Source: Escherichia phage Lindwurm. From it: a stretch of 64,000 nt of DNA. The translations under genes were made by a program, and so were the position numbers. Below, one piece after another: positions 1 through 64,000 of this stretch. Within the stretch, counting starts at the first letter, position 1. Every line of letters begins with the position of its first letter. A model generated the notes under the pieces. The model was not told the origin of the DNA, made no database searches, and saw only the letters and a program-made list of their open reading frames with translations. The stretch lies in the sequence record NC_134264.1, one strand, 5' to 3'.

Positions 1-187
1 CATCTAGTAAATCCAGACGCGTAATAGGAATCCACTTAATCTCTTTGGCAACAACACCACTATTCTTATACATAATAGGGTATTTACTAGTCATTGTCTC
101 TATGTGATAAGTGGTTTGCTTACTACAATAATCCCAAAGTTCATCATCGGGCTTGAAATAGGCTTTATTAGATATAACAACCTTCAT
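1..187 (-). CDS. hypothetical protein, partial (runs off window start)
   Basis: ATG at 187-185 on minus overlaps the TGA stop of the upstream gene (ATGA); open frame to position 1. Confidence 0.4.
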   Translation of the reverse strand, partial: MKVVISNKAYFKPDDELWDYCSKQTTYHIETMTSKYPIMYKNSGVVAKEIKWIPITRLDLLD

Positions 188-681
188 AATTTTATTCTAA
201 GTCTAGGAATTTCAGGCTCCTCTTGATGGACTTGGTAAATAACAGGGCTATTATTTACCAGAATATAGCTTATATAAGCTGGAACATAGGATAATACAAA
301 TGGATATGGAACTTTAGCTACATAGCATTGGTATTTTCCGTTATAAATTCTAGCTGAATGCAAAACTTTAGAGGTGACAACATCATAGAACGTAGTTTTC
401 TTCCAGTTAATAAGATTTCCATCAGAATCTATAAATTGGCTACGTTTTGACCCAACTAGTTGAGACAACATTGATATTCTACCTCTAATAGGATAGAGCT
501 TGTATGGTAATTCTTTCCGTTTCTCAAATAGAATAAGTCTACGTTGAGAAAATGTGCCAGGCAACTTCCTGTTATCTAGCACATATTTATTATATCTTGT
601 TGTAATTACGGAATAATCACCTTCTTGCTCAATTGATACAAACGCCCGTAAAGCATATATGGGCAATTTGAAATCAAGCAC
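184..681 (-). CDS. hypothetical protein
   Basis: 165-aa ORF in track; GTG start; abuts end of polymerase gene. Confidence 0.45.
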   Translation of the reverse strand: MLDFKLPIYALRAFVSIEQEGDYSVITTRYNKYVLDNRKLPGTFSQRRLILFEKRKELPYKLYPIRGRISMLSQLVGSKRSQFIDSDGNLINWKKTTFYDVVTSKVLHSARIYNGKYQCYVAKVPYPFVLSYVPAYISYILVNNSPVIYQVHQEEPEIPRLRIKL

Positions 682-3241
682 CGAGAATCCTTCTCACGTT
701 ATCCAAATCTTTACATACAGCAATAAACTTATCATCCTTGTATTTGCTATGATCTGGATGCTCTTTATCCATTGCAGCTAGTTTCTTATACTCGAACTCT
801 GCATCAAGTAATACACCCTTGACATAACGAGTATATTCATCATCATCAATACAAGCGATTGATGGGTGCTGTTTCTTCATCTTACCACAAGAATAGTCAC
901 GAGAACCTCCAGCTTCAGAATCTGAATCAATACCAATCGGGCAACCAGGAATACTGATACCACGGTCTTTCTGAATATTACGAATCAGGATTTCATTGTA
1001 TTGGTCGATCAAATCCTCACGAACAATAGCAACTACGGAGTCGTGAACCAGCATAACAATCTTCATCTCTTGTTCTAGGCCAAGAGAAATGATCTCATTA
1101 TCTGCATCTACAGCACCTAAAAGGAGACTATCAGAAGAAGCAGACTGAATGATTGCGTTAAATCCAGAGCGGATTTCTTCACCCTGAACACCACGGTCTT
1201 CGGAATGGATATTATGCAGACGACGTTTACGCCCAAAGTGGCTATAGATAAATCCATGATTCTTGATCTGGTCGTGACACTTATCAATCCAACGCTTAAG
1301 CTGCGGGAACTGACCGAAGTAAGTTTCAATGTACTCTTTAGCATCTGCAACAGTACACTCTACAAACGGTTCACCTGTCTTAGCAGCTTGTTCCAGAAGA
1401 GCTTCGTTAACAGAATGAGCTACTTTAGCTGGGCCAGAACCATACAAAATACCGAAGGTAATTGCCTTAGCAGCCTGGCGCAGGGCTGGGAATAATTTTT
1501 TAACATCACGAGGTTCGCATTGTAGCTTAAATACCATATGTGCGATGTTAGAGTGGAAGTCAGGGTATTTATCAGGTTCATTTCTCATGTTGATAAATAC
1601 CTGTTGCATATTTCTATCACCAGATAGAACAGCAGCATAATAAACTTCCGCAGTTGTTAAGTCCCATGCGATTACACGATACCCGGGAGGGGCTACTACA
1701 CAACCCTTGATAATAGATTCATCACGAGGTAACTGTTGCAGGTTCAGTTTACCAGAAGAACTCAGACGACCAGAAGTAGTCATATGTTCATGGAAGCCAG
1801 TACGAATGCAACCATCAGCATCAATGCTCAGAAGAATCTTCTCAACGTAAGTAGAGATCAGCTTAGTCAGCTTACGAATCTCTAGTAGGGTCTTAGCAAT
1901 TGGATGCTGCGTAGACAATTCGTTCAGAGCTTCTGCATCTGTAGAGTCTGCTCCAGTATCCGTCAATTTACCTGTTGGAGTTAAGCCAACATAATCAAAC
2001 AGAAGAACACGGAGTTGTTTAACAGAGTTTGGGTTAAACGCTTCGTTCTGATCTTTCTCTAGCTGAACGACTTCTGGGTAAGTATACAGCTTCTCACGGG
2101 CTTTATTCAGATTATGAGTTAACTGATACTGAGCTTCTTTCAAGCGATCAATAGAAATTGGTACACCACGATCCTCAACACGCTGGAGAAATACACAACC
2201 AGGCATTAGAACATCATAATACAGACTGCAAAGTTTTTCATTCTTCTCAATTTTTGGTAAGAAGAAGTTGTGCAAACGTATGGTTGCATCGGTATCTTTC
2301 GCAGCGTAAGGCCACATAATATCAAACGGAATTAAATCATAGGTGAAATCTTCTTTCTTGATTTTATGTGCTTTGCAGTAATCCTCTTTGAACTTATCTA
2401 GTTCGAAGTCATAGTCACCCATATCGGTATACTTCATTGCTAGAGATTTCAAGCCATGAGTACCACGACGTTCATCTAGAACATAATGCTGCAACATAGT
2501 ATCATGGAGCCTGCGTTCTTTATGTGCTTTATCAAAAGTAAGTCCCAGATGGTACTTATAAAAGTGCATATCAAACTTCAAGTTGTGAAAAACAATAGTG
2601 TGGTTTTCACTATCCAGAATTTTCTGGAGATAATATACTGCAACCTCTGTGAGACAATCAGAATCGATATATACACCCTGATACTCTTGGTGAGACATAG
2701 AAACACCAAGCAGATAACCATCTCGACAGTATAGTGCTGAGGTTTCGGAGTCGAATGCGACAGGTCCGATAACCATATTATACACCATCTTGATATATTC
2801 TTCTGCCTCCTCAGGGTCAGTAATAGGACGATAATCACCAGCTTTTGCAACCTTCTCACGACCATTGATAATATCGTGGATATTTTCTACTGTTGCATCG
2901 AAAACTGGTTTCATTTCAGGTTTAAAGTGTAACTGGGCTGGGCTGATACTCGCAATCCAGTTAGCATATCCATTATACTCTACACGTTTACCAGTATAGT
3001 CACCAATGCCTTTCTTACCTGCGAAATACAGGAAAGGTTCAGCACCTACTAGTATAACAAAATCATAATCATTCGGATCAAATGGGTTTTCTGGTGTTCC
3101 AATAGTAATGTGCTTTTTAAGCAAACGACCAGATAACTTCTCGTTACACATATGGAATACATCAACTTCCTCGCCGTATAGCTGGAAATGTTTATCGTAA
3201 CGAGTGTTGTTTAGGGCTTTATCAACTACTGCGATTTTCAA
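674..3241 (-). CDS. DNA polymerase, family A, with 3'-5' exonuclease domain
   Basis: 855-aa ORF; Pol A motif B RQAAKAITFGILYGSG, motif C VHDSVV, DTGADSTD motif, N-terminal exo region; length matches my recollection of T5 polymerase. Confidence 0.9.
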   Translation of the reverse strand: MKIAVVDKALNNTRYDKHFQLYGEEVDVFHMCNEKLSGRLLKKHITIGTPENPFDPNDYDFVILVGAEPFLYFAGKKGIGDYTGKRVEYNGYANWIASISPAQLHFKPEMKPVFDATVENIHDIINGREKVAKAGDYRPITDPEEAEEYIKMVYNMVIGPVAFDSETSALYCRDGYLLGVSMSHQEYQGVYIDSDCLTEVAVYYLQKILDSENHTIVFHNLKFDMHFYKYHLGLTFDKAHKERRLHDTMLQHYVLDERRGTHGLKSLAMKYTDMGDYDFELDKFKEDYCKAHKIKKEDFTYDLIPFDIMWPYAAKDTDATIRLHNFFLPKIEKNEKLCSLYYDVLMPGCVFLQRVEDRGVPISIDRLKEAQYQLTHNLNKAREKLYTYPEVVQLEKDQNEAFNPNSVKQLRVLLFDYVGLTPTGKLTDTGADSTDAEALNELSTQHPIAKTLLEIRKLTKLISTYVEKILLSIDADGCIRTGFHEHMTTSGRLSSSGKLNLQQLPRDESIIKGCVVAPPGYRVIAWDLTTAEVYYAAVLSGDRNMQQVFINMRNEPDKYPDFHSNIAHMVFKLQCEPRDVKKLFPALRQAAKAITFGILYGSGPAKVAHSVNEALLEQAAKTGEPFVECTVADAKEYIETYFGQFPQLKRWIDKCHDQIKNHGFIYSHFGRKRRLHNIHSEDRGVQGEEIRSGFNAIIQSASSDSLLLGAVDADNEIISLGLEQEMKIVMLVHDSVVAIVREDLIDQYNEILIRNIQKDRGISIPGCPIGIDSDSEAGGSRDYSCGKMKKQHPSIACIDDDEYTRYVKGVLLDAEFEYKKLAAMDKEHPDHSKYKDDKFIAVCKDLDNVRRILGA

Positions 3242-3334
3242 ATTTAATCTCCTCTTGGTAAGTAAGTATAACTTCAGTGTTTCTTCTCTAACTTACCAAT
3301 ATATTATATCAAAATATTGGGATAATAGCAAATA

Positions 3335-3664
3335 CTATTTATAGGTGTGAAGTAATTTACGCATTTCATTGCGATGCTTTTCTAGTACCCGAAATTCTTC
3401 ATCTATACGCAGAAAAGCATCTAGCGCTTTCATAGATTGCTCAGTATTTTCTACAACAGCCCAATCATATGTTAGGTATACCTCTTGACCTGTATCTTTT
3501 ACTTTAAAGTAAATATAAGATGCAGGTAATTTAGGATCACCAAATAAATGGAAATTCTTTCGTTTATTAAGGGACTCCAGTGTTGTAAACCGCTCTAGTT
3601 TAACCTCTTTGTGTGTTACACTATCATACACTGGAACATCCGCATAAATATATACATATTCCAT
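3335..3664 (-). CDS. hypothetical protein
   Basis: 109-aa ORF in operon context. Confidence 0.45.
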   Translation of the reverse strand: MEYVYIYADVPVYDSVTHKEVKLERFTTLESLNKRKNFHLFGDPKLPASYIYFKVKDTGQEVYLTYDWAVVENTEQSMKALDAFLRIDEEFRVLEKHRNEMRKLLHTYK

Positions 3665-3690
3665 AGTAGCTCCTCAGTTATTTAGGACTA

Positions 3691-4581
3691 TTATACCAAA
3701 TCTTTAAGCGATTCAGCAACTAAAATTTCAATACGTTTTGCTAACATATCAATTTCATCTTTGTTTAAATCACCCGGATCTTTGCCTTCGGGCAGAAGAA
3801 AGTTAGCAACTACAGGTGTTAAACGCGTTTTTGTACGAATTAACTTGGCCAATGCTTGTGCAGCTTTATTACCAGAAGCATCATTATCTAGTAAGATAAC
3901 AACAACTTTTACACCAGCAATAATATAAGGACTGAACTTATCTGCAATGTTATCCGAAGTAAACTGATGTGTACCAAAGCAGCAAGAAGCATAGTCTATA
4001 CCATTATCCTCTAGGTTCAGCATATCAAAGATACCTTCAACTAGAATAAGAACTGGAGTATTATATCGTACAGGGAAAATCGGTGGTGAAACTTGTTTTG
4101 GTTTTACTAAGTATTTAGGAGGGGCAGAACTGTTTATAGAACGACCCAAAAATAGGATATTGCGTCCAACAGCATCTGTGATTGGAAATACAATTCTGCC
4201 TTCCCAGTCTGCTTGGTGTTGGAAAGCAAAATATTTCTTCAAGGTCTTAGAACTTATACCTCGGAAATCACCTTCGAAAAGGTAAGCAGATTCAGGAATT
4301 GCAAGATTCGTTGATCCATTCCTAATCTCTGAAATCTTTTTGCGTACTTGCGATAGCCTTGGGGACTGTAGGTACTGAGTCTCATTAAAATAATGGTAAA
4401 TGCTCGGTATACCTTTACCGAAGCCACAACTCAAGCAGTGCATAATACCTGTTTCAGGATCAATACGCAAACTTGGGTGTTTATCGTCATGATCTGGATT
4501 GAGACAACAGATGAGGATGTCCCCACCTGTGTCTTTATATTCAATGCCTTTCAGATCAAGTAGTTCTGTTATTCTACTCAT
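3691..4581 (-). CDS. DNA primase (zinc-binding plus Toprim-like)
   Basis: N-terminal CxxH..HCxSCG zinc motif (CLNPDHDDKHP...HCLSCGFGKG); acidic Toprim-like LVEGIFD / LLDNDASG. Confidence 0.75.
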   Translation of the reverse strand: MSRITELLDLKGIEYKDTGGDILICCLNPDHDDKHPSLRIDPETGIMHCLSCGFGKGIPSIYHYFNETQYLQSPRLSQVRKKISEIRNGSTNLAIPESAYLFEGDFRGISSKTLKKYFAFQHQADWEGRIVFPITDAVGRNILFLGRSINSSAPPKYLVKPKQVSPPIFPVRYNTPVLILVEGIFDMLNLEDNGIDYASCCFGTHQFTSDNIADKFSPYIIAGVKVVVILLDNDASGNKAAQALAKLIRTKTRLTPVVANFLLPEGKDPGDLNKDEIDMLAKRIEILVAESLKDLV

Positions 4582-6101
4582 ATATCGCTGGCCTGTTCAC
4601 CTGTTGAATTTTCAGCTTTGTCTTTCTTAGCACGTTTAGGTTGAGCCGGCTTATCCTTCTCAATAGGGATAACGAACTCAGCTTCCATTTGAGATATATC
4701 TTCCATTGCTAGGTTGGTAGTGTTATCCATTCGCAGAGTTTCCCAGTTCATTTTAGGCATAAACTTCACGCTATCAGAAGAACGAGTCTTAACGAAGTCA
4801 AACATAATAGCACCTTGACCATTATCAGCTTTTGCAGCGTTAAGATTAGCAGCCATGTCTGCGGAATCAAGAATCCCCTTTGACATACGTGTTCTACCAT
4901 CTTGATCGATCTGGTAAGGAGCTACACCAGCCACGTTATGTTTCTGGCAGATAGATTTGAAAGACGAGCTAACAACCATCTGTTCTTTCCAGTCATACAT
5001 ATCAATGGTTTTAGAGTCTGGAAGTCTGGTTTGGTTAATATAGTCCAGTAAAGCTACTGTAACTTTATCTCCATATCTAGCAACTAATTTATTTAATTCT
5101 ACGTCAACTGTTGTAATAGACAGCTCAGGGTCATAAACAATAATCATAGGAGTATGTAGCTCATACCCTTCTATTAGCTTACTTTCCATATCGTAGAAAT
5201 CACTCATCTTAGCCATTGTGTACTGTTTAACGAAGTTATCGAAAAGCTCTTCACCACCATTAAACATTCTAGCTCTAGTTCTGGCTAATCTCAACAGAGC
5301 TGCACCTTCTAGAGTATTATTACGCATTGCTAGTGCTGATACACCAGCTAACATGGCTAGATTACGCCTAAATACTTCATGTTCTTTCATCTCAATTGAG
5401 AAGTATGGAGCAATATCTCCATTCAAATATTGCTGAACCTGTATGTTTGAACAGATAATGGATTTACCAGTACCACGCCAACCACCAAGCAGTAACGTTT
5501 CTGTGCGAGCTAAACCAATTTGAGCGTCGAACTCATTACAAATACCAAGAGCGATTAAGTTCAGTTTGGTATCTTCTTCTCTCTGGAAAATACGCATGTT
5601 ATCTGCGTTGAATACTTTTCCAGTATTCGTTACTTTCTCTTCTAATTTTAAGTGAAGGGAGGCAACTCGGTTGAGAATTTCTCCCTGATCCAGCATTGTT
5701 AAATCTTGAAGCACGTCTGTTTCTAGAAGCTTCAGGAACAAATCCTGCGTATATTCGGCCTCTAGGACTTCAAGTGCCTGTTCCATGCTCACTTCTGGAA
5801 TTTGAGTGTTAGCTAAGACGACTAGAGCTTGAGAAAGGCGGGCGTTCCTATTAGCTTCAAGCATAAGTGCGTCAATGGACGGCATTGTGTTATATTTTTT
5901 ATAATAATTCTGGACGGCTTGGTAAATTGAGGAGAAAGCGTCATTAAAATGATCTTTATGCAGTTTTGAGAATGTTTCCAATGCTATTTGCTTCTGTTCG
6001 GAAGCTAGAAGCATCTTCAACACTACAGCTTGCACGTTAAACAAGGTCATTCTCCTTTGCACGCTTTCGTGCCTTCTAAATGCAAAAAGGGGAAGGAGCA
6101 T
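4578..6101 (-). CDS. replicative DNA helicase, DnaB/RecA-fold
   Basis: Walker A GGWRGTGKS; 507 aa; ATG at 6101 preceded by GGGGAGG RBS; overlaps primase stop. Confidence 0.7.
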   Translation of the reverse strand: MLLPLFAFRRHESVQRRMTLFNVQAVVLKMLLASEQKQIALETFSKLHKDHFNDAFSSIYQAVQNYYKKYNTMPSIDALMLEANRNARLSQALVVLANTQIPEVSMEQALEVLEAEYTQDLFLKLLETDVLQDLTMLDQGEILNRVASLHLKLEEKVTNTGKVFNADNMRIFQREEDTKLNLIALGICNEFDAQIGLARTETLLLGGWRGTGKSIICSNIQVQQYLNGDIAPYFSIEMKEHEVFRRNLAMLAGVSALAMRNNTLEGAALLRLARTRARMFNGGEELFDNFVKQYTMAKMSDFYDMESKLIEGYELHTPMIIVYDPELSITTVDVELNKLVARYGDKVTVALLDYINQTRLPDSKTIDMYDWKEQMVVSSSFKSICQKHNVAGVAPYQIDQDGRTRMSKGILDSADMAANLNAAKADNGQGAIMFDFVKTRSSDSVKFMPKMNWETLRMDNTTNLAMEDISQMEAEFVIPIEKDKPAQPKRAKKDKAENSTGEQASDI

Positions 6102-6132
6102 AGCCCCCTCCCCTTAGGTTTAATTTACCAGA

Positions 6133-6900
6133 TTATTCAGCAGCCGCAGCTTTTGCATCCAGTTTAGCACGCTTAGCGGCACCATCATAGTCCTTAGCAA
6201 CCAGACCACGACGAGACAGCATAGATTTAACACCCCGCTCAGACTTACCAGTTTTCTCAGCAATCTCAGCAACAGTCATGTTAACCAGATCCAGACCTTC
6301 TAACAGATCTTCACGAGTTTTAGCACTTGAAGTTTCCTGTACCGGCATAGCAGCAATACGACCTTCACGAAGCAGACTCAGAGCTTTACCACGGATCTGC
6401 TTAATATTGCGACCGAAGTGAGCAGCGATAGCTTCAATAGTAGCACCAGCAACAACCTGATTAACAAAATCAGTTTCTTCATCCGGAGTGAAGGAACGAA
6501 CAGCAGCAGCTTTTTCAGTTGGCTTAACAGAAGCAGTCATTTCCAGACTCAGAATCTTACCTTGTACCTGCTTAGCACCGAACTGACCACCAGCTACAGC
6601 AGCAGCGATTTCAGCATAGGTATACTGACCAGCATGAGCGTTCAGGAAATCAACCAGTTCAGCTTCCTGCTCAGGAGTCCACGGAGATTTCTGCACTTCG
6701 TTAGCTTTTTGTACTTCAAAACCTTCTTTACGCAGTTTAGAGCCAACAGAGCGAGCAGTAACATCTTTGCCGGTTTCCGCAGCCAGTTCAGCAGCGATAG
6801 CAGCTACTTGTTCTTGAGAGATTACAGCAACACCCAGAGCAGTGGCTTTTGCTTTCAGAGACTCGGTTACACCTTCTACGTTCCAGTTCAGTTTAGACAT
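6133..6900 (-). CDS. hypothetical Ala-rich protein with three internal helix-rich repeats
   Basis: 255-aa ORF; repeats of type TGKxxxxRSVGSKLRKEG; resembles 9626..10036 product. Confidence 0.5.
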   Translation of the reverse strand: MSKLNWNVEGVTESLKAKATALGVAVISQEQVAAIAAELAAETGKDVTARSVGSKLRKEGFEVQKANEVQKSPWTPEQEAELVDFLNAHAGQYTYAEIAAAVAGGQFGAKQVQGKILSLEMTASVKPTEKAAAVRSFTPDEETDFVNQVVAGATIEAIAAHFGRNIKQIRGKALSLLREGRIAAMPVQETSSAKTREDLLEGLDLVNMTVAEIAEKTGKSERGVKSMLSRRGLVAKDYDGAAKRAKLDAKAAAAE

Positions 6901-7675
6901 TATTATTTTTCTCCAATAGTTCTTTAATCGACAGGATTTCTATCCCATTCGTTTCGGCTTTCTTATAAGATGAGGAAGAACGCTTCGATTCATCCTCACA
7001 GATTAGGTATTTGACGTCTTTAGTAACGGATTTCTTAACCGTATATCCTAGACCTTCTAAATAGTTTGTTGCATCCGTTCGATTTGCAAAATCTTGCAAA
7101 GATCCGGTAATACATACCGCGATTCCATTTGGCTGGGCAATTAATTCATCTGTAATGATGACGTCAGCTTTAGTGCCCTTAATACCGGTTGAAAATTTCC
7201 ACGGTAGTTCGATAACATCCTTGCCTTGTGGGGAATTTAGCCAGGCTTTATAATTTTCTCCAGCCTTGCCGTCAGCCTTCACATCGTGGAAGCTAGTGCA
7301 ATTTTGGGATAATTTCTTTGCTGCAACCTCTCCAATTAGAGAGATTCCTAAAGAACCGAGAACTGAACCAAAGTCAATGTCTCCGCGAACTTTAGTATTT
7401 AATTCGCTAATTAGCTTAGCGGCAACCTTGCTACCCACGGCTCTAACCAAATCTTCTTCGGTTAGGTAAAATAGTTCTGAAATCTTCGTCAGCTCCAGCT
7501 TCTCAATAGTTTTTGGGCCAAAGCCCTTTAACTTCATTTTTGTACAGAAGTTCTCAATTAACTTACTTGATTGCGCTGGACAGTTGGACTTATTCCGACA
7601 GAATAATTGTCCGTTGACAAGATCTAGCTTAGAACCACAAGAGGGACATTGTGTTGGAATTTCGATTTTCATCAA
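6893..7675 (-). CDS. NAD-dependent DNA ligase, C-terminal half (Zn finger, HhH, BRCT-like)
   Basis: CPSCGSKLDLVNGQLFCRNKSNC zinc finger at N-terminus; follows ligase adenylation/OB ORF. Confidence 0.7.
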   Translation of the reverse strand: MMKIEIPTQCPSCGSKLDLVNGQLFCRNKSNCPAQSSKLIENFCTKMKLKGFGPKTIEKLELTKISELFYLTEEDLVRAVGSKVAAKLISELNTKVRGDIDFGSVLGSLGISLIGEVAAKKLSQNCTSFHDVKADGKAGENYKAWLNSPQGKDVIELPWKFSTGIKGTKADVIITDELIAQPNGIAVCITGSLQDFANRTDATNYLEGLGYTVKKSVTKDVKYLICEDESKRSSSSYKKAETNGIEILSIKELLEKNNNV

Positions 7676-7702
7676 ATTTCTTCCTTATCAATTTATATAA
7701 AT

Positions 7703-7731
7703 ATTATAGCAAGTATTTAAGCATTTAGCAA
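7703..7731 (-). promoter_or_regulatory. early-type sigma70 promoter (TTGCTA-17-TATAAT) inside the ligase split
   Basis: minus-strand TTGCTA and TATAAT with 17-nt spacer, followed by ATAAATTGATAAGGAAG box. Confidence 0.5.
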
Positions 7732-7874
7732 CTACAATTTTAACTAACTTTGCTTACCCTCGCCATAACTTTCTATCCCTCAACTGAATGATAATAGTAT
7801 ATACCTAAGCGGCGAAAATGTCAATAACCACTTTATAATTCCGATATGGTAGATGGGTAGCAAAGGGTTATGTA

Positions 7875-8846
7875 TTAATCGTATACTCGCTCTACTATGC
7901 ACGGGATTACACCACCAGCACGAATTACTCGAATCTGGCAACCGATCTCTAGATCGAGAGAGTTAATATAATCAACGTTATTAAGGGTCGCTTTAACAAT
8001 TGTAGCATCATCAATAATTACCGGCTCGAAATAACCAACTGGAGTTACTTTACCAGAAGCCCCTACCTGCCACTCAACTTTAGTAAGAGTTGTAATCTCG
8101 CCTTCTTCATCCTCTTTAATAGCGAATGCTCCACGAGGGAATTTATTAGTCCAGCCTTCACGGAAGAATTTGTTGTTGTCATTAATACGAACAACTTTAC
8201 CGTCCGTCGGAATCCATTTAAAGAAGGAACGCACATTAACAACTGTTAAGAAGTCCTCATTCTCTAGCCAAAGCATATCTTTTAAATATGCTTCTGTAAT
8301 ACCTACAGATTCAGCAGAACACTGGATACCGTATGCAACGAAGATTAGACCACCTTCTCCGATACGTTGTACGAAATCATCACTATCTTTGAGGTTAATA
8401 GCACCAGAGGCAAAGTTACGTTTATTTTCTACTTCTTTTGTAATTAGAACTTCACCAGTGATTTGAGTAGGTACTTTTTGGGAAATCTTTTTAGGAATAT
8501 TCAGCAATCTTACGTTGCTTGTGACATCATTCCCTAGAATACCATTACCACGAGTTAGTGCTTGAACAAATTCTCCATTAATATATAACAGAGAAATCGC
8601 ACAACCATCTAACTTATCAGTTTCTACTTGACCTAATGGGTTAAACGGAGGTTTATCCCCACGATTATAATAAACTTTCTGTAAAGAATACATACGATAC
8701 AGATGTGGGATATCTCCTTTAGGCCCAATCTCTTCCTCTATTGGGAATCTTTTAATAAGACGATCATATTCTTCATCAGAGATTAAAGACATTCCCTGGT
8801 AATACGCTTCTTGACAACGTTTAATAAAGTCTTTTACATTAGTCAT
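7875..8846 (-). CDS. NAD-dependent DNA ligase, N-terminal half (adenylation domain plus OB fold)
   Basis: KxDG adenylation motif in KLDGCAISLLY; C-terminus VIRAGGVIPCIVERV resembles OB-fold end of LigA. Confidence 0.75.
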   Translation of the reverse strand: MTNVKDFIKRCQEAYYQGMSLISDEEYDRLIKRFPIEEEIGPKGDIPHLYRMYSLQKVYYNRGDKPPFNPLGQVETDKLDGCAISLLYINGEFVQALTRGNGILGNDVTSNVRLLNIPKKISQKVPTQITGEVLITKEVENKRNFASGAINLKDSDDFVQRIGEGGLIFVAYGIQCSAESVGITEAYLKDMLWLENEDFLTVVNVRSFFKWIPTDGKVVRINDNNKFFREGWTNKFPRGAFAIKEDEEGEITTLTKVEWQVGASGKVTPVGYFEPVIIDDATIVKATLNNVDYINSLDLEIGCQIRVIRAGGVIPCIVERVYD

Positions 8847-8877
8847 TTATTTATATCTCTCATCAATTTATATAAAT

Positions 8878-8906
8878 ATTATATAACAAAACTGAGTTGA
8901 AAGCAA
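8878..8906 (-). promoter_or_regulatory. early-type promoter
   Basis: minus-strand TTGCTT-17-TATAAT followed by ATTTATATAAATTGATGAGAG. Confidence 0.5.
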
Positions 8907-8933
8907 ATACATTTATAAAGAAAAAGCCAAGAA

Positions 8934-9242
8934 CTAGGCATTCTTGGCTTTGAGTTCTTCAGCTCGTTTCTGTACTTCATGTAAAACCTCAGATTCGCTA
9001 AGAATCTGTGTAAACGCATAGAAAAGCTGTGATGTTGTTTCTAGGGTGTAAGGAAAAGAGAAGCCAGATTTCGTTGGAAACCACTCATCATTAATATCAA
9101 GAAGCCAGTAACGAATACCCATGTATAGATTCCCACGAAATTCAGATACTGTTAATCTTACTTGTTCTCCCTCCTTCTCCCAAAGTATGATGGACTGGTC
9201 ATCAACGTGTCCTTCATAGTTTTGATTTACCTGTTCGCTCAT
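8934..9242 (-). CDS. hypothetical protein
   Basis: 102-aa ORF. Confidence 0.5.
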   Translation of the reverse strand: MSEQVNQNYEGHVDDQSIILWEKEGEQVRLTVSEFRGNLYMGIRYWLLDINDEWFPTKSGFSFPYTLETTSQLFYAFTQILSESEVLHEVQKRAEELKAKNA

Positions 9243-9260
9243 TTACATATCCCAAATACA

Positions 9261-9282
9261 CAAAAAGCCCCATATAGGGGCT
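9261..9282 (-). terminator. hairpin terminator
   Basis: GCCCC-ATATA-GGGGC stem followed by U-run on minus strand. Confidence 0.45.
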
Positions 9283-9292
9283 AATTGGTTTC

Positions 9293-9589
9293 TTATCGGC
9301 CTACTGGAGAAGCACGATCTAACTCTGATTGGAGGCTAGTCACACGACGGACTTTCTCGACAGGAATAAAACGGAAGCTATCATTAGTACGAGAGAAGAC
9401 AAGGATTTCATCATCTTTCGCTTTACGAATACGTTCACGTTTAATACGCTCAGCCAGATATTTATCTTGGGCTGGATCAAATTCCATCGTACCCTGAAGG
9501 TACGTGGTTCCTTTCTGACGAAGTTTCTCGTAATGAAGATAAAACTCACCAAATTTTTCACATTGTGCGATAATTTCAGCTTTGGTCAT
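9293..9589 (-). CDS. hypothetical protein
   Basis: 98-aa ORF. Confidence 0.5.
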   Translation of the reverse strand: MTKAEIIAQCEKFGEFYLHYEKLRQKGTTYLQGTMEFDPAQDKYLAERIKRERIRKAKDDEILVFSRTNDSFRFIPVEKVRRVTSLQSELDRASPVGR

Positions 9590-9625
9590 AACTGTGTTCC
9601 TTTTGTTGGTGGATTTATCTAAAAA

Positions 9626-10036
9626 TTACTTAGTGATAGCTCGGATTGCTTCTGCCAGATGAGCGGCTGCTTTACCGGTCAGTTTGTCGATAATTGCATC
9701 ATCCAGAAAATCTGGTGCTAGGCCAGCATCAGAGAATGCTGAACGAAGATCGGCGTGGGCTTGGGCTTTGGAAGTACGAGAACCACCAGAAGCTTTTTCT
9801 CCAGTAGATGCGCTAGATTTAGAAGCGGAGCCCGCAGCTTTCTTGATATACAAACCTGCTTTAGTCAGCTTCATACGAAAACCGTTCGGAGTTACACCAT
9901 TTTCCTGGGCAATTTCGCTAACAATTTCCATGCTAACGCCTGGACGTTCATCCTCTGGAAATTGCTCCATACGAGCAACGTATTCGGAAGACATTTTTTC
10001 GAACAGTTCATCAGTCCACTGAGTTGGAGTAGTCAT
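9626..10036 (-). CDS. hypothetical protein
   Basis: 136-aa ORF; motif VTPNGFRMKLTKAGL similar to repeats in 6133..6900. Confidence 0.5.
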   Translation of the reverse strand: MTTPTQWTDELFEKMSSEYVARMEQFPEDERPGVSMEIVSEIAQENGVTPNGFRMKLTKAGLYIKKAAGSASKSSASTGEKASGGSRTSKAQAHADLRSAFSDAGLAPDFLDDAIIDKLTGKAAAHLAEAIRAITK

Positions 10037-10092
10037 ATTTTATATTTCCTTAATTAAGAATTAAACAGAATAGTTCTTTCAAACTATGAGAA

Positions 10093-10121
10093 TATTATAT
10101 CAAGAATTATAGGATTAAGCA
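10093..10121 (-). promoter_or_regulatory. early-type promoter
   Basis: minus-strand TTGCTT-17-TATAAT. Confidence 0.5.
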
Positions 10122-10139
10122 ACTGAAATTTTTAAGTAG

Positions 10140-10415
10140 TTACTCCACTAGGCCAACAGCGAGCATATCATCGATGCTGGCAACCTCCCAATCGTCCGCA
10201 ATAGCTTCGCATACTGTTAATGCGACAACCTCGCTATACGGATAGTTACCAGCTACCCAAGTATGCTGAGTAACTACATCTGAGTCAGCATCTAGAGTTA
10301 GTAATACTAAGCCATTATTATCATTATCCCAGCTTCTACGATACAGAGTTTTTACTTCCCCATCTTTAAGCAAATCTGTTAGCTTACTCACGGCGTTTTC
10401 CTTTTTCTTTATCAA
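10140..10415 (-). CDS. hypothetical protein
   Basis: 91-aa ORF. Confidence 0.45.
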   Translation of the reverse strand: MIKKKENAVSKLTDLLKDGEVKTLYRRSWDNDNNGLVLLTLDADSDVVTQHTWVAGNYPYSEVVALTVCEAIADDWEVASIDDMLAVGLVE

Positions 10416-11088
10416 GTTTCAGGGCAGCCTTAACAGCTTCGTTAATCAACGTAATAATTTCTTCACGAGTCCACTTATATCCTAGAGATTTTACGTCAAC
10501 CCCTAGCTTTTCCAGATGTTTAACAGAAGCCAGCTCGTAATTCATATAATGAACGTTCTGTTGTTTGCCTTCTGATAGAAGCCATACACGGTAACAACCA
10601 ACAGGATTATCCATTGCTTTTTTGATTTCACCGATACACTGGTATCCAGGAACCCAAACAAGCTCACCAACTGCAAATTCTTCTGCTACAGCATCATCAG
10701 GAATAATTGGAGGATTCAATGGATCTACAATATCGTTCAAACGAAGCAGAGCACCGTATCGTTCCAGAACAGATTTAACCATTGCTACAGAGCGATAATT
10801 ACGATCGGCAATTTCTTCGAAAGAATCACCAGATAAATACTGCTCAATAACGTTAGCTAACTCAATGCCTTCAATAAGTGTGCCGCGTTTCTTTTTCTTC
10901 ATTTCGGCAACTTGAATCTGACGGTCTTGCCATTCTTCAATCATCCTTTCCATAGTTGGATTGGATGATACGCCGAGCATTTCACATGCTGCTTTCTTAG
11001 TACCACCGTTCTCCAGATGCTCTATAACCTTTTTAAAGACTTCATCGGGGATTTCATGGATATGTTTCTTTCTACGAGAACCAGCCAT
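10384..11088 (-). CDS. hypothetical protein (possible DNA-binding N-terminus)
   Basis: 234-aa ORF; basic N-terminus; downstream of promoter. Confidence 0.5.
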   Translation of the reverse strand: MAGSRRKKHIHEIPDEVFKKVIEHLENGGTKKAACEMLGVSSNPTMERMIEEWQDRQIQVAEMKKKKRGTLIEGIELANVIEQYLSGDSFEEIADRNYRSVAMVKSVLERYGALLRLNDIVDPLNPPIIPDDAVAEEFAVGELVWVPGYQCIGEIKKAMDNPVGCYRVWLLSEGKQQNVHYMNYELASVKHLEKLGVDVKSLGYKWTREEIITLINEAVKAALKLDKEKGKRRE

Positions 11089-11119
11089 ATTTAAACTCCT
11101 CTCTCAAATTTATGAATCT

Positions 11120-11148
11120 ATTATACAGAAATTTTTTCCTGAAAGCAA
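11120..11148 (-). promoter_or_regulatory. early-type promoter
   Basis: minus-strand TTGCTT-17-TATAAT then ATAAATTTGAGAGAGGAG. Confidence 0.5.
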
Positions 11149-11156
11149 ATAAATTT

Positions 11157-11615
11157 TTAATTTGGATAGAGTTCGGACTTAAAATTAGCCCTAACTTTTT
11201 TAGCCTCTTCTATAGTATTGCACTGCTGGTACTTACGAATAGATCCTTTCTGCATTAGCACACAATATTTATCGCCCCTCATGTAAATATTAGGCTCGCC
11301 CAACTTATTGTCTTTACGTACATTAATATTGTGCATTTGCTTAGATCTATTGGAGTCTTCTAGATTCTCTATAAAGTTGCAATCTTTAATCCTGTTTTTG
11401 TGATCTATCTCTTCTGGTATATATCCCTTATGGTATAAGAATACCAACTGATGCTCTCCCCAGTGCCTACGCTTAAACCCTATTCTTATATACCCTTTAT
11501 GTTTACCACCGGCAAACTTACCTACTAGACCCTTCTGTCTTGTTTTCTTCCATTTAAGGTGGCCTGTTTCAGGATCATACTCAAAAGCCTCTCTAACCTC
11601 TTCCTGTGTTATCAT
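11157..11615 (-). CDS. HNH homing endonuclease
   Basis: IDHKNRIKDCNFIENLEDSNRSKQMHN HNH motif. Confidence 0.7.
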   Translation of the reverse strand: MITQEEVREAFEYDPETGHLKWKKTRQKGLVGKFAGGKHKGYIRIGFKRRHWGEHQLVFLYHKGYIPEEIDHKNRIKDCNFIENLEDSNRSKQMHNINVRKDNKLGEPNIYMRGDKYCVLMQKGSIRKYQQCNTIEEAKKVRANFKSELYPN

Positions 11616-11853
11616 TTTCTTTAATCAATTCTCCCAATTCTCTATAGATTTGATCTAACTCAAAAGATATACGTAGTGATACACTTTGCTTTCTCTGCTT
11701 TAGCAACCATGCGCCTATGCCATTTATGGATGCTAGTCTAGCAGGAACCACCCTACATAGCTTCTCCGTAGTATCATAAACAGGAACTTTACGTTCTTTT
11801 ACTGGGAACTTCCTTGTTTCCCATTTTTTATTCTTCACTGTCATTTCTAGCAC
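11593..11853 (-). CDS. hypothetical protein
   Basis: 86-aa ORF overlapping neighbours. Confidence 0.35.
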   Translation of the reverse strand: MLEMTVKNKKWETRKFPVKERKVPVYDTTEKLCRVVPARLASINGIGAWLLKQRKQSVSLRISFELDQIYRELGELIKENDNTGRG

Positions 11854-14695
11854 CTAGCTCTGCCATTGCTTCATCATGCATATGTTTTTCCTCATCAGTC
11901 ATAAACTTATACGGGATTGGCATACACTCGATTTTACAATAGGTTCTGTACCAGTCTACAATATTCTCCGTGTTCATATCCTTACCAATACCCATCATAC
12001 CAAGATACATTCTTGCATATTTTGGGTTAGCACTCTGACCTGTTTTAAGGAAGAAATCTTTCTTCTTACCTTTCAGGGCTTCTATGAATGGTTTGATAGT
12101 GACATTTGAACACTTCTTAATATCTTCCCAGAACATCTCGTGCATTTTATGGAAGAATGCCGCTCGATCATTCGGTTTATCCTTGATATATTGTTCGACA
12201 TGCTCAACTGTTACATCTTTAATAGACTCAAGATGATAGTAGCGAACAAGAAGTAGTTTAGCTTCATACGCATCTGCATGGCGTGGAGCACAATAATCAG
12301 GAGTTGAATACAAAATAGCTTTGATTCGCTCTTCCGTATATTCCTTACCAGCACCTTCGATAGTTCCCCAGCTTTCACTGAAAATATCAATAGTTGCACC
12401 CTGATCAAGCAAGTAATAACGTAAAGTACTAGTATAGTTTCTAGATTCCAGCTCTCTACGACGTGCGTATAATTGCTGTGCTAACTCTAGCCAACCTTCA
12501 TCAATGTTATATTGCTCAGAACCTGCGGAGAATCCACTCGTAGATTTATCAATAAAATAATAAATGTTCTGAGCGCCGCGGTCGCGCCTGATTGCTTGAA
12601 AACGCATGTTTGGCGCTTGGTTGCTGGTTCTAGTAATAACGAATACGTTATCAAAGTAGTTGAAGTCAACGCCACTCGTTACGGATGGACTACATAATAA
12701 GCAATCAATTTGTTGGTCAATCAGCTCATTAGTTGTGTAATCCAGAATACGTCGAATATCTACATCGGATGTAGAATTTGAGTGGATTTCCTTAACTAAC
12801 GCACCCGTATTACGACGCAATGCCATGCCCTTCTCATTCAGTTCATCCGGTCCACAGTCAGATACTAGGATAGATTTCTCACCCATCTCTAGAGAGGTCT
12901 GAAGTGCAACCCAAATACTAGATTCATCAGGGAACTCATAAGCATGGGCTTTTGACAGCATTTTACGGTGATGATTATAAAATGCAACCGGTTTATCAAA
13001 CTCAATCAAAGAACCATATGCTTCAATTGTTTCTGCACTAATATCCCCATCAGATAATATAATGATTTTTGCAGTTGCAAGAATATCCCGAAGAACCTGA
13101 ATACATTCACGACGTTGTTTAACAACCGGGGCGAATAATAGGTCATTCATTACAGCATCACATTCATCGATAAAGATTGCATCAATTTGACCAATAAAAC
13201 TCTTGAACTTATGCAAAGAGTGAATAGTTGTGGACATACGGTCAATAGCACCACGCTTAAAATTAAGCATATCTACAGACTTATCATATTGCCCTGCACT
13301 AAATTTCTTAGCATTTGAAGATACCAGTGCTCGAGTATTGGTAATTGCTAAGAAATTACCTTTAATAACTCCTGAATCTAACCAACGCACAACCGCCGTA
13401 GTTTTACCTGTACCTAGACTTGCTTTTACAAAAGTCATATAACCTTCTGGTGGTACAGTATTTAATTTCAAGAAGTTATCAGTTTCTAGAGAATTAGTTT
13501 CTAGCTTTTTAAGTGGAATACCTTTTAAAACATCAGGTATATCGCGTTTAGAATTATTAACAAACGCTTTCAGAGCCTGTTTACGACCGTTATTAAAGTA
13601 ATCTTGAATATTACGACTATTATCTTTAGTTGCAATATATTCTGATAAGGCTGGACGGATTTCTTTTTCTAGCCATGCAAAATCAACACCATCCTCTAAA
13701 GCTCTGTGATAGAGTTTAGGAATAATACGTAGATACACTCCATCCTCAGCTTCTTCTAGTTCGCTGATAGTTTCCTCTACTTTATCAGAGGCAGCTTTTT
13801 TACCTTTAATTTGGTCGAGTAAAGAGTAAAACTCCTCCTTAAACTCACCTCTAGTTGTTTCATAGTCAACCAGATTATTGGGTAAATTTACTTTAGAACC
13901 CTTAACAAATACCAGACGTGAAGCACCCTCCGCTTTAAACGGATCTACTATACCATCGGTAAATAACGGATCTGCAAAATAATGGAGCTGTACGGAAGAG
14001 TAATAAGCTAAGTCGGCAATATCAAAGCCATACTTTTGTCTACTACTTTCGTTGATAGATGTAAATAAGAATTTGATTTGACCCTGAGTTACTTTAACAT
14101 TAGATTCTAGTATTAAGTGCATTCGGATACCTGGTTTTAGCCCAGCCGAAGACGATGCATGAGCGATAAACCCTGCATCAAGGGGAAACATGTCCTCACT
14201 AATACTATTTAACATTCTAATAATATGTCGAGCCATGCCAACAAGATCAAACTTGTTACAACCACCTGTATCTACAATACCATCCACATCCATTGCAATT
14301 ATATGACTTGGGTTAGATACATTAAAGTTGCCCTTCTTACGTCGCACATTATTTTTAGGTGCAAGACATCGACCTCGTACCGCAACGATATGAGGGTCAG
14401 ACGTTAAACGTCTCATAAGAGGAAGCATTTCTACTAGGGTTTGAGGATCAACTTCATCAATTACATCAAACTTGAAGGGCATTGAAGCTGGTTTACCTTC
14501 AGGATGCTTTGAAGAAAATCTTTTAGCAAAAAGATAGTCTTCTGCTTTAACTTCTCGCCAATTGCCTGTGGCTAAATCGCGATGAAATCCTGCATGACCT
14601 TGTAGGATTGAGAACACAACAATACTCCTGTGTTGGAAATGAAATAAGTTTTCTTTAGGACTATTCAGAAAGAATAGAACAACTGTTACTGTCAA
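11828..14695 (-). CDS. P-loop NTPase / helicase-like replication protein; true start uncertain
   Basis: Walker A SLGTGKTT and Walker B-like FIDECDA; N-terminal 70 aa look non-coding, so start may be an internal Met. Confidence 0.6.
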   Translation of the reverse strand: MTVTVVLFFLNSPKENLFHFQHRSIVVFSILQGHAGFHRDLATGNWREVKAEDYLFAKRFSSKHPEGKPASMPFKFDVIDEVDPQTLVEMLPLMRRLTSDPHIVAVRGRCLAPKNNVRRKKGNFNVSNPSHIIAMDVDGIVDTGGCNKFDLVGMARHIIRMLNSISEDMFPLDAGFIAHASSSAGLKPGIRMHLILESNVKVTQGQIKFLFTSINESSRQKYGFDIADLAYYSSVQLHYFADPLFTDGIVDPFKAEGASRLVFVKGSKVNLPNNLVDYETTRGEFKEEFYSLLDQIKGKKAASDKVEETISELEEAEDGVYLRIIPKLYHRALEDGVDFAWLEKEIRPALSEYIATKDNSRNIQDYFNNGRKQALKAFVNNSKRDIPDVLKGIPLKKLETNSLETDNFLKLNTVPPEGYMTFVKASLGTGKTTAVVRWLDSGVIKGNFLAITNTRALVSSNAKKFSAGQYDKSVDMLNFKRGAIDRMSTTIHSLHKFKSFIGQIDAIFIDECDAVMNDLLFAPVVKQRRECIQVLRDILATAKIIILSDGDISAETIEAYGSLIEFDKPVAFYNHHRKMLSKAHAYEFPDESSIWVALQTSLEMGEKSILVSDCGPDELNEKGMALRRNTGALVKEIHSNSTSDVDIRRILDYTTNELIDQQIDCLLCSPSVTSGVDFNYFDNVFVITRTSNQAPNMRFQAIRRDRGAQNIYYFIDKSTSGFSAGSEQYNIDEGWLELAQQLYARRRELESRNYTSTLRYYLLDQGATIDIFSESWGTIEGAGKEYTEERIKAILYSTPDYCAPRHADAYEAKLLLVRYYHLESIKDVTVEHVEQYIKDKPNDRAAFFHKMHEMFWEDIKKCSNVTIKPFIEALKGKKKDFFLKTGQSANPKYARMYLGMMGIGKDMNTENIVDWYRTYCKIECMPIPYKFMTDEEKHMHDEAMAELGARNDSEE

Positions 14696-15116
14696 TTTCT
14701 CAACAAATTAATTGCAAATACTGAAGTGGGGTGGCAACTTCCACTTTCACGCTGCGCTGCTGCTTTGCTATACCGCACAAATCCTTGAGGATGGCCGCTA
14801 AGCCAGATTTGCTCACCTAATGCTTCATATACTAGCTCATACTAGATGCAATATAACTTACAGAATCACGTCTCGGAGTTTTTCACTCCTCCCGTCTCAC
14901 TTCACAACCACCTCTATCTAGGTTGCTTCGAGGCCTTACCAGGGTTCCTACGGGACGCAGATCGCTAAGTATTCTATTAACTATTTGTTTAAAAACTAAC
15001 ACGTAACAGTTAAAACAACCCTTAATGGGGCAGCCTAACTGTTCCGTATCGCGGATTGTAAACAAGAAAAATTAGCAAAATCAATTTTTACTAATGTCTC
15101 TCAATTCAATATAAAT

Positions 15117-15145
15117 ATTATATCAAGATTTTGGGCATCCTGCAA
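15117..15145 (-). promoter_or_regulatory. promoter-like element
   Basis: minus-strand TTGCAG-17-TATAAT followed by ATTTATATTGAATTGAGAGAC. Confidence 0.4.
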
Positions 15146-15236
15146 GTAAAATTTTCCGGATGGTGCTATCATTGGTCTTGAGTACGGATAAAACCGAGCC
15201 AAAATGACTCGGTAATCAGAGTTCAGCTAATAAAAA

Positions 15237-15629
15237 TCATTCATCATTTAATCCCGGAACATAGATCCCAACACGGTTTAATTGTTCTTTAGCTTCTTTG
15301 AGAATATCTGGAGTGTACTCCCAAATATCATCTTCCACCTGTAAAAGATGGGGCGAACAACCATCATCCGGCACACGACATATGGCCAAACCACGTGGAT
15401 GGAACAAAGAGAAGTTTAGGGCAACAATCAAGCCCATAGCAGACAATTCATTCCAATCCAATTCCCATTCCCCCGCGTAGCCGGATAGGAAAACACCAAC
15501 ACAGGGATCATCTGTTTGCTGCTCAGGAAAAGTGAAGGAGGCTTGTCTTACCCCCAACCAACGTTGTAGCAGCTTCTCCGCACGTTTCACCAAACTAGGG
15601 TCAATCTGACGCCAATATACTTGTTCCAT
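15237..15629 (-). CDS. hypothetical protein, paralog A
   Basis: 130 aa; shares W.ELDxMGL.xALN..LF.P and C-terminal G.Y.PGL with the adjacent ORF. Confidence 0.5.
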   Translation of the reverse strand: MEQVYWRQIDPSLVKRAEKLLQRWLGVRQASFTFPEQQTDDPCVGVFLSGYAGEWELDWNELSAMGLIVALNFSLFHPRGLAICRVPDDGCSPHLLQVEDDIWEYTPDILKEAKEQLNRVGIYVPGLNDE

Positions 15630-15638
15630 TATGCCTCC

Positions 15639-16067
15639 TTAGGCAGTTAAACCTGGGATCATATACCCGAAACGTCGAAGTTTCTGAATCCCCTCATTTA
15701 CTTCTTCCGGTGAGTAAGACCAACCATAACGTTCATTAATCTGAAAACCAGGAGATTCACTAGTTTTATAGTTAACAACTAGGCGATGCTTAGCAGGCAT
15801 AAACAGCTTATAGTTTAACGCAAAAACTAAGCCCATTTCGTCTAACTCTTTCCAGCCCACAATCTCTTCAAGATCCTCCTCTACCTGAACAATTAAACCA
15901 ATACAGGGAGCCTCATCAATATCATCTTTAAAAGCAAAGGAGATTTCGTTATTCTCACACCATATTTTCAAAGAGTTAATAGCCTCATTATACAGGCTAG
16001 CCGGGAGAGTACGCCAAAAGTTAACTAAAATTGGGTTAGCTTCTTTAGAGAATACATTATTGAACAT
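15639..16067 (-). CDS. hypothetical protein, paralog B
   Basis: 142 aa; tandem paralog of 15237..15629. Confidence 0.5.
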   Translation of the reverse strand: MFNNVFSKEANPILVNFWRTLPASLYNEAINSLKIWCENNEISFAFKDDIDEAPCIGLIVQVEEDLEEIVGWKELDEMGLVFALNYKLFMPAKHRLVVNYKTSESPGFQINERYGWSYSPEEVNEGIQKLRRFGYMIPGLTA

Positions 16068-16069
16068 AT

Positions 16070-16582
16070 TTACACCTTAAATTGTTGCAAGGATTTACAC
16101 ATTTCAAGATTTGGGCTAAATTCTAGCATATAGCTAACAGCTTTTAAATCTTGAAGATTTATCCCAGTCCTACCGTTGACTATAACCGTTGGATACTGAT
16201 ACATCATAGCACCCGCATCATCAAGCACACACCAATGTTTGAGCTTATGCTTTTCAACGAAGCGAAGAACAGAATTACCCCTAGATAATCCACCCCCAGT
16301 AAAATCCGTTGTACCAAGAAAACGATCGATAAGACCTAATCCGGTCATAATCTGAATGTTCTCCATCTCATTTCTGACAGAGAACCAAGATGATACTCCA
16401 ACAATCATTATTGGAGAAGGACGAATAAAGTCCTGAAAAGCCTTGAGAAGCGGTTTGAAAACCCAATCACTTCCAAAGAAAATCTTTTCATCATCAGGCG
16501 CATGATATTGGGAGATGCTCGAATTGAGCACCCCATCAATGTCTAGAAAAATAATTGGAGTATTACTTATTTCCTGACACAT
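16070..16582 (-). CDS. HAD-like hydrolase/phosphatase
   Basis: N-terminal IFLDIDGVLN (HAD motif I DxDG). Confidence 0.5.
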   Translation of the reverse strand: MCQEISNTPIIFLDIDGVLNSSISQYHAPDDEKIFFGSDWVFKPLLKAFQDFIRPSPIMIVGVSSWFSVRNEMENIQIMTGLGLIDRFLGTTDFTGGGLSRGNSVLRFVEKHKLKHWCVLDDAGAMMYQYPTVIVNGRTGINLQDLKAVSYMLEFSPNLEMCKSLQQFKV

Positions 16583-17378
16583 AAGGTCTACCCTCTAAAT
16601 GAGCTTCTACACGAGCAATAAAATCAGGATCACTGAAAGCATCTACCGCACCTTTACTCCAGTAAGGGATACCGCGTTCTTCCAGCTGGTACATCTCACT
16701 ACGAGTCATACCTTGATAGCTCGGTTCCGCCGCTAGGGCACTATCATAGTAGTTAACAACCATTAGCTTGGCAGCAGTCAAATTAAGAACAGGAAATAAT
16801 TCCCAGTAGAAGTTAATTACTTGGTTAGAGCAACCAACCACAACGATCATATCTTGACTGGTAATACCATCAAAAACATTGTACATTTCTGCGTACGCTG
16901 GAGCATGCTCCCCAAAAAAGATTACATTAGGTTTAACCCATTTATAATCGTCTGGATCAATAGAATTGTACCCTACATCAATAATCCGTTTATTGCTACT
17001 ATTGTAGCTATCAGCTACAACAACCTCTTTTAAATATCCGTGAATGTGCAGAATGTCACTATGTGGAACGCCAGCACGCTCAATAAGGTCATCAACGTTG
17101 GTAGTCAAGTTTACTACTTGGCCTGGATATTGTTTATACCATTCACCAATACGCAAATGCGCAAGATTGGGTTCAACAGTTTTTAGCTCTTCACGACGCT
17201 TGTTGTAAAACATATGGGTTTTATGATAAAAATTACCACGAAAGGCATGAATATTACATACCTCTTCTAGATCATAATCATCCCACAATGCTTTACCGCT
17301 AGCAGTATCAGTACGAAAAGCTCGTACACCACTTTCAACACTCAAACCTGCACCACTAATAATAATTAATCTACGCAT
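16563..17378 (-). CDS. Sir2-family (sirtuin-like) NAD-dependent protein
   Basis: GAGLSVESGVRAFR Rossmann/NAD motif, TTNVDDL, HIHG. Confidence 0.65.
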   Translation of the reverse strand: MRRLIIISGAGLSVESGVRAFRTDTASGKALWDDYDLEEVCNIHAFRGNFYHKTHMFYNKRREELKTVEPNLAHLRIGEWYKQYPGQVVNLTTNVDDLIERAGVPHSDILHIHGYLKEVVVADSYNSSNKRIIDVGYNSIDPDDYKWVKPNVIFFGEHAPAYAEMYNVFDGITSQDMIVVVGCSNQVINFYWELFPVLNLTAAKLMVVNYYDSALAAEPSYQGMTRSEMYQLEERGIPYWSKGAVDAFSDPDFIARVEAHLEGRPYVSGNK

Positions 17379-17592
17379 TTTTCACCTGTTCTCTGAAGTT
17401 TTGCCCAATACTGTCTAATAGCTCAGCTAATTCTTTATTGCCTTTCTCCATTAAGGTATTAGCAATAACTTCTAGCATAGTAGCACAGGATTCAACACCA
17501 TCCTTATAGCCAGTTTCCCACTGCTGCATTAATGCGTTTTCCAAAGCGTCGTTTAAACCCTTATCTGGTAGCATCGGCTTCGAGAATGCCAT
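17371..17592 (-). CDS. hypothetical protein
   Basis: 73-aa ORF. Confidence 0.4.
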   Translation of the reverse strand: MAFSKPMLPDKGLNDALENALMQQWETGYKDGVESCATMLEVIANTLMEKGNKELAELLDSIGQNFREQVKNA

Positions 17593-17785
17593 AAAGTTTC
17601 TCCTCTAGTTCCATAACACGATTTTCATAAGAGGCACGCAACTTTTCAATTGCCAGCGCACGCACTGTAACCTCATTAGAATTAATAGCTAATTGGGCCA
17701 GATCTTCTGTTTCCATACGTCCGTTGTAAATTAAGCGATATTTAAGGTGTTTCACATTCTTAGTCATTATTAAACTCCACTGCAA
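17561..17785 (-). CDS. hypothetical protein
   Basis: 74-aa ORF; start may be internal. Confidence 0.35.
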   Translation of the reverse strand: MQWSLIMTKNVKHLKYRLIYNGRMETEDLAQLAINSNEVTVRALAIEKLRASYENRVMELEEKLYGILEADATR

Positions 17786-18140
17786 CTGTTTCTAGGTCTT
17801 CATCAGAAAAATTAGAGTATACATCTTTAAGGTATTGTTTAATGTCTTCAGTAATATCTTCGTATCCCTCAGGAATACGTTGGTATACTTTTAGTACTCT
17901 ATTATAAACAAATTCAATATCATACTTTATTTCACCCTCATCCTCGTCAAACAAGCAATCTGAGTTATACGGTGATACATCTAGATTTGTTTCTACCCAA
18001 TCACCAATAATTGATGGATATCCAATACCCTCTAGATGGGAATAATCTCCAGTAGATGCAAAAATAGCTTCTCTAAGATCGTCTACGCCAAGATGGAAAC
18101 CACCACATGTAGACTCAACTATATAGGGCTTTAATTCCAT
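17760..18140 (-). CDS. hypothetical acidic protein
   Basis: 126-aa ORF downstream of promoter. Confidence 0.5.
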   Translation of the reverse strand: MELKPYIVESTCGGFHLGVDDLREAIFASTGDYSHLEGIGYPSIIGDWVETNLDVSPYNSDCLFDEDEGEIKYDIEFVYNRVLKVYQRIPEGYEDITEDIKQYLKDVYSNFSDEDLETVAVEFNND

Positions 18141-18169
18141 ACCTTTCTCCTCTCAAATTTATAAATCTA

Positions 18170-18197
18170 TTATATATAAATTTTTGGCTGAAAGCAA
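18170..18197 (-). promoter_or_regulatory. early-type promoter
   Basis: minus-strand TTGCTT-16-TATAAT then ATTTATAAATTTGAGAGGAG. Confidence 0.45.
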
Positions 18198-18199
18198 AT

Positions 18200-18236
18200 A
18201 AAATAAAAGCCAGGTCGACTAGCAACCCGGCTGATT
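18200..18236 (-). terminator. hairpin terminator after nrdD
   Basis: AGCCGGG...CCTGGCT stem followed by TTTTATTTT on minus strand. Confidence 0.45.
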
Positions 18237-18239
18237 AGC

Positions 18240-20114
18240 TTATTTAGCTCGAATATCCTGATGTTTCACTCTGCCCATCACCTCGTGCTGTTTACCGGGG
18301 TTAAATGGACGAGCACCCGGATTTCCAAGATACCCACAAACTCGACGAGTTACTTCAAGAGTTTCGGGGTCATGATTACCACAGATAGGGCACTTAAATC
18401 CATCTTCGGATGCTATTGTTTCACCTAAGAATCCACATTTACCACAAGAATCCACCGGAGTATTAATACCGAAGTAATGAACCTTACTAGCAGCATAATT
18501 AATAACCCATTCCAATGCATCTGGGAATCGTTTCATATCCGGTAATTCTACATAGGAAATACACCCACCAGAAGCAATCGGAGTAAAGTTAGATTCATAA
18601 TCAAATTTGACGTTAGGAGCAACTTTACGTTCCACATCAAGGTGGTGAGAGTTAGTGTAGTATCCTTTGGACAGAATATCTTCATGCTCCGGGAAATATT
18701 CACGGTCTAGACGACAAAAACGGTCACATAGGGATTCTGATGGTGTAGCATACAGGCTATAACCTAACTTAGTCTCTTCCTTCTTTTGATCGACCCTATC
18801 TCGCATGTACTGCAATACACGCTGAACAAACTTGATGCAGGTCTCGGACATTGTATCTACATCTTTGCCAAACATGAACTGTAGCATTTCATGGCAACCA
18901 ATATACCCTAGAGATACAGAAGCACGGTTATAGAAATGATCGAATACATATTCATCAGGCCCCAAGCGTAACCCAAAGGCTCCTGACATATAGAGGATGG
19001 GTGCAGCTTTAGCTTGAATGTATTTTAAGCGATCAACTCTCCACTCCAACGCTTTTAATGCTGTATCCACACGTAGCTCAAGCAAATCAAAGAATAGGTC
19101 AATATTTCCCTCAGCTTCGATAGCAATTCTAGGCAAGTTTACAGAAACAACACCTAAGTTATTACGACCGGCAGTTTCACCATCTTCTGTAGCAGCTAGG
19201 AATGAACGACAGCCCATAGAAACTTTATAGTCTCCAGTAACTTCTACAACCTTGTCATAACTGATATAATCTGGATACATACGTTCAGCAGTACATTTCA
19301 TAGCTAATTTCTTGATGTCATAATTAACATCTCCTGGTTTCATATTTACGCCATCACGAAGTACAAATACCAGTTTCGGGAAGATAGCTGTACGTTTATT
19401 GATACCTAAACCATCCATGCGTACTTTCAGTATTGCCCTCTGTACTAGACGTGCTTCCCAAGAAGTTCCTAGACCAAAACCAAAGGTAATAAATGGACTC
19501 TGACCATTAGAGTTGAACATGGTATTGATTTCATATTCTAAACCCTGACAAGCGTCATAGACTTCTTTTTCAGTCATCTCCGTAGCCATTACGGATGCTT
19601 TGGCTTCATCCTTAGTCCAACGTTTTGCAAACGCATGATTTTTATCATAGGATTTACGAACATAAGGGGCTAATACTTCATCAAGGCGATCTACAGAAGT
19701 ACCACCATACTGATGGGAGCTAACCTGAGTGATAATCTGAGCAGTAATAGCCGCCGCAGTAGTAATAGAGTTTGGAGTGCTAATTTCAGCATTACCAACC
19801 TTCATACCATTCTTCAACATATCTTCCAGAGCTACCAGACAACAGTTAGTCATGCCTAATGCAGCATAATCAGCATCATGGAAATGAATATCCCCAATCA
19901 TATGAGCATTTCGAATCTGAATTGGCATTTCTTCTAGAATCAGATACTTACTCAATTCACCTGCAAGCATATCCCTTTGTGTAGGGAAACGTTCTGAGGG
20001 TTTATTGGCATTATTAAATAGCAGCTCTTCATCTGCTGACCCTTCGATAATCTCTTTGCAGTTTCTAATTAACGCCTGCATTTCTTTATATTTTAGTTCT
20101 TCGTTACGATTCAT
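18240..20114 (-). CDS. nrdD: anaerobic ribonucleoside-triphosphate reductase (class III)
   Basis: 624 aa; C-terminal glycyl radical motif RVCGYLG; Zn ribbon CGKCGF...CPICG; GAAGGAGG RBS. Confidence 0.9.
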   Translation of the reverse strand: MNRNEELKYKEMQALIRNCKEIIEGSADEELLFNNANKPSERFPTQRDMLAGELSKYLILEEMPIQIRNAHMIGDIHFHDADYAALGMTNCCLVALEDMLKNGMKVGNAEISTPNSITTAAAITAQIITQVSSHQYGGTSVDRLDEVLAPYVRKSYDKNHAFAKRWTKDEAKASVMATEMTEKEVYDACQGLEYEINTMFNSNGQSPFITFGFGLGTSWEARLVQRAILKVRMDGLGINKRTAIFPKLVFVLRDGVNMKPGDVNYDIKKLAMKCTAERMYPDYISYDKVVEVTGDYKVSMGCRSFLAATEDGETAGRNNLGVVSVNLPRIAIEAEGNIDLFFDLLELRVDTALKALEWRVDRLKYIQAKAAPILYMSGAFGLRLGPDEYVFDHFYNRASVSLGYIGCHEMLQFMFGKDVDTMSETCIKFVQRVLQYMRDRVDQKKEETKLGYSLYATPSESLCDRFCRLDREYFPEHEDILSKGYYTNSHHLDVERKVAPNVKFDYESNFTPIASGGCISYVELPDMKRFPDALEWVINYAASKVHYFGINTPVDSCGKCGFLGETIASEDGFKCPICGNHDPETLEVTRRVCGYLGNPGARPFNPGKQHEVMGRVKHQDIRAK

Positions 20115-20143
20115 TACACCCTCCTTCTCTAACTAAGACTACT

Positions 20144-20172
20144 ATTATAACTCATTCGAGGGCGGATGTCAA
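20144..20172 (-). promoter_or_regulatory. consensus sigma70 promoter for nrdD
   Basis: minus-strand TTGACA-17-TATAAT. Confidence 0.6.
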
Positions 20173-20223
20173 CAATATTTTACTATAAAGTTCTGTAACA
20201 TGATCTGAGTCAAAAAATTTTAT

Positions 20224-20252
20224 TTGCCAACCTCTATTAAAAATTGTATAAT
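20224..20252 (+). promoter_or_regulatory. early-type promoter
   Basis: TTGCCA-17-TATAAT with TG extended -10 and A/T-rich upstream. Confidence 0.55.
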
Positions 20253-20364
20253 CACGCACTCGTGTATGCGATATAAAATGATTATCTAGTATCACACATC
20301 TCCCGTTAAAAGCAAGCAAATTTTTTATTTAAATGCAATATCATAGGCTTATTTAAAATTGTAG

Positions 20365-20393
20365 TTGCTTTTTACTGTATATATTGGTATAAT
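20365..20393 (+). promoter_or_regulatory. early-type promoter
   Basis: TTGCTT-17-TATAAT. Confidence 0.6.
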
Positions 20394-20466
20394 ATATTTG
20401 TAAGTTGATAAACAAGATCTTTTTGTTGATCCTCTGTTAGCGAAGTACACTATAGGAGTGTTATTT

Positions 20467-21219
20467 ATGGGAAAAGCACGTCAAAAAAGAGAGAACCGCA
20501 ATGGTTCAAGAAAGTGTGGCAACAAATATGAGAATAACGTAATTCAGGCTGATTTTTCTAATGATTACGCTAACCCAGTTGCTAAATCCCTAGTAGGTAA
20601 AAACCGCGAGCAAAAATCATATATCAATATGATCAAGAACAACACAGTGACTGTGGGTATCGGTGAGCCAGGTACTGGTAAAACCTTTATTCCGTCCGTT
20701 CTTGCAGCTCAGGAACTCGTAGACATTCACTCAGATATTGAGCAAGTGATCCTCGTACGTCCTAATGAACCTCTAGGTAAGTCTCTTGGTATGCTTCCTG
20801 GTGATCTAGCGGAAAAGCTAGAGCCTTGGTTGGAGCCAATAGCTGATGGTATGAAATGGGCCATCGGCGATCATGCATATAAGGGATATGTCGAACGTCA
20901 GAAAATTAAATTTTTGGCTATCGAACATGCTCGTGGCAGAACTTTCAACAACTCCTATGTAATTGTCGATGAAGCTCAGAATATTTCCGTTGAGGCAATG
21001 ATTTGTCTCCTAACTCGTGTAGGACAAGACTGCCGTTTAATTATCTGCGGAGATATAGCTCAGAAAGACATTAAAGGTGACTCAGGTCTAGCACTCCTTA
21101 TGGAAGTCTATGAGAAATACGAAAATGCCCCATTCTCAATGATCGAATTGATTGATAACGTTCGTTCTGTTGAGTCTAAAGCATTCTATGATATTTTTAA
21201 AGACATGGGGAAGGTGTAA
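20467..21219 (+). CDS. phoH: PhoH-like ATPase
   Basis: Walker A GEPGTGKTF; VIVDEAQN; ATG 20467 with AGGAG RBS (track ORF begins upstream at GTG). Confidence 0.85.
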   Translation: MGKARQKRENRNGSRKCGNKYENNVIQADFSNDYANPVAKSLVGKNREQKSYINMIKNNTVTVGIGEPGTGKTFIPSVLAAQELVDIHSDIEQVILVRPNEPLGKSLGMLPGDLAEKLEPWLEPIADGMKWAIGDHAYKGYVERQKIKFLAIEHARGRTFNNSYVIVDEAQNISVEAMICLLTRVGQDCRLIICGDIAQKDIKGDSGLALLMEVYEKYENAPFSMIELIDNVRSVESKAFYDIFKDMGKV

Positions 21220-21220
21220 T

Positions 21221-21442
21221 ATGGGAAACGTCGTTCATCTGAGCCGTAAAACTAAAATACATCGTACTTCACTGAGTGCTGCTAATATGATTACACGTAA
21301 GGAAGGGGAAGAAAGTCCTAAGACAACCCTAGCGTGGAAAATTGTAACCTCAAATCCAAATAAACCATTCAATTATAACGAGCTGAGCACCTCCATAGAT
21401 ATTCTATTAAAAGAAGTAGCTAGAGCTAAAGTAATTGAATAA
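21221..21442 (+). CDS. hypothetical protein
   Basis: 73 aa from ATG 21221 overlapping phoH stop. Confidence 0.45.
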   Translation: MGNVVHLSRKTKIHRTSLSAANMITRKEGEESPKTTLAWKIVTSNPNKPFNYNELSTSIDILLKEVARAKVIE

Positions 21443-21470
21443 GCTAAAAAGCTAGACTGGTAGTATACAG

Positions 21471-21500
21471 GGCCTGAGTATGAAAATACTCGGGCCTTTT
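21471..21500 (+). terminator. rho-independent terminator
   Basis: 11-bp stem GGCCTGAGTAT/ATACTCGGGCC, GAAA tetraloop, TTTT. Confidence 0.65.
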
Positions 21501-21517
21501 CTATCAGAAAATTTTAT

Positions 21518-21546
21518 TTGCCTAATGACCGATAATAAAGTAGAAT
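21518..21546 (+). promoter_or_regulatory. promoter upstream of nrdA
   Basis: TTGCCT-17-TAGAAT. Confidence 0.5.
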
Positions 21547-21585
21547 ATTCCTTAAATCCTGATAACTATAAAAAGGAAAGCCAAA

Positions 21586-23915
21586 TGAGCCATCGCATTG
21601 AAAAAGTAATTAAACGTGACGGTACTGTAGAAGACTTTGCTCCTGAAAAACTCAATGGTTGGGCAGAGTATGGTTGCAAAACAGTTGATGTAAGTTGGTC
21701 AGCCATTACTATGGCTGCTCAAAAAACTCTGCCTAAAGGGGTTGTAGATTCCGACACTCTGATGGATGCATTAATTAAAGCTGCTGAAAGTCTTATCAAA
21801 GATAACCCAGCATACGATGTACCAGCAAAGGAATTACGTCTTGCGCAAATGCGTAAACGCCTTTATGACTCTTTCGAACCACCTTCTCTACGCTTCTTCC
21901 ATGACCATATGGTTAGCGTAGGTGCATGGGAAGACATGAGTGCATGGATTACAGATGAGCAATTTGAAGCTCTGAATCAGGTTATCGACCATGATCGTGA
22001 CCGTCTTTTTACTAGTGGTGGACTGAAGCAGTTCTTTGATAAGTATTCCCGTCGTAACATAGCCACTGGTGAAATTTACGAAACTCCGCAGTTTGCCTAC
22101 ATGGGTATGGCAATGGCGATGCTATCTCAACCTAACTGGACAATTCTAGATGCAATCGATCTCTACAACGCAATGTCACTCCACAAAATCAACGTTCCTA
22201 CGCCGCCACTGGTTGGTCTGCGCTCTAGTGACCGTGGATTTGCTAGTTGCTGCCTCGTGGATTCCACTGACACGTTGGATTCAATCGACACCGCCGAGCA
22301 CATCGTCTTCAAAATGGTCGCAGCCAGAGCGGGAATCGGGTATCATCTTGAAAGCCGATCAATTGCTGATCCGGTGCGAAATGGGGCATTCCCGCATTCC
22401 GGAAAACTGCCATATTATCGACACATTGACCGCTCAGTAAAGGCCAATACTCAGCAAACTCGTGGTGGTTCTGCTACAGTGTCTTATCCATACTTCGACC
22501 CTGAAATCATTCAATTGATGCAGGTTAAGCAACAACGTGCTACAGATGAGAATAAAATCGATAAGATGGATTATTCTCTGAGCTTTAACAATCTTTTGTT
22601 AAAACGTTATCTTAAAAACGAAGATATTACGCTAATGTCATACTTCTATGCTCCAGAAGTTCATGAAGCGTTTTATAGTGATGACGAGGCTAAATTTGAA
22701 GAAATCTACGTGGCAGCGGAGAAACGTGTGGCATCTCTTACAAAGATCGACCACGAAGGAAGAACAGTTCCTGCAGCTCCTAAAGTCTCTGCAAAAGAAA
22801 TCCTAGATACTTGGCTACGTATCCGAATGGAAACAGGACGTATGTATGCTCATCACATCGGGGAATCTAACCGTCACGGTAACTTCCTTGATCCGATCCG
22901 TATGACAAACCTTTGTGTTGAAATTACTCAGCCTACACGCCCGTTCCATCATATCACGGAACTGTATAAGACAAAAGAGCAGCTTGATCAAATGAAGCCG
23001 GAGGATATCGGTGAAGTATCTCTGTGTAACTTAGGTGGTGTTGTACTTGGACGCATGGAATCTCTGGCTGAGTGGGAAAAAACTTGCTACATCCTTCTGA
23101 AATTCGTTGATACAATTATTGAAATTCAGGATTATCCATTCCCAACTATGGAGTATACGGCTAAGAAACGTCGTAATGTTGGTATTGGCCTGATGAACGC
23201 AGCAGGTGCAATGGCAGCAGAAGGTCTGGCTTACGAAGGTATTGAAGCTCGTAACTGGATCCACCGTGAGGCTGAAAAACTGTCTTACTTCCTGCATAAA
23301 GCCTCTGTACGCCTAGCTAAAGAACAGGGCGCATGTGAGTGGTTTGATCGTACTAAACCGTCTAAAGGAATTCTGGTAATCGACACGTACAAGAAAACTG
23401 TTGATGAACTGGTATCCGTAGGTCTAGAAATGGATTGGGAGTCTCTGCGTGCAGATATTCTGAAATATGGTATGCGTAACTCTGTTCTGACTGCTCAGAT
23501 GCCAGGAGAAAGTTCTTCTGTTCTGTTAGGTGTTACTAACTCTATCGAACCACCTCGTAAGATTGTATCTATCAAGGGTAGTGCAGTAAATAAAGTAATT
23601 GCAATTGCTCCGGGTGCAACCGATTGGGAAACGTTAATGAGCTATAAACTGGCTTATGATGTAGATCGTATCGAGTGGATCAAGTGGGTAGCAACTATGC
23701 AGAAATTCTTCAGTCAGTCTATCAGTACGAATATGTATTATGACTACACCAAGTTTGAGAATGAAATCATTCCTGGCCCAGTAGTAGTTCGTGATTTCAT
23801 GACTGCTGTTAAGTATGGGTGGAAAACTTGGTATTATGCTAACTTCAATACCGCAAATGGTGGAGGTGCTGGAGAAGAAGCAGCCGGTTGTGCATCCGGT
23901 GGTTGTACTATTTAA
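21586..23915 (+). CDS. nrdA: ribonucleotide reductase class Ia large subunit
   Basis: ATP-cone VIKRDGTVEDF, active-site NLCVEI, C-terminal Cys pair; start ATG 21586 with AAAGGAAAG RBS (track ORF is an upstream extension). Confidence 0.9.
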
Positions 23916-23923
23916 TAAAAACA

Positions 23924-23950
23924 AGGAGATCTTCGGGTCTCCTTTTTCTT
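23924..23950 (+). terminator. rho-independent terminator
   Basis: AGGAGATC-TTCG-GGTCTCCT hairpin followed by TTTTTCTTT. Confidence 0.65.
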
Positions 23951-24021
23951 TGAAATTTTACTTGCTAATCGCTACCAGATTTGCTATAATATTCCTGAAA
24001 TAGTGAGAAAGAGGAAAATCA

Positions 24022-25167
24022 ATGACTACTTTACTAAACCTGAATTGGGATCATACTAACGCTGACCTTTTCCTGGGAGATTCTCTCGGTATCGCAGATT
24101 ATGTACGTGTAGCACATCCAGAACTAGAGCGTCTGGCACTTCTGCAACGCTCTCAATTTTGGACTGAAACTGAAATCAGTCTGGAAGCAGATAAGAAACA
24201 ATGGCCTAATCTCCCACGGGAAATTCAGGAAATTACACTCCTGAACTTAGCCTGGCAGACTCAAACAGATTCCTTTATCAGTCGTGCTCCTGAAGCAGCT
24301 ATTATGCCGCTTGTAAGTCGTCCAGAATTGGAAGGTATGCTCAAGCAGTGGAGCTACTTCGAAGATCTGCATAGTCGTGCTTATAGCAATATTATTCGTA
24401 ATGTGCTAACTGATCCAGCAGAATTTATTGATTCTGTAACCAAAAACCAAGAAGCATTCGCACGCATCGCTGATTCTGTTGAACTATTCGATGAACTGTA
24501 CCAGTTAGGTCAGTATTTCATCGCAGTACGCGATCATCGTGGCGACAATACATATCCAGAAACTGAGTTCCCTGAAGTTAAACGTGAAACTCAGGCTAAG
24601 CTATTAGATGCTTACTTTGCGATCTACGGTCTGGAAGCAATGCAGTTTTACGCATCCTTTGCATGTACCTTTGCACTAGCAGAGAACGATATTCTGCAAG
24701 GTATTGCTAAAAATCTGCAATTAATCGCTAAAGATGAAGCTCTGCACACTCAGATGTCCAAAGCAATCATCCAGATTATGTTCCAGCAGTTTGACAAAGA
24801 TCTGGTGGATGAAGCAGTGGCTAAAGCACCAGCACAGCTCCTGAAAACTCTGAAAACTGAAATTGAATGGGGTCATTTCATTTTCAAAGGTCGTAGTCTG
24901 ATTGGCTTGAATGCAGAACTTCTAGAAGAATATCTGTACTTTGTGGGGCGTAATGCGTTTATGCACATTGGTGTAGAATGGCCTAGTCATTTACCAGTAA
25001 TCACCAAAAACCCTATTCCGTGGATCATGAACTGGTTGGATACCACTTCTTTACAGCCTGCTCCACAAGAAATCCAGATTGGTGCAGCCTACCGTGTAGG
25101 TCAGGTAACTGAGACCTCTACGGATACTCTAAAAGATCTGGGCAATGAATTTGGAGATTTCTTATGA
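24022..25167 (+). CDS. nrdB: ribonucleotide reductase small subunit
   Basis: 381 aa; di-iron ligand region EALHT; follows nrdA. Confidence 0.85.
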   Translation: MTTLLNLNWDHTNADLFLGDSLGIADYVRVAHPELERLALLQRSQFWTETEISLEADKKQWPNLPREIQEITLLNLAWQTQTDSFISRAPEAAIMPLVSRPELEGMLKQWSYFEDLHSRAYSNIIRNVLTDPAEFIDSVTKNQEAFARIADSVELFDELYQLGQYFIAVRDHRGDNTYPETEFPEVKRETQAKLLDAYFAIYGLEAMQFYASFACTFALAENDILQGIAKNLQLIAKDEALHTQMSKAIIQIMFQQFDKDLVDEAVAKAPAQLLKTLKTEIEWGHFIFKGRSLIGLNAELLEEYLYFVGRNAFMHIGVEWPSHLPVITKNPIPWIMNWLDTTSLQPAPQEIQIGAAYRVGQVTETSTDTLKDLGNEFGDFL

Positions 25168-25697
25168 TAACGGCATTATATGCAGTTGGGCCGAATGGGG
25201 AGTTCGGCCTCCGAGGTAAACTCCCCTGGGGTTCCTTCAGAGAAGAACTAGATGCTTTCTACTCTCAACTGGACGTGTTGAACCCAGATAACATCATCAT
25301 TGGTGCGGGTACTTATTTAGCACTTCCAGAAGTTGTTCGGCAACGTATGATTGGAGAATCTGACCTCTTTATTCGTGCGGATCGTCCTCTGCCTGATGAT
25401 ATTAAACATGGTATCTATACCCCAATTTCAAAGATTGGGGATACATTACCTACGTTCTTAAAAGATCAGCAGACAGTGGTTTTAGGTGGTGCAACATTAC
25501 TGTACGAAATGTATATTCATGGACATATTGAAAGTGCTTTTGTATCCACAATCTTTAGTACTCAAAAACTAGAGGCAGATGTATATCTGGATAATACGAT
25601 TCTAGATTACAACTATGAATCTACTCGTTTAGTTTACGCAACTGGCGCAAACAGTGATAACAGCCTGCGATTTGTACAGGAATTGGTTACTTATTAA
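25164..25697 (+). CDS. dihydrofolate reductase
   Basis: N-terminal ITALYAVGPNGEFGLRGKLPW, DHFR-like; sits between nrdB and thyA. Confidence 0.7.
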   Translation: MITALYAVGPNGEFGLRGKLPWGSFREELDAFYSQLDVLNPDNIIIGAGTYLALPEVVRQRMIGESDLFIRADRPLPDDIKHGIYTPISKIGDTLPTFLKDQQTVVLGGATLLYEMYIHGHIESAFVSTIFSTQKLEADVYLDNTILDYNYESTRLVYATGANSDNSLRFVQELVTY

Positions 25698-26536
25698 TGC
25701 AACAATATTTAAAAATTCTAACAGATGTAATTTTACTGGGTGAACCACGTAACGATCGTACAGGGACAGGCACGGTTTCAATTTTTGATTCCTATGCTAA
25801 GTTCGACCTACGTGAAGGATTTCCCGCCGTAACCACTAAACGTCTAGCTTGGAAATCAGTAGTTGGAGAACTCCTATGGTTTTTATCTGGATCTACAAAT
25901 CTCCATGATCTGCGAGTATTCACATTTGGGCGTGACGAAGGACAGTGGACTATCTGGACTCCAAATTATGAAGACCAAGCTATAAGTATGGGCTATGACA
26001 ACGGTAATCTAGGACCAGTATATGGTAAACAGTGGCGTAACTTTGGCGGACGAGATCAGATTCTAGAACTCATTGAGGGTCTCAAGAATAATCCACATGG
26101 TCGTAGACACCTAGTATCTGCATGGAACGTAGCTGAACTGGATAAGATGGCATTACCACCATGTCACTATGGTTTCCAATGTTACGTAAGTAATGATGGA
26201 TACTTAGACCTTAAATGGACACAACGTTCTGTAGACTGTTTTCTAGGCCTACCTTTCAATATTGCTAGTTATGCTTTATTAACACATATCCTAGCAAAAT
26301 TGACTGGATTAAAACCTCGTTATCTCATCTTTAGTGGTGGAGATACACATATCTACAGTGATCATATAGAGCAAGTAGAGGAGCAAATGAAACGTAAACC
26401 ACGTCCTTTGCCAACTCTAGTAATGCCAGAGTTTGTAGATCTCTATGATTTATTAGAGAATAATACTGCGGCTTGGTCTTTCAAGCTGGAAGGGTATGAT
26501 CCGCATCCAGCTCTTAAAGCTAAAATGTCCTCTTAA
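25697..26536 (+). CDS. thyA: thymidylate synthase
   Basis: RNDRTGTGT, active-site LPPCH. Confidence 0.9.
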   Translation: MQQYLKILTDVILLGEPRNDRTGTGTVSIFDSYAKFDLREGFPAVTTKRLAWKSVVGELLWFLSGSTNLHDLRVFTFGRDEGQWTIWTPNYEDQAISMGYDNGNLGPVYGKQWRNFGGRDQILELIEGLKNNPHGRRHLVSAWNVAELDKMALPPCHYGFQCYVSNDGYLDLKWTQRSVDCFLGLPFNIASYALLTHILAKLTGLKPRYLIFSGGDTHIYSDHIEQVEEQMKRKPRPLPTLVMPEFVDLYDLLENNTAAWSFKLEGYDPHPALKAKMSS

Positions 26537-26542
26537 CTTAAG

Positions 26543-26566
26543 TAGCCCTTCGGGGCTATTATATTT
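26543..26566 (+). terminator. rho-independent terminator
   Basis: TAGCCC-TTCG-GGGCTA hairpin followed by U-rich tract. Confidence 0.6.
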
Positions 26567-26687
26567 GAAATTGTACTTGCTTATTAAGTACAATTTCAAA
26601 TATAATATACTCAATAAGTACAAAAGGATAATAAAATGAGTAGAGAAATTGAATTAGAACAAGCCCTTCTGAATTTACTCCAATTAC

Positions 26688-27020
26688 TTGCAGGGTGATA
26701 AAGAAACTATTACTAAGGAACAGGTATTATTAATACTAGACTCTATCACTTCTAAATTCAGGACTTTAGAAGACTACTACTCTGTAGGCAATGGAGATGA
26801 GAAGGTAGAGTTATGTCTAAATCTCCTAGAAGATATGGGTTGGGATGAGGAAGATCAAGTAGGATATTTAGGTATATCTACAGAAATTCTAGAAAATACA
26901 GAGCATGAAAATATACTTGAAGTAAAGAGCAGAAGTGCTATTCGGTATAATACTTATGGTACAGGTATTACAGGAATAAAAGCATTACTTAGTATAGATA
27001 TAGGATGGTTAGATGAATAA
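26688..27020 (+). CDS. hypothetical protein; start unresolved (possible frameshift from the 26636 ATG)
   Basis: track ORF starts at TTG; a 20-codon ORF with good RBS at 26636 ends in TGA at 26696-26698 in the -1 frame. Confidence 0.4.
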   Translation: MQGDKETITKEQVLLILDSITSKFRTLEDYYSVGNGDEKVELCLNLLEDMGWDEEDQVGYLGISTEILENTEHENILEVKSRSAIRYNTYGTGITGIKALLSIDIGWLDE

Positions 27021-27561
27021 AAAGTTACCTAGCCAAGAAAGATTAAAAGAATTATTAATCTATGATCCAGATACCGGTATATTTACTAATAAGGTAAGTC
27101 GTGGTAGGGGAGGAAAAGCAGGTTCACCCGCTGGATACCTAAGAAAAGATGGCTATATAACTATTAAGATAGATAAAATAGATTATTTAGCACATAGACT
27201 AGCCTTTCTATACATGACAGGATCAATACCAGATTTAATAGACCACAAAAATAGGATTAGGTCAGATAATAGGTGGATAAACCTAAGAGAAGCTACAAGC
27301 CAGTCTAATAATAGAAACTGTACCGCATCGAGTAAATCTGGATATCTAGGTGTACACTGGAACAAACAATTACAGAAATGGCAAGTACAGGTGATTGATA
27401 ATAAAGGTAAAAATATTTATGGGGGTGTTTTTGACTACTTAGACCTAGAAAGTGCGGTCATAAAGGCTAATGAACTGAGAAAAACACTTCATGGTAGCGA
27501 AGCAGTTATAGAAGATTTCTATACTAACTATTACCCACCAGTAGAGGAACTTAATAAGTGA
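27013..27561 (+). CDS. HNH homing endonuclease
   Basis: IDHKNRIRSDNRWINLREATSQSNNRN. Confidence 0.75.
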   Translation: MNKKLPSQERLKELLIYDPDTGIFTNKVSRGRGGKAGSPAGYLRKDGYITIKIDKIDYLAHRLAFLYMTGSIPDLIDHKNRIRSDNRWINLREATSQSNNRNCTASSKSGYLGVHWNKQLQKWQVQVIDNKGKNIYGGVFDYLDLESAVIKANELRKTLHGSEAVIEDFYTNYYPPVEELNK

Positions 27562-28034
27562 GCGTTTTCCACATTTACACAGATGGTGCTTGTAAGTCTA
27601 ACCCAGGTCCAGGTGCTTGGGGTTTTATTGTCTATGATGATAACGACGATCGTTTAGGTTCTAAATCTGGTTATAATCCTAAAACTACAAATAATGAGAT
27701 GGAACTCACAGCTATTGTAGAAGCTCTACGTTGGTCTGTTAAAAAAGATAATAGACCAATTGCTATCTATACTGACTCTGCTTATTGCAAAAACGGCATG
27801 GAAAGTTGGATGTTTTCTTGGCAAAGGAAAGGCTGGAAGAAAGCAGATGGTGAAGTTCCTCTTAATCTAGAACTTTGGCAGGAAGCATTTAAATTAACAC
27901 AGCAGTATATCAACTTTCATAATACTAATCCTACCTTTATTAAGGTTAAAGGACATTCTGGTATTAGTGGTAATGAAGCTGTAGATGCATTGTGTAATAC
28001 TGTTATTACTGAGCAAGAACTTGCCGAGATGTGA
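27558..28034 (+). CDS. rnhA: ribonuclease H
   Basis: IYTDGACKSNPGPGAWG ... ELTAI ... YTDSAY RNase H1 motifs. Confidence 0.85.
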   Translation: MSVFHIYTDGACKSNPGPGAWGFIVYDDNDDRLGSKSGYNPKTTNNEMELTAIVEALRWSVKKDNRPIAIYTDSAYCKNGMESWMFSWQRKGWKKADGEVPLNLELWQEAFKLTQQYINFHNTNPTFIKVKGHSGISGNEAVDALCNTVITEQELAEM

Positions 28035-28110
28035 TAAATAAATTAAAAATTTTCTTGCTTAAAGCCCTCTAATTTAGTATAATATTCGTATTGAAAGTGA
28101 GGAGGGCTTT

Positions 28111-28395
28111 ATGCGGATTTATAACTCAAATTCATTAGGATTTAAACCATTGAGAAAACGTGCACAATCACCTCGTCAAATAAGAAAGGCTAATATTGGT
28201 GAGCCAGAGACACGACTTCCACCTCCTCCAGAACAACGTTTAGTTTATCTGGACGAAGAATTAGCGGAACGCGAAAGAAAAGCTCAAGAAGAGATTGAGC
28301 GTAAGAAAATGTGTACTGCTCCAGCCTACTCCAAAGGGGCTTATCAGTATATCTATACAGCCGAGGAGGCTAAAGATGCGGGGCGTAAAAAATGA
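28111..28395 (+). CDS. hypothetical protein
   Basis: 94-aa ORF. Confidence 0.5.
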   Translation: MRIYNSNSLGFKPLRKRAQSPRQIRKANIGEPETRLPPPPEQRLVYLDEELAERERKAQEEIERKKMCTAPAYSKGAYQYIYTAEEAKDAGRKK

Positions 28396-28841
28396 AGATT
28401 ACCGAATTTAAAGGTACTTATAGTTTCTTATCTAACTTTTATTTATCACCAATCACTTTCGAATACCTAAACGAGATATGGCATGCTGATACTGTAGAAC
28501 ATGCTTTTCAGGCTATGAAATCCGACCAAAAAGATGATGTAGCTCATGTACTGCGCTCCCTAAATGCAGGAGTTGCCAAACGTAGAGGACGTAAATTAAC
28601 TCTACGCTCTGACTGGGATAAGGTAAAAGATGATGTAATGCTAGAGCTTTTACGGTTAAAGTTTGCAATACCTGATTTGAGAGACAAACTGTTAGCAACA
28701 AAAAATGCAACTTTGATCGAAGGAAATACCTGGGGAGATACATATTGGGGTGTTTGTCGAGGCATCGGGGATAATACTCTAGGTGTTCTTTTGATGCAGG
28801 TAAGGTCTGAAATTAAAAGAAGCTTACAGTTAATAAATTAA
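28392..28841 (+). CDS. NADAR (YbiA-like) domain protein
   Basis: YSFLSNFYLSPITFE...WHADTVEHAFQAMK...TWGDTYWG typical of NADAR/DUF1768. Confidence 0.65.
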   Translation: MKITEFKGTYSFLSNFYLSPITFEYLNEIWHADTVEHAFQAMKSDQKDDVAHVLRSLNAGVAKRRGRKLTLRSDWDKVKDDVMLELLRLKFAIPDLRDKLLATKNATLIEGNTWGDTYWGVCRGIGDNTLGVLLMQVRSEIKRSLQLIN

Positions 28842-28849
28842 AAATTCAT

Positions 28850-28878
28850 TTGCTAAACGCTTCAAATTCTCGTATAAT
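28850..28878 (+). promoter_or_regulatory. early-type promoter
   Basis: TTGCTA-17-TATAAT then CATAAATTGATAAACAAAAAGGAAAA. Confidence 0.6.
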
Positions 28879-28916
28879 ATACTTCATAAATTGATAAACA
28901 AAAAGGAAAACAAATA

Positions 28917-29432
28917 ATGGCTAAGCAGAAAAACGCAAAAACTCAAGCAGCTCCGGCAGTTAAAACTTTCCCGCAGACCGAGGCTAATCGCAAAGCTCGC
29001 CTGGAACGTCACCTGCGTAAGCATCCTACCGATACCCAGGCTGCGCAAGCACTGAATAATCCGGCTCCGATTCGTAAGAAGCCTAAAGCTAAAAATGCCG
29101 CCCGTAAATCCTACAAAATGGTTATGTATGTAGAAAATTACGGACACAAATCTGTCCCAGTTTCCCTGAGCTTCAACGCTGGGGCTGAATTGTTCTCTCG
29201 TAATGGTATGTCTATGAAAGACTATGAGAAGGCAGTTAACCAGAAGCGTAAACCAACAGCAGATGTATTGCGTGATACTCGTGGACAGTTTGGTTCTGTT
29301 AAGCCAAATATCCTTGGCGTAGAGTATAGTAAAGATAATGTTCGTGCTCTGTGTTACGGTGTAGGCATTAAATTCACTGGTGATTCTGCTCGTAAATCTG
29401 CTAAACCAGCTCGCAAGCGTAAAGCGAAGTAA
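28917..29432 (+). CDS. hypothetical basic protein
   Basis: 171 aa, Lys/Arg-rich ends. Confidence 0.55.
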   Translation: MAKQKNAKTQAAPAVKTFPQTEANRKARLERHLRKHPTDTQAAQALNNPAPIRKKPKAKNAARKSYKMVMYVENYGHKSVPVSLSFNAGAELFSRNGMSMKDYEKAVNQKRKPTADVLRDTRGQFGSVKPNILGVEYSKDNVRALCYGVGIKFTGDSARKSAKPARKRKAK

Positions 29433-29495
29433 CAGGTAAATAGGGGCGAAAGCCCCTACAATCGACTAATTCTCTAACTAATCAAGGATATTTTT

Positions 29496-29711
29496 ATGTT
29501 CTCTAAGAAACCACGTTCTGTTACTGAAATCGTTGCTTCCTTTACCACTATCACTGATGAGCTTCAAGCTCGTATTGAGGCTGATCAAAAAATCGCTGCT
29601 GATATTCAGAAACAGCAGGAAGAACTCGCTTTAAAGTTGGCTGAAACCAACAAGAGTGAAAAATCTGCCCAAACTATTAAGGAAAATATCCTTAAACTGC
29701 TGGGCAAGTGA
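29496..29711 (+). CDS. hypothetical protein
   Basis: 71 aa, coiled-coil-like. Confidence 0.5.
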   Translation: MFSKKPRSVTEIVASFTTITDELQARIEADQKIAADIQKQQEELALKLAETNKSEKSAQTIKENILKLLGK

Positions 29712-29752
29712 TTTAGATCAGGGGGCGAAAGCCTCTCTTATTTGGAGAAACT

Positions 29753-29974
29753 ATGCGTAATTTTGTAGCAAAGAATGATTTTAACCGTGCTAGCACCCAT
29801 AAGTCAGCTAGGGATTATACACGACTTTCTAGTCATGAGGTAATGGATCTAGCAGTGGATGAGTTAGACTTAGATGACCTCTATATGGAAGAAAACTGGG
29901 ATGTCAGTGAGGATATGCTTCCTGGTTTTAAAGACCCCAAGAAGTGGGAGTCTATTAAAGAGACAGCTCTTTAA
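29753..29974 (+). CDS. hypothetical protein
   Basis: 73 aa. Confidence 0.5.
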   Translation: MRNFVAKNDFNRASTHKSARDYTRLSSHEVMDLAVDELDLDDLYMEENWDVSEDMLPGFKDPKKWESIKETAL

Positions 29975-30002
29975 TAGTTTTCTACACAATAAAGGATAAG
30001 TT

Positions 30003-30704
30003 ATGAAAGTAAAACCATTTGGTATGCTAGATATTGAATCTCTAGGAACTCCAGGAGATTGTGGTACTACTCATATCGCAATGCCTTCTTTCGCTTTTGT
30101 GGCTATGCATGGAATTGATAAAGACCCTGACTTAGTATTTGTTACTTTGGATGTGCAGGATCAGCTTAATTCTGGTGCCAAAGTTACAGCATCTACTCTA
30201 GCATTCTGGATGGATCAGGCTAAACATAGCCCGTCTGCTATCCACATTATGGAAGCTATGAATGAGCGTAATCCAAAACTGATTGCCTTCCAAAATGGTA
30301 AACATCATTGCACTAATAAACTTGGCTCTAACCATGCTGCCTTCTCTATGGCTCAAAATATTATGGAGTTGGCTCTAGGCGAAAATGCTTTGTATTATGG
30401 CAATGGCCCAGAGTTTGATATGACTATCTACTCTGCAAACACTTTCCATGCTGGAACCAATGAAGAAATAGTTCCGTGGAAATTCTGGAACTTGGGTAAT
30501 GTTAGATCTCTTCGTAATCTCTGGATGCAAACTGGCTATAGTTATAAAGCTCTAGAAACCGAAGGTATTAGCTGGGCAATAGCTAAAATGGAGAAGATGG
30601 ACACCATTCGTTATGGGATCTATCCGGTTAAGCACGATCCAGCATTCGATGCCCTAGTTGAGAGCTATTGTGTTGCAGCTATGATCGAAAAAGTGAAAAT
30701 TTGA
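30003..30704 (+). CDS. putative DEDD-type 3'-5' exonuclease
   Basis: LDIESLG (Exo I D-x-E), YGNGPEFD, HDPAFD (H-x4-D). Confidence 0.55.
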   Translation: MKVKPFGMLDIESLGTPGDCGTTHIAMPSFAFVAMHGIDKDPDLVFVTLDVQDQLNSGAKVTASTLAFWMDQAKHSPSAIHIMEAMNERNPKLIAFQNGKHHCTNKLGSNHAAFSMAQNIMELALGENALYYGNGPEFDMTIYSANTFHAGTNEEIVPWKFWNLGNVRSLRNLWMQTGYSYKALETEGISWAIAKMEKMDTIRYGIYPVKHDPAFDALVESYCVAAMIEKVKI

Positions 30705-30733
30705 TTTGCTTCCGGCTCCAAAATTCTGTATAA
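30705..30733 (+). promoter_or_regulatory. early-type promoter
   Basis: TTGCTT-17-TATAAT. Confidence 0.6.
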
Positions 30734-30774
30734 TATATTCATAAATTTGAGAAAACAATAAAAGGAAAACAAAT

Positions 30775-30957
30775 ATGCCAGTATCTAAAAATGTTCGTAA
30801 AAATGGTAAGAAAGCTACTCGTAATCTGGGTATCCGTCGTATGGCTGAACGTCAATCAGGTATCCAGAAAATCTTTGATCTGCTAAATCGTGCTAATCCT
30901 AAAATTGATAACAGTAACGATACTGTTCTGCGCACTCTGCTGGCAATTGGTCTGTAA
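30775..30957 (+). CDS. hypothetical protein
   Basis: 60 aa, basic. Confidence 0.5.
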   Translation: MPVSKNVRKNGKKATRNLGIRRMAERQSGIQKIFDLLNRANPKIDNSNDTVLRTLLAIGL

Positions 30958-31010
30958 TAGACCAAATTTAAACAAATTCAAATCTCAAACTTCATATAAG
31001 GAAGCAAATA

Positions 31011-31649
31011 ATGACTACTCGTATCTCTAAAACTCGCGCTCTGGCAACTATCAAATCTCTGGAAGCTAAAATCCGTAAAGCTACTGAACAGCAGCTTCTG
31101 ATTGCTGTTGGTGAAGGTAAGGATAAAAACCAGGTTGTAGTTGGCGCTGCAATCGAAGTAGCTGATCTGTCTACCCGTATTAAGACTGATTTCCAATCTC
31201 TACTGGATATGATGTCTCAGCGTGATCGTATCAAATCTGCTCTGATTAAGAGCAATGCAGAAACAATCGTTAAGATTGGTTCTCGTAAAATGACTGTTGC
31301 GGAAGCAATTGAAGCTAAGCGTTCTATGGAGCTTAAAGCTCAACTGCTGGCTAACATGCGTAAGCAGTTCCATGCCGCTACGGTTAAATTTAATACGCAG
31401 AAAGCACAGTTTGATGCTAAATATGAGCGTTTACAGGATAGCATGGCTACCCGCGATAAGAAAACTTCCGAAGATGAAGTTAAAATGCAGCTCAACCTGC
31501 TGGAACTCAAGAATACTCCATTCTTGATTGATCCGCTGGAACTGGAGAAGCTGATTAAGCAGCATGACGAGGAATACCAGGACTTTGCAACAAATGTTGA
31601 CTTTGTTCTGTCCGAGTCTAACGCTTCTACCTTCATTGAAGTAGAGTAA
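31011..31649 (+). CDS. hypothetical protein
   Basis: 212 aa. Confidence 0.55.
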   Translation: MTTRISKTRALATIKSLEAKIRKATEQQLLIAVGEGKDKNQVVVGAAIEVADLSTRIKTDFQSLLDMMSQRDRIKSALIKSNAETIVKIGSRKMTVAEAIEAKRSMELKAQLLANMRKQFHAATVKFNTQKAQFDAKYERLQDSMATRDKKTSEDEVKMQLNLLELKNTPFLIDPLELEKLIKQHDEEYQDFATNVDFVLSESNASTFIEVE

Positions 31650-32032
31650 TAATTTAAAAGCTAGTAAATCGGTAGACGAAAGCCCAAGCATCTTACCTCG
31701 CACCAGTGGTTGAAATACGAGGTTAAATAAGACCGCTGACCATACTATAAAGTATAATCTATTGGAGATTATGTTTATTACACCAGCCTTTTAAGCTGAC
31801 ACGTAAAAACAAAGCGTCGTTGATATTACCGACACAACTTCAAAGATCAACATTTAAGTATGAAAGCTGAAAAGTTTAAAGAACTCAAACTTCTAAACTT
31901 CTAAAGCTAAAAGATGCAAAGTATTCGTTGATGATTCAAACCCTAGATCAAAGGTACATGGCTCATAAGATATGGCCTGTGGCGCCTCTAGGCTGTTTAT
32001 CGGTTTACTAGTTTCACAATTTAAAAATGTAT

Positions 32033-32061
32033 TTGCTAATCTACTAAATTATATGTATAAT
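32033..32061 (+). promoter_or_regulatory. early-type promoter
   Basis: TTGCTA-17-TATAAT. Confidence 0.6.
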
Positions 32062-32091
32062 ATATTTTTAAATTGATGAAACGAGGCTATT

Positions 32092-32409
32092 ATGACTTTT
32101 CATATTTTGATTGATGATGTGCGTAATCTTCATGGAATGGACATTATCATTCGAACCCCAGAAGCCGCTGTAGAGTTTCTGAATAAAACTGATACCACAG
32201 GCCATTTCGTTTATATGGATAATGACTTGGCTGTAGATGGTATGGAAGGTTATCAAATTCTTCGTTTACTCTTAGAATTTGGGCAGAGACCAAAGAAAGT
32301 GGTACTAGTAACCTCGAACCCAGTAGCTAAGCAAAATATGCGTAATGATTTGCTTGACTTAGGGTATAAAGAAAATCCCAATCGTGTTGAATATGATTGG
32401 CAGGAGTAA
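32092..32409 (+). CDS. hypothetical protein
   Basis: 105 aa. Confidence 0.5.
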   Translation: MTFHILIDDVRNLHGMDIIIRTPEAAVEFLNKTDTTGHFVYMDNDLAVDGMEGYQILRLLLEFGQRPKKVVLVTSNPVAKQNMRNDLLDLGYKENPNRVEYDWQE

Positions 32410-32414
32410 AAAGA

Positions 32415-32864
32415 ATGAAGGCAGCTTTGCTTTTAGTAGCTGCCCTTACCTTCAGCTTTAGTAGTCAGGCATCGCACGATGCAAAAGAAATAGATTGCAT
32501 TGCTAAAAATATCTATTTCGAGAGTCGTGGTGAGGGCATAAAGGGAATGACGGCGATTGCACATGTTACTAAAAACCGTGTAAACTCCGGTAAATTCCCA
32601 GATTCCTACTGTAAAGTAGTATATCAGTCTAACCAGTTCTCTTGGGTATCTAAGAGACCAAAAGTTGATAAAACTGATGAGGCTTGGCAAACCGCTAAGA
32701 ATTTAGCTAGAGTGATATACTACGTTGATTTACCACAAGATCCTACATATGGAGCACTATACTTCCATAGTGGTAAAGATAAACCTTACTGGACAAAGAA
32801 GTTTAAGAAAACAACTAAGATTAAGGGACATACGTTTTATAAACCTGTTGTCACTAAAACTTAA
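32415..32864 (+). CDS. secreted SleB/CwlJ-like cell wall hydrolase
   Basis: signal peptide MKAALLLVAALTFSFSSQA; NIYFESRGEG...AHVTKNRV hydrolase_2-like motif; ATG 32415 with GGAG RBS. Confidence 0.65.
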   Translation: MKAALLLVAALTFSFSSQASHDAKEIDCIAKNIYFESRGEGIKGMTAIAHVTKNRVNSGKFPDSYCKVVYQSNQFSWVSKRPKVDKTDEAWQTAKNLARVIYYVDLPQDPTYGALYFHSGKDKPYWTKKFKKTTKIKGHTFYKPVVTKT

Positions 32865-32872
32865 AAATTTAC

Positions 32873-32901
32873 TTGCTTAAATACTTAAATTTCCGTATAA
32901 T
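32873..32901 (+). promoter_or_regulatory. early-type promoter
   Basis: TTGCTT-17-TATAAT. Confidence 0.6.
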
Positions 32902-33102
32902 ACTTCCATAAATTAATGAGAGGAAGCGAAATATGAAATCAGTTGTAATTATTGGTGTTAACACTCGCGGTATTCGTACTACGAAAACTGTTAAAACTTC
33001 TAACGTTGCTGAAATCACTACGAACCCTAAAAAGTTTGATTTCGCCAAAGTCTCAGCAGTTATGACAGAACAATCTTTTAACCAAGCGTTAGGAATGAAA
33101 TA

Positions 33103-33657
33103 ATGGAAGAGAATATTTTAGATGTTTTGCGTAGAGCTTTGCAGGATTCTAAGTTTAATGGTTCTGATAAAGAAGTCGCTAAAAGCTATCAGACCATAGT
33201 TGGGGATCTTCAGCGTATTGATAAAGACTTCATCACTTCAGAACAATTTGTGTCTTATCTCAAAGCTCAACTAAAAAGCATTAACCAGATGAAAGCTAAA
33301 CTTCATGGTCAAGATCTTGATAGTTATAGCTTGCAGTCTGCTCAGTATGAATACATTCTAAATAAGTGGTTGCAGGAGTATCTGCCCCCTCAGTTGTCTG
33401 ATACTGAGATTCGTAAATACTTTGCAGAATTAGTTAAGCTAAACCCCGGAATTACAAAGGGTATGCTGATGAAAGCGATTAAGGAAGAATTTCCTGGGCG
33501 TTATGATGGTGGTACTGCTGCTCAGATTGCTGGCGAATTTAACCAAGCAGATAGTTTAGTAAACTTAATAAAAGTTGCTAAACAGGATATTTCAGAAGGT
33601 AAATCATATACGCAAGAAGAAGCACTTGCTAAATTAAAGTCCGATAGATTAAACTAA
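33103..33657 (+). CDS. GatB/YqeY-domain protein
   Basis: EYLPPQLSDTEIRKYFAELV...MLMKAIKEEFPGRYDGGTAAQIAGEF closely resembles YqeY C-terminal domain (from memory). Confidence 0.6.
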   Translation: MEENILDVLRRALQDSKFNGSDKEVAKSYQTIVGDLQRIDKDFITSEQFVSYLKAQLKSINQMKAKLHGQDLDSYSLQSAQYEYILNKWLQEYLPPQLSDTEIRKYFAELVKLNPGITKGMLMKAIKEEFPGRYDGGTAAQIAGEFNQADSLVNLIKVAKQDISEGKSYTQEEALAKLKSDRLN

Positions 33658-33665
33658 AAATTTAT

Positions 33666-33694
33666 TTGCTAAATGCCTTTAAATTCTGTATAAT
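33666..33694 (+). promoter_or_regulatory. early-type promoter
   Basis: TTGCTA-17-TATAAT. Confidence 0.6.
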
Positions 33695-33719
33695 ATATTC
33701 ATAAATTAGAGAACAGCGA

Positions 33720-34490
33720 GCCGATTACGCTGAGTGCAGAATCCCAACCGGAGCGCATTGAATAGAGTCGGTGGGTTAGTTGTAAAACTAGTACACAGGG
33801 GGCGGCAATCCCGGTTAGTGGCTAGAACGTGTAAAATGAGGCGTCTGAAACCTCTCCCCTAAACTCTTCTCTAATTTATAAATAGTGGGGTGTGGAAATC
33901 ACTTATGTAGTAACACTGCCGTACTAGTATAATTGGTATTATCAAGCCGTAACTGGTGGAAGATGTAGGTTCGAATCCTACGGTCGGTAAGAACTGGATA
34001 ACTGGTGCTTTTAATGTAAAAGCTTCCGAGGTTAGTTGCGCACTGCCTAAACCACGCGGTAGTTGGTTCCAGACTAACCAACCAGTCTGCTGAATAGTTT
34101 TATTACGATTTAACTATGTCCAGGCTAAAGAAGAACTTTAGAAGGTATTCTAGGATAGTGAAGTTCTTTCTCCATATCGGAGTAGTTTTTCAAGCTATCC
34201 CCAAAGTGGGAAATGCTGACATGAGAGATGTCACTAATGGTGCACAATAGCACAGGTAATTCGCGATAACTCCTGTTGAGTAGCAGCAAAAGGCGGGAAG
34301 TCATGACCCCAAGCCTAACCGAGTCCTCAATATACCGCAGGACATAACCACTAAGTCACCCTGACTTAAACTGGAAAATAATAGACGTTACCGTATTTTG
34401 TCTTGAAATACTTAATGAGTGAGACTTATGACTCTCCCGGTATCGTCTGTATTTTTAAGAGTTTTTACAAGAGTTCTTAAAAATACTTAA
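33720..34490 (+). ncRNA. structured non-coding leader/RNA region of unknown function
   Basis: about 770 nt without credible ORF, downstream of a promoter; orphan T-arm GTAGG-TTCGAAT-CCTAC at 33965-33981; mutually exclusive hairpins at 34050-34090. Confidence 0.35.
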
Positions 34491-34491
34491 A

Positions 34492-34566
34492 CGGGGTGTA
34501 GTCTAAGGGAGAGGCAGGAGTCTTCTAAATTCCTTTATGCAGGTTCGAATCCTGTCACCTCGGCCA
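34492..34566 (+). tRNA. tRNA-Arg (anticodon UCU)
   Basis: acceptor CGGGGTG/CACCTCG, D-stem GTCT/AGGC, anticodon loop CTTCTAA, T-arm GCAGG-TTCGAAT-CCTGT, encoded CCA. Confidence 0.7.
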
Positions 34567-34600
34567 ATTTTATTAACTGTAACTAAAACAAAGGAAACAT

Positions 34601-35548
34601 ATGTTTAATACTAAAAATATGAAAGAACTGACTTCTGAGCAGAAAGTAATTCGTACTATTAAACGTTGGGGTATTGGTGCTGTAGTTGGTTTAGCAGGCT
34701 TGATTCTAGCTTTTAATTCGTATACCATTGTTTCTGATGGTACGGTTAAAACCCAGACTTTCCTGGGTAAAGTAGACCCTAATCCAGTATTACCTGGTTT
34801 CCATCTTGTAAACCCGTTTGCATCTTTCGATACTTTTAGTACAAAAGATATTGCTGTAAAATTAGATAAACTTCAGGTTCCTAGTCAGGATAAGTTTAAA
34901 TCCACTGTTGACCTGACTGTTATGTTGCAGTTTGATGGTTCTAAGGCACCGATTAACCGTATTAACGCAGGTACTCAGGATCAGGCACTAGACAAGTATG
35001 TAACTGAAAAATTACTGTCTACTATTCGTGAGTTTGGTAAGTCTGTACCTAAAGCACAAGATTTGTTTGATGCTAAAATTCAGGCTCAATTGCAAACTGC
35101 AATTCAACAAGAAGTTGAAGAGTATGCACGCCCATATGGTTATACAGTTAAGCAGGTATTCCTTCAGGATATTACTTTGCCACCGGTAATCATGGAACAG
35201 GTACAGAATACCAAAGTTCGTGAAGAGCAAGTTAATGCTGCGAAAGCTGAACTGGCTCGTGTTGAACAAGAAGCACAGCAGAAGGTTAAACAAGCAGAAG
35301 CAGATCGTGAAGCTCGCAACAACCAAGCTATTGCTAATGAACGTGACGCAGATGCTAAACTGTACGCAGCTAAGAAAGAAGCTGAAGCTAACGCCGCATT
35401 GCAACGTACCATTACTCCTGAGATGATTCGTTGGAAACAACTGGAAGTTGAGATGATTCGTGCTCAGAAATATCAAGGTGGTGTACCTCAGACTGTGGTA
35501 GGTACTGGCTACGATGGTCAAATGATCATGGATATGCGTAACAAATAA
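34601..35548 (+). CDS. SPFH/band-7 (prohibitin-like) membrane protein
   Basis: N-terminal TM GIGAVVGLAGLILAF; SPFH-like core; Ala/Gln/Glu-rich coiled-coil C-terminus. Confidence 0.6.
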   Translation: MFNTKNMKELTSEQKVIRTIKRWGIGAVVGLAGLILAFNSYTIVSDGTVKTQTFLGKVDPNPVLPGFHLVNPFASFDTFSTKDIAVKLDKLQVPSQDKFKSTVDLTVMLQFDGSKAPINRINAGTQDQALDKYVTEKLLSTIREFGKSVPKAQDLFDAKIQAQLQTAIQQEVEEYARPYGYTVKQVFLQDITLPPVIMEQVQNTKVREEQVNAAKAELARVEQEAQQKVKQAEADREARNNQAIANERDADAKLYAAKKEAEANAALQRTITPEMIRWKQLEVEMIRAQKYQGGVPQTVVGTGYDGQMIMDMRNK

Positions 35549-35571
35549 TAGTTACACGTAATCTTCGAACC

Positions 35572-35610
35572 AAGCCCGCGTTTCCTCCGAGAGCGCAGGC
35601 TTTTCTGTAT
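35572..35610 (+). terminator. hairpin terminator
   Basis: AAGCCCGCG...GCGCAGGCTT stem followed by TTTTCTGTATTT. Confidence 0.5.
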
Positions 35611-35620
35611 TTAAGGCAAA

Positions 35621-35660
35621 ATAAAAAGCCCCTAAGTCTTTCGACTAGGGGCTTTATTGT
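35621..35660. terminator. bidirectional terminator between convergent genes
   Basis: AGCCCCTA...TAGGGGCT stem flanked by A-run upstream and T-run downstream. Confidence 0.6.
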
Positions 35661-35872
35661 TTGGTTCCTTAGAACCATATACTCTTGTTACAGCAACCAC
35701 CCATACGGGAGGCCAATCTTGACTGAAAATCTACTCTAGGGGGCAGGATAAGAGTAGGCTTAAAGGCAAACGGATTGAACGCCGGTATTTGCGTAAACAT
35801 TGCTGGAGAGCAACAACGTGCTACAGGCATTGGGCAGCACGAAACAGGTTTTCTGCAACACATAATTTCTCC

Positions 35873-36289
35873 TTAGGAGTTATTACCACCATTTTGAGCT
35901 TTTGCAATTTGGCTTTGGCAGAAGCTATTAAACTTACCCATAAGTGATACAAGCTGTTTCCCATCCTCTGTCTTTGCGAAGTCTTCGAAAAGGGCTAGTA
36001 CTGCCTGTCCTTCCGCGGAAACCTGTGGTTGTTGGGTTTGTTGCTGAACTTGCTGCTGAGGCACCTGTTGCTGCATTTGTTGGGGCATTTGCGACTGCCC
36101 GCTCATTTGCTGCATCATTTGCATAGGACTCACACTTCCAGGGTTTTGCTGGAGTTGTTGCTGCATCTGTTGCGCTTCTGCTAAACGCTGTTGCAATTGT
36201 TGTAAGTAGGGGTTATCCAGACCCGGAATGGGCTGCTGGGAGCCCATACTTTGATTAAGTCCGTTATTTACAAAACCATATTTACTCAT
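35873..36289 (-). CDS. Gln-rich hypothetical protein
   Basis: 138 aa; low-complexity Q/P-rich core. Confidence 0.5.
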   Translation of the reverse strand: MSKYGFVNNGLNQSMGSQQPIPGLDNPYLQQLQQRLAEAQQMQQQLQQNPGSVSPMQMMQQMSGQSQMPQQMQQQVPQQQVQQQTQQPQVSAEGQAVLALFEDFAKTEDGKQLVSLMGKFNSFCQSQIAKAQNGGNNS

Positions 36290-36310
36290 AATGGGCTCCT
36301 CCCCTTAATA

Positions 36311-37297
36311 TTAAGCCGGCAGTTTAGCCTGCAGACCAGCCAGAGTCTGAGTGATAGTACCAAGACTTAAAGCGATTTGATTAATTACCTGACCGTTAGC
36401 ACCGCTACCCGCAGCGATTGCTTCACGTAGGCGACACGCATCTAACTCATCCTGGATACGCGCAGTAGTTACACCGGCGATCGCAGTCTGAAGTTCACAG
36501 CAACATTCAGCAATCTGACGTTCCAGAGAGTTCTGGTTAGCACACATCTGAGCCTGAACAGCGGCAAACTGGTTATTAGTTTGTAAAGTCTGCTGGAAAG
36601 CGATCTGTGCAGAATCAAACTTATCTTGTGCACGAGCTATCTGATTAGCTGCGAAAGATTGATCAATCTGGCGAGAAAGATCGAACTGGCCCTGAATAAC
36701 GTTGCGAGTTTCCTGGCAGATCTGATTAGACAGATTAGCACCTGTACCATAGATCGTAGTTAGTACAGACTGAGTATCACGGCTCTGGTTTTGGGATGTC
36801 TGGCTAAAACCATTGTTAACTGCGCTTAAAACAGCTCCAGTGCCCTGGTTAGCTTCTGTACGAGTAGTGTTAATAGCTGCTAGAATACTAGCGGTATCTT
36901 GGTTCTGAAGTACTGCATCAACTGCGGTACCTTCACCAACTACACCACGCCCACCGAATCCACCGAAACCACCGAATCCGCCTGTTAATAGAGCACCGAT
37001 TAGGATAGCTCCGAATAGTCCCATACCTTCACCACCGAAAGCACCTGCGTTTGCTGGGTAACCACCCAGTAGGCCAGGAAAGCCACTAGTGAATACGTTT
37101 ACTGGTTCTTGCATTTTATGTTTTCCATATTTATGACAATGTTCATCATCGTCATCTTCTTCATCGTCGTGTTCGCGATGTTTCTCTTCGTAGGCTCTGA
37201 CCTTCTCCCACTTTTTCTTATCTGATTCCTCGTGACGGTGCAGTTCTGCTGCAACGCTAGCGACGGTCTCAGGACTCTTAGCTACTTCTTCTGTCAT
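36311..37297 (-). CDS. glycine-zipper membrane-like protein with acidic N-terminus and Q/N/A-rich C-terminus
   Basis: AGGAGG RBS 9 nt before ATG at 37297; GGFGGFGGFGG repeats; CCC cluster. Confidence 0.5.
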   Translation of the reverse strand: MTEEVAKSPETVASVAAELHRHEESDKKKWEKVRAYEEKHREHDDEEDDDDEHCHKYGKHKMQEPVNVFTSGFPGLLGGYPANAGAFGGEGMGLFGAILIGALLTGGFGGFGGFGGRGVVGEGTAVDAVLQNQDTASILAAINTTRTEANQGTGAVLSAVNNGFSQTSQNQSRDTQSVLTTIYGTGANLSNQICQETRNVIQGQFDLSRQIDQSFAANQIARAQDKFDSAQIAFQQTLQTNNQFAAVQAQMCANQNSLERQIAECCCELQTAIAGVTTARIQDELDACRLREAIAAGSGANGQVINQIALSLGTITQTLAGLQAKLPA

Positions 37298-37503
37298 TTT
37301 TTGACACCTCCTAGTATATAGAAAATGTGTGTCTCTTTGATCACTCATCCATAACATATACTTTACACTACCCCAGCGAAAATGTCAAGGGGTCTTTAAA
37401 AATTGCCCCCGGATTTTTAGTGGGGTCACAAATTTTGGTCCTCACTACTTATCTGCTACCCTTAAATGCCCTATGATTTTCCTCTAAAAAGTTAAAAAAT
37501 TTA

Positions 37504-37532
37504 ATTGCTTGAATGCTATATTCTCTGTATAA
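37504..37532 (+). promoter_or_regulatory. early-type promoter
   Basis: TTGCTT-17-TATAAT then CTATAAATTTGAGAGAGG. Confidence 0.6.
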
Positions 37533-37562
37533 TATATCTATAAATTTGAGAGAGGAACCAAA

Positions 37563-38082
37563 TATGAATGTTGATGAGCTAACACAGCACCTCTTATCTA
37601 GAGGATTTGATACAGATAAATATCATTGCTGGTTAAGTACGGAAGGATGGCTAACAGTCCCGTTGTATGACTTCTCTGGGATGTTGAGGGGCTATCAAAC
37701 TTATAATCCTTCTGCTCCAAAAGGTCATGGTAAGTGCCCCTTTGAAGCTAAATACTTTACTTATTCTACTACCCAGTGTGTATGGGGACTAGAAACTCTC
37801 AATGGAGATGAAAAAGTAGTATTGATTGCTGAATCTGTATTTAAGGCAGTTGCGTTACATAACGCTGGTTATCCAGCCCTAGCAATGTTGGGTTCTTCTC
37901 CAGGAAAAGCGTTATTAAAGCAACTGAAATTACTACCTTTTAAATTGATAGCTGTCGGGGACAATGATCCTGCGGGTGAAAAATTTGCTAGAAAATTAAA
38001 CGGCTTTGTTTCTCCTGTAGATGTAGATGAGATGTCTACCGAAAACTTGAAAAATTTTCTTGCTATGAAGCTAAATTTCTAA
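37563..38082 (+). CDS. Toprim-domain protein
   Basis: VVLIAESVFKA ... KLIAVGDNDPAGEKFARKL (conserved Glu plus DxD); ATG 37563. Confidence 0.55.
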
Positions 38083-38088
38083 TATAAT
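38060..38088 (+). promoter_or_regulatory. early-type promoter embedded in 3' end of preceding CDS
   Basis: TTGCTA-17-TATAAT immediately upstream of tRNA-Ser. Confidence 0.5.
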
Positions 38089-38103
38089 ATATCTTATAAA
38101 TTC

Positions 38104-38192
38104 GGAAGAATAGCATAACGGTATTGCAGCAGATTGCTAATCTGTCGGTTTGAAATATAGCCTTGTGGGTTCGATTCCCACTTCTTCCGCCA
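38104..38192 (+). tRNA. tRNA-Ser (anticodon GCU), class II
   Basis: acceptor GGAAGAA/TTCTTCC, anticodon loop TTGCTAA, long variable arm, T-arm GTGGG-TTCGATT-CCCAC, CCA. Confidence 0.75.
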
Positions 38193-38198
38193 GATTTT

Positions 38199-38276
38199 GG
38201 TTCTCAAGCTCATATGGTATGAGCACCCAGCTCATAACTGGAAGGTACGTAGGTTCGAATCCTCGGGGAGCCACCA
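38199..38276 (+). tRNA. tRNA with CAU anticodon (Met/fMet/Ile2)
   Basis: acceptor GGTTCTC/GGGAGCC with G-U pairs, D-arm GCTC-ATATGGTAT-GAGC, anticodon loop CTCATAA; T-stem poorly paired. Confidence 0.55.
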
Positions 38277-38294
38277 ATTAAATAGAGGTCACAA

Positions 38295-38483
38295 ATGGAT
38301 CTATATATAGTTTATGTTGTGTTTATTCAAGATAGAGAATACCCGGATGAATATAAAAAAGGATATAGGTTAGCCAGAGCTACCTCTGAAGCCCAAGCTA
38401 TGGATAAAGTGGCAGATTATATGATTACGGTAGAAAACGTACACTATATCGACTACCTTGAAGCCTCAAAAGTAATTGACTAA
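38295..38483 (+). CDS. hypothetical protein
   Basis: 62 aa. Confidence 0.45.
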   Translation: MDLYIVYVVFIQDREYPDEYKKGYRLARATSEAQAMDKVADYMITVENVHYIDYLEASKVID

Positions 38484-38492
38484 GGAGACTAT

Positions 38493-38678
38493 ATGTCCAA
38501 GTTTCAAGAACTCAAGCAAGAGCTAGAAGAGTGTGCCTGCCCTGAGTGTAGGGGAATTGGTGAAAGTTCTGATGCAGAAGCAGGAGATACTTTTTGCAAT
38601 ATCTGGGTTTGCCCAAATTGCAATGGTACAGGTATTAATCCTAACTGTGGTATTTCCCTAGATATTGAACGAGGATAA
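38493..38678 (+). CDS. hypothetical Cys-rich zinc-ribbon protein
   Basis: CACPECRG...CNIWVCPNCNGTG. Confidence 0.5.
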   Translation: MSKFQELKQELEECACPECRGIGESSDAEAGDTFCNIWVCPNCNGTGINPNCGISLDIERG

Positions 38679-38779
38679 TACCTGTGAAACTAAAAGATTA
38701 CTATATTGGTTGGTTTGTGGGACTAGTAGTAGGATTTTCACTAGGCTATAATATGTATCAACTAATAAACTGATTACAT

Positions 38780-38856
38780 GGGGGTGTAATCGAATTGGCA
38801 TAGGTACTGGACTTAAAATTCAGGTTTTGTGGGTTCGAATCCCACCACCCCTACCA
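38780..38856 (+). tRNA. class I tRNA with UAA anticodon (Leu-decoding by anticodon)
   Basis: acceptor GGGGGTG/CACCCCT, D-stem ATC/GGT, anticodon stem CTGGA/TTCAG loop CTTAAAA, 5-nt variable loop, T-arm GTGGG-TTCGAAT-CCCAC, A73, CCA. Confidence 0.6.
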
Positions 38857-39031
38857 AATTAAGGAAATAAGATGTATAGACATCCACCTCCGCCAACACG
38901 TCGTTCTAGAGAAGTTATTCTCATGGAGTTGACTAAAAACTTCAAGGCAACTCTTGAAGATAGAGATCTAGGCACGGATGAAGACATTGATTTTATTTGT
39001 AGACTATTAAAGATGAAACTGGAGAAACAAC

Positions 39032-39238
39032 ATGGCTAATCCTGAAATTACCGCACAACGTTTCATGCTTAAAGGTATGATTGCTGAGGCGGGTTTAACT
39101 CAAGAGGTTGCAGATTTTCATAAGCAATTTCTTGATATTATAACTCTAGCTAAAGAAACTGGAGAAAAAGAACATGGAGCGGCAATTATGGCTATATCTC
39201 TTATTAGTCTAGACTTGGCTGAAGAATCTGGAGTTTAG
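39032..39238 (+). CDS. hypothetical protein
   Basis: 68 aa. Confidence 0.45.
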   Translation: MANPEITAQRFMLKGMIAEAGLTQEVADFHKQFLDIITLAKETGEKEHGAAIMAISLISLDLAEESGV

Positions 39239-39268
39239 ATCCTCCAAACAGAATTTTTAAAAATGTAC

Positions 39269-39298
39269 TTGCCTTTTGCTTTAAATTTCTGGTATAAT
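39269..39298 (+). promoter_or_regulatory. early-type promoter
   Basis: TTGCCT-18-TATAAT. Confidence 0.5.
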
Positions 39299-39328
39299 AG
39301 TTATATAAATTGATGAAGGAGTTAACGA

Positions 39329-39604
39329 ATGCAAAATCGTGTTATAGCAGCTGGTATTGAAAGTGCAATCTGTAAATCCTGGGAAGGCTGGGAAGGTGAG
39401 ATTGAATGGCTTTATTTCTACGATGTAGAGCTTCTGCCGGAAATTAAAGCTAAATGTGTTGAAGCTGGCATGTCTCCAGATGCAAGAGCTGATATTGATA
39501 TTTCAATGTCTGAACTTAAAGGTCGTGTAATCACTGTTAGTGATGAGGGCGAAGAAGTTTTTGAACTTCCGTTCTCCTTAACTGTCACTCCTAAGTTCGA
39601 CTAA
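39329..39604 (+). CDS. hypothetical protein
   Basis: 91 aa. Confidence 0.5.
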   Translation: MQNRVIAAGIESAICKSWEGWEGEIEWLYFYDVELLPEIKAKCVEAGMSPDARADIDISMSELKGRVITVSDEGEEVFELPFSLTVTPKFD

Positions 39605-39640
39605 CTAATACAGCATTGGGCAAGTTCTTTAAAATTTGAC

Positions 39641-39669
39641 TTGCCCAATACTATAAAACTTGGTATAAT
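39641..39669 (+). promoter_or_regulatory. early-type promoter
   Basis: TTGCCC-17-TATAAT. Confidence 0.55.
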
Positions 39670-39802
39670 ATTTATCTAATTTGGAAAGTTCTTTTTAAGG
39701 TAGTTCTTACTTTAGCAGAGTAAATTTTTGGCAGATGGCCCCCACCATTTTACCGATAACTCCTAGTCAGTGCGGTAACACTGGCTACCTTAAAGAGAAT
39801 TT

Positions 39803-39890
39803 GGGCGTTTATTCCGTAAGTGGTAGCGGAGGGGACTGTAAATCCCTGGTCATTGCGACTCGAGTGGTTCGACTCCATTAACGCCCACCA
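39803..39890 (+). tRNA. tRNA-Tyr (anticodon GUA), class II
   Basis: acceptor GGGCGTT/AACGCCC, anticodon loop CTGTAAA, long variable arm, T-loop TTCGACT, CCA. Confidence 0.7.
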
Positions 39891-39897
39891 ATTTAAT

Positions 39898-39972
39898 GCA
39901 CCTATCGTCTAGCGGTTAGGACACCACTCTTTCACAGTGGGAACACGAGTTCGATCCTCGTTGGGTGTGCCA
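39898..39972 (+). tRNA. tRNA-Glu (anticodon UUC)
   Basis: acceptor GCACCTA/TGGGTGT, anticodon stem CCACT/AGTGG loop CTTTCAC, T-arm ACGAG-TTCGATC-CTCGT, CCA. Confidence 0.7.
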
Positions 39973-39981
39973 ATTAATAAT

Positions 39982-40052
39982 TGGGGTACGCATAGGTTGC
40001 AAATGGGCCTCCAAAACCCATGAAAAGGTTTCGAATACCTTTACCCCTGCCA
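39982..40052 (+). tRNA. tRNA-Trp (anticodon CCA), tentative
   Basis: T-arm AAGGT-TTCGAAT-ACCTT, acceptor 3' TACCCCT + G + CCA, anticodon loop CTCCAAA; 1-72 mismatch and weak D-stem. Confidence 0.5.
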
Positions 40053-40058
40053 AAATTT

Positions 40059-40133
40059 GCACCTTTAGCTGAGATGGATTAGCGCTTGCCTGAAGAGCTT
40101 GAGAGGTTCGTTCGATTCGAACAGGGTGCACCA
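40059..40133 (+). tRNA. tRNA-Phe (anticodon GAA)
   Basis: acceptor GCACCTT/AGGGTGC, D-arm GCTG...TAGC, anticodon loop CTGAAGA, T-arm GTTCG-TTCGATT-CGAAC, CCA; anticodon stem has two U-U mismatches. Confidence 0.6.
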
Positions 40134-40150
40134 ATTTGAGGGAGCTGCTG

Positions 40151-40423
40151 ATGCATCCTGAAAACTTCTTTATTTACTGCGCTGATAAGTCGCTGAAACG
40201 TAGAATTAACAAAGTCTATCATTATCGTGCTAGTCAACAGCCTTATGTATATGCTTTTGATGATGATCACATTCCACTAGAACAATTATCTTGTGATTAC
40301 ATGATATTGAAGAACTTTGACGAGACAAAGATCTCAAGCGTTCATAATCGACAGAATCCATTAACGTGGAAATATAAGAAGAAAAAGAAAGGCATCAAAT
40401 TTTTAAAAAATGTAGTTGCTTAG
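40151..40423 (+). CDS. hypothetical protein
   Basis: ATG 40151 with GAGGGAG RBS (track ORF begins inside tRNA-Phe). Confidence 0.45.
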   Translation: MHPENFFIYCADKSLKRRINKVYHYRASQQPYVYAFDDDHIPLEQLSCDYMILKNFDETKISSVHNRQNPLTWKYKKKKKGIKFLKNVVA

Positions 40424-40444
40424 TTTCCAAAAGTTCTGTATAAT
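40416..40444 (+). promoter_or_regulatory. early-type promoter
   Basis: TTGCTT-17-TATAAT. Confidence 0.6.
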
Positions 40445-40492
40445 AATTACATAAATTGAACTGGAGAAGCAACATGATAGAATAAGATAAAT

Positions 40493-40568
40493 CGACCGTT
40501 GGCTGAATGGCTTAGGCGAAGGATTGCAAATCCTTTTTATGTGAGTTCAAATCTCATGCGGTCGTCCA
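40493..40568 (+). tRNA. tRNA-Cys (anticodon GCA)
   Basis: acceptor CGACCGT/GCGGTCG, anticodon stem AAGGA/TCCTT loop TTGCAAA, T-arm GTGAG-TTCAAAT-CTCAT, CCA. Confidence 0.7.
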
Positions 40569-40576
40569 AATTTTTA

Positions 40577-40659
40577 GGGTCGTTAGCCAAGTGGTTTGGC
40601 GGCGGATTGTTAATCCGTGTCGAAAGACAACGTAGGTTCGAATCCTACACGGCCCGCCA
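40577..40659 (+). tRNA. tRNA-Asn (anticodon GUU) with 13-nt extra arm
   Basis: acceptor GGGTCGT/ACGGCCC, D-arm GCCA-AGTGGTT-TGGC, anticodon stem GCGGA/TCCGT loop TTGTTAA, variable region GTCGAAAGACAAC, T-arm GTAGG-TTCGAAT-CCTAC, CCA. Confidence 0.65.
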
Positions 40660-40761
40660 AATTCTGTGTAGAGTTAAGTAAACCGGTAGCCAACCAGCTA
40701 TCATTGCTGATATCGAATTCAGCCACAGATACCGTTTTCATTAATAACTGAGGAAACAAGC

Positions 40762-40947
40762 ATGTCCAAGAATGTAATTGCGCAGCTAGAAGTTCATCGT
40801 GATAGCACTATCAACAATATTGAAGTTGAGAAGAAATACATCGAAGAACTTAAACATGATATACTGGTAAGTCTCAACCGTCTTAACGTACGAAAAGAGT
40901 TTCTTAAGGAACTTAATGCAGCTATTGAAAAACTCAAAGCTGAGTAA
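40762..40947 (+). CDS. hypothetical protein
   Basis: 61 aa. Confidence 0.45.
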   Translation: MSKNVIAQLEVHRDSTINNIEVEKKYIEELKHDILVSLNRLNVRKEFLKELNAAIEKLKAE

Positions 40948-40956
40948 ATGAATTAT

Positions 40957-41033
40957 GCGACCGGGGCTGGCTTGGTAATGGTACTCCCCTGTCACGGGAG
41001 GGAATGTGGGTTCAAATCCCATCGGTCGCGCCA
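40957..41033 (+). tRNA. tRNA-Asp (anticodon GUC)
   Basis: acceptor GCGACCG/CGGTCGC, anticodon stem CTCCC/GGGAG loop CTGTCAC, T-arm GTGGG-TTCAAAT-CCCAT, CCA. Confidence 0.75.
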
Positions 41034-41059
41034 AACTAAACTAGCACGAGAAATATGCT

Positions 41060-41407
41060 ATGATTAATGCTAAAGAAGAATTGTTACTTGCCCTAAAGAA
41101 TACTAATTCTGAAGTTAAGTGTATTAAGATAGAATTCGGTTATTATGGTGACAAAGAAGTTTGGGTATTGCCCGTAGGTTATACAGAAAAAGATATTGAA
41201 GATTTTCTAAATAATCTAGACTTTAAATATGATTCTGGTTATGGTGGGCAATTGCTTTATGGTAACGTGTGGTTTACTGATGGAACTTGGTTAGAACGTG
41301 GTGAATACGACGGTTCTGAGTGGTGGGAATATAAGGCTACGCCAGCAATCCCAGAAGAATGCCGAACAATTAATGGTGAAGTAGATCGTACTTTACTATT
41401 AAATTAA
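41060..41407 (+). CDS. hypothetical protein
   Basis: 115 aa. Confidence 0.5.
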   Translation: MINAKEELLLALKNTNSEVKCIKIEFGYYGDKEVWVLPVGYTEKDIEDFLNNLDFKYDSGYGGQLLYGNVWFTDGTWLERGEYDGSEWWEYKATPAIPEECRTINGEVDRTLLLN

Positions 41408-41527
41408 CAAAATTTCAGTGCAGAACACGGAGCTAGCAATTCGGAAGTGCTGACTCATGATAAGCTGCCTATGTACTTGCGAAGCGGTCGTGTCCAAGAC
41501 TCGGACTCTTGCACTGAAAACAATCAA

Positions 41528-41650
41528 ACATTCTAGCGTGGTTGATGGGGAAACCAGCTTGGCGAGGGCAGAAGCTCGTTCGATTCGAGTGAAAGAATGG
41601 TTCTCGTAAGTCCGCACAAGTGATAACAGGTTCGAGTCCTGTCTAGAATG
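41528..41650 (+). ncRNA. tRNA-like element with large internal insertion (non-canonical)
   Basis: 7-bp acceptor ATTCTAG(41529-35)/CTAGAAT(41642-48), D-arm GGTT-GATGGGGA-AACC, two T-arm-like hairpins (GCTCG-TTCGATT-CGAGT and ACAGG-TTCGAGT-CCTGT), about 121 nt, no CCA. Confidence 0.4.
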
Positions 41651-41798
41651 ACACTATAAAGTTTACTTATTATGTAGGTTCCGGTAGACCGGCGGGTCTA
41701 TTCTGGCATTTAAGAGAGGTCTCGCAAGCCTCTTTGTCAGCAGTGGGGTTGGTAGCCTCCAGGTGGCCTACACAATAAGTAAATTTATTAAAAATTCA

Positions 41799-41827
41799 TT
41801 TGCTATTCTGCTTAATTCTCTGTATAA
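41799..41827 (+). promoter_or_regulatory. early-type promoter
   Basis: TTGCTA-17-TATAAT. Confidence 0.6.
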
Positions 41828-41860
41828 TATATCTTATAAAGTGAAGAGAAGGAAAGCTAA

Positions 41861-42058
41861 ATGAAGAAAGTTTTATTACTATCCGTATTCCTACTTACTG
41901 GTTGTTTTAAATTTGACTCAACCATTAATAAAGAGTATGAATTTGCTAAAAATTTCTGTGGCGGAGAGAGTAATATAAAGAATTTCTACATATATAGTAC
42001 GATTCCTAGTACCGTTTATTGTGTAGACGGACGAATTATTAATATTCCTCCACAATAA
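41861..42058 (+). CDS. putative small lipoprotein
   Basis: signal peptide with lipobox LLTGC. Confidence 0.5.
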   Translation: MKKVLLLSVFLLTGCFKFDSTINKEYEFAKNFCGGESNIKNFYIYSTIPSTVYCVDGRIINIPPQ

Positions 42059-42067
42059 AAGAATTAA

Positions 42068-42143
42068 CAGTGCGTAGCGCAGTTGGTAGCGTGGGAGCCT
42101 TGGATGCTTCGGGTCGCAGGTTCGAGTCCTGCCGCACTGACCA
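42068..42143 (+). tRNA. tRNA-Pro (anticodon UGG)
   Basis: acceptor CAGTGCG/CGCACTG, D-arm GCGC-AGTTGGTA-GCGT, anticodon loop CTTGGAT, T-arm GCAGG-TTCGAGT-CCTGC, CCA. Confidence 0.75.
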
Positions 42144-42149
42144 AACAAT

Positions 42150-42227
42150 TGCGGGTTAGATCTCTGGTAGAGATCACTAGTCTCATAAGCTAGAAAGAGG
42201 TAGGTTCGATTCCTGCACCCGCTTCCA
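42150..42227 (+). tRNA. tRNA with CAU anticodon (1-72 mismatch, initiator-like?)
   Basis: acceptor TGCGGGT/ACCCGCT with T1-T72 mismatch, D-arm GATC...GATC, anticodon stem CTAGT/GCTAG loop CTCATAA, T-loop TTCGATT, CCA. Confidence 0.6.
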
Positions 42228-42247
42228 TTTTAATAGAGGATTTCGAA

Positions 42248-42415
42248 ATGAAAGTATTTCGATTAGTAGTAAGTGACAAACGTTCAGGTAAGAATACATC
42301 AAAATCCTTACTTGCTCATTACGGTAAAAATTGGGATGAAGTAATGGTAGAGTTTAGTACTAATCACCCTTACTTAAAAGTCCACTCTATTAAAGAAGTG
42401 TATAATGGTTACTAA
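42248..42415 (+). CDS. hypothetical small protein (55 aa)
   Basis: ATG 42248 with AGAGGA RBS; fits exactly between two tRNAs; below 60-aa track cutoff. Confidence 0.45.
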   Translation: MKVFRLVVSDKRSGKNTSKSLLAHYGKNWDEVMVEFSTNHPYLKVHSIKEVYNGY

Positions 42416-42416
42416 T

Positions 42417-42495
42417 AGATCGCTAGCTCAATAGGTTTAGTAGCATCCGACTTTTAATCGGAAGGTTCTGGGTTCGAGTCCCAGGCGATCTACCA
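42417..42495 (+). tRNA. tRNA-Lys (anticodon UUU)
   Basis: acceptor AGATCGC/GCGATCT, anticodon stem TCCGA/TCGGA loop CTTTTAA, T-arm CTGGG-TTCGAGT-CCCAG, CCA. Confidence 0.7.
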
Positions 42496-42513
42496 ATTTC
42501 AAGAAAAATGCAG

Positions 42514-42542
42514 TTGCTTAATGCTTAATTTCTTGTTATAAT
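42514..42542 (+). promoter_or_regulatory. early-type promoter
   Basis: TTGCTT-17-TATAAT. Confidence 0.6.
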
Positions 42543-42559
42543 ATTTATATAAATTGATG

Positions 42560-42870
42560 CGAAAATAGCTGCCTAGATATCAGGTGTATGACGTCTACAC
42601 TAGCAGAGCTACCGAAAAAGAGATCCTCAGGATAAACGTCGTAGCAAAATTAGTCTGATATCCATCAATTTAGTTCACTAAGGTATTAGCTTGACCTAGG
42701 ACTGGCTGCCAAAAAGCACGATCCCTACGATTCGGGAGAAGTTCTAGATTAGTCCACTAGATTCAGCGGCAACTGAATAGTGTATCGGGTTTGCGAGATG
42801 ACGCGGTTCCTTCCGCTCGAAGCGAAGGTGCTGTAGTTACGCCGAGCTAATAGCCTTAGTAAACTAAAGA
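42560..42870 (+). ncRNA. structured non-coding region of unknown function
   Basis: about 310 nt, promoter-proximal, no credible ORF; hairpins e.g. CCTTCCGCT-CGA-AGCGAAGG at 42808-42830. Confidence 0.3.
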
Positions 42871-42874
42871 ATTT

Positions 42875-42948
42875 GGGGATATAGTTTAATGGTAGAACAT
42901 CTGCTTTGCACGCAGAAGACGAGGGTTCAACTCCCTCTTTCTCCACCA
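42875..42948 (+). tRNA. tRNA-Ala (anticodon UGC)
   Basis: acceptor GGGGATA/TTTCTCC, D-arm GTTT-AATGGTA-GAAC, anticodon stem TCTGC/GCAGA loop TTTGCAC, T-arm GAGGG-TTCAACT-CCCTC, CCA. Confidence 0.7.
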
Positions 42949-42953
42949 AATTT

Positions 42954-43038
42954 GGGGCTATGCTGGAACTGGTAGACAATACGGCCTTAGATTCCGTAGC
43001 TTAAATGCGTGGGAGTTCGAGTCTCCCTAGCCCCACCA
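42954..43038 (+). tRNA. tRNA-Leu (anticodon UAG), class II
   Basis: acceptor GGGGCTA/TAGCCCC, anticodon loop CTTAGAT, 13-nt variable arm, T-arm GGGAG-TTCGAGT-CTCCC, A73, CCA. Confidence 0.7.
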
Positions 43039-43054
43039 ACTTATAGGGTAATGT

Positions 43055-43639
43055 ATGCAGTTTGTACCAATAAAAGATGCACCAGGGTATTTAGTAAATG
43101 AAACAGGGGATGTGTTATCTACATTTACTAATAAAATTTTATCAAGATATATAGTTGATGGATACCCTGCTGTAAAATTACAGATAAATGGTAAGCAAAC
43201 TTCGGTACTTATACACCGAATTATTTCTCATGTATTTGGGGACTTATATAATCTATTTGACCCTGAATTAGAAGTAGATCACAAGGATAGAGATAGGCTG
43301 AATCTATCTAAAGATAATCTTCAAGTTTTGTCAAAAATAGAACATCAGAAGAAAACTAATAAAGATAATGGATGGTCTGATAGTAGAGTACCTTGCCCCT
43401 TATGTGGAAATCTAATGCTTCAGAGATCAGTAACATGTACAAATTGTAAGCCAAAACCTACAGGAAAGTTAATAAAACCAGAATTGTCCTTAGAAGACAT
43501 AACTGAAAAGGTTTTATTAATGGGGTGGGTTAAGGCAGCTAAAGATCTAGAAGTATCAGAGTCCACTTTACGTAGACGATATACTAAACTAACCGGATTA
43601 AGCCCAAAAGTATTAACAGAACAACGGAAAAGCAAATAG
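43055..43639 (+). CDS. HNH homing endonuclease
   Basis: EVDHKDRDRLNLSKDNLQVLSKIEHQKK HNH motif; C-terminal Cys cluster and HTH-like tail; sits inside tRNA island. Confidence 0.75.
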   Translation: MQFVPIKDAPGYLVNETGDVLSTFTNKILSRYIVDGYPAVKLQINGKQTSVLIHRIISHVFGDLYNLFDPELEVDHKDRDRLNLSKDNLQVLSKIEHQKKTNKDNGWSDSRVPCPLCGNLMLQRSVTCTNCKPKPTGKLIKPELSLEDITEKVLLMGWVKAAKDLEVSESTLRRRYTKLTGLSPKVLTEQRKSK

Positions 43640-43719
43640 ACTGGTGACTAAACCCGATTGGAAATCGGTTGAGTGGTAGCAATACCGCCTTATGGGTTCA
43701 ACTCCCATCTTTTCCGCCA
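43626..43719 (+). tRNA. tRNA-Ser (anticodon GGA), class II
   Basis: acceptor GGAAAAG/CTTTTCC, anticodon stem CCGA/TCGG loop TTGGAAA, long variable arm, T-arm ATGGG-TTCAACT-CCCAT, CCA; 5' end overlaps HNH stop by about 14 nt. Confidence 0.55.
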
Positions 43720-43731
43720 AACAATTTATAC

Positions 43732-43826
43732 GGTAGGTCAATCCAACGGCTGGCGCTGGACTCCGACTTGAAATCGGTTGATCGTAGTGATACGGTGTAA
43801 GGGTTCGATCCCCTTACCTACCTCCA
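43732..43826 (+). tRNA. tRNA-Ser (anticodon UGA), class II
   Basis: acceptor GGTAGGT/ACCTACC, anticodon stem CCGA/TCGG loop CTTGAAA, long variable arm, T-arm AAGGG-TTCGATC-CCCTT, CCA. Confidence 0.6.
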
Positions 43827-44192
43827 AATCTTGAAGTATGCCGGAATCGGTAGACGGGGCTGCCTAAAAGGTTTATAGAGAACATCCACTCTCTACAACA
43901 TACCTCATAAAGCGGCTGAGATAAATGGTCTATCTCGTGAAGGTTCAAGTCCTTCTGCTTCTTGATACACCTATGGCTCAAAGTGTAACGGTGCTATTTG
44001 ATACTCTTAGTAAGACTTTCCCGACATGCGTTCGGGAGTAAGCTGCTAAGGCTAGAGTAGAAGAGTTTCGGAGAGCCGCCACAATTGAAAATTCGTACTC
44101 GTCTTGAGCTGCGTGCAATAGGAGATAACTTGATTAGTATTCTAGAACATGCTAATTGAGGAAGGTTTCGCTAACCCTGCGAGTTTTCAATT
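43827..44192 (+). ncRNA. structured non-coding region with orphan T-arm and 14-bp inverted repeat
   Basis: T-arm-like GAAGG-TTCAAGT-CCTTC at 43939-43955 with no matching acceptor; stem-loop CCCGA-CATGCGT-TCGGG; IR GCCACAATTGAAAA (44078-44091) / TTTTCAATTGTGGC (44184-44197). Confidence 0.35.
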
Positions 44193-44269
44193 GTGGCTAT
44201 ATCATAATTGGTTAATGATCCTGATTGTGAATCAGGCCTATGTGGATTCGAATTCCACTAGCCACCCCA
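44193..44269 (+). tRNA. tRNA-His (anticodon GUG)
   Basis: acceptor GTGGCTA/TAGCCAC, D-arm TCAT...ATGA, anticodon stem CCTGA/TCAGG loop TTGTGAA, T-arm GTGGA-TTCGAAT-TCCAC, C73, CCA. Confidence 0.75.
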
Positions 44270-44484
44270 AATTAACTTAAATAGGGAATAAAATATAGCT
44301 GATTTCTGCAAACAATGCTCCGTTGATATGTGGGGTAGAGATACTGGTGATCTTTCTGGTTTGATTACAGAAGCTGAGGTCAAAGAAGGTTATGGTGCAG
44401 TTGTGATTTGCGAAGGATGCGGAGTTATTCGAGTAGATCATGAAGGCAAACGTTTAGAAGAACAGGAAAACTTAGGAGAAACAA

Positions 44485-44721
44485 ATGAGTAATGCTTTAA
44501 TTAGTGAAATTATGTTAACACGTCTTGCAGAACTGCAAACTCTTCGAGATGAATCTCAGAATAACTTAGCGTACCATAAACAAATGGTAGATACTCTTAC
44601 TACTCGTATTGATACTTACGAGCGTGATATTGCAGCATTACAAGCTCTATTCTCTGTACCAGCACCAGATACGTTAGAACAGCCTGCTGTTTCTCAGCCA
44701 GTAGAAACAGCATCTAGTTAA
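44485..44721 (+). CDS. hypothetical protein
   Basis: 78 aa with GGAG RBS. Confidence 0.5.
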   Translation: MSNALISEIMLTRLAELQTLRDESQNNLAYHKQMVDTLTTRIDTYERDIAALQALFSVPAPDTLEQPAVSQPVETASS

Positions 44722-44730
44722 TAGCATTCT

Positions 44731-44806
44731 TGGGATGTAGATCAATTGGCAGATCGTCGGCCTCTGACTCCGAAGGTTCCACGTTCGATCCGTGGCATCC
44801 CAGCCA
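44731..44806 (+). tRNA. tRNA-Gln (anticodon CUG)
   Basis: acceptor TGGGATG/CATCCCA, D-arm GATC-AATTGGCA-GATC, anticodon loop CTCTGAC, T-arm CCACG-TTCGATC-CGTGG, CCA. Confidence 0.7.
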
Positions 44807-44812
44807 AACAAT

Positions 44813-44888
44813 TGGAGAGTAGTGTAACGGTTAGCACAACGGCCTTTGACTCCGTTAATGGTAGGTTCGATTCCTCCTTCTCCAGCCA
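44813..44888 (+). tRNA. tRNA-Gln (anticodon UUG)
   Basis: acceptor TGGAGAG/TTCTCCA, D-arm GTGT-AACGGTTA-GCAC, anticodon loop CTTTGAC, T-loop TTCGATT, CCA. Confidence 0.7.
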
Positions 44889-44896
44889 AGTAATAA

Positions 44897-44972
44897 GCGG
44901 TTAAGCACACGGGTTGTGTCGCAGGCCTTCCAAGCCTAGCTGAGTAGGGTTCGATTCCCTCTAGCCGCTCCA
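44897..44972 (+). tRNA. tRNA-Gly (anticodon UCC)
   Basis: acceptor GCGGTTA/TAGCCGC, anticodon stem AGGC/GCCT loop CTTCCAA, T-loop TTCGATT, CCA. Confidence 0.65.
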
Positions 44973-44988
44973 ACTTTAAGGAAACATT

Positions 44989-45240
44989 ATGCACGTTTTT
45001 GAGTTTCGTAATAAAAGTACCGATAAACGAGTTATTGTTATTGGAGAAACATACCGAGCATACGAACAAACTGACGGATCTGTTATACTGAATGATGAGA
45101 AAGGGGGTTTTAGCTTTTATCCAGAAGAACCTTATGAAGAGTTTCGAAAACAATTTAACCTAGACTGGAGAAAGCATTTAAACACTGTTGCTTCATCTGT
45201 AGTATTGCCAACTACCAGTACTGTGCTCTCTAATGGCTGA
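44989..45240 (+). CDS. hypothetical protein
   Basis: 83 aa. Confidence 0.5.
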   Translation: MHVFEFRNKSTDKRVIVIGETYRAYEQTDGSVILNDEKGGFSFYPEEPYEEFRKQFNLDWRKHLNTVASSVVLPTTSTVLSNG

Positions 45241-45397
45241 TAACCTAAAAGTCAAGATCGATAAACAAAAGAAACGTGTAGAAGTAGAGATTGGTGAAGA
45301 ACGTGTAGCCTTCACCTTTGAATTTCTACAACAAATGGCAATGACAGTTATGACTGATAAGTCTCCTGTTATTGAAAAAGAAATCCCGTTGAAATAA
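45233..45397 (+). CDS. hypothetical small protein (54 aa)
   Basis: ATG 45233 overlaps upstream stop (ATGGCTGA); lysine-rich; below track cutoff. Confidence 0.4.
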   Translation: MADNLKVKIDKQKKRVEVEIGEERVAFTFEFLQQMAMTVMTDKSPVIEKEIPLK

Positions 45398-45405
45398 CGG
45401 GTTCT

Positions 45406-45492
45406 GCTGGGTTGGCAGAATGGTTGAATGCACCTGATTTGTAATCAGGAGGAGTAATCCCACTGCAGGTTCGAATCCTGTGCCCAGCACCA
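45406..45492 (+). tRNA. tRNA-Thr (anticodon UGU) with 15-nt extra arm
   Basis: acceptor GCTGGGT/GCCCAGC, D-stem GCA/TGC, anticodon stem CCTGA/TCAGG loop TTTGTAA, variable region AGGAGTAATCCCACT (GGA-GTAA-TCC hairpin), T-arm GCAGG-TTCGAAT-CCTGT, CCA. Confidence 0.65.
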
Positions 45493-45674
45493 ATTTAAGG
45501 ACTAGTATGTTTAAACTACTAGTAGTTATCTGGTATAGTCAATCAAACAGAGCTAATACCTCCCACGTTATAGACTTTAATACTAAAAACGAAGCTGAAA
45601 AAGCATACGCTAATTTAATAGAACGTAATAAAGAATCTCGTAGTATAGTTTATGAAGTGACTAAACTCTATTAA
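45480..45674 (+). CDS. hypothetical protein
   Basis: 64 aa; 5' end overlaps tRNA-Thr 3' end. Confidence 0.4.
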   Translation: MPSTNLRTSMFKLLVVIWYSQSNRANTSHVIDFNTKNEAEKAYANLIERNKESRSIVYEVTKLY

Positions 45675-45682
45675 AAATTCAT

Positions 45683-45711
45683 TTGCTTTCTCTCTTATTT
45701 CTTGTTATAAT
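45683..45711 (+). promoter_or_regulatory. early-type promoter
   Basis: TTGCTT-17-TATAAT. Confidence 0.6.
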
Positions 45712-45741
45712 ATTTATATAAATTAATGAGAGGGAAACCAA

Positions 45742-46035
45742 ATGAAACGTTATCTTTCTGTTGTGTTCCAAACTGGTGGTCAACGCTATACCTATGAATT
45801 TCCTAGCTCTTGGAAGATCAAAGAAGGTGATCAAGTAGTAGTGTTAACACCGCGTGAGGGTTTCAAGGTAGTAACGGTTAAGCAAGTATTTCCAAAAGAG
45901 CATGAACCAGCTAAAGGCATTCGCTATAAGATGATTCATGGTGTAGTTCGTCAAGTACCACGAGCGGAAGTCGAAATCAAAGTAGATAAAGATGGTAAAC
46001 TTAAATATACCTCTTGCTTAGACGAGTTGCTATAA
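45742..46035 (+). CDS. hypothetical protein
   Basis: 97 aa. Confidence 0.55.
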   Translation: MKRYLSVVFQTGGQRYTYEFPSSWKIKEGDQVVVLTPREGFKVVTVKQVFPKEHEPAKGIRYKMIHGVVRQVPRAEVEIKVDKDGKLKYTSCLDELL

Positions 46036-46241
46036 TGAGGATTACTTTCACAGAAAAGATCATGAGTAATGGTGTTATGATCATTACCGCATGGGATGGT
46101 AGTCAGTGGTGTAGTGTTTCAGGTATTAAGCCTGAAAAACAAACACTAGAAAATATCTCAAAGATTAAGCGAATAATGGCAGAACGTGCACGACTTCCAG
46201 GTGCGCCTAGAAATGGCAAACGTTCTGCTGTAAAATGTTAA
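46014..46241 (+). CDS. hypothetical protein
   Basis: 75 aa. Confidence 0.45.
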   Translation: MLRRVAIMRITFTEKIMSNGVMIITAWDGSQWCSVSGIKPEKQTLENISKIKRIMAERARLPGAPRNGKRSAVKC

Positions 46242-46242
46242 T

Positions 46243-46319
46243 ACTTCGGTAGCTTAGCGATCTAAAGCACTCGGCTGATAACCGAGAGATCGGGGGTTTA
46301 AATCCCTCCCGGAGTACCA
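46243..46319 (+). tRNA. tRNA-Ile (anticodon GAU)
   Basis: acceptor ACTTCGG/CCGGAGT, D-arm GCTT-AGCGATCT-AAGC, anticodon stem CTCGG/CCGAG loop CTGATAA, T-arm GGGGG-TTTAAAT-CCCTC, CCA. Confidence 0.7.
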
Positions 46320-46415
46320 AATTTAGGAATTAAGACTATGCGTCCAGGAAAGTTTAAAAAAGCTAATTGGACTAAAGAGTATAAAGAATACTTACTTAGT
46401 CTAGTAAAACATAAT

Positions 46416-46491
46416 AGTTAGTTGGCAGAGCGGTTATGCACCTCCTTCATACGGAGCGATTACAGTGGTTCAAATCCACTACTAACTACCA
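46416..46491 (+). tRNA. tRNA with CAU anticodon (third copy)
   Basis: acceptor AGTTAGT/ACTAACT, anticodon stem CCTCC/GGAGC loop TTCATAC, T-arm AGTGG-TTCAAAT-CCACT, CCA. Confidence 0.65.
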
Positions 46492-46528
46492 TTAAAATAG
46501 CTAGAGATAGCTAAATTTAGGAGCAGCT

Positions 46529-46723
46529 ATGTTAACAATTAAAATAATGTCAGCCAAGAATGGGGAACAGATTCATACAGGCAAAAGTGTAAGCTTTAAT
46601 CCTAGAAATAAAAGATTGGCTATAGTTGGAGTAGACCAAGCCATCTTTTTAAAAGAAGATGAAGTAGCATATGTCATGAACCAAACTGGTAAGACAGTTT
46701 CCGTATACTATGGAAAAGTATAA
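46529..46723 (+). CDS. hypothetical protein
   Basis: 64 aa with AGGAG RBS. Confidence 0.5.
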   Translation: MLTIKIMSAKNGEQIHTGKSVSFNPRNKRLAIVGVDQAIFLKEDEVAYVMNQTGKTVSVYYGKV

Positions 46724-46765
46724 AGAATAAAAAGCTGAGCCAAATTCTAACATCGGGGAGATCTA

Positions 46766-47134
46766 ATGAAAGCATATCAAAATCTTAAATCTGGCGTAAT
46801 TAACCTTGTTCATGAAAATCAGATTATTCAGCTATACTCCGACAACGGTGAACTTAAACAGAAAGTTCTAGTTGAAGATCTAGAAGGTATCACACCGCAA
46901 TTCGATCCTGAATCCTTCCGTGAAGTTAAGGTGGAAGTCGTCCCTCAAATCGAAGGTGGTCAGCACCTAAATGTCAATGTGTTAAGCCGTGATCAGCTTT
47001 TGGATGCGCAGAAACATCCTGAAAAATATCCTCAGTTGACCATCCGTGTCTCTGGCTACGCTGTTCGATTTAATGCACTGACTCGTGAACAACAGAACGA
47101 CGTTATTAGTCGTACATTTACTCAGGCAATGTAA
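46766..47134 (+). CDS. grcA: autonomous glycyl radical cofactor (GrcA/YfiD-like)
   Basis: C-terminal half [56 protein letters not shown] nearly matches E. coli GrcA (from memory), including glycyl radical motif RVSGY. Confidence 0.8.
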
Positions 47135-47215
47135 TGGGGTTTGGATACGATTTCTCCCAGCTACGCAAGGTAGTCGAGCAAACTCCGTTTATCTCCCAAG
47201 TTTTAGGAGAAATGT

Positions 47216-47521
47216 GTGGATCGAGCATTAAGACGCCATCACCGGCAACGTGTGAAGAACAACCGTAAGAAGTATTGGACAGTCTTTCCACATGAAGAAA
47301 GCCCTAAGCGGTTAGGTATTATCACTACTACTCCTTGCATCTGTTCTTGTTGGATGTGTGGGAACCCTCGCAAATATTATAAGAATAGTAAAGCAGGTAT
47401 GAAAACCTCGGAGATCAGGAAAATGGAAGCGATGATTGCGGACATCACCTATACTGGTGGTATTTCAAATGATGAATTTGATGGCTTCGTAGCGTTCGAA
47501 GATGAACGCCCCGATCTGTAA
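47216..47521 (+). CDS. hypothetical protein
   Basis: 101 aa; GTG start with AGGAG RBS; Cys cluster CICSCWMC. Confidence 0.45.
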   Translation: MDRALRRHHRQRVKNNRKKYWTVFPHEESPKRLGIITTTPCICSCWMCGNPRKYYKNSKAGMKTSEIRKMEAMIADITYTGGISNDEFDGFVAFEDERPDL

Positions 47522-47529
47522 TTAATAAC

Positions 47530-47566
47530 AAACCCCAGCTATTGAATAAGTAGTCTGGGGTTTTTC
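47530..47566 (+). terminator. rho-independent terminator
   Basis: ACCCCAG...CTGGGGT stem followed by TTTTT. Confidence 0.65.
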
Positions 47567-47642
47567 TGTATAAAGGTACATAATATATGTATAATAAAAT
47601 TCATCCACATTAGGTTAATTTAAAAGACTTAATGGAGGTAAT

Positions 47643-47990
47643 ATGAGCCGTACTTATCGTAAACAATCTGGTGATCAGTGGTGGAAGTCTAAAGAACAAT
47701 TCTCTCAAGAATATTCTTTCCTCAAAGAAAATGGCTACTGGATTCGTGTTATTTATGCCAAATCCTGGGACGACATCAAAAAAGAAATGAAGGAAGCAAC
47801 CATTCGTAATGAGAAAAAGGATGGTTATAACTGGAATTCTATTAGTAAGAATGTTAAGTGGCATTCTAATAAAATGGTTCGTCAAGGGAATCGTCAAGAA
47901 CTCCACCGCGTGATGAAAGATCCAGAAAATTATGATTATAATCGCGATCATGACATGCGTAAACGTGGGTTATGGTGGTGCTATGACTAA
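47643..47990 (+). CDS. hypothetical protein
   Basis: 115 aa, Trp-rich. Confidence 0.5.
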   Translation: MSRTYRKQSGDQWWKSKEQFSQEYSFLKENGYWIRVIYAKSWDDIKKEMKEATIRNEKKDGYNWNSISKNVKWHSNKMVRQGNRQELHRVMKDPENYDYNRDHDMRKRGLWWCYD

Positions 47991-48007
47991 ATTCTGAAAT
48001 AATTCAT

Positions 48008-48036
48008 TTGCTAAACCTCTCTTTTCTTGCTATAAT
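48008..48036 (+). promoter_or_regulatory. early-type promoter
   Basis: TTGCTA-17-TATAAT. Confidence 0.6.
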
Positions 48037-48066
48037 ATGTTTATAAATTGATGAGAGAGGTTTGAA

Positions 48067-48348
48067 ATGAAAACTCGTCTAGACTGTGCTGTTCATGTTC
48101 TTGAACATGATGTTGCGGGAACCTGTATGTCTTACCACGAAGCAGGTCGTTTAATTAAAGAACGTGTGGCAGATGTGTGCGGATTGAAGATTACTGCTGA
48201 GGAAGCTGATGATCTTTTAGGTCAAGCACTGGAGAAAACCGAAATGTTTCTCTGTGATTCTTGTTCTTGGTGGTGTGAAGCCCACGAACGTTCTTTCAAC
48301 GATTATGATGTATGTCGTGATTGTAGTGGGGAGGATGAAGATGAATAA
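48067..48348 (+). CDS. hypothetical Cys-rich acidic protein
   Basis: 93 aa; CDSCSWWC...CRDCSGEDEDE. Confidence 0.5.
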   Translation: MKTRLDCAVHVLEHDVAGTCMSYHEAGRLIKERVADVCGLKITAEEADDLLGQALEKTEMFLCDSCSWWCEAHERSFNDYDVCRDCSGEDEDE

Positions 48349-48640
48349 GTTTATTATTGCACTGATGATATCCGCAGTTAGTTTCGGTTCTCTGGCGTCT
48401 ACCAAAGTTTCTATGAAAAATGGTAATGTTAAAGTCCAACAGAACGGCATTATTACCGAGTATGGTAAAGTTCGTGATGTTAAGGAACGTAATGGTAAAG
48501 TAGAAATATATACTAATAAAAACTTCTCTACTCCAGCCGTTACTATTAGCAAACGCGGTGAAATAACCACTCAACGTACTAATAGTTCTGATTCTTTTAC
48601 TTGTCGTTATGATTGCGACTTTGAAGGTGAAGATGAATAA
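48341..48640 (+). CDS. hypothetical secreted protein
   Basis: ATG 48341 overlaps upstream stop; signal peptide MNKFIIALMISAVSFGSLAS; ends CRYDCDFEGEDE. Confidence 0.5.
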   Translation: MNKFIIALMISAVSFGSLASTKVSMKNGNVKVQQNGIITEYGKVRDVKERNGKVEIYTNKNFSTPAVTISKRGEITTQRTNSSDSFTCRYDCDFEGEDE

Positions 48641-49052
48641 TTTAGACCCTAGAATTAAATTTGCAATTACAGAAATCCAAGATCAAATTGATGAGGACTT
48701 CACTGTTTGGTCAAGGTCTGGTAATGGAGAATATTGCCAGCTTTATAGCATGAAAATGGGTATTTCAATTGAGCTTAACATCAACTCTGAAGGTAGAGTA
48801 GAAGCCCAACCCATGTTCAGTATTCCAGGCTTCTCAGGATTTGTTGCAGGTATAAAATTGTGTCTACCAAATAACCATCTTCATCGAGTTATTTGTCAGT
48901 TAGAGACTATTAAGCATTTCTTGCCAGAAGGTAACATTAATGACTACTACCATGAAGTTGTAGCAGCTCATATGATGAAAGAAAGTAAACGTCGGAGAGA
49001 AGAACGTGAAAAGACTAAACATCAACAGCACAGTGCAGATCCCAGCAACTAA
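48633..49052 (+). CDS. hypothetical protein
   Basis: ATG 48633 overlaps upstream stop (GATGAATAA), same junction as previous gene. Confidence 0.5.
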   Translation: MNNLDPRIKFAITEIQDQIDEDFTVWSRSGNGEYCQLYSMKMGISIELNINSEGRVEAQPMFSIPGFSGFVAGIKLCLPNNHLHRVICQLETIKHFLPEGNINDYYHEVVAAHMMKESKRRREEREKTKHQQHSADPSN

Positions 49053-49398
49053 GGATGTTTTAACATTCCTACGTAGTGAGAATACTCAGTTTTGGCATGA
49101 CTATATTCAGGAAAATAAAAATAACCCAGATGTAGTTGCCTTTGCCAAAAAACGTATTGGTGAATATAAAGATCCAGAGATTAAAGATGGGATGATTACC
49201 ATGCAGTTATGGGTAGCTATGAAAACCTTTGGACCCACTATGAGTCTAGGATTTACTCCACTGTTTACTAATATTCTAATTAATGAAAAGGATCTGAAAT
49301 TATTATCTCTCCATTTGCTCTTTGGTTCGTCATTGGATCTGTGGTTGCTATTTACAGCTTGGTTGATGATCTGTATATTTCTAAGAATAAAGATGTAA
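49006..49398 (+). CDS. hypothetical protein
   Basis: 130 aa. Confidence 0.45.
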   Translation: MKRLNINSTVQIPATKDVLTFLRSENTQFWHDYIQENKNNPDVVAFAKKRIGEYKDPEIKDGMITMQLWVAMKTFGPTMSLGFTPLFTNILINEKDLKLLSLHLLFGSSLDLWLLFTAWLMICIFLRIKM

Positions 49399-49693
49399 TA
49401 TTATACGTTATACATAAAACTCGACCGTTAGATCTGCCCCCTCTTGATGATAAAACATTACTCAGATGTGCTAGATCTATGATATTTATTGTGGATATTC
49501 TTCTAGGCCCAACATCTGTGTTTTTCTTTTATAGAAAGACTCGTAATATGAAAAAATTTAAAGCTGAAATGCAGAATACCTAAAGAACTCGCGTAGGACC
49601 GAGTTGCGTCACCTGCAACTGTTACGGATAAGGGAGTCGTGCCCCTTAGTGCGGTAAGTGGTGAGTTGGTCGCTGACCTTAACTGGAGATTAT

Positions 49694-50038
49694 ATGACTA
49701 TAGTACTAATTCTTGTTACCACCTGGTTTTTAATCGGCGCTGTGTATGCAGTAGCTATACTTAGACACTTAGATGAATATTCTGCTGAATGGTTCATTAA
49801 ACACCTTCGTATAGACAACAAAGAGCACGAGTTTGAAAACGAAAAACAAAGAAAAGCAGTTGAAGAAATGACAGGCGAAGAATGTTTATTCTACATGCGT
49901 GCAATAGGATTCTTAGGATTATTTGGTGCTGGCCCACTAGGTTTTACCATAGCCCCTTATAAAGAAACAGTAGACGATATTAAGTTATGGAGAAATGCAG
50001 GGGTACTACGCAAAGCTAGAGAAACCAATATTACATAA
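49694..50038 (+). CDS. hypothetical membrane protein
   Basis: ATG 49694 with GGAG RBS; N-terminal TM IVLILVTTWFLIGAVYAVAIL. Confidence 0.5.
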   Translation: MTIVLILVTTWFLIGAVYAVAILRHLDEYSAEWFIKHLRIDNKEHEFENEKQRKAVEEMTGEECLFYMRAIGFLGLFGAGPLGFTIAPYKETVDDIKLWRNAGVLRKARETNIT

Positions 50039-50082
50039 GATTGATACTAAATCAACTTACTAGCAAAAGCAAATAATGACAA

Positions 50083-50118
50083 AGCCCAGCCTGCACTTTT
50101 GCGACTGGGCTATTTTTA
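50083..50118 (+). terminator. rho-independent terminator
   Basis: AGCCCAG...CTGGGCT stem followed by ATTTTTAT. Confidence 0.65.
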
Positions 50119-50132
50119 TAATAAAATTTTAG

Positions 50133-50161
50133 TTGCTTAGATGCCCAAACTTTTGTATAAT
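50133..50161 (+). promoter_or_regulatory. early-type promoter
   Basis: TTGCTT-17-TATAAT. Confidence 0.6.
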
Positions 50162-50192
50162 ATGTTTATAGATTGAGGCAAGAGGATTAAAT

Positions 50193-50891
50193 ATGAGGAT
50201 TATTTCTAAGTTCGCCGATGTGTATGATTTGCAGAACAGTTTGTTCGACCCAGATCGTGTGTGGGAACGTAAAACTGAGGAGTTACTGGTTAAAGTAACT
50301 GATGATGCAGAAAAGAACATTGTGCATACTCGCCAGGTATTTCGTGATGGTTCGCTATCTTTTCGTGGTGATTTCGAATATTTTGTAAACCCACTATTTG
50401 TTGCAGGTGAAGTTTACTGGTTACACGAGCTGTACTGCTGGCATCCAGCGTTTAGCTTCAAAACGTTCAACCTCGACACTATGTTCGATAAAATGGAAGA
50501 GATGGGATTGCATGCTCGCTCTTACTTAATGGATAAGAGTCGTGGAGATGTTCGTGAAACAATGCGTGATTTGCTCGCTGAAGCAAAACCTAAAGCAGAA
50601 CGTATCTTATCCGAACTGCGTGTACCGATTGCATATGTGAAAGGTATTAAAAAGAACGATAACGATGATGTTCGTAACTTCGTGATTCAGACTAACATTC
50701 GTTTCCATCAGTCAGGTATTCCGTGGCAGGAAATTGAAAGTAACTTATACCGTTTACACCAAGTTCTCGAACAGTATATCTTCGGTGTACTAGGAACTGG
50801 TGAGCCTGATATGATTAAAGTATCAGATAAAGACAGGTTAGCAGCGCATGGATTTGATACAAAAACTTCTTTCAGGAATATGGCACGGTAA
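50193..50891 (+). CDS. hypothetical protein
   Basis: 232 aa. Confidence 0.55.
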   Translation: MRIISKFADVYDLQNSLFDPDRVWERKTEELLVKVTDDAEKNIVHTRQVFRDGSLSFRGDFEYFVNPLFVAGEVYWLHELYCWHPAFSFKTFNLDTMFDKMEEMGLHARSYLMDKSRGDVRETMRDLLAEAKPKAERILSELRVPIAYVKGIKKNDNDDVRNFVIQTNIRFHQSGIPWQEIESNLYRLHQVLEQYIFGVLGTGEPDMIKVSDKDRLAAHGFDTKTSFRNMAR

Positions 50892-51297
50892 GTGGTATAT
50901 CCTGGGAGCAGGTCTAGCGATAGGCATCGGGTTCGGTGCTTATCACTTAGTAGATAAAGTGGAGACTTTAGCGGGAGATCTTGCAGTAGCTACTAAAAAG
51001 ATTTCTTCTCTAGAGACTTCCCTTAATAATGTGAAAGCTGAAAGCGAACTTCGTGAGACTAGAATGAATCAGTATTTCACGATGAATAATATTTCTCAAG
51101 CAGACTTAGATAAGAAAATTGGTCAGCTTGATAAAGCACTTAACCGCCAAGATATTATAGCTGCAAAGCCTGGATTGGTAACATTAATTGCTAAAAAGCA
51201 GAGTAAGGAGTTCGAGGAAAGATTAGCATGTTTAACTGGAAACTTGGAATACTGCTCGCAGCCGCAATCACAATCACAGGCTGTGCACAAGAAATAG
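50848..51297 (+). CDS. putative inner-membrane spanin-like protein (TM plus coiled coil)
   Basis: N-terminal TM YILGAGLAIGIGFGAY then coiled-coil; overlaps upstream gene. Confidence 0.4.
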   Translation: MDLIQKLLSGIWHGKWYILGAGLAIGIGFGAYHLVDKVETLAGDLAVATKKISSLETSLNNVKAESELRETRMNQYFTMNNISQADLDKKIGQLDKALNRQDIIAAKPGLVTLIAKKQSKEFEERLACLTGNLEYCSQPQSQSQAVHKK

Positions 51298-51581
51298 AGC
51301 CAGAACCCACACACGAGTTACCAACAGCTCATGTAGATTGGCCTAAAGGACTTCAACCTTGTAGCTTTGACTTTAAGTTTGAAAAGAAATTAGCTACAAA
51401 TGGAGAAGATGGCGTAGTAGTTGTTGTACCATATAAAGATTGGAATATGTTGGCAAAATGCCGTGAGGCAGAATATTCATATATTTCACGACTGACAAGT
51501 ATGGTTTGCTTCTATCGTCAAGATTTGCAAGAAAAACGTTGTTTAGTATATTATCCACCAATTAACAATAGGAAAGATTAA
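51228..51581 (+). CDS. putative lipoprotein (outer-membrane spanin-like?)
   Basis: lipobox AITITGC; start embedded in 3' end of preceding gene. Confidence 0.4.
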   Translation: MFNWKLGILLAAAITITGCAQEIEPEPTHELPTAHVDWPKGLQPCSFDFKFEKKLATNGEDGVVVVVPYKDWNMLAKCREAEYSYISRLTSMVCFYRQDLQEKRCLVYYPPINNRKD

Positions 51582-52333
51582 TGTCAGTATTAGTCGGTTT
51601 ACATGGTGAAGCTGGTTCGGGAAAAGATACAGTTGCAAAATTAATTATCGATTGGTGTAATGACACGTATCCAACGTGTTTATCCCGTCGTTATAGTTTT
51701 GCTAAGCCCGTTTATGAACTTGCATCCGTAATCCTCGGTGTAACTCCAGAGTTTCTAGGAGAGCGCAGAGGAAAAGAGATTGACCAATGGTTTACGGTCA
51801 CACAATCTCAATTGGAGCGAGCCAGAGATGTGTGGTTTAAGTACGGTATCGATAAGTTTGAAGACTTCTCGTACGTTTGGCCTATTTTTGAGGAAAAATA
51901 TCTTAATCCTCAACAACTTATCTCAGAGAGTAAAGAAGATGGACTTTATAGTTTATTTATTTCTCCGAGAAAAATGTTACAGCTCGTAGGAACAGAGCTA
52001 GGAAGGCAGCTGGTGCATGAACGCATTTGGCTCATAATTCTGGAGCAATCCATCGCTAAAGACGACCCAGACGTCGCCGTAATAACAGATGTTAGATTCC
52101 CCAATGAAGGAGAGTTACTCAGAGAAACAAACCATTTAGATATGGATTCTTTGATAGTAAATGTAGTACCCGCTGAGCAGAAGTTCACTATTAAATCAGA
52201 TCATCCATCTGAAAGTGGTATTCCTGCAAAATATATTACTCACGAATTAGTTAATAAATTCGATGGTATCAATAACCTTAAACTAGAAGTTTATAACTTC
52301 TGTGACTTAGAGCTAGAACCACTAGTTGGATAA
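51581..52333 (+). CDS. deoxynucleoside monophosphate kinase-like P-loop kinase
   Basis: Walker A GLHGEAGSGKDTVAKLI. Confidence 0.6.
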   Translation: MSVLVGLHGEAGSGKDTVAKLIIDWCNDTYPTCLSRRYSFAKPVYELASVILGVTPEFLGERRGKEIDQWFTVTQSQLERARDVWFKYGIDKFEDFSYVWPIFEEKYLNPQQLISESKEDGLYSLFISPRKMLQLVGTELGRQLVHERIWLIILEQSIAKDDPDVAVITDVRFPNEGELLRETNHLDMDSLIVNVVPAEQKFTIKSDHPSESGIPAKYITHELVNKFDGINNLKLEVYNFCDLELEPLVG

Positions 52334-52345
52334 TCAAGGATCGCT

Positions 52346-52945
52346 ATGACTAATAAAAAAGAAGAAAAGACTAACCTGTTTCACTCCATTCGCCAATCTA
52401 ACGAGTATACCTTTTTCTTTGATGAAGAATTAGGCCCGCCGGATGAATACCGTGATTTATCAATGGTACTTATGCAGGCACATGAGGATGACGAAATTAA
52501 TCTGATGATTAATGGCCCGGGTGGTTATGTTGATACTGCTGCACAGTTATCTAACTTAATTGCTAATTGCCGTGGAACAGTTATAGGACATCTGGTTGGT
52601 CCTAGTGCTTCTGCTTACTGCACAATTTTCCTATCCTGCCATGGGTGGGTAGTACATCCACATGCTACGCTAATGGGACACACGTTCTCTGGCGGATTCT
52701 GTGAGAAGGGTCAAGAAATCAAGAAAGCCTATGAATCTTACAACAAGTTCGTAGAAGATATGATGCTAGATGTCTACTATCCGTTCTTCTCAATAGACGA
52801 AATCGACGAGATGGTAAAAGACAACAAAAATATCTATCTAGATAGCAAAGAAATTCATAAGCGTATTGAAATCTTGGCAAAATATCGATCTGAGCAATAT
52901 AATAAAGCCCAGTTACCTCAATCAGAAGAGCATAACGAAGAGTAA
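52346..52945 (+). CDS. ClpP-like serine peptidase (S14 family-like)
   Basis: MINGPGGYVDTAAQLSNLI ... GPSASAY ... H resembles ClpP catalytic core. Confidence 0.5.
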   Translation: MTNKKEEKTNLFHSIRQSNEYTFFFDEELGPPDEYRDLSMVLMQAHEDDEINLMINGPGGYVDTAAQLSNLIANCRGTVIGHLVGPSASAYCTIFLSCHGWVVHPHATLMGHTFSGGFCEKGQEIKKAYESYNKFVEDMMLDVYYPFFSIDEIDEMVKDNKNIYLDSKEIHKRIEILAKYRSEQYNKAQLPQSEEHNEE

Positions 52946-52953
52946 GTAATTTT

Positions 52954-52987
52954 AAGCCAGGGTTTAACGACCCTGGCTTTTCTTTTA
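52954..52987 (+). terminator. rho-independent terminator
   Basis: AAGCCAGGG...CCCTGGCTT stem followed by TTTTCTTTTAT. Confidence 0.7.
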
Positions 52988-53048
52988 TCTAAAATTCTTC
53001 TTGACAACGACAAAATTTTATGCTCCAGAAGTGATCTTTAAAAACACA

Positions 53049-53077
53049 TTGTAATTTTCCTCCAAAATTAGTATAAT
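53049..53077 (+). promoter_or_regulatory. sigma70 promoter
   Basis: TTGTAA-17-TATAAT; upstream TCTTCTTGACAAC box at 52996-53008. Confidence 0.5.
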
Positions 53078-53101
53078 GGTACTGGTTAGAGGAGGTTACA
53101 A

Positions 53102-53758
53102 TTGGAAAAGTTCTTACAATTATTAACGGTACTGCTCCAAGAAGCGAAAGATCCAGCATCGCTTCTTAAACGTCTGCTAACTATCTTAGTTGCTGTCATT
53201 ATTTTCTTATTTGTTAGTAATACTAGCGAGGTGATGTCATTCTTAAAGACTTTCTCCACGTCTGCGGTTCTACAGGATGTTCAAACTCAAAGGATAGATA
53301 ACTTTCCTAATGTAGCTAGAGAGAAGAGCATGGTACTCTTTTCTCAAACGGGTGCGGATGCTGTTTTTGTCGTCAAGTATAAACCCGATGCCATTAATGA
53401 TTATTCTAACATTATTGCATGGGAAAGCAATGCGCAATTAGATAGGGCTGACTTGGCCGATAAAGCGGTAAATAAAACGTCTGAGCTATATAGACGTCAC
53501 TTGGAAGGCTTTAACTACGCATCGGATTTAAGTGTAAAAGTAAATAAATACATGGGGTTAAATATACCTGCGTTTAAGAACGTTACTTTTAATTACATAT
53601 ACACTTGTCCGTATTTCAATCTAAACAATATCTATGCTGGATATATTGGTATTGCTTGGAAAGATAATCCTGTAGATGCAGCCGATTCTGAGAAATTTAA
53701 CGAGTATTTAACAAAGCTCTGTTCCCCACAACAGAGATCTTTAGGTAGATCAATATGA
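53102..53758 (+). CDS. holin-like membrane protein
   Basis: TTG start with GAGGAGG RBS; N-terminal TM LTILVAVIIFLFV; directly upstream of endolysin; 218 aa. Confidence 0.55.
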   Translation: MEKFLQLLTVLLQEAKDPASLLKRLLTILVAVIIFLFVSNTSEVMSFLKTFSTSAVLQDVQTQRIDNFPNVAREKSMVLFSQTGADAVFVVKYKPDAINDYSNIIAWESNAQLDRADLADKAVNKTSELYRRHLEGFNYASDLSVKVNKYMGLNIPAFKNVTFNYIYTCPYFNLNNIYAGYIGIAWKDNPVDAADSEKFNEYLTKLCSPQQRSLGRSI

Positions 53759-54168
53759 GTTTTAAATTTGGTAAAAATAGCGAAAAACAATTAGCTACTG
53801 TTAAGCCAGAGCTACAAAAAGTAGCTCGTAGAGCTTTAGAATTATCTCCATATGATTTCACGATCGTACAGGGTATTCGTACAGTAGCACAAAGTGCCCA
53901 GAATATTGCTAATGGTACTTCATTTTTAAAAGATCCTAGTAAAAGCAAGCATATTACTGGGGATGCCCTTGATTTTGCTCCATACATTAATGGCAAAATT
54001 GATTGGAATGATTTAGAAGCATTTTGGGCAGTTAAAAAGGCTTTTGAACAAGCTGGTAAAGAACTGGGCATTAAACTTCGCTTTGGTGCTGATTGGAATG
54101 CTTCGGGAGATTATCACGATGAAATAAAACGTGGTACCTATGATGGCGGTCATGTCGAACTAGTTTAA
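53755..54168 (+). CDS. endolysin, M15-family peptidoglycan peptidase (L-alanyl-D-glutamate peptidase-like)
   Basis: 137 aa; KHITGDALDF and DGGHVE zinc-ligand motifs. Confidence 0.7.
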   Translation: MSFKFGKNSEKQLATVKPELQKVARRALELSPYDFTIVQGIRTVAQSAQNIANGTSFLKDPSKSKHITGDALDFAPYINGKIDWNDLEAFWAVKKAFEQAGKELGIKLRFGADWNASGDYHDEIKRGTYDGGHVELV

Positions 54169-54179
54169 TTAATAACTGA

Positions 54180-54202
54180 GGCGGGAATATTCCCGCCTTT
54201 TT
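54180..54202 (+). terminator. rho-independent terminator
   Basis: GGCGGGAA-TA-TTCCCGCC followed by TTTTT. Confidence 0.7.
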
Positions 54203-54245
54203 AGGCAAAGGGGGCTTTAATAATTTTTGAAGATAGGAGAAAGCC

Positions 54246-54662
54246 ATGTTTGCAGAACTATTCACTATGATGCTGCTAGGTATCTGGAAAATAAGTCTAG
54301 TAGTATTCGTTTTAATGATAGTCTTTACTATCCTTGCATTAACTACCCGAAATAGCTTATTAATAAAGGTTATTCACGGACTAGAGTATATAATTATGGG
54401 TTCATTCGGCGTTTGTAAATGCAATTGCCATAGAGATACGAAATATTGTTGGTTATGGATGGAACTAGAGAATCCTATATCCATAGCTTTGGCTGTTTCA
54501 TTCGGTATGATTCTTATGGCCCTTACTCTAGCATTAATACCTTTGATGTTAGCTGGGGGAGTTACAGCGTATTTCACCCTTTTCTCCCCGATACTTATGT
54601 ACTCAATTTACCCAATAACTATGTATCTAGTTAGGAAAAGATTTATACATGTAGTAGATTAA
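54246..54662 (+). CDS. hypothetical multi-pass membrane protein
   Basis: 138 aa, several hydrophobic segments. Confidence 0.5.
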   Translation: MFAELFTMMLLGIWKISLVVFVLMIVFTILALTTRNSLLIKVIHGLEYIIMGSFGVCKCNCHRDTKYCWLWMELENPISIALAVSFGMILMALTLALIPLMLAGGVTAYFTLFSPILMYSIYPITMYLVRKRFIHVVD

Positions 54663-54675
54663 GATAAAAAAGTAG

Positions 54676-54704
54676 TTGACTTTTAGCCCTAGTTATTATA
54701 TAAT
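54676..54704 (+). promoter_or_regulatory. sigma70 promoter
   Basis: TTGACT-17-TATAAT. Confidence 0.55.
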
Positions 54705-54737
54705 ATATACATAAATTAGTTAAGAGAGGTATATATT

Positions 54738-55169
54738 ATGTCTGATCGCTTCTATACTCAAATGGCGGAACATTTTCGTATACCACATTACGAGCTAAAC
54801 ATTGCACTCCGTGATCATGACTCTCCTGAGTACAAAAAGCTCGAAAAGAAAGCGGAAAAATCTATTGATACAAAGGTAGGTGCATCTATGTCTAAGGGCA
54901 AAAAGTTAACTCGTCTTGATCTTAATAAAATTTTAACTGAACTTTTGGGTACTGATATTGAAGGTGCTAAATTACCACTTCTTGTACTAGAGACTATGAT
55001 TAAAAAGGTCAAAAATAAAGAATATAAGAAGGTAGAAGTCCCGGAAGGCAGATTAAAGGCTCCTTATCAGGAAGCATTAACCGAGTGTTTGGGTGTAAAT
55101 CTTGATCTGAGCACCGCAACCGTAAAAACTATGAAAAACTTCTTAGAGGCCATTAATAACTATGAGTAA
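54738..55169 (+). CDS. hypothetical protein
   Basis: 143 aa. Confidence 0.55.
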   Translation: MSDRFYTQMAEHFRIPHYELNIALRDHDSPEYKKLEKKAEKSIDTKVGASMSKGKKLTRLDLNKILTELLGTDIEGAKLPLLVLETMIKKVKNKEYKKVEVPEGRLKAPYQEALTECLGVNLDLSTATVKTMKNFLEAINNYE

Positions 55170-55452
55170 ATTAGTATATCTATTGAAAGGTTCCACTTGC
55201 AATCCTTGCAAAATGTTTGAGCCAGTATTTGATAAAGTAGTCAATGACTATAATTTGGAAATCCATAAAGAGACTGATAATACAGAATTAATGCAGAAAT
55301 TTGGTGTGCGCCAAGTTCCTGTAGTAGTTCTGGCGGATCGCTTACCTAATGGTCGAGTAGAAGCCAATCATATTCTGATTGGACGTCAGCTTCGTAAAGA
55401 AACTATGCACGAAGCTATTAAAAATTTCCTGGATGATAATCCAGAGGACTAA
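55162..55452 (+). CDS. thioredoxin/glutaredoxin-like protein
   Basis: CxxC redox motif CNPC near N-terminus. Confidence 0.5.
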   Translation: MSKLVYLLKGSTCNPCKMFEPVFDKVVNDYNLEIHKETDNTELMQKFGVRQVPVVVLADRLPNGRVEANHILIGRQLRKETMHEAIKNFLDDNPED

Positions 55453-55459
55453 TAAACAA

Positions 55460-55490
55460 AGCCTGATCTTAGCTGATCAGGCTTTTATTT
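55460..55490 (+). terminator. rho-independent terminator
   Basis: AGCCTGATC...GATCAGGCT followed by TTTATTTT. Confidence 0.7.
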
Positions 55491-55493
55491 TAC

Positions 55494-55522
55494 TTGCTTT
55501 TTGCTAAAAATTTTGGTATAAT
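55494..55522 (+). promoter_or_regulatory. early-type promoter
   Basis: TTGCTT-17-TATAAT. Confidence 0.6.
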
Positions 55523-55549
55523 ACTTATATAAATTGATCGGAGGATTAA

Positions 55550-55795
55550 ATGTTAGCGGAACAAGCAAAGCGTTTAGCCAGGATAAATAGAGCTGCACTT
55601 CTTAAGAGCAGAAAGAAACCATATAAGTATGTTAAAAAGAGAATAGTTTCTTCTGTGGAGATTGGAGGTTCTTTTGTACAGTTTAATCGTGATGAAATTA
55701 GTTATGAAGCTATAAAAGCCCTCTATAAGGAGGGTTATACTCTCCAACTATCTAATGATTATGGCACAACTATTTTAACTGTTATTTGGGAATAA
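55550..55795 (+). CDS. hypothetical protein
   Basis: 81 aa. Confidence 0.5.
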   Translation: MLAEQAKRLARINRAALLKSRKKPYKYVKKRIVSSVEIGGSFVQFNRDEISYEAIKALYKEGYTLQLSNDYGTTILTVIWE

Positions 55796-55797
55796 TT

Positions 55798-56661
55798 ATG
55801 AAAAAAGAATTTAATGTACATAAAACTCTAGTAGTGCCTGATGATGCCAACCTGTTTTTCGTTGGTGATATTCATGGATGCAATGATTTGCTAGAAGATG
55901 CGTTGAAATTAGCAGGGTATAATGGCAAAAAAGATTGCTTAGTATGTGTTGGTGACTTAATTGACCGAGGCACACAAAACCTACAAGTTTTAGCCAAATT
56001 CCTGTATAATCCACATTTTATCAGTGTCCGTGGTAATCATGACCAATTTATGATTGCAGGAGATTGGGCTAATTGGATGTATAATGGTGGTCTGTGGGCC
56101 ATGAATGAGCTGGATGCAGACACCATTAAAAATATTGCCGAAGATATGGCTGAAAAAATGCCAGTATTCCTAACTGTTAGACATCGTGGTAAGAAGTATG
56201 GTGTTGTTCACGGTGGCGTACCTTTTACGTACAAAGAATGTGGTAATGAAGTAGAAACCCCAGTATGGGATAATCTTATTGCACAAGTAGAAGCAGCTAA
56301 GGAAGACCCACATGACCACCCTGGATACCATGTTGAACCATATTTATGGGATCGAGATGTAATCCAAGAAATAGGCTTCCACTTGTCCAAAAATGGCGAG
56401 GAACACCCATATTTCCAGCGTTACGCAGGATTTAAAGAAAAATACACGGTAGAAGTACCAGAAGTTAAGGGGGTAGATTTCGTATTTCACGGACATACTG
56501 GAGTTCCTTACCCACTTCTTTATAAAAACCGTGTCTATCTTGATACCGGCGGTGTTTTCAACGGGCAGTTGACGGTTGCGCAAGTTAATGATGAAACGGG
56601 CAAAATCACCACATTTACTACACTCCGGGAAGATAGCTGTGGTGTACAGAGGATTCTATAA
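55798..56661 (+). CDS. Ser/Thr protein phosphatase (calcineurin-like metallophosphoesterase)
   Basis: GDIHGC, GDLIDRG, GNHD motifs; ATG 55798. Confidence 0.75.
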   Translation: MKKEFNVHKTLVVPDDANLFFVGDIHGCNDLLEDALKLAGYNGKKDCLVCVGDLIDRGTQNLQVLAKFLYNPHFISVRGNHDQFMIAGDWANWMYNGGLWAMNELDADTIKNIAEDMAEKMPVFLTVRHRGKKYGVVHGGVPFTYKECGNEVETPVWDNLIAQVEAAKEDPHDHPGYHVEPYLWDRDVIQEIGFHLSKNGEEHPYFQRYAGFKEKYTVEVPEVKGVDFVFHGHTGVPYPLLYKNRVYLDTGGVFNGQLTVAQVNDETGKITTFTTLREDSCGVQRIL

Positions 56662-56903
56662 TGGAACGTGAAGAACGTTATGTAGTTATAAAGCTGTCTG
56701 ATATTGAGAAAGCCATAGAATTAGGGCATATCACTCAAAGCAACTTTACCACTTTGGAACATATCCTATCTAAACTACAGTATAGTCGAGCGCAACGTGG
56801 TAAGGAGGATCTCAAAACCGTCGTGGTAGAGCATGATTGGCCAGAGTACGAAGAAGTCTGGAAGATGCTGGAGAATCGTGTTGAATTTGAACAAGCACGA
56901 TAG
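56661..56903 (+). CDS. hypothetical protein
   Basis: 80 aa. Confidence 0.5.
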   Translation: MEREERYVVIKLSDIEKAIELGHITQSNFTTLEHILSKLQYSRAQRGKEDLKTVVVEHDWPEYEEVWKMLENRVEFEQAR

Positions 56904-57136
56904 GAAGAGATTAACAAAGGCTACCAAGAAGCGAAAGAGCACTATGAGGTTTATGATGAAATATTCAAACTTCGTGGTATTAGTAGTTATTGTCAGGGTT
57001 GGAATAAATATGCGGAGGAAGTTCTGTAATGAGAAGGACACGCTAAGAAATTGATGCCGAAGTTCTTCATGGCATTGCAGTTTGTGTTGGGCTAGCTTTG
57101 TTGATGGCCTTACCGTTTATTTTATAAGGATTAAAT

Positions 57137-57727
57137 ATGAAAGTTAAATTCTGGTCAGACTTGCATCTAGACCACCCTGGAGCGTTACGTTTCCGTCCGT
57201 GGTTTAAGAACATGAAAGAGCACGATGAGTATATTCTAGACACTTTGTCCAAGCATATTGGTAAACGAACAAAACTTATTTTGCTAGGAGATATTGCAGT
57301 AGGCCGTGAGGGACTGGCTAAATTAAAGTCAGTTATCCACAATGTTCCTAATCAACTCATTATGGGTAATCATGATGCGGAACGTCAAGGACTGAGCATT
57401 AGGGACTTAGCAGAAGTTTATGATGATATTCAGGCTCTAGGTAAACAGACTGGAGGTGGCAAAAAGTTTTGGCTATCTCACTGCCCTTTGCATCCTAATG
57501 AACTTCGTGGCAAACTAAATATCCACGGACACGTACATACTACTTCTTTACGTGATCCACGTTATATCAATGTCTCATTTGAAATGAGTAAAACTCCAAT
57601 TCCACTAGAGGATATTGTGTCTGGTAAGTTTACTAGCTATGATAGAGTAGTTAATTGTACTACCGGCGAAGTATTACAAATAGGGGAAGATGTAGCTGCT
57701 GTATTACGTGGTGATATAAATGTCTGA
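57137..57727 (+). CDS. metallophosphoesterase
   Basis: GDIAVGRE, GNHD, GHVH motifs. Confidence 0.6.
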   Translation: MKVKFWSDLHLDHPGALRFRPWFKNMKEHDEYILDTLSKHIGKRTKLILLGDIAVGREGLAKLKSVIHNVPNQLIMGNHDAERQGLSIRDLAEVYDDIQALGKQTGGGKKFWLSHCPLHPNELRGKLNIHGHVHTTSLRDPRYINVSFEMSKTPIPLEDIVSGKFTSYDRVVNCTTGEVLQIGEDVAAVLRGDINV

Positions 57728-57835
57728 GTATATAGCTGAGGCTATTATTAAACGAATCATACAAGCGATAGCAATACTTATAATCATTTGTATTGCTGTT
57801 GGCGCAGGATTAGGCATTTTAATTAAAAGTTTTAT

Positions 57836-57864
57836 TTGCTAAAATGCTTAAGTTTCTGTATAAT
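57836..57864 (+). promoter_or_regulatory. early-type promoter
   Basis: TTGCTA-17-TATAAT. Confidence 0.6.
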
Positions 57865-57894
57865 TACTTTATAAATTGATGAGAAGGAATCAAA

Positions 57895-58326
57895 ATGAAC
57901 AAAGTTGATAAAGCTCTAGTTTTCGCAGCAGCAGATAAGTTTGAACAAGTTAAGGCAACTTTCCGAACCTTGTTCCAGTCTTACGTTCAGGATAAGTCTA
58001 ATCCTATCTCTGAACGTTTGATGGTCTGGGAATGTCATGCTTGCAATGCCCTATTAATTGCGGATTATCGTAGCGATATAGATAAAGATCTGTGCGAAAT
58101 CCTTATCGCTGAGGAGGCAGAACGTTATCAGTTAATATCTTTCCAAGATTTGGCGGACCATATCATTCCTGATGATCTTTGGGATAAATACTACGGTGAT
58201 CCTGAAGATGAAGGAATGACTCCAGAAGCCTGTATTGAGCTGATCTGCAAAGATCATCCTGAAATTGCAGAGAAATTTGAAAAAGTTTTTGCTTCTGAGT
58301 TCTCCGGCGTTGTTAACGATTGGTAA
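57895..58326 (+). CDS. hypothetical protein
   Basis: 143 aa. Confidence 0.55.
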   Translation: MNKVDKALVFAAADKFEQVKATFRTLFQSYVQDKSNPISERLMVWECHACNALLIADYRSDIDKDLCEILIAEEAERYQLISFQDLADHIIPDDLWDKYYGDPEDEGMTPEACIELICKDHPEIAEKFEKVFASEFSGVVNDW

Positions 58327-58343
58327 GTAATTAAAAAATTCAG

Positions 58344-58372
58344 TTGCTTTAAGCCTTAAAATTCTGTATAAT
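58344..58372 (+). promoter_or_regulatory. early-type promoter
   Basis: TTGCTT-17-TATAAT. Confidence 0.6.
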
Positions 58373-58404
58373 AAGTTTATAAATTAATGAGAGAGGAAAT
58401 TCTA

Positions 58405-58656
58405 ATGGAAAACATGACTAAAAATGAAATGGCTAACGTTCTGGCAATTCTCCTCGACATGCAGGGTTTTGAGGGTCAGCTCATGAAGATGTCTATTCCG
58501 GCAATGAAAAAGATGTATGATTCTCTGAATAAGAATGCTATGGCGTTCAACCTTGCAAAACAGGAAGCACGTTTTGCGAAAGAACATCAGGCAACTGCTG
58601 AACGTCGTGCAGCATCTTTTGAGCGTGAAGTTAAGCAACTGAAAGGTAAGAAATAA
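58405..58656 (+). CDS. hypothetical protein
   Basis: ATG 58405 (track start lies inside the promoter-associated box). Confidence 0.5.
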   Translation: MENMTKNEMANVLAILLDMQGFEGQLMKMSIPAMKKMYDSLNKNAMAFNLAKQEARFAKEHQATAERRAASFEREVKQLKGKK

Positions 58657-58817
58657 TGGAGAATAAACTAGCATTAGTAGCAATAATGGTAGTTTTTCAG
58701 GCGATATTTTTGGGACTTATTCACAATAAAGTTTCTAAACTAGAAAACTCAGCAAAAGAACTGAAAGTAGAAATGTGTAAATTAGTCCCGGATAACGAAA
58801 AATGTAGGGGTATTTAA
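58656..58817 (+). CDS. hypothetical small membrane protein (53 aa)
   Basis: ATG 58656 overlapping upstream stop; hydrophobic core; below track cutoff. Confidence 0.4.
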   Translation: MENKLALVAIMVVFQAIFLGLIHNKVSKLENSAKELKVEMCKLVPDNEKCRGI

Positions 58818-59098
58818 TGTTAACTGAAATTCTCATTGGACTACTAGTTCTTATGACACTAGTAGCGATTGGTGGGGTTATTGGTATTGTAAGCATACGA
58901 AAAAACATGGAGAGTATGCTTACTACTAATAGTGGACTTCACTGCCGCTTAATAGAACAAGAACAGGATATTGAACTAGCACAAAGACGCTCAGATATTC
59001 TAAAAGAAAAACTAAACAATATTGAAGCAATAGCTGGGAATACAAAATTACCTAATAAAGTAATGCGTGCACAGATAATTACGGAGATTAAAAAATGA
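58817..59098 (+). CDS. hypothetical membrane protein
   Basis: 93 aa, N-terminal TM. Confidence 0.5.
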   Translation: MLTEILIGLLVLMTLVAIGGVIGIVSIRKNMESMLTTNSGLHCRLIEQEQDIELAQRRSDILKEKLNNIEAIAGNTKLPNKVMRAQIITEIKK

Positions 59099-59340
59099 TG
59101 ATGTTTATTCTAGCGTTTTATCTAATTGTGGTTGGCGTACTGGTTACTAAATACCACACATGGACGCCAAAGAATGTTGTTAAGGTAGCTTTATTTGTTA
59201 TTCCAGTTCCACTTATTATCTTTTCTATGTTACTGGTGATGTTAGTTGGTAAAGTAACAAAAACCGATATTAAACGTATTGCCGATGAATTGCAACAGTC
59301 TTGTGACATGGTAGAGGACATTCTTAAAGATGAAGCTTAA
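59095..59340 (+). CDS. hypothetical membrane protein
   Basis: 81 aa, two hydrophobic segments. Confidence 0.5.
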   Translation: MMMFILAFYLIVVGVLVTKYHTWTPKNVVKVALFVIPVPLIIFSMLLVMLVGKVTKTDIKRIADELQQSCDMVEDILKDEA

Positions 59341-59656
59341 TTTTAATGAATTAAATACCTTACATGAGATATTACAGTTTGTGAATAATAATATTAGTAT
59401 TCCAGATGATACACTAGAAGTTCTCATGTTAATCGAGAAAAAGGTAGGGATTGAAATTGAGGACTCTTGGAAACCACTTTCTGTATTAACACCTCTTAAT
59501 ATGAAAGTGATAGTTAAAAATATTGATACTGGTGAAGAGTGTGAAATGATTCGTAAAGAACTAGCTGATAGCTATTCACCAAAGTCTGTAGTAATGTATC
59601 ATAATGACATACCTAAGATCCTACAGACAGCTAATTACGTATGGCGTCTCCCATGA
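59330..59656 (+). CDS. hypothetical protein
   Basis: 108 aa. Confidence 0.5.
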   Translation: MKLNFNELNTLHEILQFVNNNISIPDDTLEVLMLIEKKVGIEIEDSWKPLSVLTPLNMKVIVKNIDTGEECEMIRKELADSYSPKSVVMYHNDIPKILQTANYVWRLP

Positions 59657-59755
59657 TTGATTTAGTACCAATTACTGCAGGGCTAATAGCACTATTAGTG
59701 CTTGCAGTTTTTATTATTGTGGAGCAGGCCAAAGTAATAAGGAGACTTAAAAACA

Positions 59756-59956
59756 ATGATAAAACGTCTTGTTTATCAGGCACCAAAGATTGTAACTGAG
59801 TATTTTGTATTACTGCCTCAGATTGTATTTCTAACAGCATTATTTAATATACTTTTTCGACATCTAGGAATAACGGAAAATATCTTCTACACTTCTGAAC
59901 TACTTCCTTTTATGTACGAAGGCATTATCGTGGCAATTAACGGAGTTCGTAAATGA
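59756..59956 (+). CDS. hypothetical membrane protein
   Basis: 66 aa with AAGGAGA RBS. Confidence 0.45.
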   Translation: MIKRLVYQAPKIVTEYFVLLPQIVFLTALFNILFRHLGITENIFYTSELLPFMYEGIIVAINGVRK

Positions 59957-60414
59957 CAGCATTACAACAACTACAGAATTACTGGTTTGATAATCAATTT
60001 AACGATCTCTTCATCCAGTTGTTTGTCGAAACGAACGGACGCTTCAACTACCGATTCTTTAATAAGTTTCACGAAACAAAATTCTCGCATACAGAAATTA
60101 ATGCAGCAATCCAAGACCTAACTGGTTCTAAAGTAATTCAATATCGTGAAGTAGACTTCACACCAGATTGTTTTGGATTTGAATTGTTTAAGAAAGCATA
60201 TAAATTTGGTAAGTTTGAGGATGCTCGTCAATGGGTTCATGATTTCTGGTACAACACTGATATTGTTCCTAGTCGTGTACTGATTCTTAACTGGATTGCT
60301 AAACAACATCCACCTAAAGCTCAATCGTCCTTCTTACCAACTGACACAGGAAACCTCTACCATGACAGAAAAGAAAAATCCATTGCTGGAGCAGATGAAG
60401 GAATGGGAGAGTAA
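59953..60414 (+). CDS. hypothetical protein
   Basis: 153 aa. Confidence 0.5.
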   Translation: MTALQQLQNYWFDNQFNDLFIQLFVETNGRFNYRFFNKFHETKFSHTEINAAIQDLTGSKVIQYREVDFTPDCFGFELFKKAYKFGKFEDARQWVHDFWYNTDIVPSRVLILNWIAKQHPPKAQSSFLPTDTGNLYHDRKEKSIAGADEGMGE

Positions 60415-60733
60415 TATTGAATCTGGTCTAGTAGACGGTGAAGATATTGTTAACTCCATGTTAGAAGTAACAATAGATAATGTTAACCCTATTTTGGCTG
60501 GGGAAGCTTCTGATCTTATAGGACTTTCTAGTACTTTCGATTCTTTGGCTAGATTAGCTTTAGATGATGAAGAGATAACCAAAGAAGATCTCGCCTCAGC
60601 TATGAATATGGCTATTAACGCTTACATTGGCAAACGTACCGATGAACTCGACAAACAAATCAAAAAGCGTGATACAACATTAAATCTTATGGAAACGGCC
60701 ACTATTTTAAGAAGTGGTAAACAACTTCATTAA
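60362..60733 (+). CDS. hypothetical protein
   Basis: ATG 60362 (track ORF extended upstream into previous gene). Confidence 0.45.
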   Translation: MTEKKNPLLEQMKEWESNIESGLVDGEDIVNSMLEVTIDNVNPILAGEASDLIGLSSTFDSLARLALDDEEITKEDLASAMNMAINAYIGKRTDELDKQIKKRDTTLNLMETATILRSGKQLH

Positions 60734-60740
60734 TTCTAGG

Positions 60741-60768
60741 GGCCAGGACTTAATTGTTCTGGCCTTTT
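60741..60768 (+). terminator. rho-independent terminator
   Basis: GGCCAGGAC...GTTCTGGCC followed by TTTT. Confidence 0.65.
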
Positions 60769-60787
60769 GTGTATCAAGGAATATAAT

Positions 60788-60985
60788 ATGAAAGCACTAG
60801 ATAATTACTTAAAGGCTAAATATAGTCCTATAGAAGATCAATCTGCTGTAACTTGTGAAATAAGTCGAGATAATACAGTACGATTAGCTCAAAAAGGCGG
60901 AGGAACATCTGCCAGTATTATTTGGCTATCCGAAGAACAAGCAAAAGACTTGTACCATAAACTAGACAAGTTATTTAACAAGTAG
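60788..60985 (+). CDS. hypothetical protein
   Basis: ATG 60788 with AAGGA RBS. Confidence 0.5.
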   Translation: MKALDNYLKAKYSPIEDQSAVTCEISRDNTVRLAQKGGGTSASIIWLSEEQAKDLYHKLDKLFNK

Positions 60986-60986
60986 T

Positions 60987-61433
60987 ATGAGAGAAAAAGT
61001 AAATGAATTACTAATCGAGGAAGCTAACAACTTCCCAATAAATAGGTTCATCAAATCTGATGGATCTATTAATAGAACTAAGATTAAGCAGCTACATCCC
61101 GACTTTCAGCAAGAAGCACTAAACCTTATATTTATCAAGAAAGCTGTTGCAGTTCATGGAGCTTTCTTTGGGTATGAGCGTGTAAATTATAAAACAATGC
61201 AACAGCAAGTCGAGATCTACTGTCCAGATCATGAAGGGTATTATTGGCAAACTGCTAGATCTCATTTAGAAGGGCATGGTTGTAGACTGTGTGCACACAA
61301 GGTTGTGCAGCGTGTCACGGATTATGGAACTTATACCGTGCCAGCATGTTATCATAAATTTGTAATTGACGATAATCATATAGTTTGGTATAATAAGTTT
61401 TCAAAGTTAAGAATGGAGATAAATAGTGAGTAG
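60987..61433 (+). CDS. hypothetical protein
   Basis: 148 aa. Confidence 0.5.
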   Translation: MREKVNELLIEEANNFPINRFIKSDGSINRTKIKQLHPDFQQEALNLIFIKKAVAVHGAFFGYERVNYKTMQQQVEIYCPDHEGYYWQTARSHLEGHGCRLCAHKVVQRVTDYGTYTVPACYHKFVIDDNHIVWYNKFSKLRMEINSE

Positions 61434-61707
61434 CTATATTATATGGTCAAATCCATTGGCAGCACTTAGTAACAAACTATTTAAAACAACGTGGGGCTAT
61501 AATGAAATAGAATTAAGCAGTCGCCCAATACCAAATACATGCTCTCTAGTCCCAGATCTGTATAAAGTAGTAATAAATAACGTAGAATATTTGGTTGACG
61601 AATTTGATAGAAGGTATATACTAGAGAGTATTTATGATAACAATACATCAATGAATGAACTGATAGATCATGCCCAAATGTGTGATAAAAGCTGGATGTT
61701 AATATGA
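61426..61707 (+). CDS. hypothetical protein
   Basis: 93 aa. Confidence 0.5.
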   Translation: MSSYIIWSNPLAALSNKLFKTTWGYNEIELSSRPIPNTCSLVPDLYKVVINNVEYLVDEFDRRYILESIYDNNTSMNELIDHAQMCDKSWMLI

Positions 61708-61937
61708 AAATCATAGCAATTATTTTAGTAGTTATGTTATTCATCGTAGTACTTGTATCTTTTGCTATTATGCGTAGAGCTAGAGAACTAGCAGAAGATC
61801 TAATAAAATTACGTGGTGAGTTAGCTGCTCTTAAACTACAACGAGAGAGCTTAAAAGTATTCGTAGCTCAAGGTAGCGTAGAGCATACAGCGGAAGACTT
61901 CATCGTATATCTTAAACGTTACATTGGAATTAAATAA
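61704..61937 (+). CDS. hypothetical membrane protein
   Basis: 77 aa, N-terminal TM. Confidence 0.5.
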   Translation: MKIIAIILVVMLFIVVLVSFAIMRRARELAEDLIKLRGELAALKLQRESLKVFVAQGSVEHTAEDFIVYLKRYIGIK

Positions 61938-62122
61938 TGGAAACTCTTTTTCTTTTAATGCTCGTAGGTTCCTTGCTGGTTATACTAGCACTTCTACTAA
62001 TCTGCAATATCCTTAATAATAAGAATCTAGAGCTAAAGTGTGAGAACCAAATCCTTAATCGTGAACTTAAACAATATAATCTAGCAGCCCATAAACTGTT
62101 AGACAAACTGGAGAATATATAA
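61937..62122 (+). CDS. hypothetical membrane protein
   Basis: 61 aa, N-terminal TM. Confidence 0.45.
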   Translation: METLFLLMLVGSLLVILALLLICNILNNKNLELKCENQILNRELKQYNLAAHKLLDKLENI

Positions 62123-62736
62123 TGTTTACACAACAACCTATTCAAGTAGTACTAGACCATGAACTGAACACATGGGATTATAGCTTTAAAGATTTAACTG
62201 CTACTGTACAATTCAAATCTATGAAGCTAACATTTGCGCACACTGACCTTAGAGCCTGTAAAGATCTTGAGGATAAGCTCGAAGATGCTCGTAAGATTTT
62301 TGGTAAGGCTCGCATCCCAGCTGATAATCTAATTAACGCATTAATCGATGCAGGGTACAAACTTGTGAAGACTGAGGTGAACCGCCCTAGTACTCCAGTA
62401 ACTATTAGAGATCCGTGGCAGTCAGGGACAATCTCAATGCTGAATAACTCGGATAAAAGATTAATGTCGGATATGCACAATGTTCCCTGTGGGGGTGTGG
62501 TAAGTAGTACGCAGTCATATAAGTTTGTGGAAGATTACGGCCCTTCTGTGCAGTTGAAACATACTCAAGAAGCCTTTGAATCTGATATGCGGAGCGTAGC
62601 ACCTGTGGATGCTGGAGTTTCTAGAAGTTCTGTTTGTACTATTCATTTTAATAATCCTAGTAAACATGGAAGTCTAGAAGATGCTATTATGGAGGCGTTG
62701 GGAGCTGCTATTAATGAAGATAAGAGGGATAATTAA
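62122..62736 (+). CDS. hypothetical protein
   Basis: 204 aa. Confidence 0.55.
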   Translation: MFTQQPIQVVLDHELNTWDYSFKDLTATVQFKSMKLTFAHTDLRACKDLEDKLEDARKIFGKARIPADNLINALIDAGYKLVKTEVNRPSTPVTIRDPWQSGTISMLNNSDKRLMSDMHNVPCGGVVSSTQSYKFVEDYGPSVQLKHTQEAFESDMRSVAPVDAGVSRSSVCTIHFNNPSKHGSLEDAIMEALGAAINEDKRDN

Positions 62737-63467
62737 TGAAAGATTTGGCTGTAAAGTTTAAGAATATTCTAGCCCTCGCTAAGGGGGCTGATCATCGCTG
62801 TTTCTCTGATTTAACCACTGAAGAGAAACATGCAGTAATGTTTGTTTGCGAAATGTTCCCAGCTAGATGGGAGGGTGGTAAGATTAAGTATGATAACAAA
62901 GCAGCAAAAGCTGACCTTGCTTATTCTTACGTTGATATGAATAAACTCCTCAAGTCTTTAGACCCCACTGCTAAAGGTCACATGGGAAACTATATTCATG
63001 TTATCATTGATGAACCTCTCCCGGCTTATAGAGAAACATCCGCTAGAGAAGCATTAGAAGCATATCCAGAACAATTATACATCCCACCTAAGAAATGTAA
63101 GTTCGATTATCTTCCGGCGTTAGCATTTGAAACTAGTATCACGTTTGAAGATATTTATAGAACGATTGGAGCTGTAGTAGCACGGATTGCAGTGGCACAT
63201 CATCGTGGCATAGAACTTACTACAGCGGAAGATTATATCCTATACGCTATCCATGATGAAAAGGACTCCTTCAAACGTCTAATGGATGCTCTAGGATTAG
63301 GCAGTCTCACTGCGCTTGTGCTTAACCAGGCTCCTAGAACCAAGCGTTATGCAAAGGGATCTATTACTCTTGAAGAAACAGGATCTACATCTTCATTCCT
63401 TGCTACATATATTTATTTAGCATCTAAAGGAATCTATCTAAAGGCTAGAAAGAATGTCACTATATAA
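62736..63467 (+). CDS. hypothetical protein
   Basis: 243 aa. Confidence 0.55.
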   Translation: MKDLAVKFKNILALAKGADHRCFSDLTTEEKHAVMFVCEMFPARWEGGKIKYDNKAAKADLAYSYVDMNKLLKSLDPTAKGHMGNYIHVIIDEPLPAYRETSAREALEAYPEQLYIPPKKCKFDYLPALAFETSITFEDIYRTIGAVVARIAVAHHRGIELTTAEDYILYAIHDEKDSFKRLMDALGLGSLTALVLNQAPRTKRYAKGSITLEETGSTSSFLATYIYLASKGIYLKARKNVTI

Positions 63468-63810
63468 AGTATATATTCTTGCGAACAGGGATCTGACAAA
63501 GATCCCTAAGAGAACAAAGATCGGTATTAGCATGAATCCACATAATAGGATTCAAACTCTAAACTTAGATAAGATAGTCTATCGAGGTTTTGACGATTTA
63601 TACGTATATGGGATCTATGAAACCCATAACCCTAGAGATCTAGAAGCCGCTGCTCATATCTACTTTAAGAAATACCGCTGTAATTTAAAGGGATTCGAAG
63701 GATGTACAGAGTTCTTTGATATTCACCCACAACTTGCAGAACGATTCCTATTAAATACAGGAGCCAAAAAGATTTACGATCCCAATACCAATCTCGAAGG
63801 AGATGTATAA
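63454..63810 (+). CDS. hypothetical protein
   Basis: 118 aa. Confidence 0.5.
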   Translation: MSLYKVYILANRDLTKIPKRTKIGISMNPHNRIQTLNLDKIVYRGFDDLYVYGIYETHNPRDLEAAAHIYFKKYRCNLKGFEGCTEFFDIHPQLAERFLLNTGAKKIYDPNTNLEGDV

Positions 63811-63827
63811 ACATTAACAAAATCTTC

Positions 63828-63857
63828 TTGACAACTCATTGCGGCACATGTTATAAT
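63828..63857 (+). promoter_or_regulatory. consensus sigma70 promoter
   Basis: TTGACA-18-TATAAT inside TCTTCTTGACAAC box. Confidence 0.5.
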
Positions 63858-64000
63858 AATCTCATAGATTAAAAACAACTCTTGTTTTGAACTCTAGGGG
63901 CGATGATTATTACACTTAGTATTACGTCTATACGTTGCGACAGCATGAGTATAGATCTAATTACTAAGTCTTCAGTAATACTCACGCGCCCCACGAGTAA

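What the first reader, a model, noticed from the sequence alone, without database searches (positions are those of the whole stretch)
40577..40659. tRNA-Asn (GUU) carrying a 13-nt extra arm
The hand-folded cloverleaf is otherwise canonical, with an anticodon loop TTGTTAA that reads GUU. Between anticodon stem and T-stem there are 13 nt (GTCGAAAGACAAC) able to form a GTC-GAAA-GAC hairpin. Long extra arms are normally restricted to Leu, Ser and Tyr tRNAs in bacteria and their phages. An Asn-anticodon tRNA with a class II-like arm is structurally unusual and could alter recognition by synthetases, modification enzymes or anticodon nucleases.
Basis: seen in the sequence. Interest (0 to 1): 0.65.

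Follow-up and report, generated by a model that had tools for sequence, protein, structure and literature searches.

The report
Phage tRNA-Asn with selected extra arm
This is a real asparagine tRNA gene of a T5-like phage that carries a small, evolutionarily maintained extra hairpin almost never seen on cellular asparagine tRNAs, and it may help the phage tRNA survive bacterial defence enzymes that cut the host's version.

Summary
ARAGORN, Rfam and RNAfold all give an 83-nt tRNA-Asn(GUU) at 40577-40659 with a 13-nt variable region folding as GUC-GAAA-GAC plus tail AAC. The arm is under selection: in about 90 distinct phage tRNA-Asn genes the stem sequence varies but pairing is kept, and the loop is mostly GNRA. 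The design is common in phage tRNA arrays (T5-like, T4-like and Justusliebigvirus phages, many IMG/VR contigs). It is absent from 5,426 E. coli genomes and very rare in 185,579 species genomes. The gene is already annotated as tRNA-Asn in many phages, but I found no paper that discusses the arm. The window's anticodon arm is 16/17 identical to E. coli tRNA-Asn, including the UAAUC|C site that the PARIS nuclease AriB cuts. Phage T5 itself has a different, short-armed allele with that site mutated. The window's tRNA-Thr(UGU), another AriB target, has the same kind of arm and also keeps the host site. Best explanation, inferred and not shown: a working Asn tRNA whose extra arm blocks nucleases that cut the upper anticodon stem. 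Published Bas33 rescue data fit this. An apparent counter-example, Bas34, is a broken chimeric gene.

The parts
40577..40659 (+). tRNA-Asn(GUU) gene, 83 nt, CCA encoded
   Evidence: ARAGORN; Rfam RF00005 60 bits; RNAfold cloverleaf; annotated tRNA-Asn in homologous phages
40577..40583 (+). acceptor stem 5' strand GGGTCGT; pairs with 40649-40655 ACGGCCC (7 pairs, one T-G)
40586..40600 (+). D arm: stem GCCA/TGGC, 7-nt loop AGTGGTT (U16 kept, position 17 absent)
40602..40618 (+). anticodon arm GCGGA-TTGTTAA-TCCGT; anticodon GTT at 40609-40611; 16 of 17 nt identical to E. coli tRNA-Asn (only C32 to U)
40615..40616 (+). C40|C41, the position matching the AriB (PARIS) cut in E. coli tRNA-Asn (U36AAUC|C41); sequence unchanged from the host
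   Evidence: sequence; cleavage site as reported in PMC12409363
40619..40631 (+). 13-nt variable region: stem GTC (40619-40621), GAAA tetraloop (40622-40625), stem GAC (40626-40628), unpaired tail AAC (40629-40631)
   Evidence: hairpin conserved by covariation across the family
40632..40648 (+). T arm: stem GTAGG/CCTAC, loop TTCGAAT
40656..40656 (+). discriminator G73, part of the E. coli Asn identity set; G in 86 of 91 distinct long-arm Asn genes
   Evidence: identity rule from PMC9976931
40493..40568 (+). tRNA-Cys(GCA), 8 nt upstream on the same strand; probably co-transcribed with Asn (inferred)
40456..40483 (+). sigma-70-like site TTGAAC-16-TAGAAT upstream of tRNA-Cys; weak evidence on its own. 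T5 has an annotated promoter (P14b) upstream of its tRNA-Cys.
45406..45492 (+). sister case: tRNA-Thr(UGU), 87 nt, variable region 45450-45464 with hairpin GGA-GTAA-TCC (45451-45460); keeps the host-type U36AAUC|A41
42417..42495 (+). tRNA-Lys(UUU), the third AriB-target isoacceptor: 79 nt, normal 5-nt variable loop, 11-nt D loop, U36AAUC|G41

Best explanation
The element is a genuine phage tRNA-Asn(GUU) gene in the tRNA array of a T5-like phage. It most likely decodes AAC/AAU as asparagine after charging by the host AsnRS, because it keeps the GUU anticodon, G73 and a host-identical anticodon arm. Its 3-bp, GAAA-capped extra arm is a selected structural module. The proposed mechanism is inferred. 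The arm projects from the tRNA core right next to the 3' strand of the anticodon stem. There it acts as a steric or shape anti-determinant against host defence nucleases that cut the upper anticodon stem of ordinary short-armed tRNAs: PARIS AriB at 40|41, and perhaps other OLD-family TOPRIM tRNases. The phage could then keep a host-optimal anticodon stem and still have an Asn tRNA that survives when the host copy is destroyed. T5 itself reaches the same end differently, by mutating the stem. Confidence by step: real tRNA-Asn gene with a selected extra helix, about 0.97; functional Asn decoder, about 0.85; arm serves nuclease evasion, about 0.4-0.45.
For: Shown here. (1) Gene and fold. (2) The arm is a selected helix: 40 different stem sequences, 65 of 75 arms form a hairpin versus a shuffle mean of 37, and 42 of 65 loops are GNRA; per-pair covariation matches the canonical stems. 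(3) The arm belongs to phage arrays: 15 of 61 Asn genes in loci with at least 4 tRNAs carry it versus 0 of 23 stand-alone genes, p = 0.008; none in E. coli genomes; about 20 in 185,579 species genomes. (4) The anticodon arm is 16/17 identical to the host while other stems share only 1-2 bases per strand. (5) Within T5-like phages there are two non-homologous Asn alleles: a long arm with host-type UAAUC|C (window, Bas32, Bas33), or a short loop with mutated UAAGU|U (T5). (6) In this window the only two non-class-II tRNAs with extra arms are Asn(GUU) and Thr(UGU), both among the three main AriB targets (3/136 = 0.022 by chance). From the literature: AriB cuts E. coli tRNA-Lys(UUU), Thr(UGU) and Asn(GUU) at 40|41, and phage versions restore infection (PMC12409363). 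Bas33, which I show carries long-arm Thr and Asn with host-type sites and no Lys(UUU), was rescued from PARIS by T5 tRNA-Lys alone. Bas33 Thr(UGU) strongly countered P2 OLD, which cuts after nt 27-29, while T5's short Thr rescued only partly.
Against: No experiment has tested the arm. No cleavage, charging or expression data exist for this Asn allele. Any resistance could come from other differences from the host tRNA, such as the D loop lacking position 17, different acceptor, D and T stems, or C32U. AriB is reported to read the D loop as well. In an unselected sample of phage Thr(UGU) genes, extra arms were not significantly tied to keeping UAAUC (6 of 9 versus 23 of 54). Short Thr(UGU) tRNAs from T4 and Bas32 also resist OLD, so an arm is not needed for resistance. 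The same mini-arm appears sporadically on Cys, Trp, His, Phe, Glu and other tRNAs not known to be AriB or OLD targets. Asn is only a secondary AriB target. The 46 phage arrays with a short-loop, host-type Asn show that many phages do without the arm. My IMG/VR scans required the host-type anticodon arm, so they cannot test the trade-off for Asn.
Confidence: 0.42

Rival explanations
1. The arm is a structural or folding module with no role in defence. An insertion in the variable region persists only as a stable GNRA-capped hairpin, because that form least disturbs the tRNA core, or it stabilises a phage tRNA that is poorly modified during a fast infection.
For: GNRA tetraloops on short stems are generic stability modules. 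The arm occurs on many isoacceptors and in phages from many environments. Covariation proves selection for pairing, not for any particular function. No significant link to the nuclease site in Thr(UGU).
Against: It does not explain why the arm is concentrated on Asn (25% of array genes) and Thr(UGU) (about 13%) but is at 1-10% elsewhere. It does not explain why unrelated enterobacterial phage families each put it on Asn alone among non-class-II tRNAs, or why it goes with a host-identical anticodon arm while the short T5 allele has a mutated one.
Confidence: 0.2
2. The arm changes how some other tRNA-binding factor sees the tRNA. Candidates are host variable-loop modification enzymes, other tRNA-targeting toxins acting on tRNA-Asn such as colicin E5, or a processing enzyme or phage-encoded partner.
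For: The arm replaces the 5-nt loop AUGUC of the host tRNA. Colicin E5 cleaves tRNA-Tyr, His, Asn and Asp (abstract of PMC1635277). Many tRNases with different targets exist, which could explain arms on Cys, Trp and His.
Against: Colicin E5 is described in that abstract as recognising the UQU sequence in the anticodon loop, which is unchanged here, so a distant arm is not an obvious block. No partner is known. Nothing in the window points to an arm-specific enzyme. This reading has no advantage over AriB in explaining why Asn and Thr(UGU) are paired.
Confidence: 0.2
3. Decoy or sponge. With its host-identical anticodon arm, the tRNA binds AriB-type nucleases without being cut and competitively protects the host tRNA pool, rather than (or as well as) replacing it.
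For: The authors of PMC12409363 raise this possibility for over-expressed viral tRNAs. The selective retention of the host anticodon arm fits keeping a binding surface.
Against: For P2 OLD, the Bas32 Thr(UGU) did not protect the host tRNA from degradation; it supplemented the pool. A host-like anticodon arm is also explained by decoding and AsnRS requirements.
Confidence: 0.1
4. Recoding by mischarging. The extra arm, G73 and G1-C72/G2-C71 make the tRNA a substrate of seryl-tRNA synthetase, so AAC/AAU codons receive serine, as with allo-tRNAs.
For: Ser identity rests mainly on the variable arm and not on the anticodon. G1-C72, G2-C71 and G73 are conserved in or contribute to E. coli tRNA-Ser (PMC9976931), and the window's tRNA has all three plus an arm.
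Against: Across 91 distinct long-arm Asn genes the 1-72 pair is U-A in 63, as in short-arm Asn genes, and only 13 have G1-C72 with G2-C71. The full Asn identity set (GUU + G73) is conserved. The same arm sits on Thr(UGU) with discriminator A. The arm is 3 bp, shorter than the 4-6 bp arms of this phage's own tRNA-Ser genes. The architecture is the standard 7/5, not the allo-tRNA 8/4 or 9/3. Proteome-wide Asn-to-Ser substitution would be harmful.
Confidence: 0.03

Closest known systems
Phage T5 tRNA-Asn(GUU) (T5t17), one of the three T5 tRNAs that together neutralise PARIS
   Same: Same isoacceptor, G73 and CCA. Same slot in the T5-like tRNA cluster, between tRNA-Cys and tRNA-Asp. The host counterpart is an AriB target (PMC12409363).
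   Different: Not a homologous body. T5's is 78 nt with a 5-nt variable loop and a weak, mutated anticodon stem (U36AAGU|U41). The window's is 83 nt with a 13-nt arm and a host-identical stem (U36AAUC|C41). T5-type allele: 146 phage records. Window-type: about 270 at 88% identity or better.
E. coli tRNA-Asn (76 nt, median four copies per genome)
   Same: Anticodon arm 16/17 identical, G26, G73, CCA, T loop 6/7 identical.
   Different: Variable loop AUGUC (5 nt) versus a 13-nt hairpin arm. Acceptor, D and T stems almost entirely different. U1-A72 in the host versus G1-C72 here.
Class II (long-arm) tRNAs: Leu, Ser, Tyr in bacteria
   Same: A base-paired extra arm between the anticodon and T arms, kept by covariation.
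   Different: The isotype is Asn. The arm is minimal (3-5 bp, usually a GNRA loop, about 3 unpaired nt on the 3' side), against 4-6 bp and varied loops in this phage's Ser and Tyr tRNAs.
Long-arm tRNA-Thr(UGU) of T5-like phages (window 45406-45492; Bas33/HildyBeyeler)
   Same: Same module design (3 bp + GNRA + tail), host-type UAAUC site kept, same tRNA cluster. The Bas33 copy works as a counter-defence tRNA against P2 OLD, and Bas33 needs only tRNA-Lys to escape PARIS.
   Different: Different isoacceptor and discriminator (A). Rarer: about 96 T5-like records at 90% identity or better.
allo-tRNAs (long-arm tRNAs with non-Ser anticodons charged by SerRS; recalled from memory, Mukai et al. 2017, not read here)
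   Same: A long variable arm combined with an anticodon outside Leu, Ser and Tyr.
   Different: allo-tRNAs have 8/4 or 9/3 acceptor/T-stem architecture. This tRNA is a standard 7/5 with Asn identity elements.

Membership tests
tRNA (Rfam RF00005) | Score above the curated gathering threshold with a full-length match to the cloverleaf model | tested here: met
   60.0 bits versus gathering 29, model positions 1-71 of 71
tRNA (Rfam RF00005) | Four canonical helices supported in relatives | tested here: met
   Acceptor, D, anticodon and T helices 93-100% paired across 31 relatives, with compensatory changes
tRNA-Asn isoacceptor (E. coli-type identity) | Anticodon G34 U35 U36 | tested here: met
   GTT at 40609-40611 in a 7-nt loop TTGTTAA. 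The rule comes from PMC9976931.
tRNA-Asn isoacceptor (E. coli-type identity) | Discriminator G73 | tested here: met
   G at 40656; G in 86 of 91 distinct long-arm genes
tRNA-Asn isoacceptor (E. coli-type identity) | Charged with asparagine by AsnRS and used in translation | not testable with these tools
   Needs an in vitro charging assay or tRNA-seq of charged tRNA
Class II (long-arm) tRNA | Variable region longer than about 10 nt that forms a stem-loop | tested here: met
   13 nt, GUC-GAAA-GAC; helix covaries
Class II (long-arm) tRNA | Isotype Leu, Ser or Tyr (or Sec) in bacteria | tested here: not met
   The anticodon is GUU (Asn)
allo-tRNA / SerRS-charged long-arm tRNA | Non-canonical 8/4 or 9/3 acceptor/T-stem architecture (feature recalled from memory) | tested here: not met
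   7-bp acceptor and 5-bp T stem
allo-tRNA / SerRS-charged long-arm tRNA | Ser-type acceptor determinants G1-C72 and G2-C71 conserved in the family | tested here: not met
   Present in the window's gene but in only 13 of 91 family members; U1-A72 predominates
Phage tRNAs that neutralise PARIS (AriB-resistant variants) | Isoacceptor matches an AriB target (Lys-UUU, Thr-UGU, Asn-GUU) | tested here: met
   Asn(GUU); target list from PMC12409363
Phage tRNAs that neutralise PARIS (AriB-resistant variants) | Substitutions at or next to the 40|41 cleavage site, as described for the T5 tRNAs | tested here: not met
   Positions 36-41 are UAAUCC, identical to E. coli tRNA-Asn; T5's allele has UAAGUU
Phage tRNAs that neutralise PARIS (AriB-resistant variants) | Not cleaved by activated AriB, and rescues infection or toxicity | not testable with these tools
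   Indirect only: Bas33, which carries long-arm Asn and Thr, needed only T5 tRNA-Lys for rescue

The most novel reading that the evidence does not exclude
Remodelling of the variable arm is a general and so far unremarked way for phage tRNAs to escape shape-reading tRNA nucleases. On this reading, phages add a GNRA-capped mini-arm to class I tRNAs (Asn and Thr(UGU) above all, also Cys, Trp, His and others). In the opposite direction they strip the long arm from tRNA-Leu. A tRNA can then keep a host-optimal anticodon stem and still be invisible to OLD-family TOPRIM tRNases (PARIS AriB, P2 OLD) or to nucleases that read the variable arm.
Probability: 0.3. Interest if true: 0.8.

Novelty: new variant of a known kind. 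Interest (0 to 1): 0.6.

Why it matters
tRNA-cleaving defence systems (PARIS, OLD, retron/Septu, PrrC) and phage tRNAs that resist them are an active topic. So far resistance has been explained by base changes in the anticodon loop or stem. This gene and its sister tRNA-Thr keep the host's cleavage-site sequence and differ most visibly by an added, selected helix next to the cut strand. If that helix confers resistance, it is a second, structural route of escape. It would also tell us what AriB- and OLD-type nucleases read on the tRNA body, which the AriB paper lists as an open question. It would explain why extra arms on non-class-II tRNAs are found almost only in phage arrays. The test is cheap: three or four in vitro transcripts and an enzyme that is already purified. 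The Bas34 chimera found here also offers an explanation for a puzzling published rescue result.

Tried and rejected
1. Bas34 as a counter-example. The AriB paper reports that Bas34 needed T5 tRNA-Asn although it encodes its own. Its annotated 77-nt gene (L261 10605-10681), extended by the 6 upstream bases GGGTCG, reads as 65 nt of the long-arm Asn fused to 24 nt of the 78-nt tRNA-Met, with 3 of 7 acceptor pairs broken, and ARAGORN does not call it. I rejected it as evidence against the arm.
2. Trade-off test on unselected Thr(UGU) genes: 6 of 9 long-arm versus 23 of 54 short-arm genes keep UAAUC, which is not significant. The hosts are unknown and diverse, so the test is weak. I report it as evidence against a simple either/or rule.
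3. Serylation: rejected on acceptor-stem statistics, the 7/5 architecture and the same arm on Thr with A73.
4. An alternative cloverleaf with a normal loop: none was offered by ARAGORN, Infernal or RNAfold.
5. BLAST of the 83-nt gene against E. coli genomes: no match.
6. The MAFFT alignment of all 90 long-arm genes scattered arms of different lengths, so I used the ungapped V = 15 subset plus a shuffle test.
7. The supplementary figures S2 and S3 of PMC12409363, which may show these tRNAs, are not held as text.
8. Literature searches for a prior description of the arm found none. The library lacks most subscription journals, including the 1980s T5/BF23 tRNA sequencing papers, so an older mention cannot be excluded.
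9. The terminator-like hit on the minus strand (40650-40630) is just the T arm read backwards.

Full report

Yes. ARAGORN calls tRNA-Asn(gtt) at exactly 40577-40659, 83 nt. Rfam's tRNA model matches end to end at 60 bits (gathering 29, E = 3e-13) and places a 10-nt insertion in the variable region. RNAfold, given only the sequence, returns the five-armed cloverleaf with GUC-GAAA-GAC as both minimum-energy and centroid structure (-33.9 kcal/mol, z = -2.98).

Layout, read:
- acceptor GGGTCGT/ACGGCCC
- D stem GCCA/TGGC
- anticodon arm GCGGA-TTGTTAA-TCCGT
- variable region GTCGAAAGACAAC (40619-40631)
- T arm GTAGG-TTCGAAT-CCTAC
- discriminator G73, CCA encoded

No tool offered a different anticodon or acceptor stem.

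**2. Context**

The window is a T5-like (Demerecviridae) phage, with best matches at 97-98% identity to many Salmonella and Escherichia phages. The gene lies in a same-strand array of 21 tRNAs (34.4-46.5 kb), 8 nt after tRNA-Cys and before tRNA-Asp. A weak sigma-70-like site precedes tRNA-Cys, and T5 has an annotated promoter upstream of its own tRNA-Cys. The small ORFs that overlap the tRNA have no support. Many homologous records already annotate tRNA-Asn here.

**3. The arm is a selected helix**

Two IMG/VR scans for the Asn anticodon arm followed by a T arm at variable distance, plus ARAGORN on the fetched loci, gave about 90 distinct long-arm Asn genes.
- Their variable regions are 11-19 nt: 0-1 unpaired nt, a 3-5 bp stem, a loop, then about 3 unpaired nt.
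- There are 40 different stem sequences.
- Of the 65 loops on stems of at least 3 bp, 42 are GNRA (33 are GAAA).
- 65 of 75 distinct arms form a hairpin of at least 3 bp, against a shuffle mean of 37 and a maximum of 50 in 1000 shuffles.
- On an ungapped MAFFT alignment of the 31 genes with a 15-nt region, the three inner pairs form in 30-31 of 31 sequences, with 10-19 sequences changed on both sides at each pair. This matches the canonical stems. Sliding the partner columns collapses pairing from 95% to 31-45%.

**4. Where the design occurs**

Sequenced phages:
- The 83-nt gene has about 270 matches at 88% identity or better, in T5-like phages.
- It has full-length relatives of 84-86 nt in Straboviridae (Jiaodavirus KPV15 and JD18, Winklervirus Vettismorki, Enterobacter phage PG7) and in Justusliebigvirus alia.
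- In the three clusters I inspected (KPV15, alia, Vettismorki), Asn is the only tRNA outside Leu, Ser and Tyr with extra length.

IMG/VR:
- In the scan that allowed any gap length, the arm was present in 15 of 61 Asn genes in loci with at least 4 tRNAs and in 0 of 23 stand-alone genes (p = 0.008).

Cells:
- There is no match in 5,426 complete E. coli genomes.
- The host tRNA-Asn is 76 nt with the loop AUGUC.
- Among 185,579 species genomes there were 32 pattern hits. About 20 are real long-arm Asn genes, and 11 of these sit in arrays of 7-36 tRNAs within 8 kb, for example in Micromonospora.

**5. What it is**

By the identity rules in PMC9976931, it is an asparagine tRNA. E. coli Asn identity is the anticodon plus G73. 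GUU is present, and G73 is found in 86 of 91 family members. The 1-72 pair is U-A in 63 of 91, as in short-arm Asn genes.

The serine-type acceptor determinants are present in the window's copy but in only 13 of 91 family members. The architecture is the standard 7/5. The same module sits on tRNA-Thr with discriminator A. Serylation is therefore unlikely. Charging itself cannot be tested with these tools.

**6. The link to defence**

PMC12409363 shows three things:
- The T5 versions of these three tRNAs together neutralise PARIS.
- Resistance is attributed to substitutions at or near the cut site, while other unknown determinants on the tRNA body must also exist.

That paper, the 2024 Nature paper and the 2023 eLife paper on phage tRNA escape never use the word "variable".

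I compared the alleles:

| Phage | tRNA-Asn | tRNA-Thr(UGU) |
|---|---|---|
| T5 | 78 nt, 5-nt loop, UAAGU\|U | 75 nt, UAAGC\|A |
| This window | 83 nt, extra arm, UAAUC\|C | 87 nt, GGA-GUAA-UCC arm, UAAUC\|A |

The window's genes are non-homologous to T5's. The window's Asn anticodon arm is 16/17 identical to the host's, while its other stems share only 1-2 bases per strand with the host.

In this window the only two non-class-II tRNAs with extra arms are two of AriB's three main targets. By chance that would happen with probability 3/136 = 0.022.

**7. Published phenotypes re-read against the sequences**

- **Bas33 (HildyBeyeler)** carries an 86-nt Asn (arm AUCC-GCAA-GGAU on the same acceptor stem as the window's gene, so the arm stem has been fully replaced within close relatives). 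It also carries the 87-nt Thr, both with host-type sites, and has no tRNA-Lys(UUU). It was rescued from PARIS by T5 tRNA-Lys alone, whereas T7, which has no tRNAs, needed Lys plus Thr. This implies that Bas33's own long-arm Thr, and at least not detrimentally its Asn, work while AriB is active.
- **P2 OLD** is reported in a 2026 preprint to cut Thr(UGU) and four other tRNAs after nt 27-29. Bas33 Thr(UGU) gave strong counter-defence and T5's short Thr only partial rescue. But the short Thr tRNAs of T4 and Bas32 were also strong.
- **Bas34 (SelmaRatti)** looked like a counter-example, because it needed T5 tRNA-Asn despite encoding its own. Its gene is a chimera of 65 nt of long-arm Asn and 24 nt of tRNA-Met, with 3 of 7 acceptor pairs broken, and ARAGORN does not call it. 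It is probably non-functional, which would explain the published result.

**8. Mechanism, and how sure I am**

Shown: a real tRNA-Asn gene with a selected extra helix that belongs to phage tRNA arrays, and a host-identical anticodon arm.

Inferred:
- It is charged with Asn and used in translation (about 0.85).
- The arm emerges right after position 43 on the strand that AriB cuts at 40|41, and opposite the 27-29 cuts made by OLD. It may therefore block these nucleases by shape, letting the phage keep an optimal anticodon stem (about 0.4-0.45).

Against the inference:
- There is no direct test.
- Other differences from the host tRNA exist, including the D loop.
- Arms were not significantly tied to keeping UAAUC in unselected Thr(UGU) genes (6 of 9 versus 23 of 54).
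- Arms occur on isoacceptors with no known nuclease.
- Many phage arrays carry an unarmed, host-type Asn.

Rivals are a neutral folding module, a change in recognition by some other factor, a decoy role, and serylation.

**9. Novelty**

The gene is annotated in many genomes, so it is not a new element. Phage tRNA-Asn as a PARIS countermeasure is published for the T5 allele. What appears unreported in the literature I could search is:
- the GNRA-capped extra arm as a conserved, largely phage-restricted feature of tRNA-Asn and tRNA-Thr(UGU);
- its pairing with an unmutated nuclease site;
- the chimeric nature of the Bas34 gene.

I class it as a new variant of a known kind, with interest 0.6.

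Noticed in passing
window 45406-45492: tRNA-Thr(UGU) is 87 nt with its own extra arm (GGA-GTAA-TCC plus tail) and keeps the host-type U36AAUC|A41. T5's tRNA-Thr(UGU) is a different 75-nt allele. The long allele is in about 96 T5-like records at 90% identity or better, and is nearly identical (2 nt differ) in Bas33.
   Followed up: partly
window 38780-38856: tRNA-Leu(UAA) is only 77 nt with a 5-nt variable loop, so it is a Leu tRNA without the class II arm. Bas32 and Bas33 also have a 77-nt Leu(UAG). In the IMG/VR loci, short-loop Leu tRNAs are common (for example 21 of 65 Leu-UAA). This is the reverse of the Asn case.
   Followed up: no
window 42417-42495: tRNA-Lys(UUU) is 79 nt with an 11-nt D loop and U36AAUC|G41. 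It differs from the characterised AriB-resistant T5 tRNA-Lys (UAAAC|C), so its sensitivity to AriB is unknown.
   Followed up: no
window 38199-38273; 39803-39890; 43626-43719: The tRNA finders disagree. Rfam reports a tRNA at 38199-38273 (38 bits) that ARAGORN does not call; by position, just after tRNA-Ser(GCU), it corresponds to T5's annotated tRNA-Ile2(CAU). ARAGORN's Tyr (39803-39890) and Ser-GGA (43626-43719) do not appear in the Rfam gathering list.
   Followed up: no
L261 (Escherichia phage SelmaRatti / Bas34, MZ501103) 10599-10681 and 12525-12612: The annotated tRNA-Asn is an Asn/Met deletion chimera with 3 of 7 acceptor pairs mismatched. The annotated 88-nt tRNA-His (91 nt by ARAGORN) also looks like a fusion of the His 5' part with a foreign 3' part. 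Bas34's tRNA cluster appears to have been shortened by recombination between T arms.
   Followed up: partly
IMG/VR loci L014, L024, L061, L102, L112, L113, L116, L119, L121, L141, L190, L206: Phage tRNA-Ile(UAU) genes of 91-96 nt carry a 21-27 nt variable-region insert whose loop has a conserved CAGATTAG/CAGATAAT-like motif (13 of 22 such genes). This is a different kind of insert from the GNRA mini-arm, and it is unexplained.
   Followed up: no
IMG/VR loci, e.g. L019 (Cys, Trp), L082 (Trp), L109 (Phe), L170 (Ile-GAU), L216 (Lys-UUU, Pro): The same short-stem, GNRA-loop mini-arm appears sporadically on phage Cys, Trp, His, Phe, Glu, Ile(GAU), Lys and Pro tRNAs, at roughly 1-10% of genes per isoacceptor.
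   Followed up: partly
L226, L227, L230, L248 (Verrucosispora / Micromonospora genome records): Arrays of 23-36 tRNA genes within 8 kb that include a long-arm tRNA-Asn. I did not determine whether these arrays are prophage or mobile-element borne.
   Followed up: no
window 40499-40681 (+), 40617-40751 (+), 40610-40759 (-): Small ORFs overlap the tRNA gene. Some GenBank records annotate hypothetical proteins across the homologous tRNA (for example bas32_0101, and T5.069 overlapping T5's tRNA-Asn). These are probably over-annotations.
   Followed up: no

What the first reader, a model, noticed from the sequence alone, without database searches (positions are those of the whole stretch)
41528..41650. 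tRNA-like element with canonical acceptor and D-arm but a roughly 45-nt internal insertion and two T-arm hairpins
ATTCTAG (41529-41535) pairs perfectly with CTAGAAT (41642-41648). A textbook D-arm (GGTT-GATGGGGA-AACC) follows, and a perfect T-arm (ACAGG-TTCGAGT-CCTGT) precedes the 3' acceptor strand. About 45 extra nucleotides, including a second T-arm-like hairpin (GCTCG-TTCGATT-CGAGT), lie in between, and no CCA is encoded. This could be an intron-containing or permuted tRNA, a decayed tRNA duplication, or a tRNA-derived regulatory RNA.
Basis: seen in the sequence. Interest (0 to 1): 0.6.

Follow-up and report, generated by a model that had tools for sequence, protein, structure and literature searches.

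The report
Phage T5 "RNA2": tRNA-shaped non-decoding RNA
This is the already-annotated "RNA2" of T5-like phages: an RNA folded like a tRNA, except that a conserved 55-base structured arm replaces the anticodon loop, so it almost certainly cannot decode; its function is still unknown, but the same arm turns up inside the tRNA gene clusters of unrelated phages.

Summary
Window 41530-41650 is the ortholog of T5 misc_RNA "rna2", annotated in GenBank as "tRNA-like stable RNA with unknown functions". ARAGORN in default mode and Rfam call nothing there.

Covariation across 29 distinct homologs supports a class-I tRNA cloverleaf:
- 7-bp acceptor stem, D arm, 5-bp anticodon-like stem (100% paired, all 5 pairs compensated), 4-nt variable loop and T arm.
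- The 7-nt anticodon loop is replaced by 55 nt. This arm holds a second genuine T-arm hairpin, two short covarying helices and invariant strands (GAAAGAAUGG, UAA, UCC).

The single-sequence MFE fold is wrong in the centre.

The tRNA-body stems drift (41% identity) while the insert core is conserved (86%). The core also occurs in Klebsiella and Serratia Demerecviridae, in T4-like Acinetobacter phages and in metagenomic tRNA arrays. RNA2 lacks an encoded CCA, whereas 20 of the window's 21 tRNA genes have one.

Best reading: a non-decoding RNA on a natural tRNA scaffold. The tRNA machinery excises and stabilises it, and the insert is the functional module. The partner and function are unknown.

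The decayed-duplicate, permuted-tRNA, tmRNA-like and intron readings are not supported. The entity is already known; the family breadth and the structure are new detail.

The parts
41529..41653 (+). Extent equivalent to the GenBank misc_RNA 'rna2' of phage T5 (125 nt: C-1, the tRNA-like body, then ACA)
   Evidence: Alignment to AY692264 32962-33086 and AY543070 32959-33083. The covariance-model hit spans 41530-41650 at 102 bits.
41530..41536 (+). Acceptor stem, 5' strand (ATTCTAG)
   Evidence: Pairs with 41643-41649. All 7 pairs show compensatory changes and 94.7% of cells pair. Examples: GGGTACT/GGTATCC, TACGGGG/TCCCGTA, AGGTTAG/CTAACCT, GACTTTG/CAAAGTC.
41539..41556 (+). D arm (TGGTT-GATGGGGA-AACCA) with the D-loop GG
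   Evidence: Stem covaries within Demerecviridae (TGGTG/CACCA, TGGCT/AGCCA, TGCCG/CGGCA). Overall 73% paired, because the T4-like copies have only a reduced TTGGTGGAAG stretch here.
41557..41561 (+). Anticodon-like (AC) stem, 5' strand (GCTTG)
   Evidence: Pairs with CAAGT at 41617-41621. Paired in 100% of 29 distinct sequences, with all 5 pairs compensated. The MFE partner TAAGT pairs in only 67%.
41562..41616 (+). 55-nt structured arm that replaces the 7-nt anticodon loop (the conserved 'insert')
   Evidence: Insert core has 86% mean pairwise identity across 17 lineages, against 41% for the tRNA-body stems. Invariant columns include GG, G-TTCGATT-C, AATGG, TAA and CC.
41566..41569 (+). Helix Py, 5' strand (GGGC)
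   Evidence: Pairs: G41566-C41615, G41567-C41613, G41568-C41612, C41569-G41610, with U41611 and G41614 bulged. 94.8% paired. Two pairs covary: GC 24 / AU 5, and CG 14 / UA 9.
41571..41572 (+). Helix Px core, 5' strand (GA)
   Evidence: G41571-C41605 (GC 27, AU 1, UA 1) and A41572-U41604 (AU 19, UA 6, CG 2, GU 1). It extends to 4-5 bp in the Klebsiella, L017 and L299 copies. L052 has G-C at both pairs (AGGA/TTCCCG).
41574..41590 (+). T' hairpin: a second, internal T-arm (GCTCG-TTCGATT-CGAGT)
   Evidence: 97.2% paired, with 4 of 5 pairs compensated. The closing G-C and the loop TTCGATT are invariant in the 29-sequence alignment. Two further members have TTCAATT and TTCGATC.
41591..41600 (+). Conserved single strand J2 (GAAAGAATGG); AATGG is invariant
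   Evidence: Invariant columns of alignment A3. No pairing partner is supported. Docking of its GG onto the T' loop is an inference.
41604..41605 (+). Helix Px core, 3' strand (TC)
   Evidence: See the Px 5' strand.
41607..41609 (+). Invariant 3-nt bulge TAA between Px and Py
   Evidence: Invariant in all 29 sequences.
41610..41616 (+). Helix Py 3' strand and pseudo-anticodon stretch (G-T-CC-G-C-A)
   Evidence: Pairs with GGGC. ARAGORN -i reads TCCGCA as U33-CCG-C37-A38.
41617..41621 (+). AC stem, 3' strand (CAAGT)
41622..41625 (+). Variable loop (GATA), class-I length
   Evidence: 2-5 nt in all members.
41626..41642 (+). T arm (ACAGG-TTCGAGT-CCTGT)
   Evidence: 97.9% paired, with 4 of 5 pairs compensated. 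The Rfam tRNA model aligns here.
41643..41650 (+). Acceptor stem 3' strand (CTAGAAT) plus discriminator G; no CCA follows

Best explanation
The element is the ortholog of phage T5 'RNA2', a non-decoding RNA built on a tRNA scaffold.

Shown:
- It has a complete class-I tRNA body: a 7-bp acceptor stem, a D arm with GG, a 5-bp anticodon-like stem, a 4-nt variable loop and a canonical T arm.
- The 7-nt anticodon loop is replaced by a 55-nt irregular arm. From the stem outward this arm has a 4x1 internal loop, a 4-bp helix (Py), an invariant UAA bulge, a 2-5-bp helix (Px), an invariant purine-rich strand ending in AAUGG, and a distal hairpin that is itself a perfect T-arm (closing G-C, loop UUCGAUU).
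- The tRNA body evolves by compensatory change, whereas the insert is conserved in sequence across unrelated phages.
- The gene always sits in a tRNA array, with tRNA-like spacing to its neighbours.

Inferred:
- It is co-transcribed with neighbouring tRNAs and small ORFs.
- It is cut out by RNase P and the tRNA 3'-end enzymes, and protected from decay because it looks like a tRNA. This is the principle behind synthetic 'tRNA scaffolds'.
- It does not read codons and probably is not charged.
- The conserved arm is the working part. It most likely folds into a compact T-loop-based module, with the AAUGG guanines docking on the T' loop as D-loop G18/G19 dock on the T loop. That module binds a conserved partner in trans.

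Most speculative step: because the RNA occurs only in phages and elements with large tRNA arrays, the partner is probably part of tRNA metabolism or of tRNA-directed host defence, making RNA2 a decoy, sponge or cofactor.
For: - Identity with T5 and BF23 rna2.
- Structure: covariation counts, an independent RNAalifold consensus, and a covariance model in which ordinary tRNAs align end-to-end at 15-29 bits while RNA2 scores 102 bits. All four T5-versus-window substitutions keep their pairs.
- Insert as the functional part: 86% identity in the insert core against 41% in the body stems, for example window versus L304 29/31 against 10/34. The phage-133 copy matches T5-like inserts at 84-87% although the bodies are unrelated.
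- Spread: about 480 Demerecviridae records, 14 Acinetobacter phage records, and metagenome and viral contigs L017, L052, L081, L210, L211, L280, L299, L304.
- tRNA-array context everywhere. No promoter or terminator lies between the upstream tRNAs and RNA2; the next promoter is at 41800-41828. Spacers to flanking tRNAs are 3-10 nt. In phage 133 the element fills the whole gap between tRNA-Gly and tRNA-Cys.
- Non-decoding: no 7-nt loop; no call by ARAGORN in default mode or by Rfam; no encoded CCA, against 20 of 21 tRNAs with one; acceptor sequences too diverse for one synthetase identity.
- E. coli processes and stabilises tRNA bodies whose anticodon arm is replaced by foreign RNA (PMC3753655).
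- T5 RNA1 repeats the design with a different insert.
Against: - No expression, end-mapping or binding data for RNA2 were available to me. The T5 record says 'stable RNA', but the BF23 record says only 'tRNA-like RNA', so stability may itself be an inference by the annotators.
- No conserved protein gene accompanies it, so there is no genomic clue to a partner.
- The T4-like Acinetobacter copies lack a convincing acceptor stem and D arm. The full tRNA scaffold is therefore not universal; those copies may rely on flanking tRNAs for excision.
- The tertiary 'second elbow' and the decoy role are untested. The invariant bases show no variation, so covariation cannot test them.
- My alignment was anchored by hand, with the AC and acceptor partners chosen by best complementarity within a small window. 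That inflates the percentage paired, though it does not create the diversity of compensated pairs.
Confidence: 0.6

Rival explanations
1. A cis-acting processing or punctuation element. The tRNA-like fold serves only to recruit RNase P and 3' processing enzymes, so that the polycistronic transcript is cut between the upstream ORF and the downstream RNAs. The excised RNA has no function in trans.
For: It lies between an ORF (ending about 41406) and RNAIV, inside a unit with no internal promoter or terminator. tRNA-like punctuation is an established principle in mitochondrial transcripts and in T4 tRNA precursors (own knowledge).
Against: A punctuation signal needs only the acceptor/T-arm half. 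Here the strongly conserved part is the insert (86% against 41%). The insert is kept in genomes where the flanks are ordinary tRNAs that already provide cleavage sites (phage 133, Klebsiella phages, BF23).
Confidence: 0.12
2. An intron-containing tRNA gene. A 45-50-nt intervening sequence between positions 32 and 33 is removed, giving a tRNA-Arg(CCG) (Trp-CCA in some lineages). The loop / 4-bp helix / 3-nt bulge layout would act as a relaxed bulge-helix-bulge substrate.
For: ARAGORN -i calls L210, L299 (Arg-CCG) and L211 (Trp-CCA) at the default threshold. At a relaxed threshold it also calls the window element (intron 41563-41610, leaving the loop G-U-CCG-C-A) and four more members. The pseudo-anticodon is paired with the insert, as anticodon-intron helices are in eukaryotic and archaeal pre-tRNAs (plus own knowledge).
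Against: - 'Position 37' is C or U, whereas functional tRNAs have a purine there. Position 32 is variable.
- The 'anticodon' changes identity between lineages.
- The J1 bases at the would-be 5' splice site are polymorphic among close T5-likes (GCGA/GCTA).
- The central helix carries two single-base bulges, and the 5' 'bulge' is a 4x1 internal loop, so this is not a canonical BHB.
- 48 nt is far too short for a group I intron, the only tRNA intron type known in bacteria and phages. I know of no splicing endonuclease in T5, and the literature search found no phage BHB introns.
- No CCA is encoded, unlike 20 of 21 real tRNAs here.
- An intron would not be expected to be better conserved than its exons.
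Confidence: 0.06
3. A charged tRNA mimic that acts on the ribosome (tmRNA-like or another translation factor mimic), with the insert serving as an mRNA-like or ribosome-binding part.
For: The acceptor/T-arm minihelix is intact. An AUG and a UAA are invariant in the insert. Three lineages (Kamaji, L210, L081) have an alanine-type acceptor, G3.U70 with A73. CCA follows the discriminator in UTK0010, Klebsiella K7 and L017.
Against: - The AUG-UAA spacing varies (the stretch between AAUGG and UAA is 4, 5, 6 or 8 nt), so no reading frame is conserved.
- ARAGORN -m finds no tmRNA.
- The acceptor sequences and discriminators are too diverse for a single identity set. The window and T5 have A1-U72 and U3-A70 or U3.G70.
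- A true D arm is present, unlike in tmRNA. No pseudoknots were found.
Confidence: 0.05
4. A decaying remnant of a tandem tRNA duplication or fusion, with no present function.
For: Two T-arm hairpins in one 121-nt stretch. An origin by fusion of tRNA pieces is plausible. RNA1's variable arm resembles part of the RNA2 insert.
Against: Conserved in about 480 records and across phage families. Every helix is maintained by compensatory change. The unpaired insert strands are invariant. A pseudogene would show the opposite pattern.
Confidence: 0.02

Closest known systems
Phage T5 / BF23 'RNA2' (GenBank misc_RNA rna2 in AY543070, AY692264, NC_042564)
   Same: Orthologous: 4 substitutions in 121 nt. 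Same position between tRNA-Asp plus an ORF on one side and RNAIV / promoter P13a on the other. Same strand relative to the tRNA genes.
   Different: Nothing of substance. The annotation gives no structure or function beyond 'tRNA-like (stable) RNA with unknown functions'.
Phage T5 'RNA1' (tRNA-like RNA upstream of RNAI/RNAIII/tRNA-His; window about 43833-43975)
   Same: Same design: a tRNA body whose anticodon loop is replaced by a structured insert with an invariant loop and covarying stems. Same tRNA cluster.
   Different: Class-II-like body with a long variable arm. A different insert (loop ACAUCCAC, no internal T-arm). The RNA2 covariance model gave no RNA1 hit at E<=10.
Synthetic 'tRNA scaffold' for recombinant RNA expression in E. 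coli (Ponchon and Dardel; PMC3753655)
   Same: Acceptor stem, D arm and T arm are kept, and the anticodon stem-loop is replaced by a hairpin-closed cargo RNA. The host tRNA machinery processes and stabilises the chimera.
   Different: It is man-made. The natural element keeps the 5-bp anticodon stem and carries one specific, conserved cargo.
Bacterial Y RNAs of the YrlA type (tRNA-mimicking partners of Ro60/Rsr; PMC4201824)
   Same: A tRNA-like module (T arm, D arm, acceptor-like stem) fused to a second functional module. Some are substrates of RNase P, the CCA-adding enzyme and tRNA modification enzymes. Also found in phages.
   Different: In YrlA the RNA ends lie in the Ro-binding stem, which takes the place of the anticodon arm, and the acceptor-like stem is closed by a loop. 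YrlA genes lie next to rsr. No Rfam match here even at E<=10, and no rsr context.
Phage T4 stable RNAs species 1 and 2 (rnaC, rnaD)
   Same: Small stable RNAs of unknown function encoded at the end of a phage tRNA cluster. rnaC has a T-arm-like 3' part.
   Different: No shared insert core. rnaC scores 25 bits with the RNA2 model, the same as ordinary tRNAs.
Archaeal/eukaryal intron-containing pre-tRNA (bulge-helix-bulge substrates)
   Same: Extra sequence inside the anticodon loop that pairs with the anticodon-side bases, giving a loop / 4-bp helix / 3-nt bulge arrangement.
   Different: Non-canonical position (32/33). Irregular central helix. Pyrimidine at position 37. No known endonuclease in these hosts or phages. 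The 'intron' is the most conserved part.

Membership tests
T5 RNA2 (annotated misc_RNA of Tequintavirus) | Sequence orthology to AY543070 32959-33083 | tested here: met
   Aligned without gaps: 4 substitutions across the 121-nt tRNA-like body, all preserving pairs. The covariance model scores the window at 102 bits and T5 at 100 bits.
T5 RNA2 (annotated misc_RNA of Tequintavirus) | Synteny: tRNA-Asp, ORF, RNA2, RNAIV, promoter P13a, ORF, tRNA-Pro | tested here: met
   Window order: tRNA-Asp at 40957, ORF, RNA2 at 41530, RNAIV at 41672, promoter-like site at 41800, ORF, tRNA-Pro at 42068.
Canonical tRNA (Rfam RF00005 / ARAGORN) | Acceptor stem, D arm and T arm with conserved D-loop GG and T-loop UUCRA | tested here: met
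Canonical tRNA (Rfam RF00005 / ARAGORN) | 7-nt anticodon loop (Y32-U33-NNN-R37-N38) closed by the 5-bp stem | tested here: not met
   The stem closes a 55-nt loop. The forced 7-nt reading has G32 and C37.
Canonical tRNA (Rfam RF00005 / ARAGORN) | Detected above the curated threshold | tested here: not met
   ARAGORN gives no call in default mode. Rfam's tRNA model reaches 18 bits on the 3' half only, against a gathering score of 29.
Canonical tRNA (Rfam RF00005 / ARAGORN) | 3' CCA, encoded as in the phage's other tRNA genes | tested here: not met
   ACAC follows the discriminator. 20 of 21 tRNAs in the window encode CCA. Post-transcriptional addition is not testable here.
Intron-containing tRNA | Removing the intron restores a canonical anticodon loop with one conserved anticodon | tested here: not met
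   The loop would be N-U-CC(G/A)-(C/U)-A. The anticodon is CCG or CCA depending on lineage, with a pyrimidine at position 37.
Intron-containing tRNA | A recognisable splicing mechanism (a group I core of 200 nt or more, or a canonical 3-4-3 BHB with an endonuclease) | tested here: not met
   The insert is 48-55 nt. The central helix has two bulges, and the 5' 'bulge' is a 4x1 loop. Whether an endonuclease gene is present was not tested.
tmRNA | tRNA-like domain plus a tag-peptide ORF and pseudoknots; alanine identity | tested here: not met
   ARAGORN tmRNA search is negative. No conserved frame between AUG and UAA. G3.U70 is present in only 3 lineages.
YrlA / bacterial Y RNA | Match to the Rfam model; ends in a Ro-binding stem; adjacent rsr gene | tested here: not met
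   No Rfam hit at E<=10. The ends are in the acceptor stem. The context is a tRNA array.
T4 rnaC / rnaD | Sequence and structure homology | tested here: not met
   rnaC scores 25 bits, the same as ordinary tRNAs. No insert core by eye or by model.
tRNA-scaffolded stable RNA (works-like class; not a curated family) | tRNA body kept by compensatory change, with cargo conserved in sequence in place of the anticodon loop | tested here: met
tRNA-scaffolded stable RNA (works-like class; not a curated family) | Excision by RNase P and 3' processing, and accumulation as a stable RNA | not testable with these tools
   Rests only on the GenBank note 'stable RNA' and the analogy with PMC3753655.

The most novel reading that the evidence does not exclude
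RNA2 is the founding member of a widespread, uncurated class of phage RNAs carried on natural tRNA scaffolds. T5 RNA1 would be a second member with a different cargo. The conserved T-loop-containing cargo would bind a universally conserved host component. One possibility is that it forms a second tRNA-like elbow, or an elbow-docking platform, that titrates a tRNA-directed defence nuclease, a modification or processing enzyme, or another tRNA. That would make it an RNA-only counter-defence or tRNA-homeostasis factor travelling with phage tRNA arrays.
Probability: 0.3. Interest if true: 0.75.

Novelty: already known. Interest (0 to 1): 0.45.

Why it matters
T5 and T4 have carried "stable RNAs of unknown function" in their tRNA clusters since the 1970s-80s, and none has been explained.

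This analysis gives RNA2 a covariation-backed structure. It also shows that the conserved, presumably functional part is the 55-nt arm, not the tRNA body. That arm crosses phage families (Demerecviridae, T4-like Acinetobacter phages, unclassified contigs, very large tRNA arrays).

The old question becomes testable. There are specific invariant bases to mutate, a defined RNA to pull down, and a clear prediction that it is a non-decoding passenger of the tRNA-processing pathway.

Phage tRNA arrays are now known to counter tRNA-targeting defences such as PARIS and retron-type systems. An accessory RNA that always rides in those arrays is therefore a reasonable candidate for a role in the same conflict.

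For genome annotation, the element is missed by tRNA finders and by Rfam, and is sometimes overlapped by spurious 'hypothetical protein' calls.

Tried and rejected
- **Single-sequence MFE fold.** Its central helices (GCUUG/UAAGU, CGAGGGC/GUUCUCG, CGC/GUG) pair in only 67-83% of cells, with almost no compensation. Rejected in favour of the AC stem, Py and Px.
- **My first register for Py (GGGC/GUCC, contiguous).** Replaced by the bulged register after I saw that column 42 covaries with column 94.
- **Px as a 4-5-bp helix in all members.** Only the two central pairs are general. A purine strand against a pyrimidine strand pairs in several registers, so longer versions are lineage-specific.
- **Homology with T4 rnaC/rnaD.** None.
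- **Rfam**, at gathering and at E<=10, on the window, a 1-kb region and the element alone. Only a sub-threshold tRNA half-match.
- **A mini-ORF between the invariant AUG and UAA.** The frame is not conserved.
- **A conserved neighbouring protein gene** across lineages (all-against-all BLASTP of ORFs within 5 kb). None in three or more lineages; several loci were short.
- **Pattern scans.** The scan with GGTTCGATTCC...AATGG returned mostly ordinary T arms. The genome and metagenome scans were mostly chance matches and needed an architecture filter. Loci L234-L413 were screened by that filter only, not by the covariance model.
- **Literature searches** for T5 RNA2, 'tRNA-like stable RNA', phage BHB introns and T5 transcriptomes. 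Nothing on this RNA; the original 1980s papers are not in the library.
- **A single aminoacylation identity.** The acceptor stems and discriminators are too diverse.
Full report
**What is there**

The window is a T5-like phage (Demerecviridae); the 1.1 kb around the finding is 96-98% identical to many Salmonella and Escherichia T5-like phages. It contains the phage's tRNA block. ARAGORN and Rfam each tRNA genes (20 shared, one unique to each) between about 33.9 and 46.5 kb, and neither calls anything at 41528-41650, even with permissive Rfam filters.

- Acceptor strands: 41530-41536 and 41643-41649.
- D arm: 41539-41556.
- Internal T-arm-like hairpin: 41574-41590.
- T arm: 41626-41642.
- Discriminator G41650, followed by ACAC and not CCA.

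**It is already annotated**

Aligning the window with the T5 st0 and T5 reference records shows that the element is the ortholog of misc_RNA "rna2". It corresponds to window 41529-41653. The BF23 tRNA-region record carries the same feature as "tRNA-like RNA with unknown functions".

The downstream structured stretch at 41672-41774 is T5 RNAIV. I found no paper in the searchable library that discusses RNA2. The original 1980s literature is not held there.

**Structure**

The single-sequence fold is only marginally better than shuffles (z = -1.46) and puts the centre together wrongly. I collected diverged homologs from several sources:
- GenBank phages: Epseptimavirus, Serratia phage Kamaji, Klebsiella Sugarlandvirus-like phages and an Acinetobacter phage.
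- Pattern scans of viral, metagenome and genome collections, followed by an architecture filter.
- A covariance-model sweep of part of the fetched loci.

A segment-anchored alignment of 29 distinct sequences gave these results:
- **Acceptor stem:** 94.7% paired, all 7 pairs compensated.
- **AC-like stem** (41557-61 with 41617-21): 100% paired, all 5 pairs compensated, with 14 different stem sequences.
- **Internal T' hairpin:** 97.2% paired, 4 of 5 pairs compensated, invariant loop TTCGATT.
- **T arm:** 97.9% paired.

Sliding the 3' partners by 1-3 columns drops pairing from 89.9% to 48% or less. No shuffle out of 500 reaches the observed values. RNAalifold on the same alignment recovers these four helices on its own. 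The MFE alternative for the centre pairs in only 67-83% of cells, with almost no compensation.

Inside the 55-nt loop, two short helices are supported:
- **Py:** G41566-C41615, G41567-C41613, G41568-C41612 and C41569-G41610, with two bulged bases. The two outer pairs covary (GC/AU and CG/UA).
- **Px:** G41571-C41605 and A41572-U41604. The second pair appears as A-U, U-A, C-G and G-U in the alignment; L052 adds G-C.

The rest of the insert is invariant or nearly so: GG, G-UUCGAUU-C, AAUGG, UAA, CC and the final A.

Caveat: I chose the AC and acceptor partners by best complementarity within a few positions. That favours pairing, but it cannot create the variety of compensated pairs.

**What kind of thing it is**

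The body is a true tRNA body. With the RNA2 covariance model, every ordinary tRNA of the window, of T5 and of T4 aligns end-to-end at 15-29 bits, while RNA2 scores 100-102 bits and is unique in the window.

The body evolves freely, and the insert does not. Across 17 lineages, mean identity is 41% in the acceptor, AC and T stems and 86% in the insert core. Window versus L304, for example, is 10/34 against 29/31.

The same insert is found in several places:
- T4-like Acinetobacter phages (phage 133, ZZ1 and others; 14 Acinetobacter phage records), where it matches T5-like inserts at 84-87%.
- A 46-kb viral contig that encodes ACCA at the 3' end (L017).
- Several metagenome contigs with unrelated, textbook tRNA bodies (L052, L280, L299, L304).
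- Very large tRNA arrays, such as L211 with 47 tRNAs in 8.3 kb.

In every case it sits in a tRNA array, 3-10 nt from neighbouring tRNAs. In phage 133 it fills the whole gap between two tRNAs. In the T4-like copies the D arm is reduced and the acceptor pairing is poor, so there the flanking tRNAs probably supply the processing sites.

**Not a decoding tRNA**

Four observations argue against decoding:
- There is no 7-nt anticodon loop.
- 20 of the window's 21 tRNA genes encode CCA, and RNA2 does not.
- The acceptor stems and discriminators differ too much between lineages for one synthetase identity.
- ARAGORN finds no tmRNA, and the invariant AUG and UAA are not in a conserved frame.

ARAGORN in intron mode can read the element as tRNA-Arg(CCG) with a 48-nt intron after position 32. 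It does so at the default threshold for three relatives, and at a relaxed threshold for the window. I take this as a hint about origin rather than about function, for five reasons. The putative position 37 is a pyrimidine. The "anticodon" is CCG or CCA depending on lineage. Those bases are paired with the insert, and that pairing is maintained by covariation. The insert is far too small for a group I intron and is not a canonical bulge-helix-bulge. No phage BHB introns turned up in the literature.

**Mechanism proposed**

*Shown:* the architecture, the covariation, the conservation pattern and the genomic context.

*Inferred:*
- RNA2 is transcribed with the upstream tRNAs and ORFs. No promoter or terminator lies in between, and the next promoter-like site (41800-41828) corresponds to T5 P13a.
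- It is excised by RNase P and the tRNA 3'-end pathway.
- It is stable because it looks like a tRNA. Synthetic tRNA scaffolds exploit this in E. coli: the acceptor stem, D arm and T arm are kept, and the anticodon stem-loop is replaced by cargo (PMC3753655).
- The conserved arm is the cargo. Its distal hairpin has every hallmark of a T arm, and the invariant AAUGG strand next to it could supply the two guanines that dock on a T loop in tRNA, giving a second elbow-like knob at the far end of a long, roughly coaxial arm.

What it binds is unknown. No protein gene travels with it. Its restriction to genomes with large tRNA arrays points to tRNA metabolism or to tRNA-directed defence, where T5 tRNAs are already known to matter.

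T5 RNA1 has the same design with a different cargo and also shows covariation. The scaffold strategy therefore appears to be used at least twice in these phages.

**Verdict**

The finding is real and well above chance, but the entity is already known and annotated (T5 RNA2), so novelty is low. This analysis adds a tested secondary structure, a correction of the naive fold, evidence that the insert rather than the tRNA body is under sequence constraint, the spread of the family beyond T5-like phages, and concrete experiments.

Interest is moderate. It would be high only if the cargo proves to have a defined role such as counter-defence.

Noticed in passing
window 41414-41520: An unannotated 107-nt element between the upstream ORF and RNA2, closed by a 10-bp stem (TTTCAGTGCA/TGCACTGAAA). 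It is 100% identical between T5 and this window, although the neighbourhood differs by about 4%. Fold z = -1.9. In Epseptimaviruses a tRNA-Lys occupies this slot. It contains a CUCAUGA stretch that looks like a CAU anticodon loop, so it may be another tRNA-derived RNA.
   Followed up: partly
window 41672-41774: Ortholog of T5 RNAIV ('stable RNA with unknown functions'). Very strongly structured (z = -5.5, no shuffle as stable). It shows compensatory changes between T5 and the window: CCGGTAGACCGG versus CCGATAGATCGG, and AGAGG..CCTCT versus AGAAG..CTTCT.
   Followed up: partly
window about 43833-43975: Ortholog of T5 RNA1: a class-II-like tRNA body whose anticodon loop is replaced by a roughly 47-nt insert. 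The insert hairpin has an invariant loop (ACAUCCAC) and covarying stems in four diverged phages. Some pipelines annotate it as tRNA-Ser. Its variable arm (CUGAGAUAAAUGGUCUAUCUCGUGAAG) resembles the Px/J2 part of the RNA2 insert, suggesting a common origin.
   Followed up: partly
window 33918-33989: The weakest Rfam tRNA hit (29.9 bits, just above threshold) and the only one of 21 without an encoded CCA. It lies next to tRNA-Arg in the region equivalent to T5 'RNAX', a roughly 720-nt 'stable RNA with unknown functions'.
   Followed up: no
L210 808-926, L081 863-981 (minus strand), L005 (Serratia phage Kamaji) about 320-440: These RNA2-family members have an alanine-type acceptor end (G1-C72, G2-C71, G3.U70, discriminator A73), unlike the T5-type copies.
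   Followed up: no
L211 (contig Ga0308158_10000004, 1.46 Mb) 1-8283; L210 (RCUK01000002.1, 882 kb): An RNA2-family member sits inside an array of 47 tRNA genes in 8.3 kb on a 1.46-Mb metagenome contig, and another on an 882-kb contig. The family may also live in cellular or giant-virus tRNA arrays, not only in phages.
   Followed up: no
L013 5451-5523, L174 6751-6823, L394 7053-7127: ARAGORN calls tRNAs with a CUA (amber-reading, labelled 'Pyl') anticodon in the tRNA arrays of T4-like Acinetobacter-type contigs that also carry the RNA2-type element.
   Followed up: no
window 41529-41653 and homologous loci in GenBank records: Several deposited genomes annotate 'hypothetical protein' CDSs across the RNA2 or RNA1 loci (for example hits H46, H54, H72 and H102). 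These are probably spurious ORF calls over structured RNA genes.
   Followed up: no
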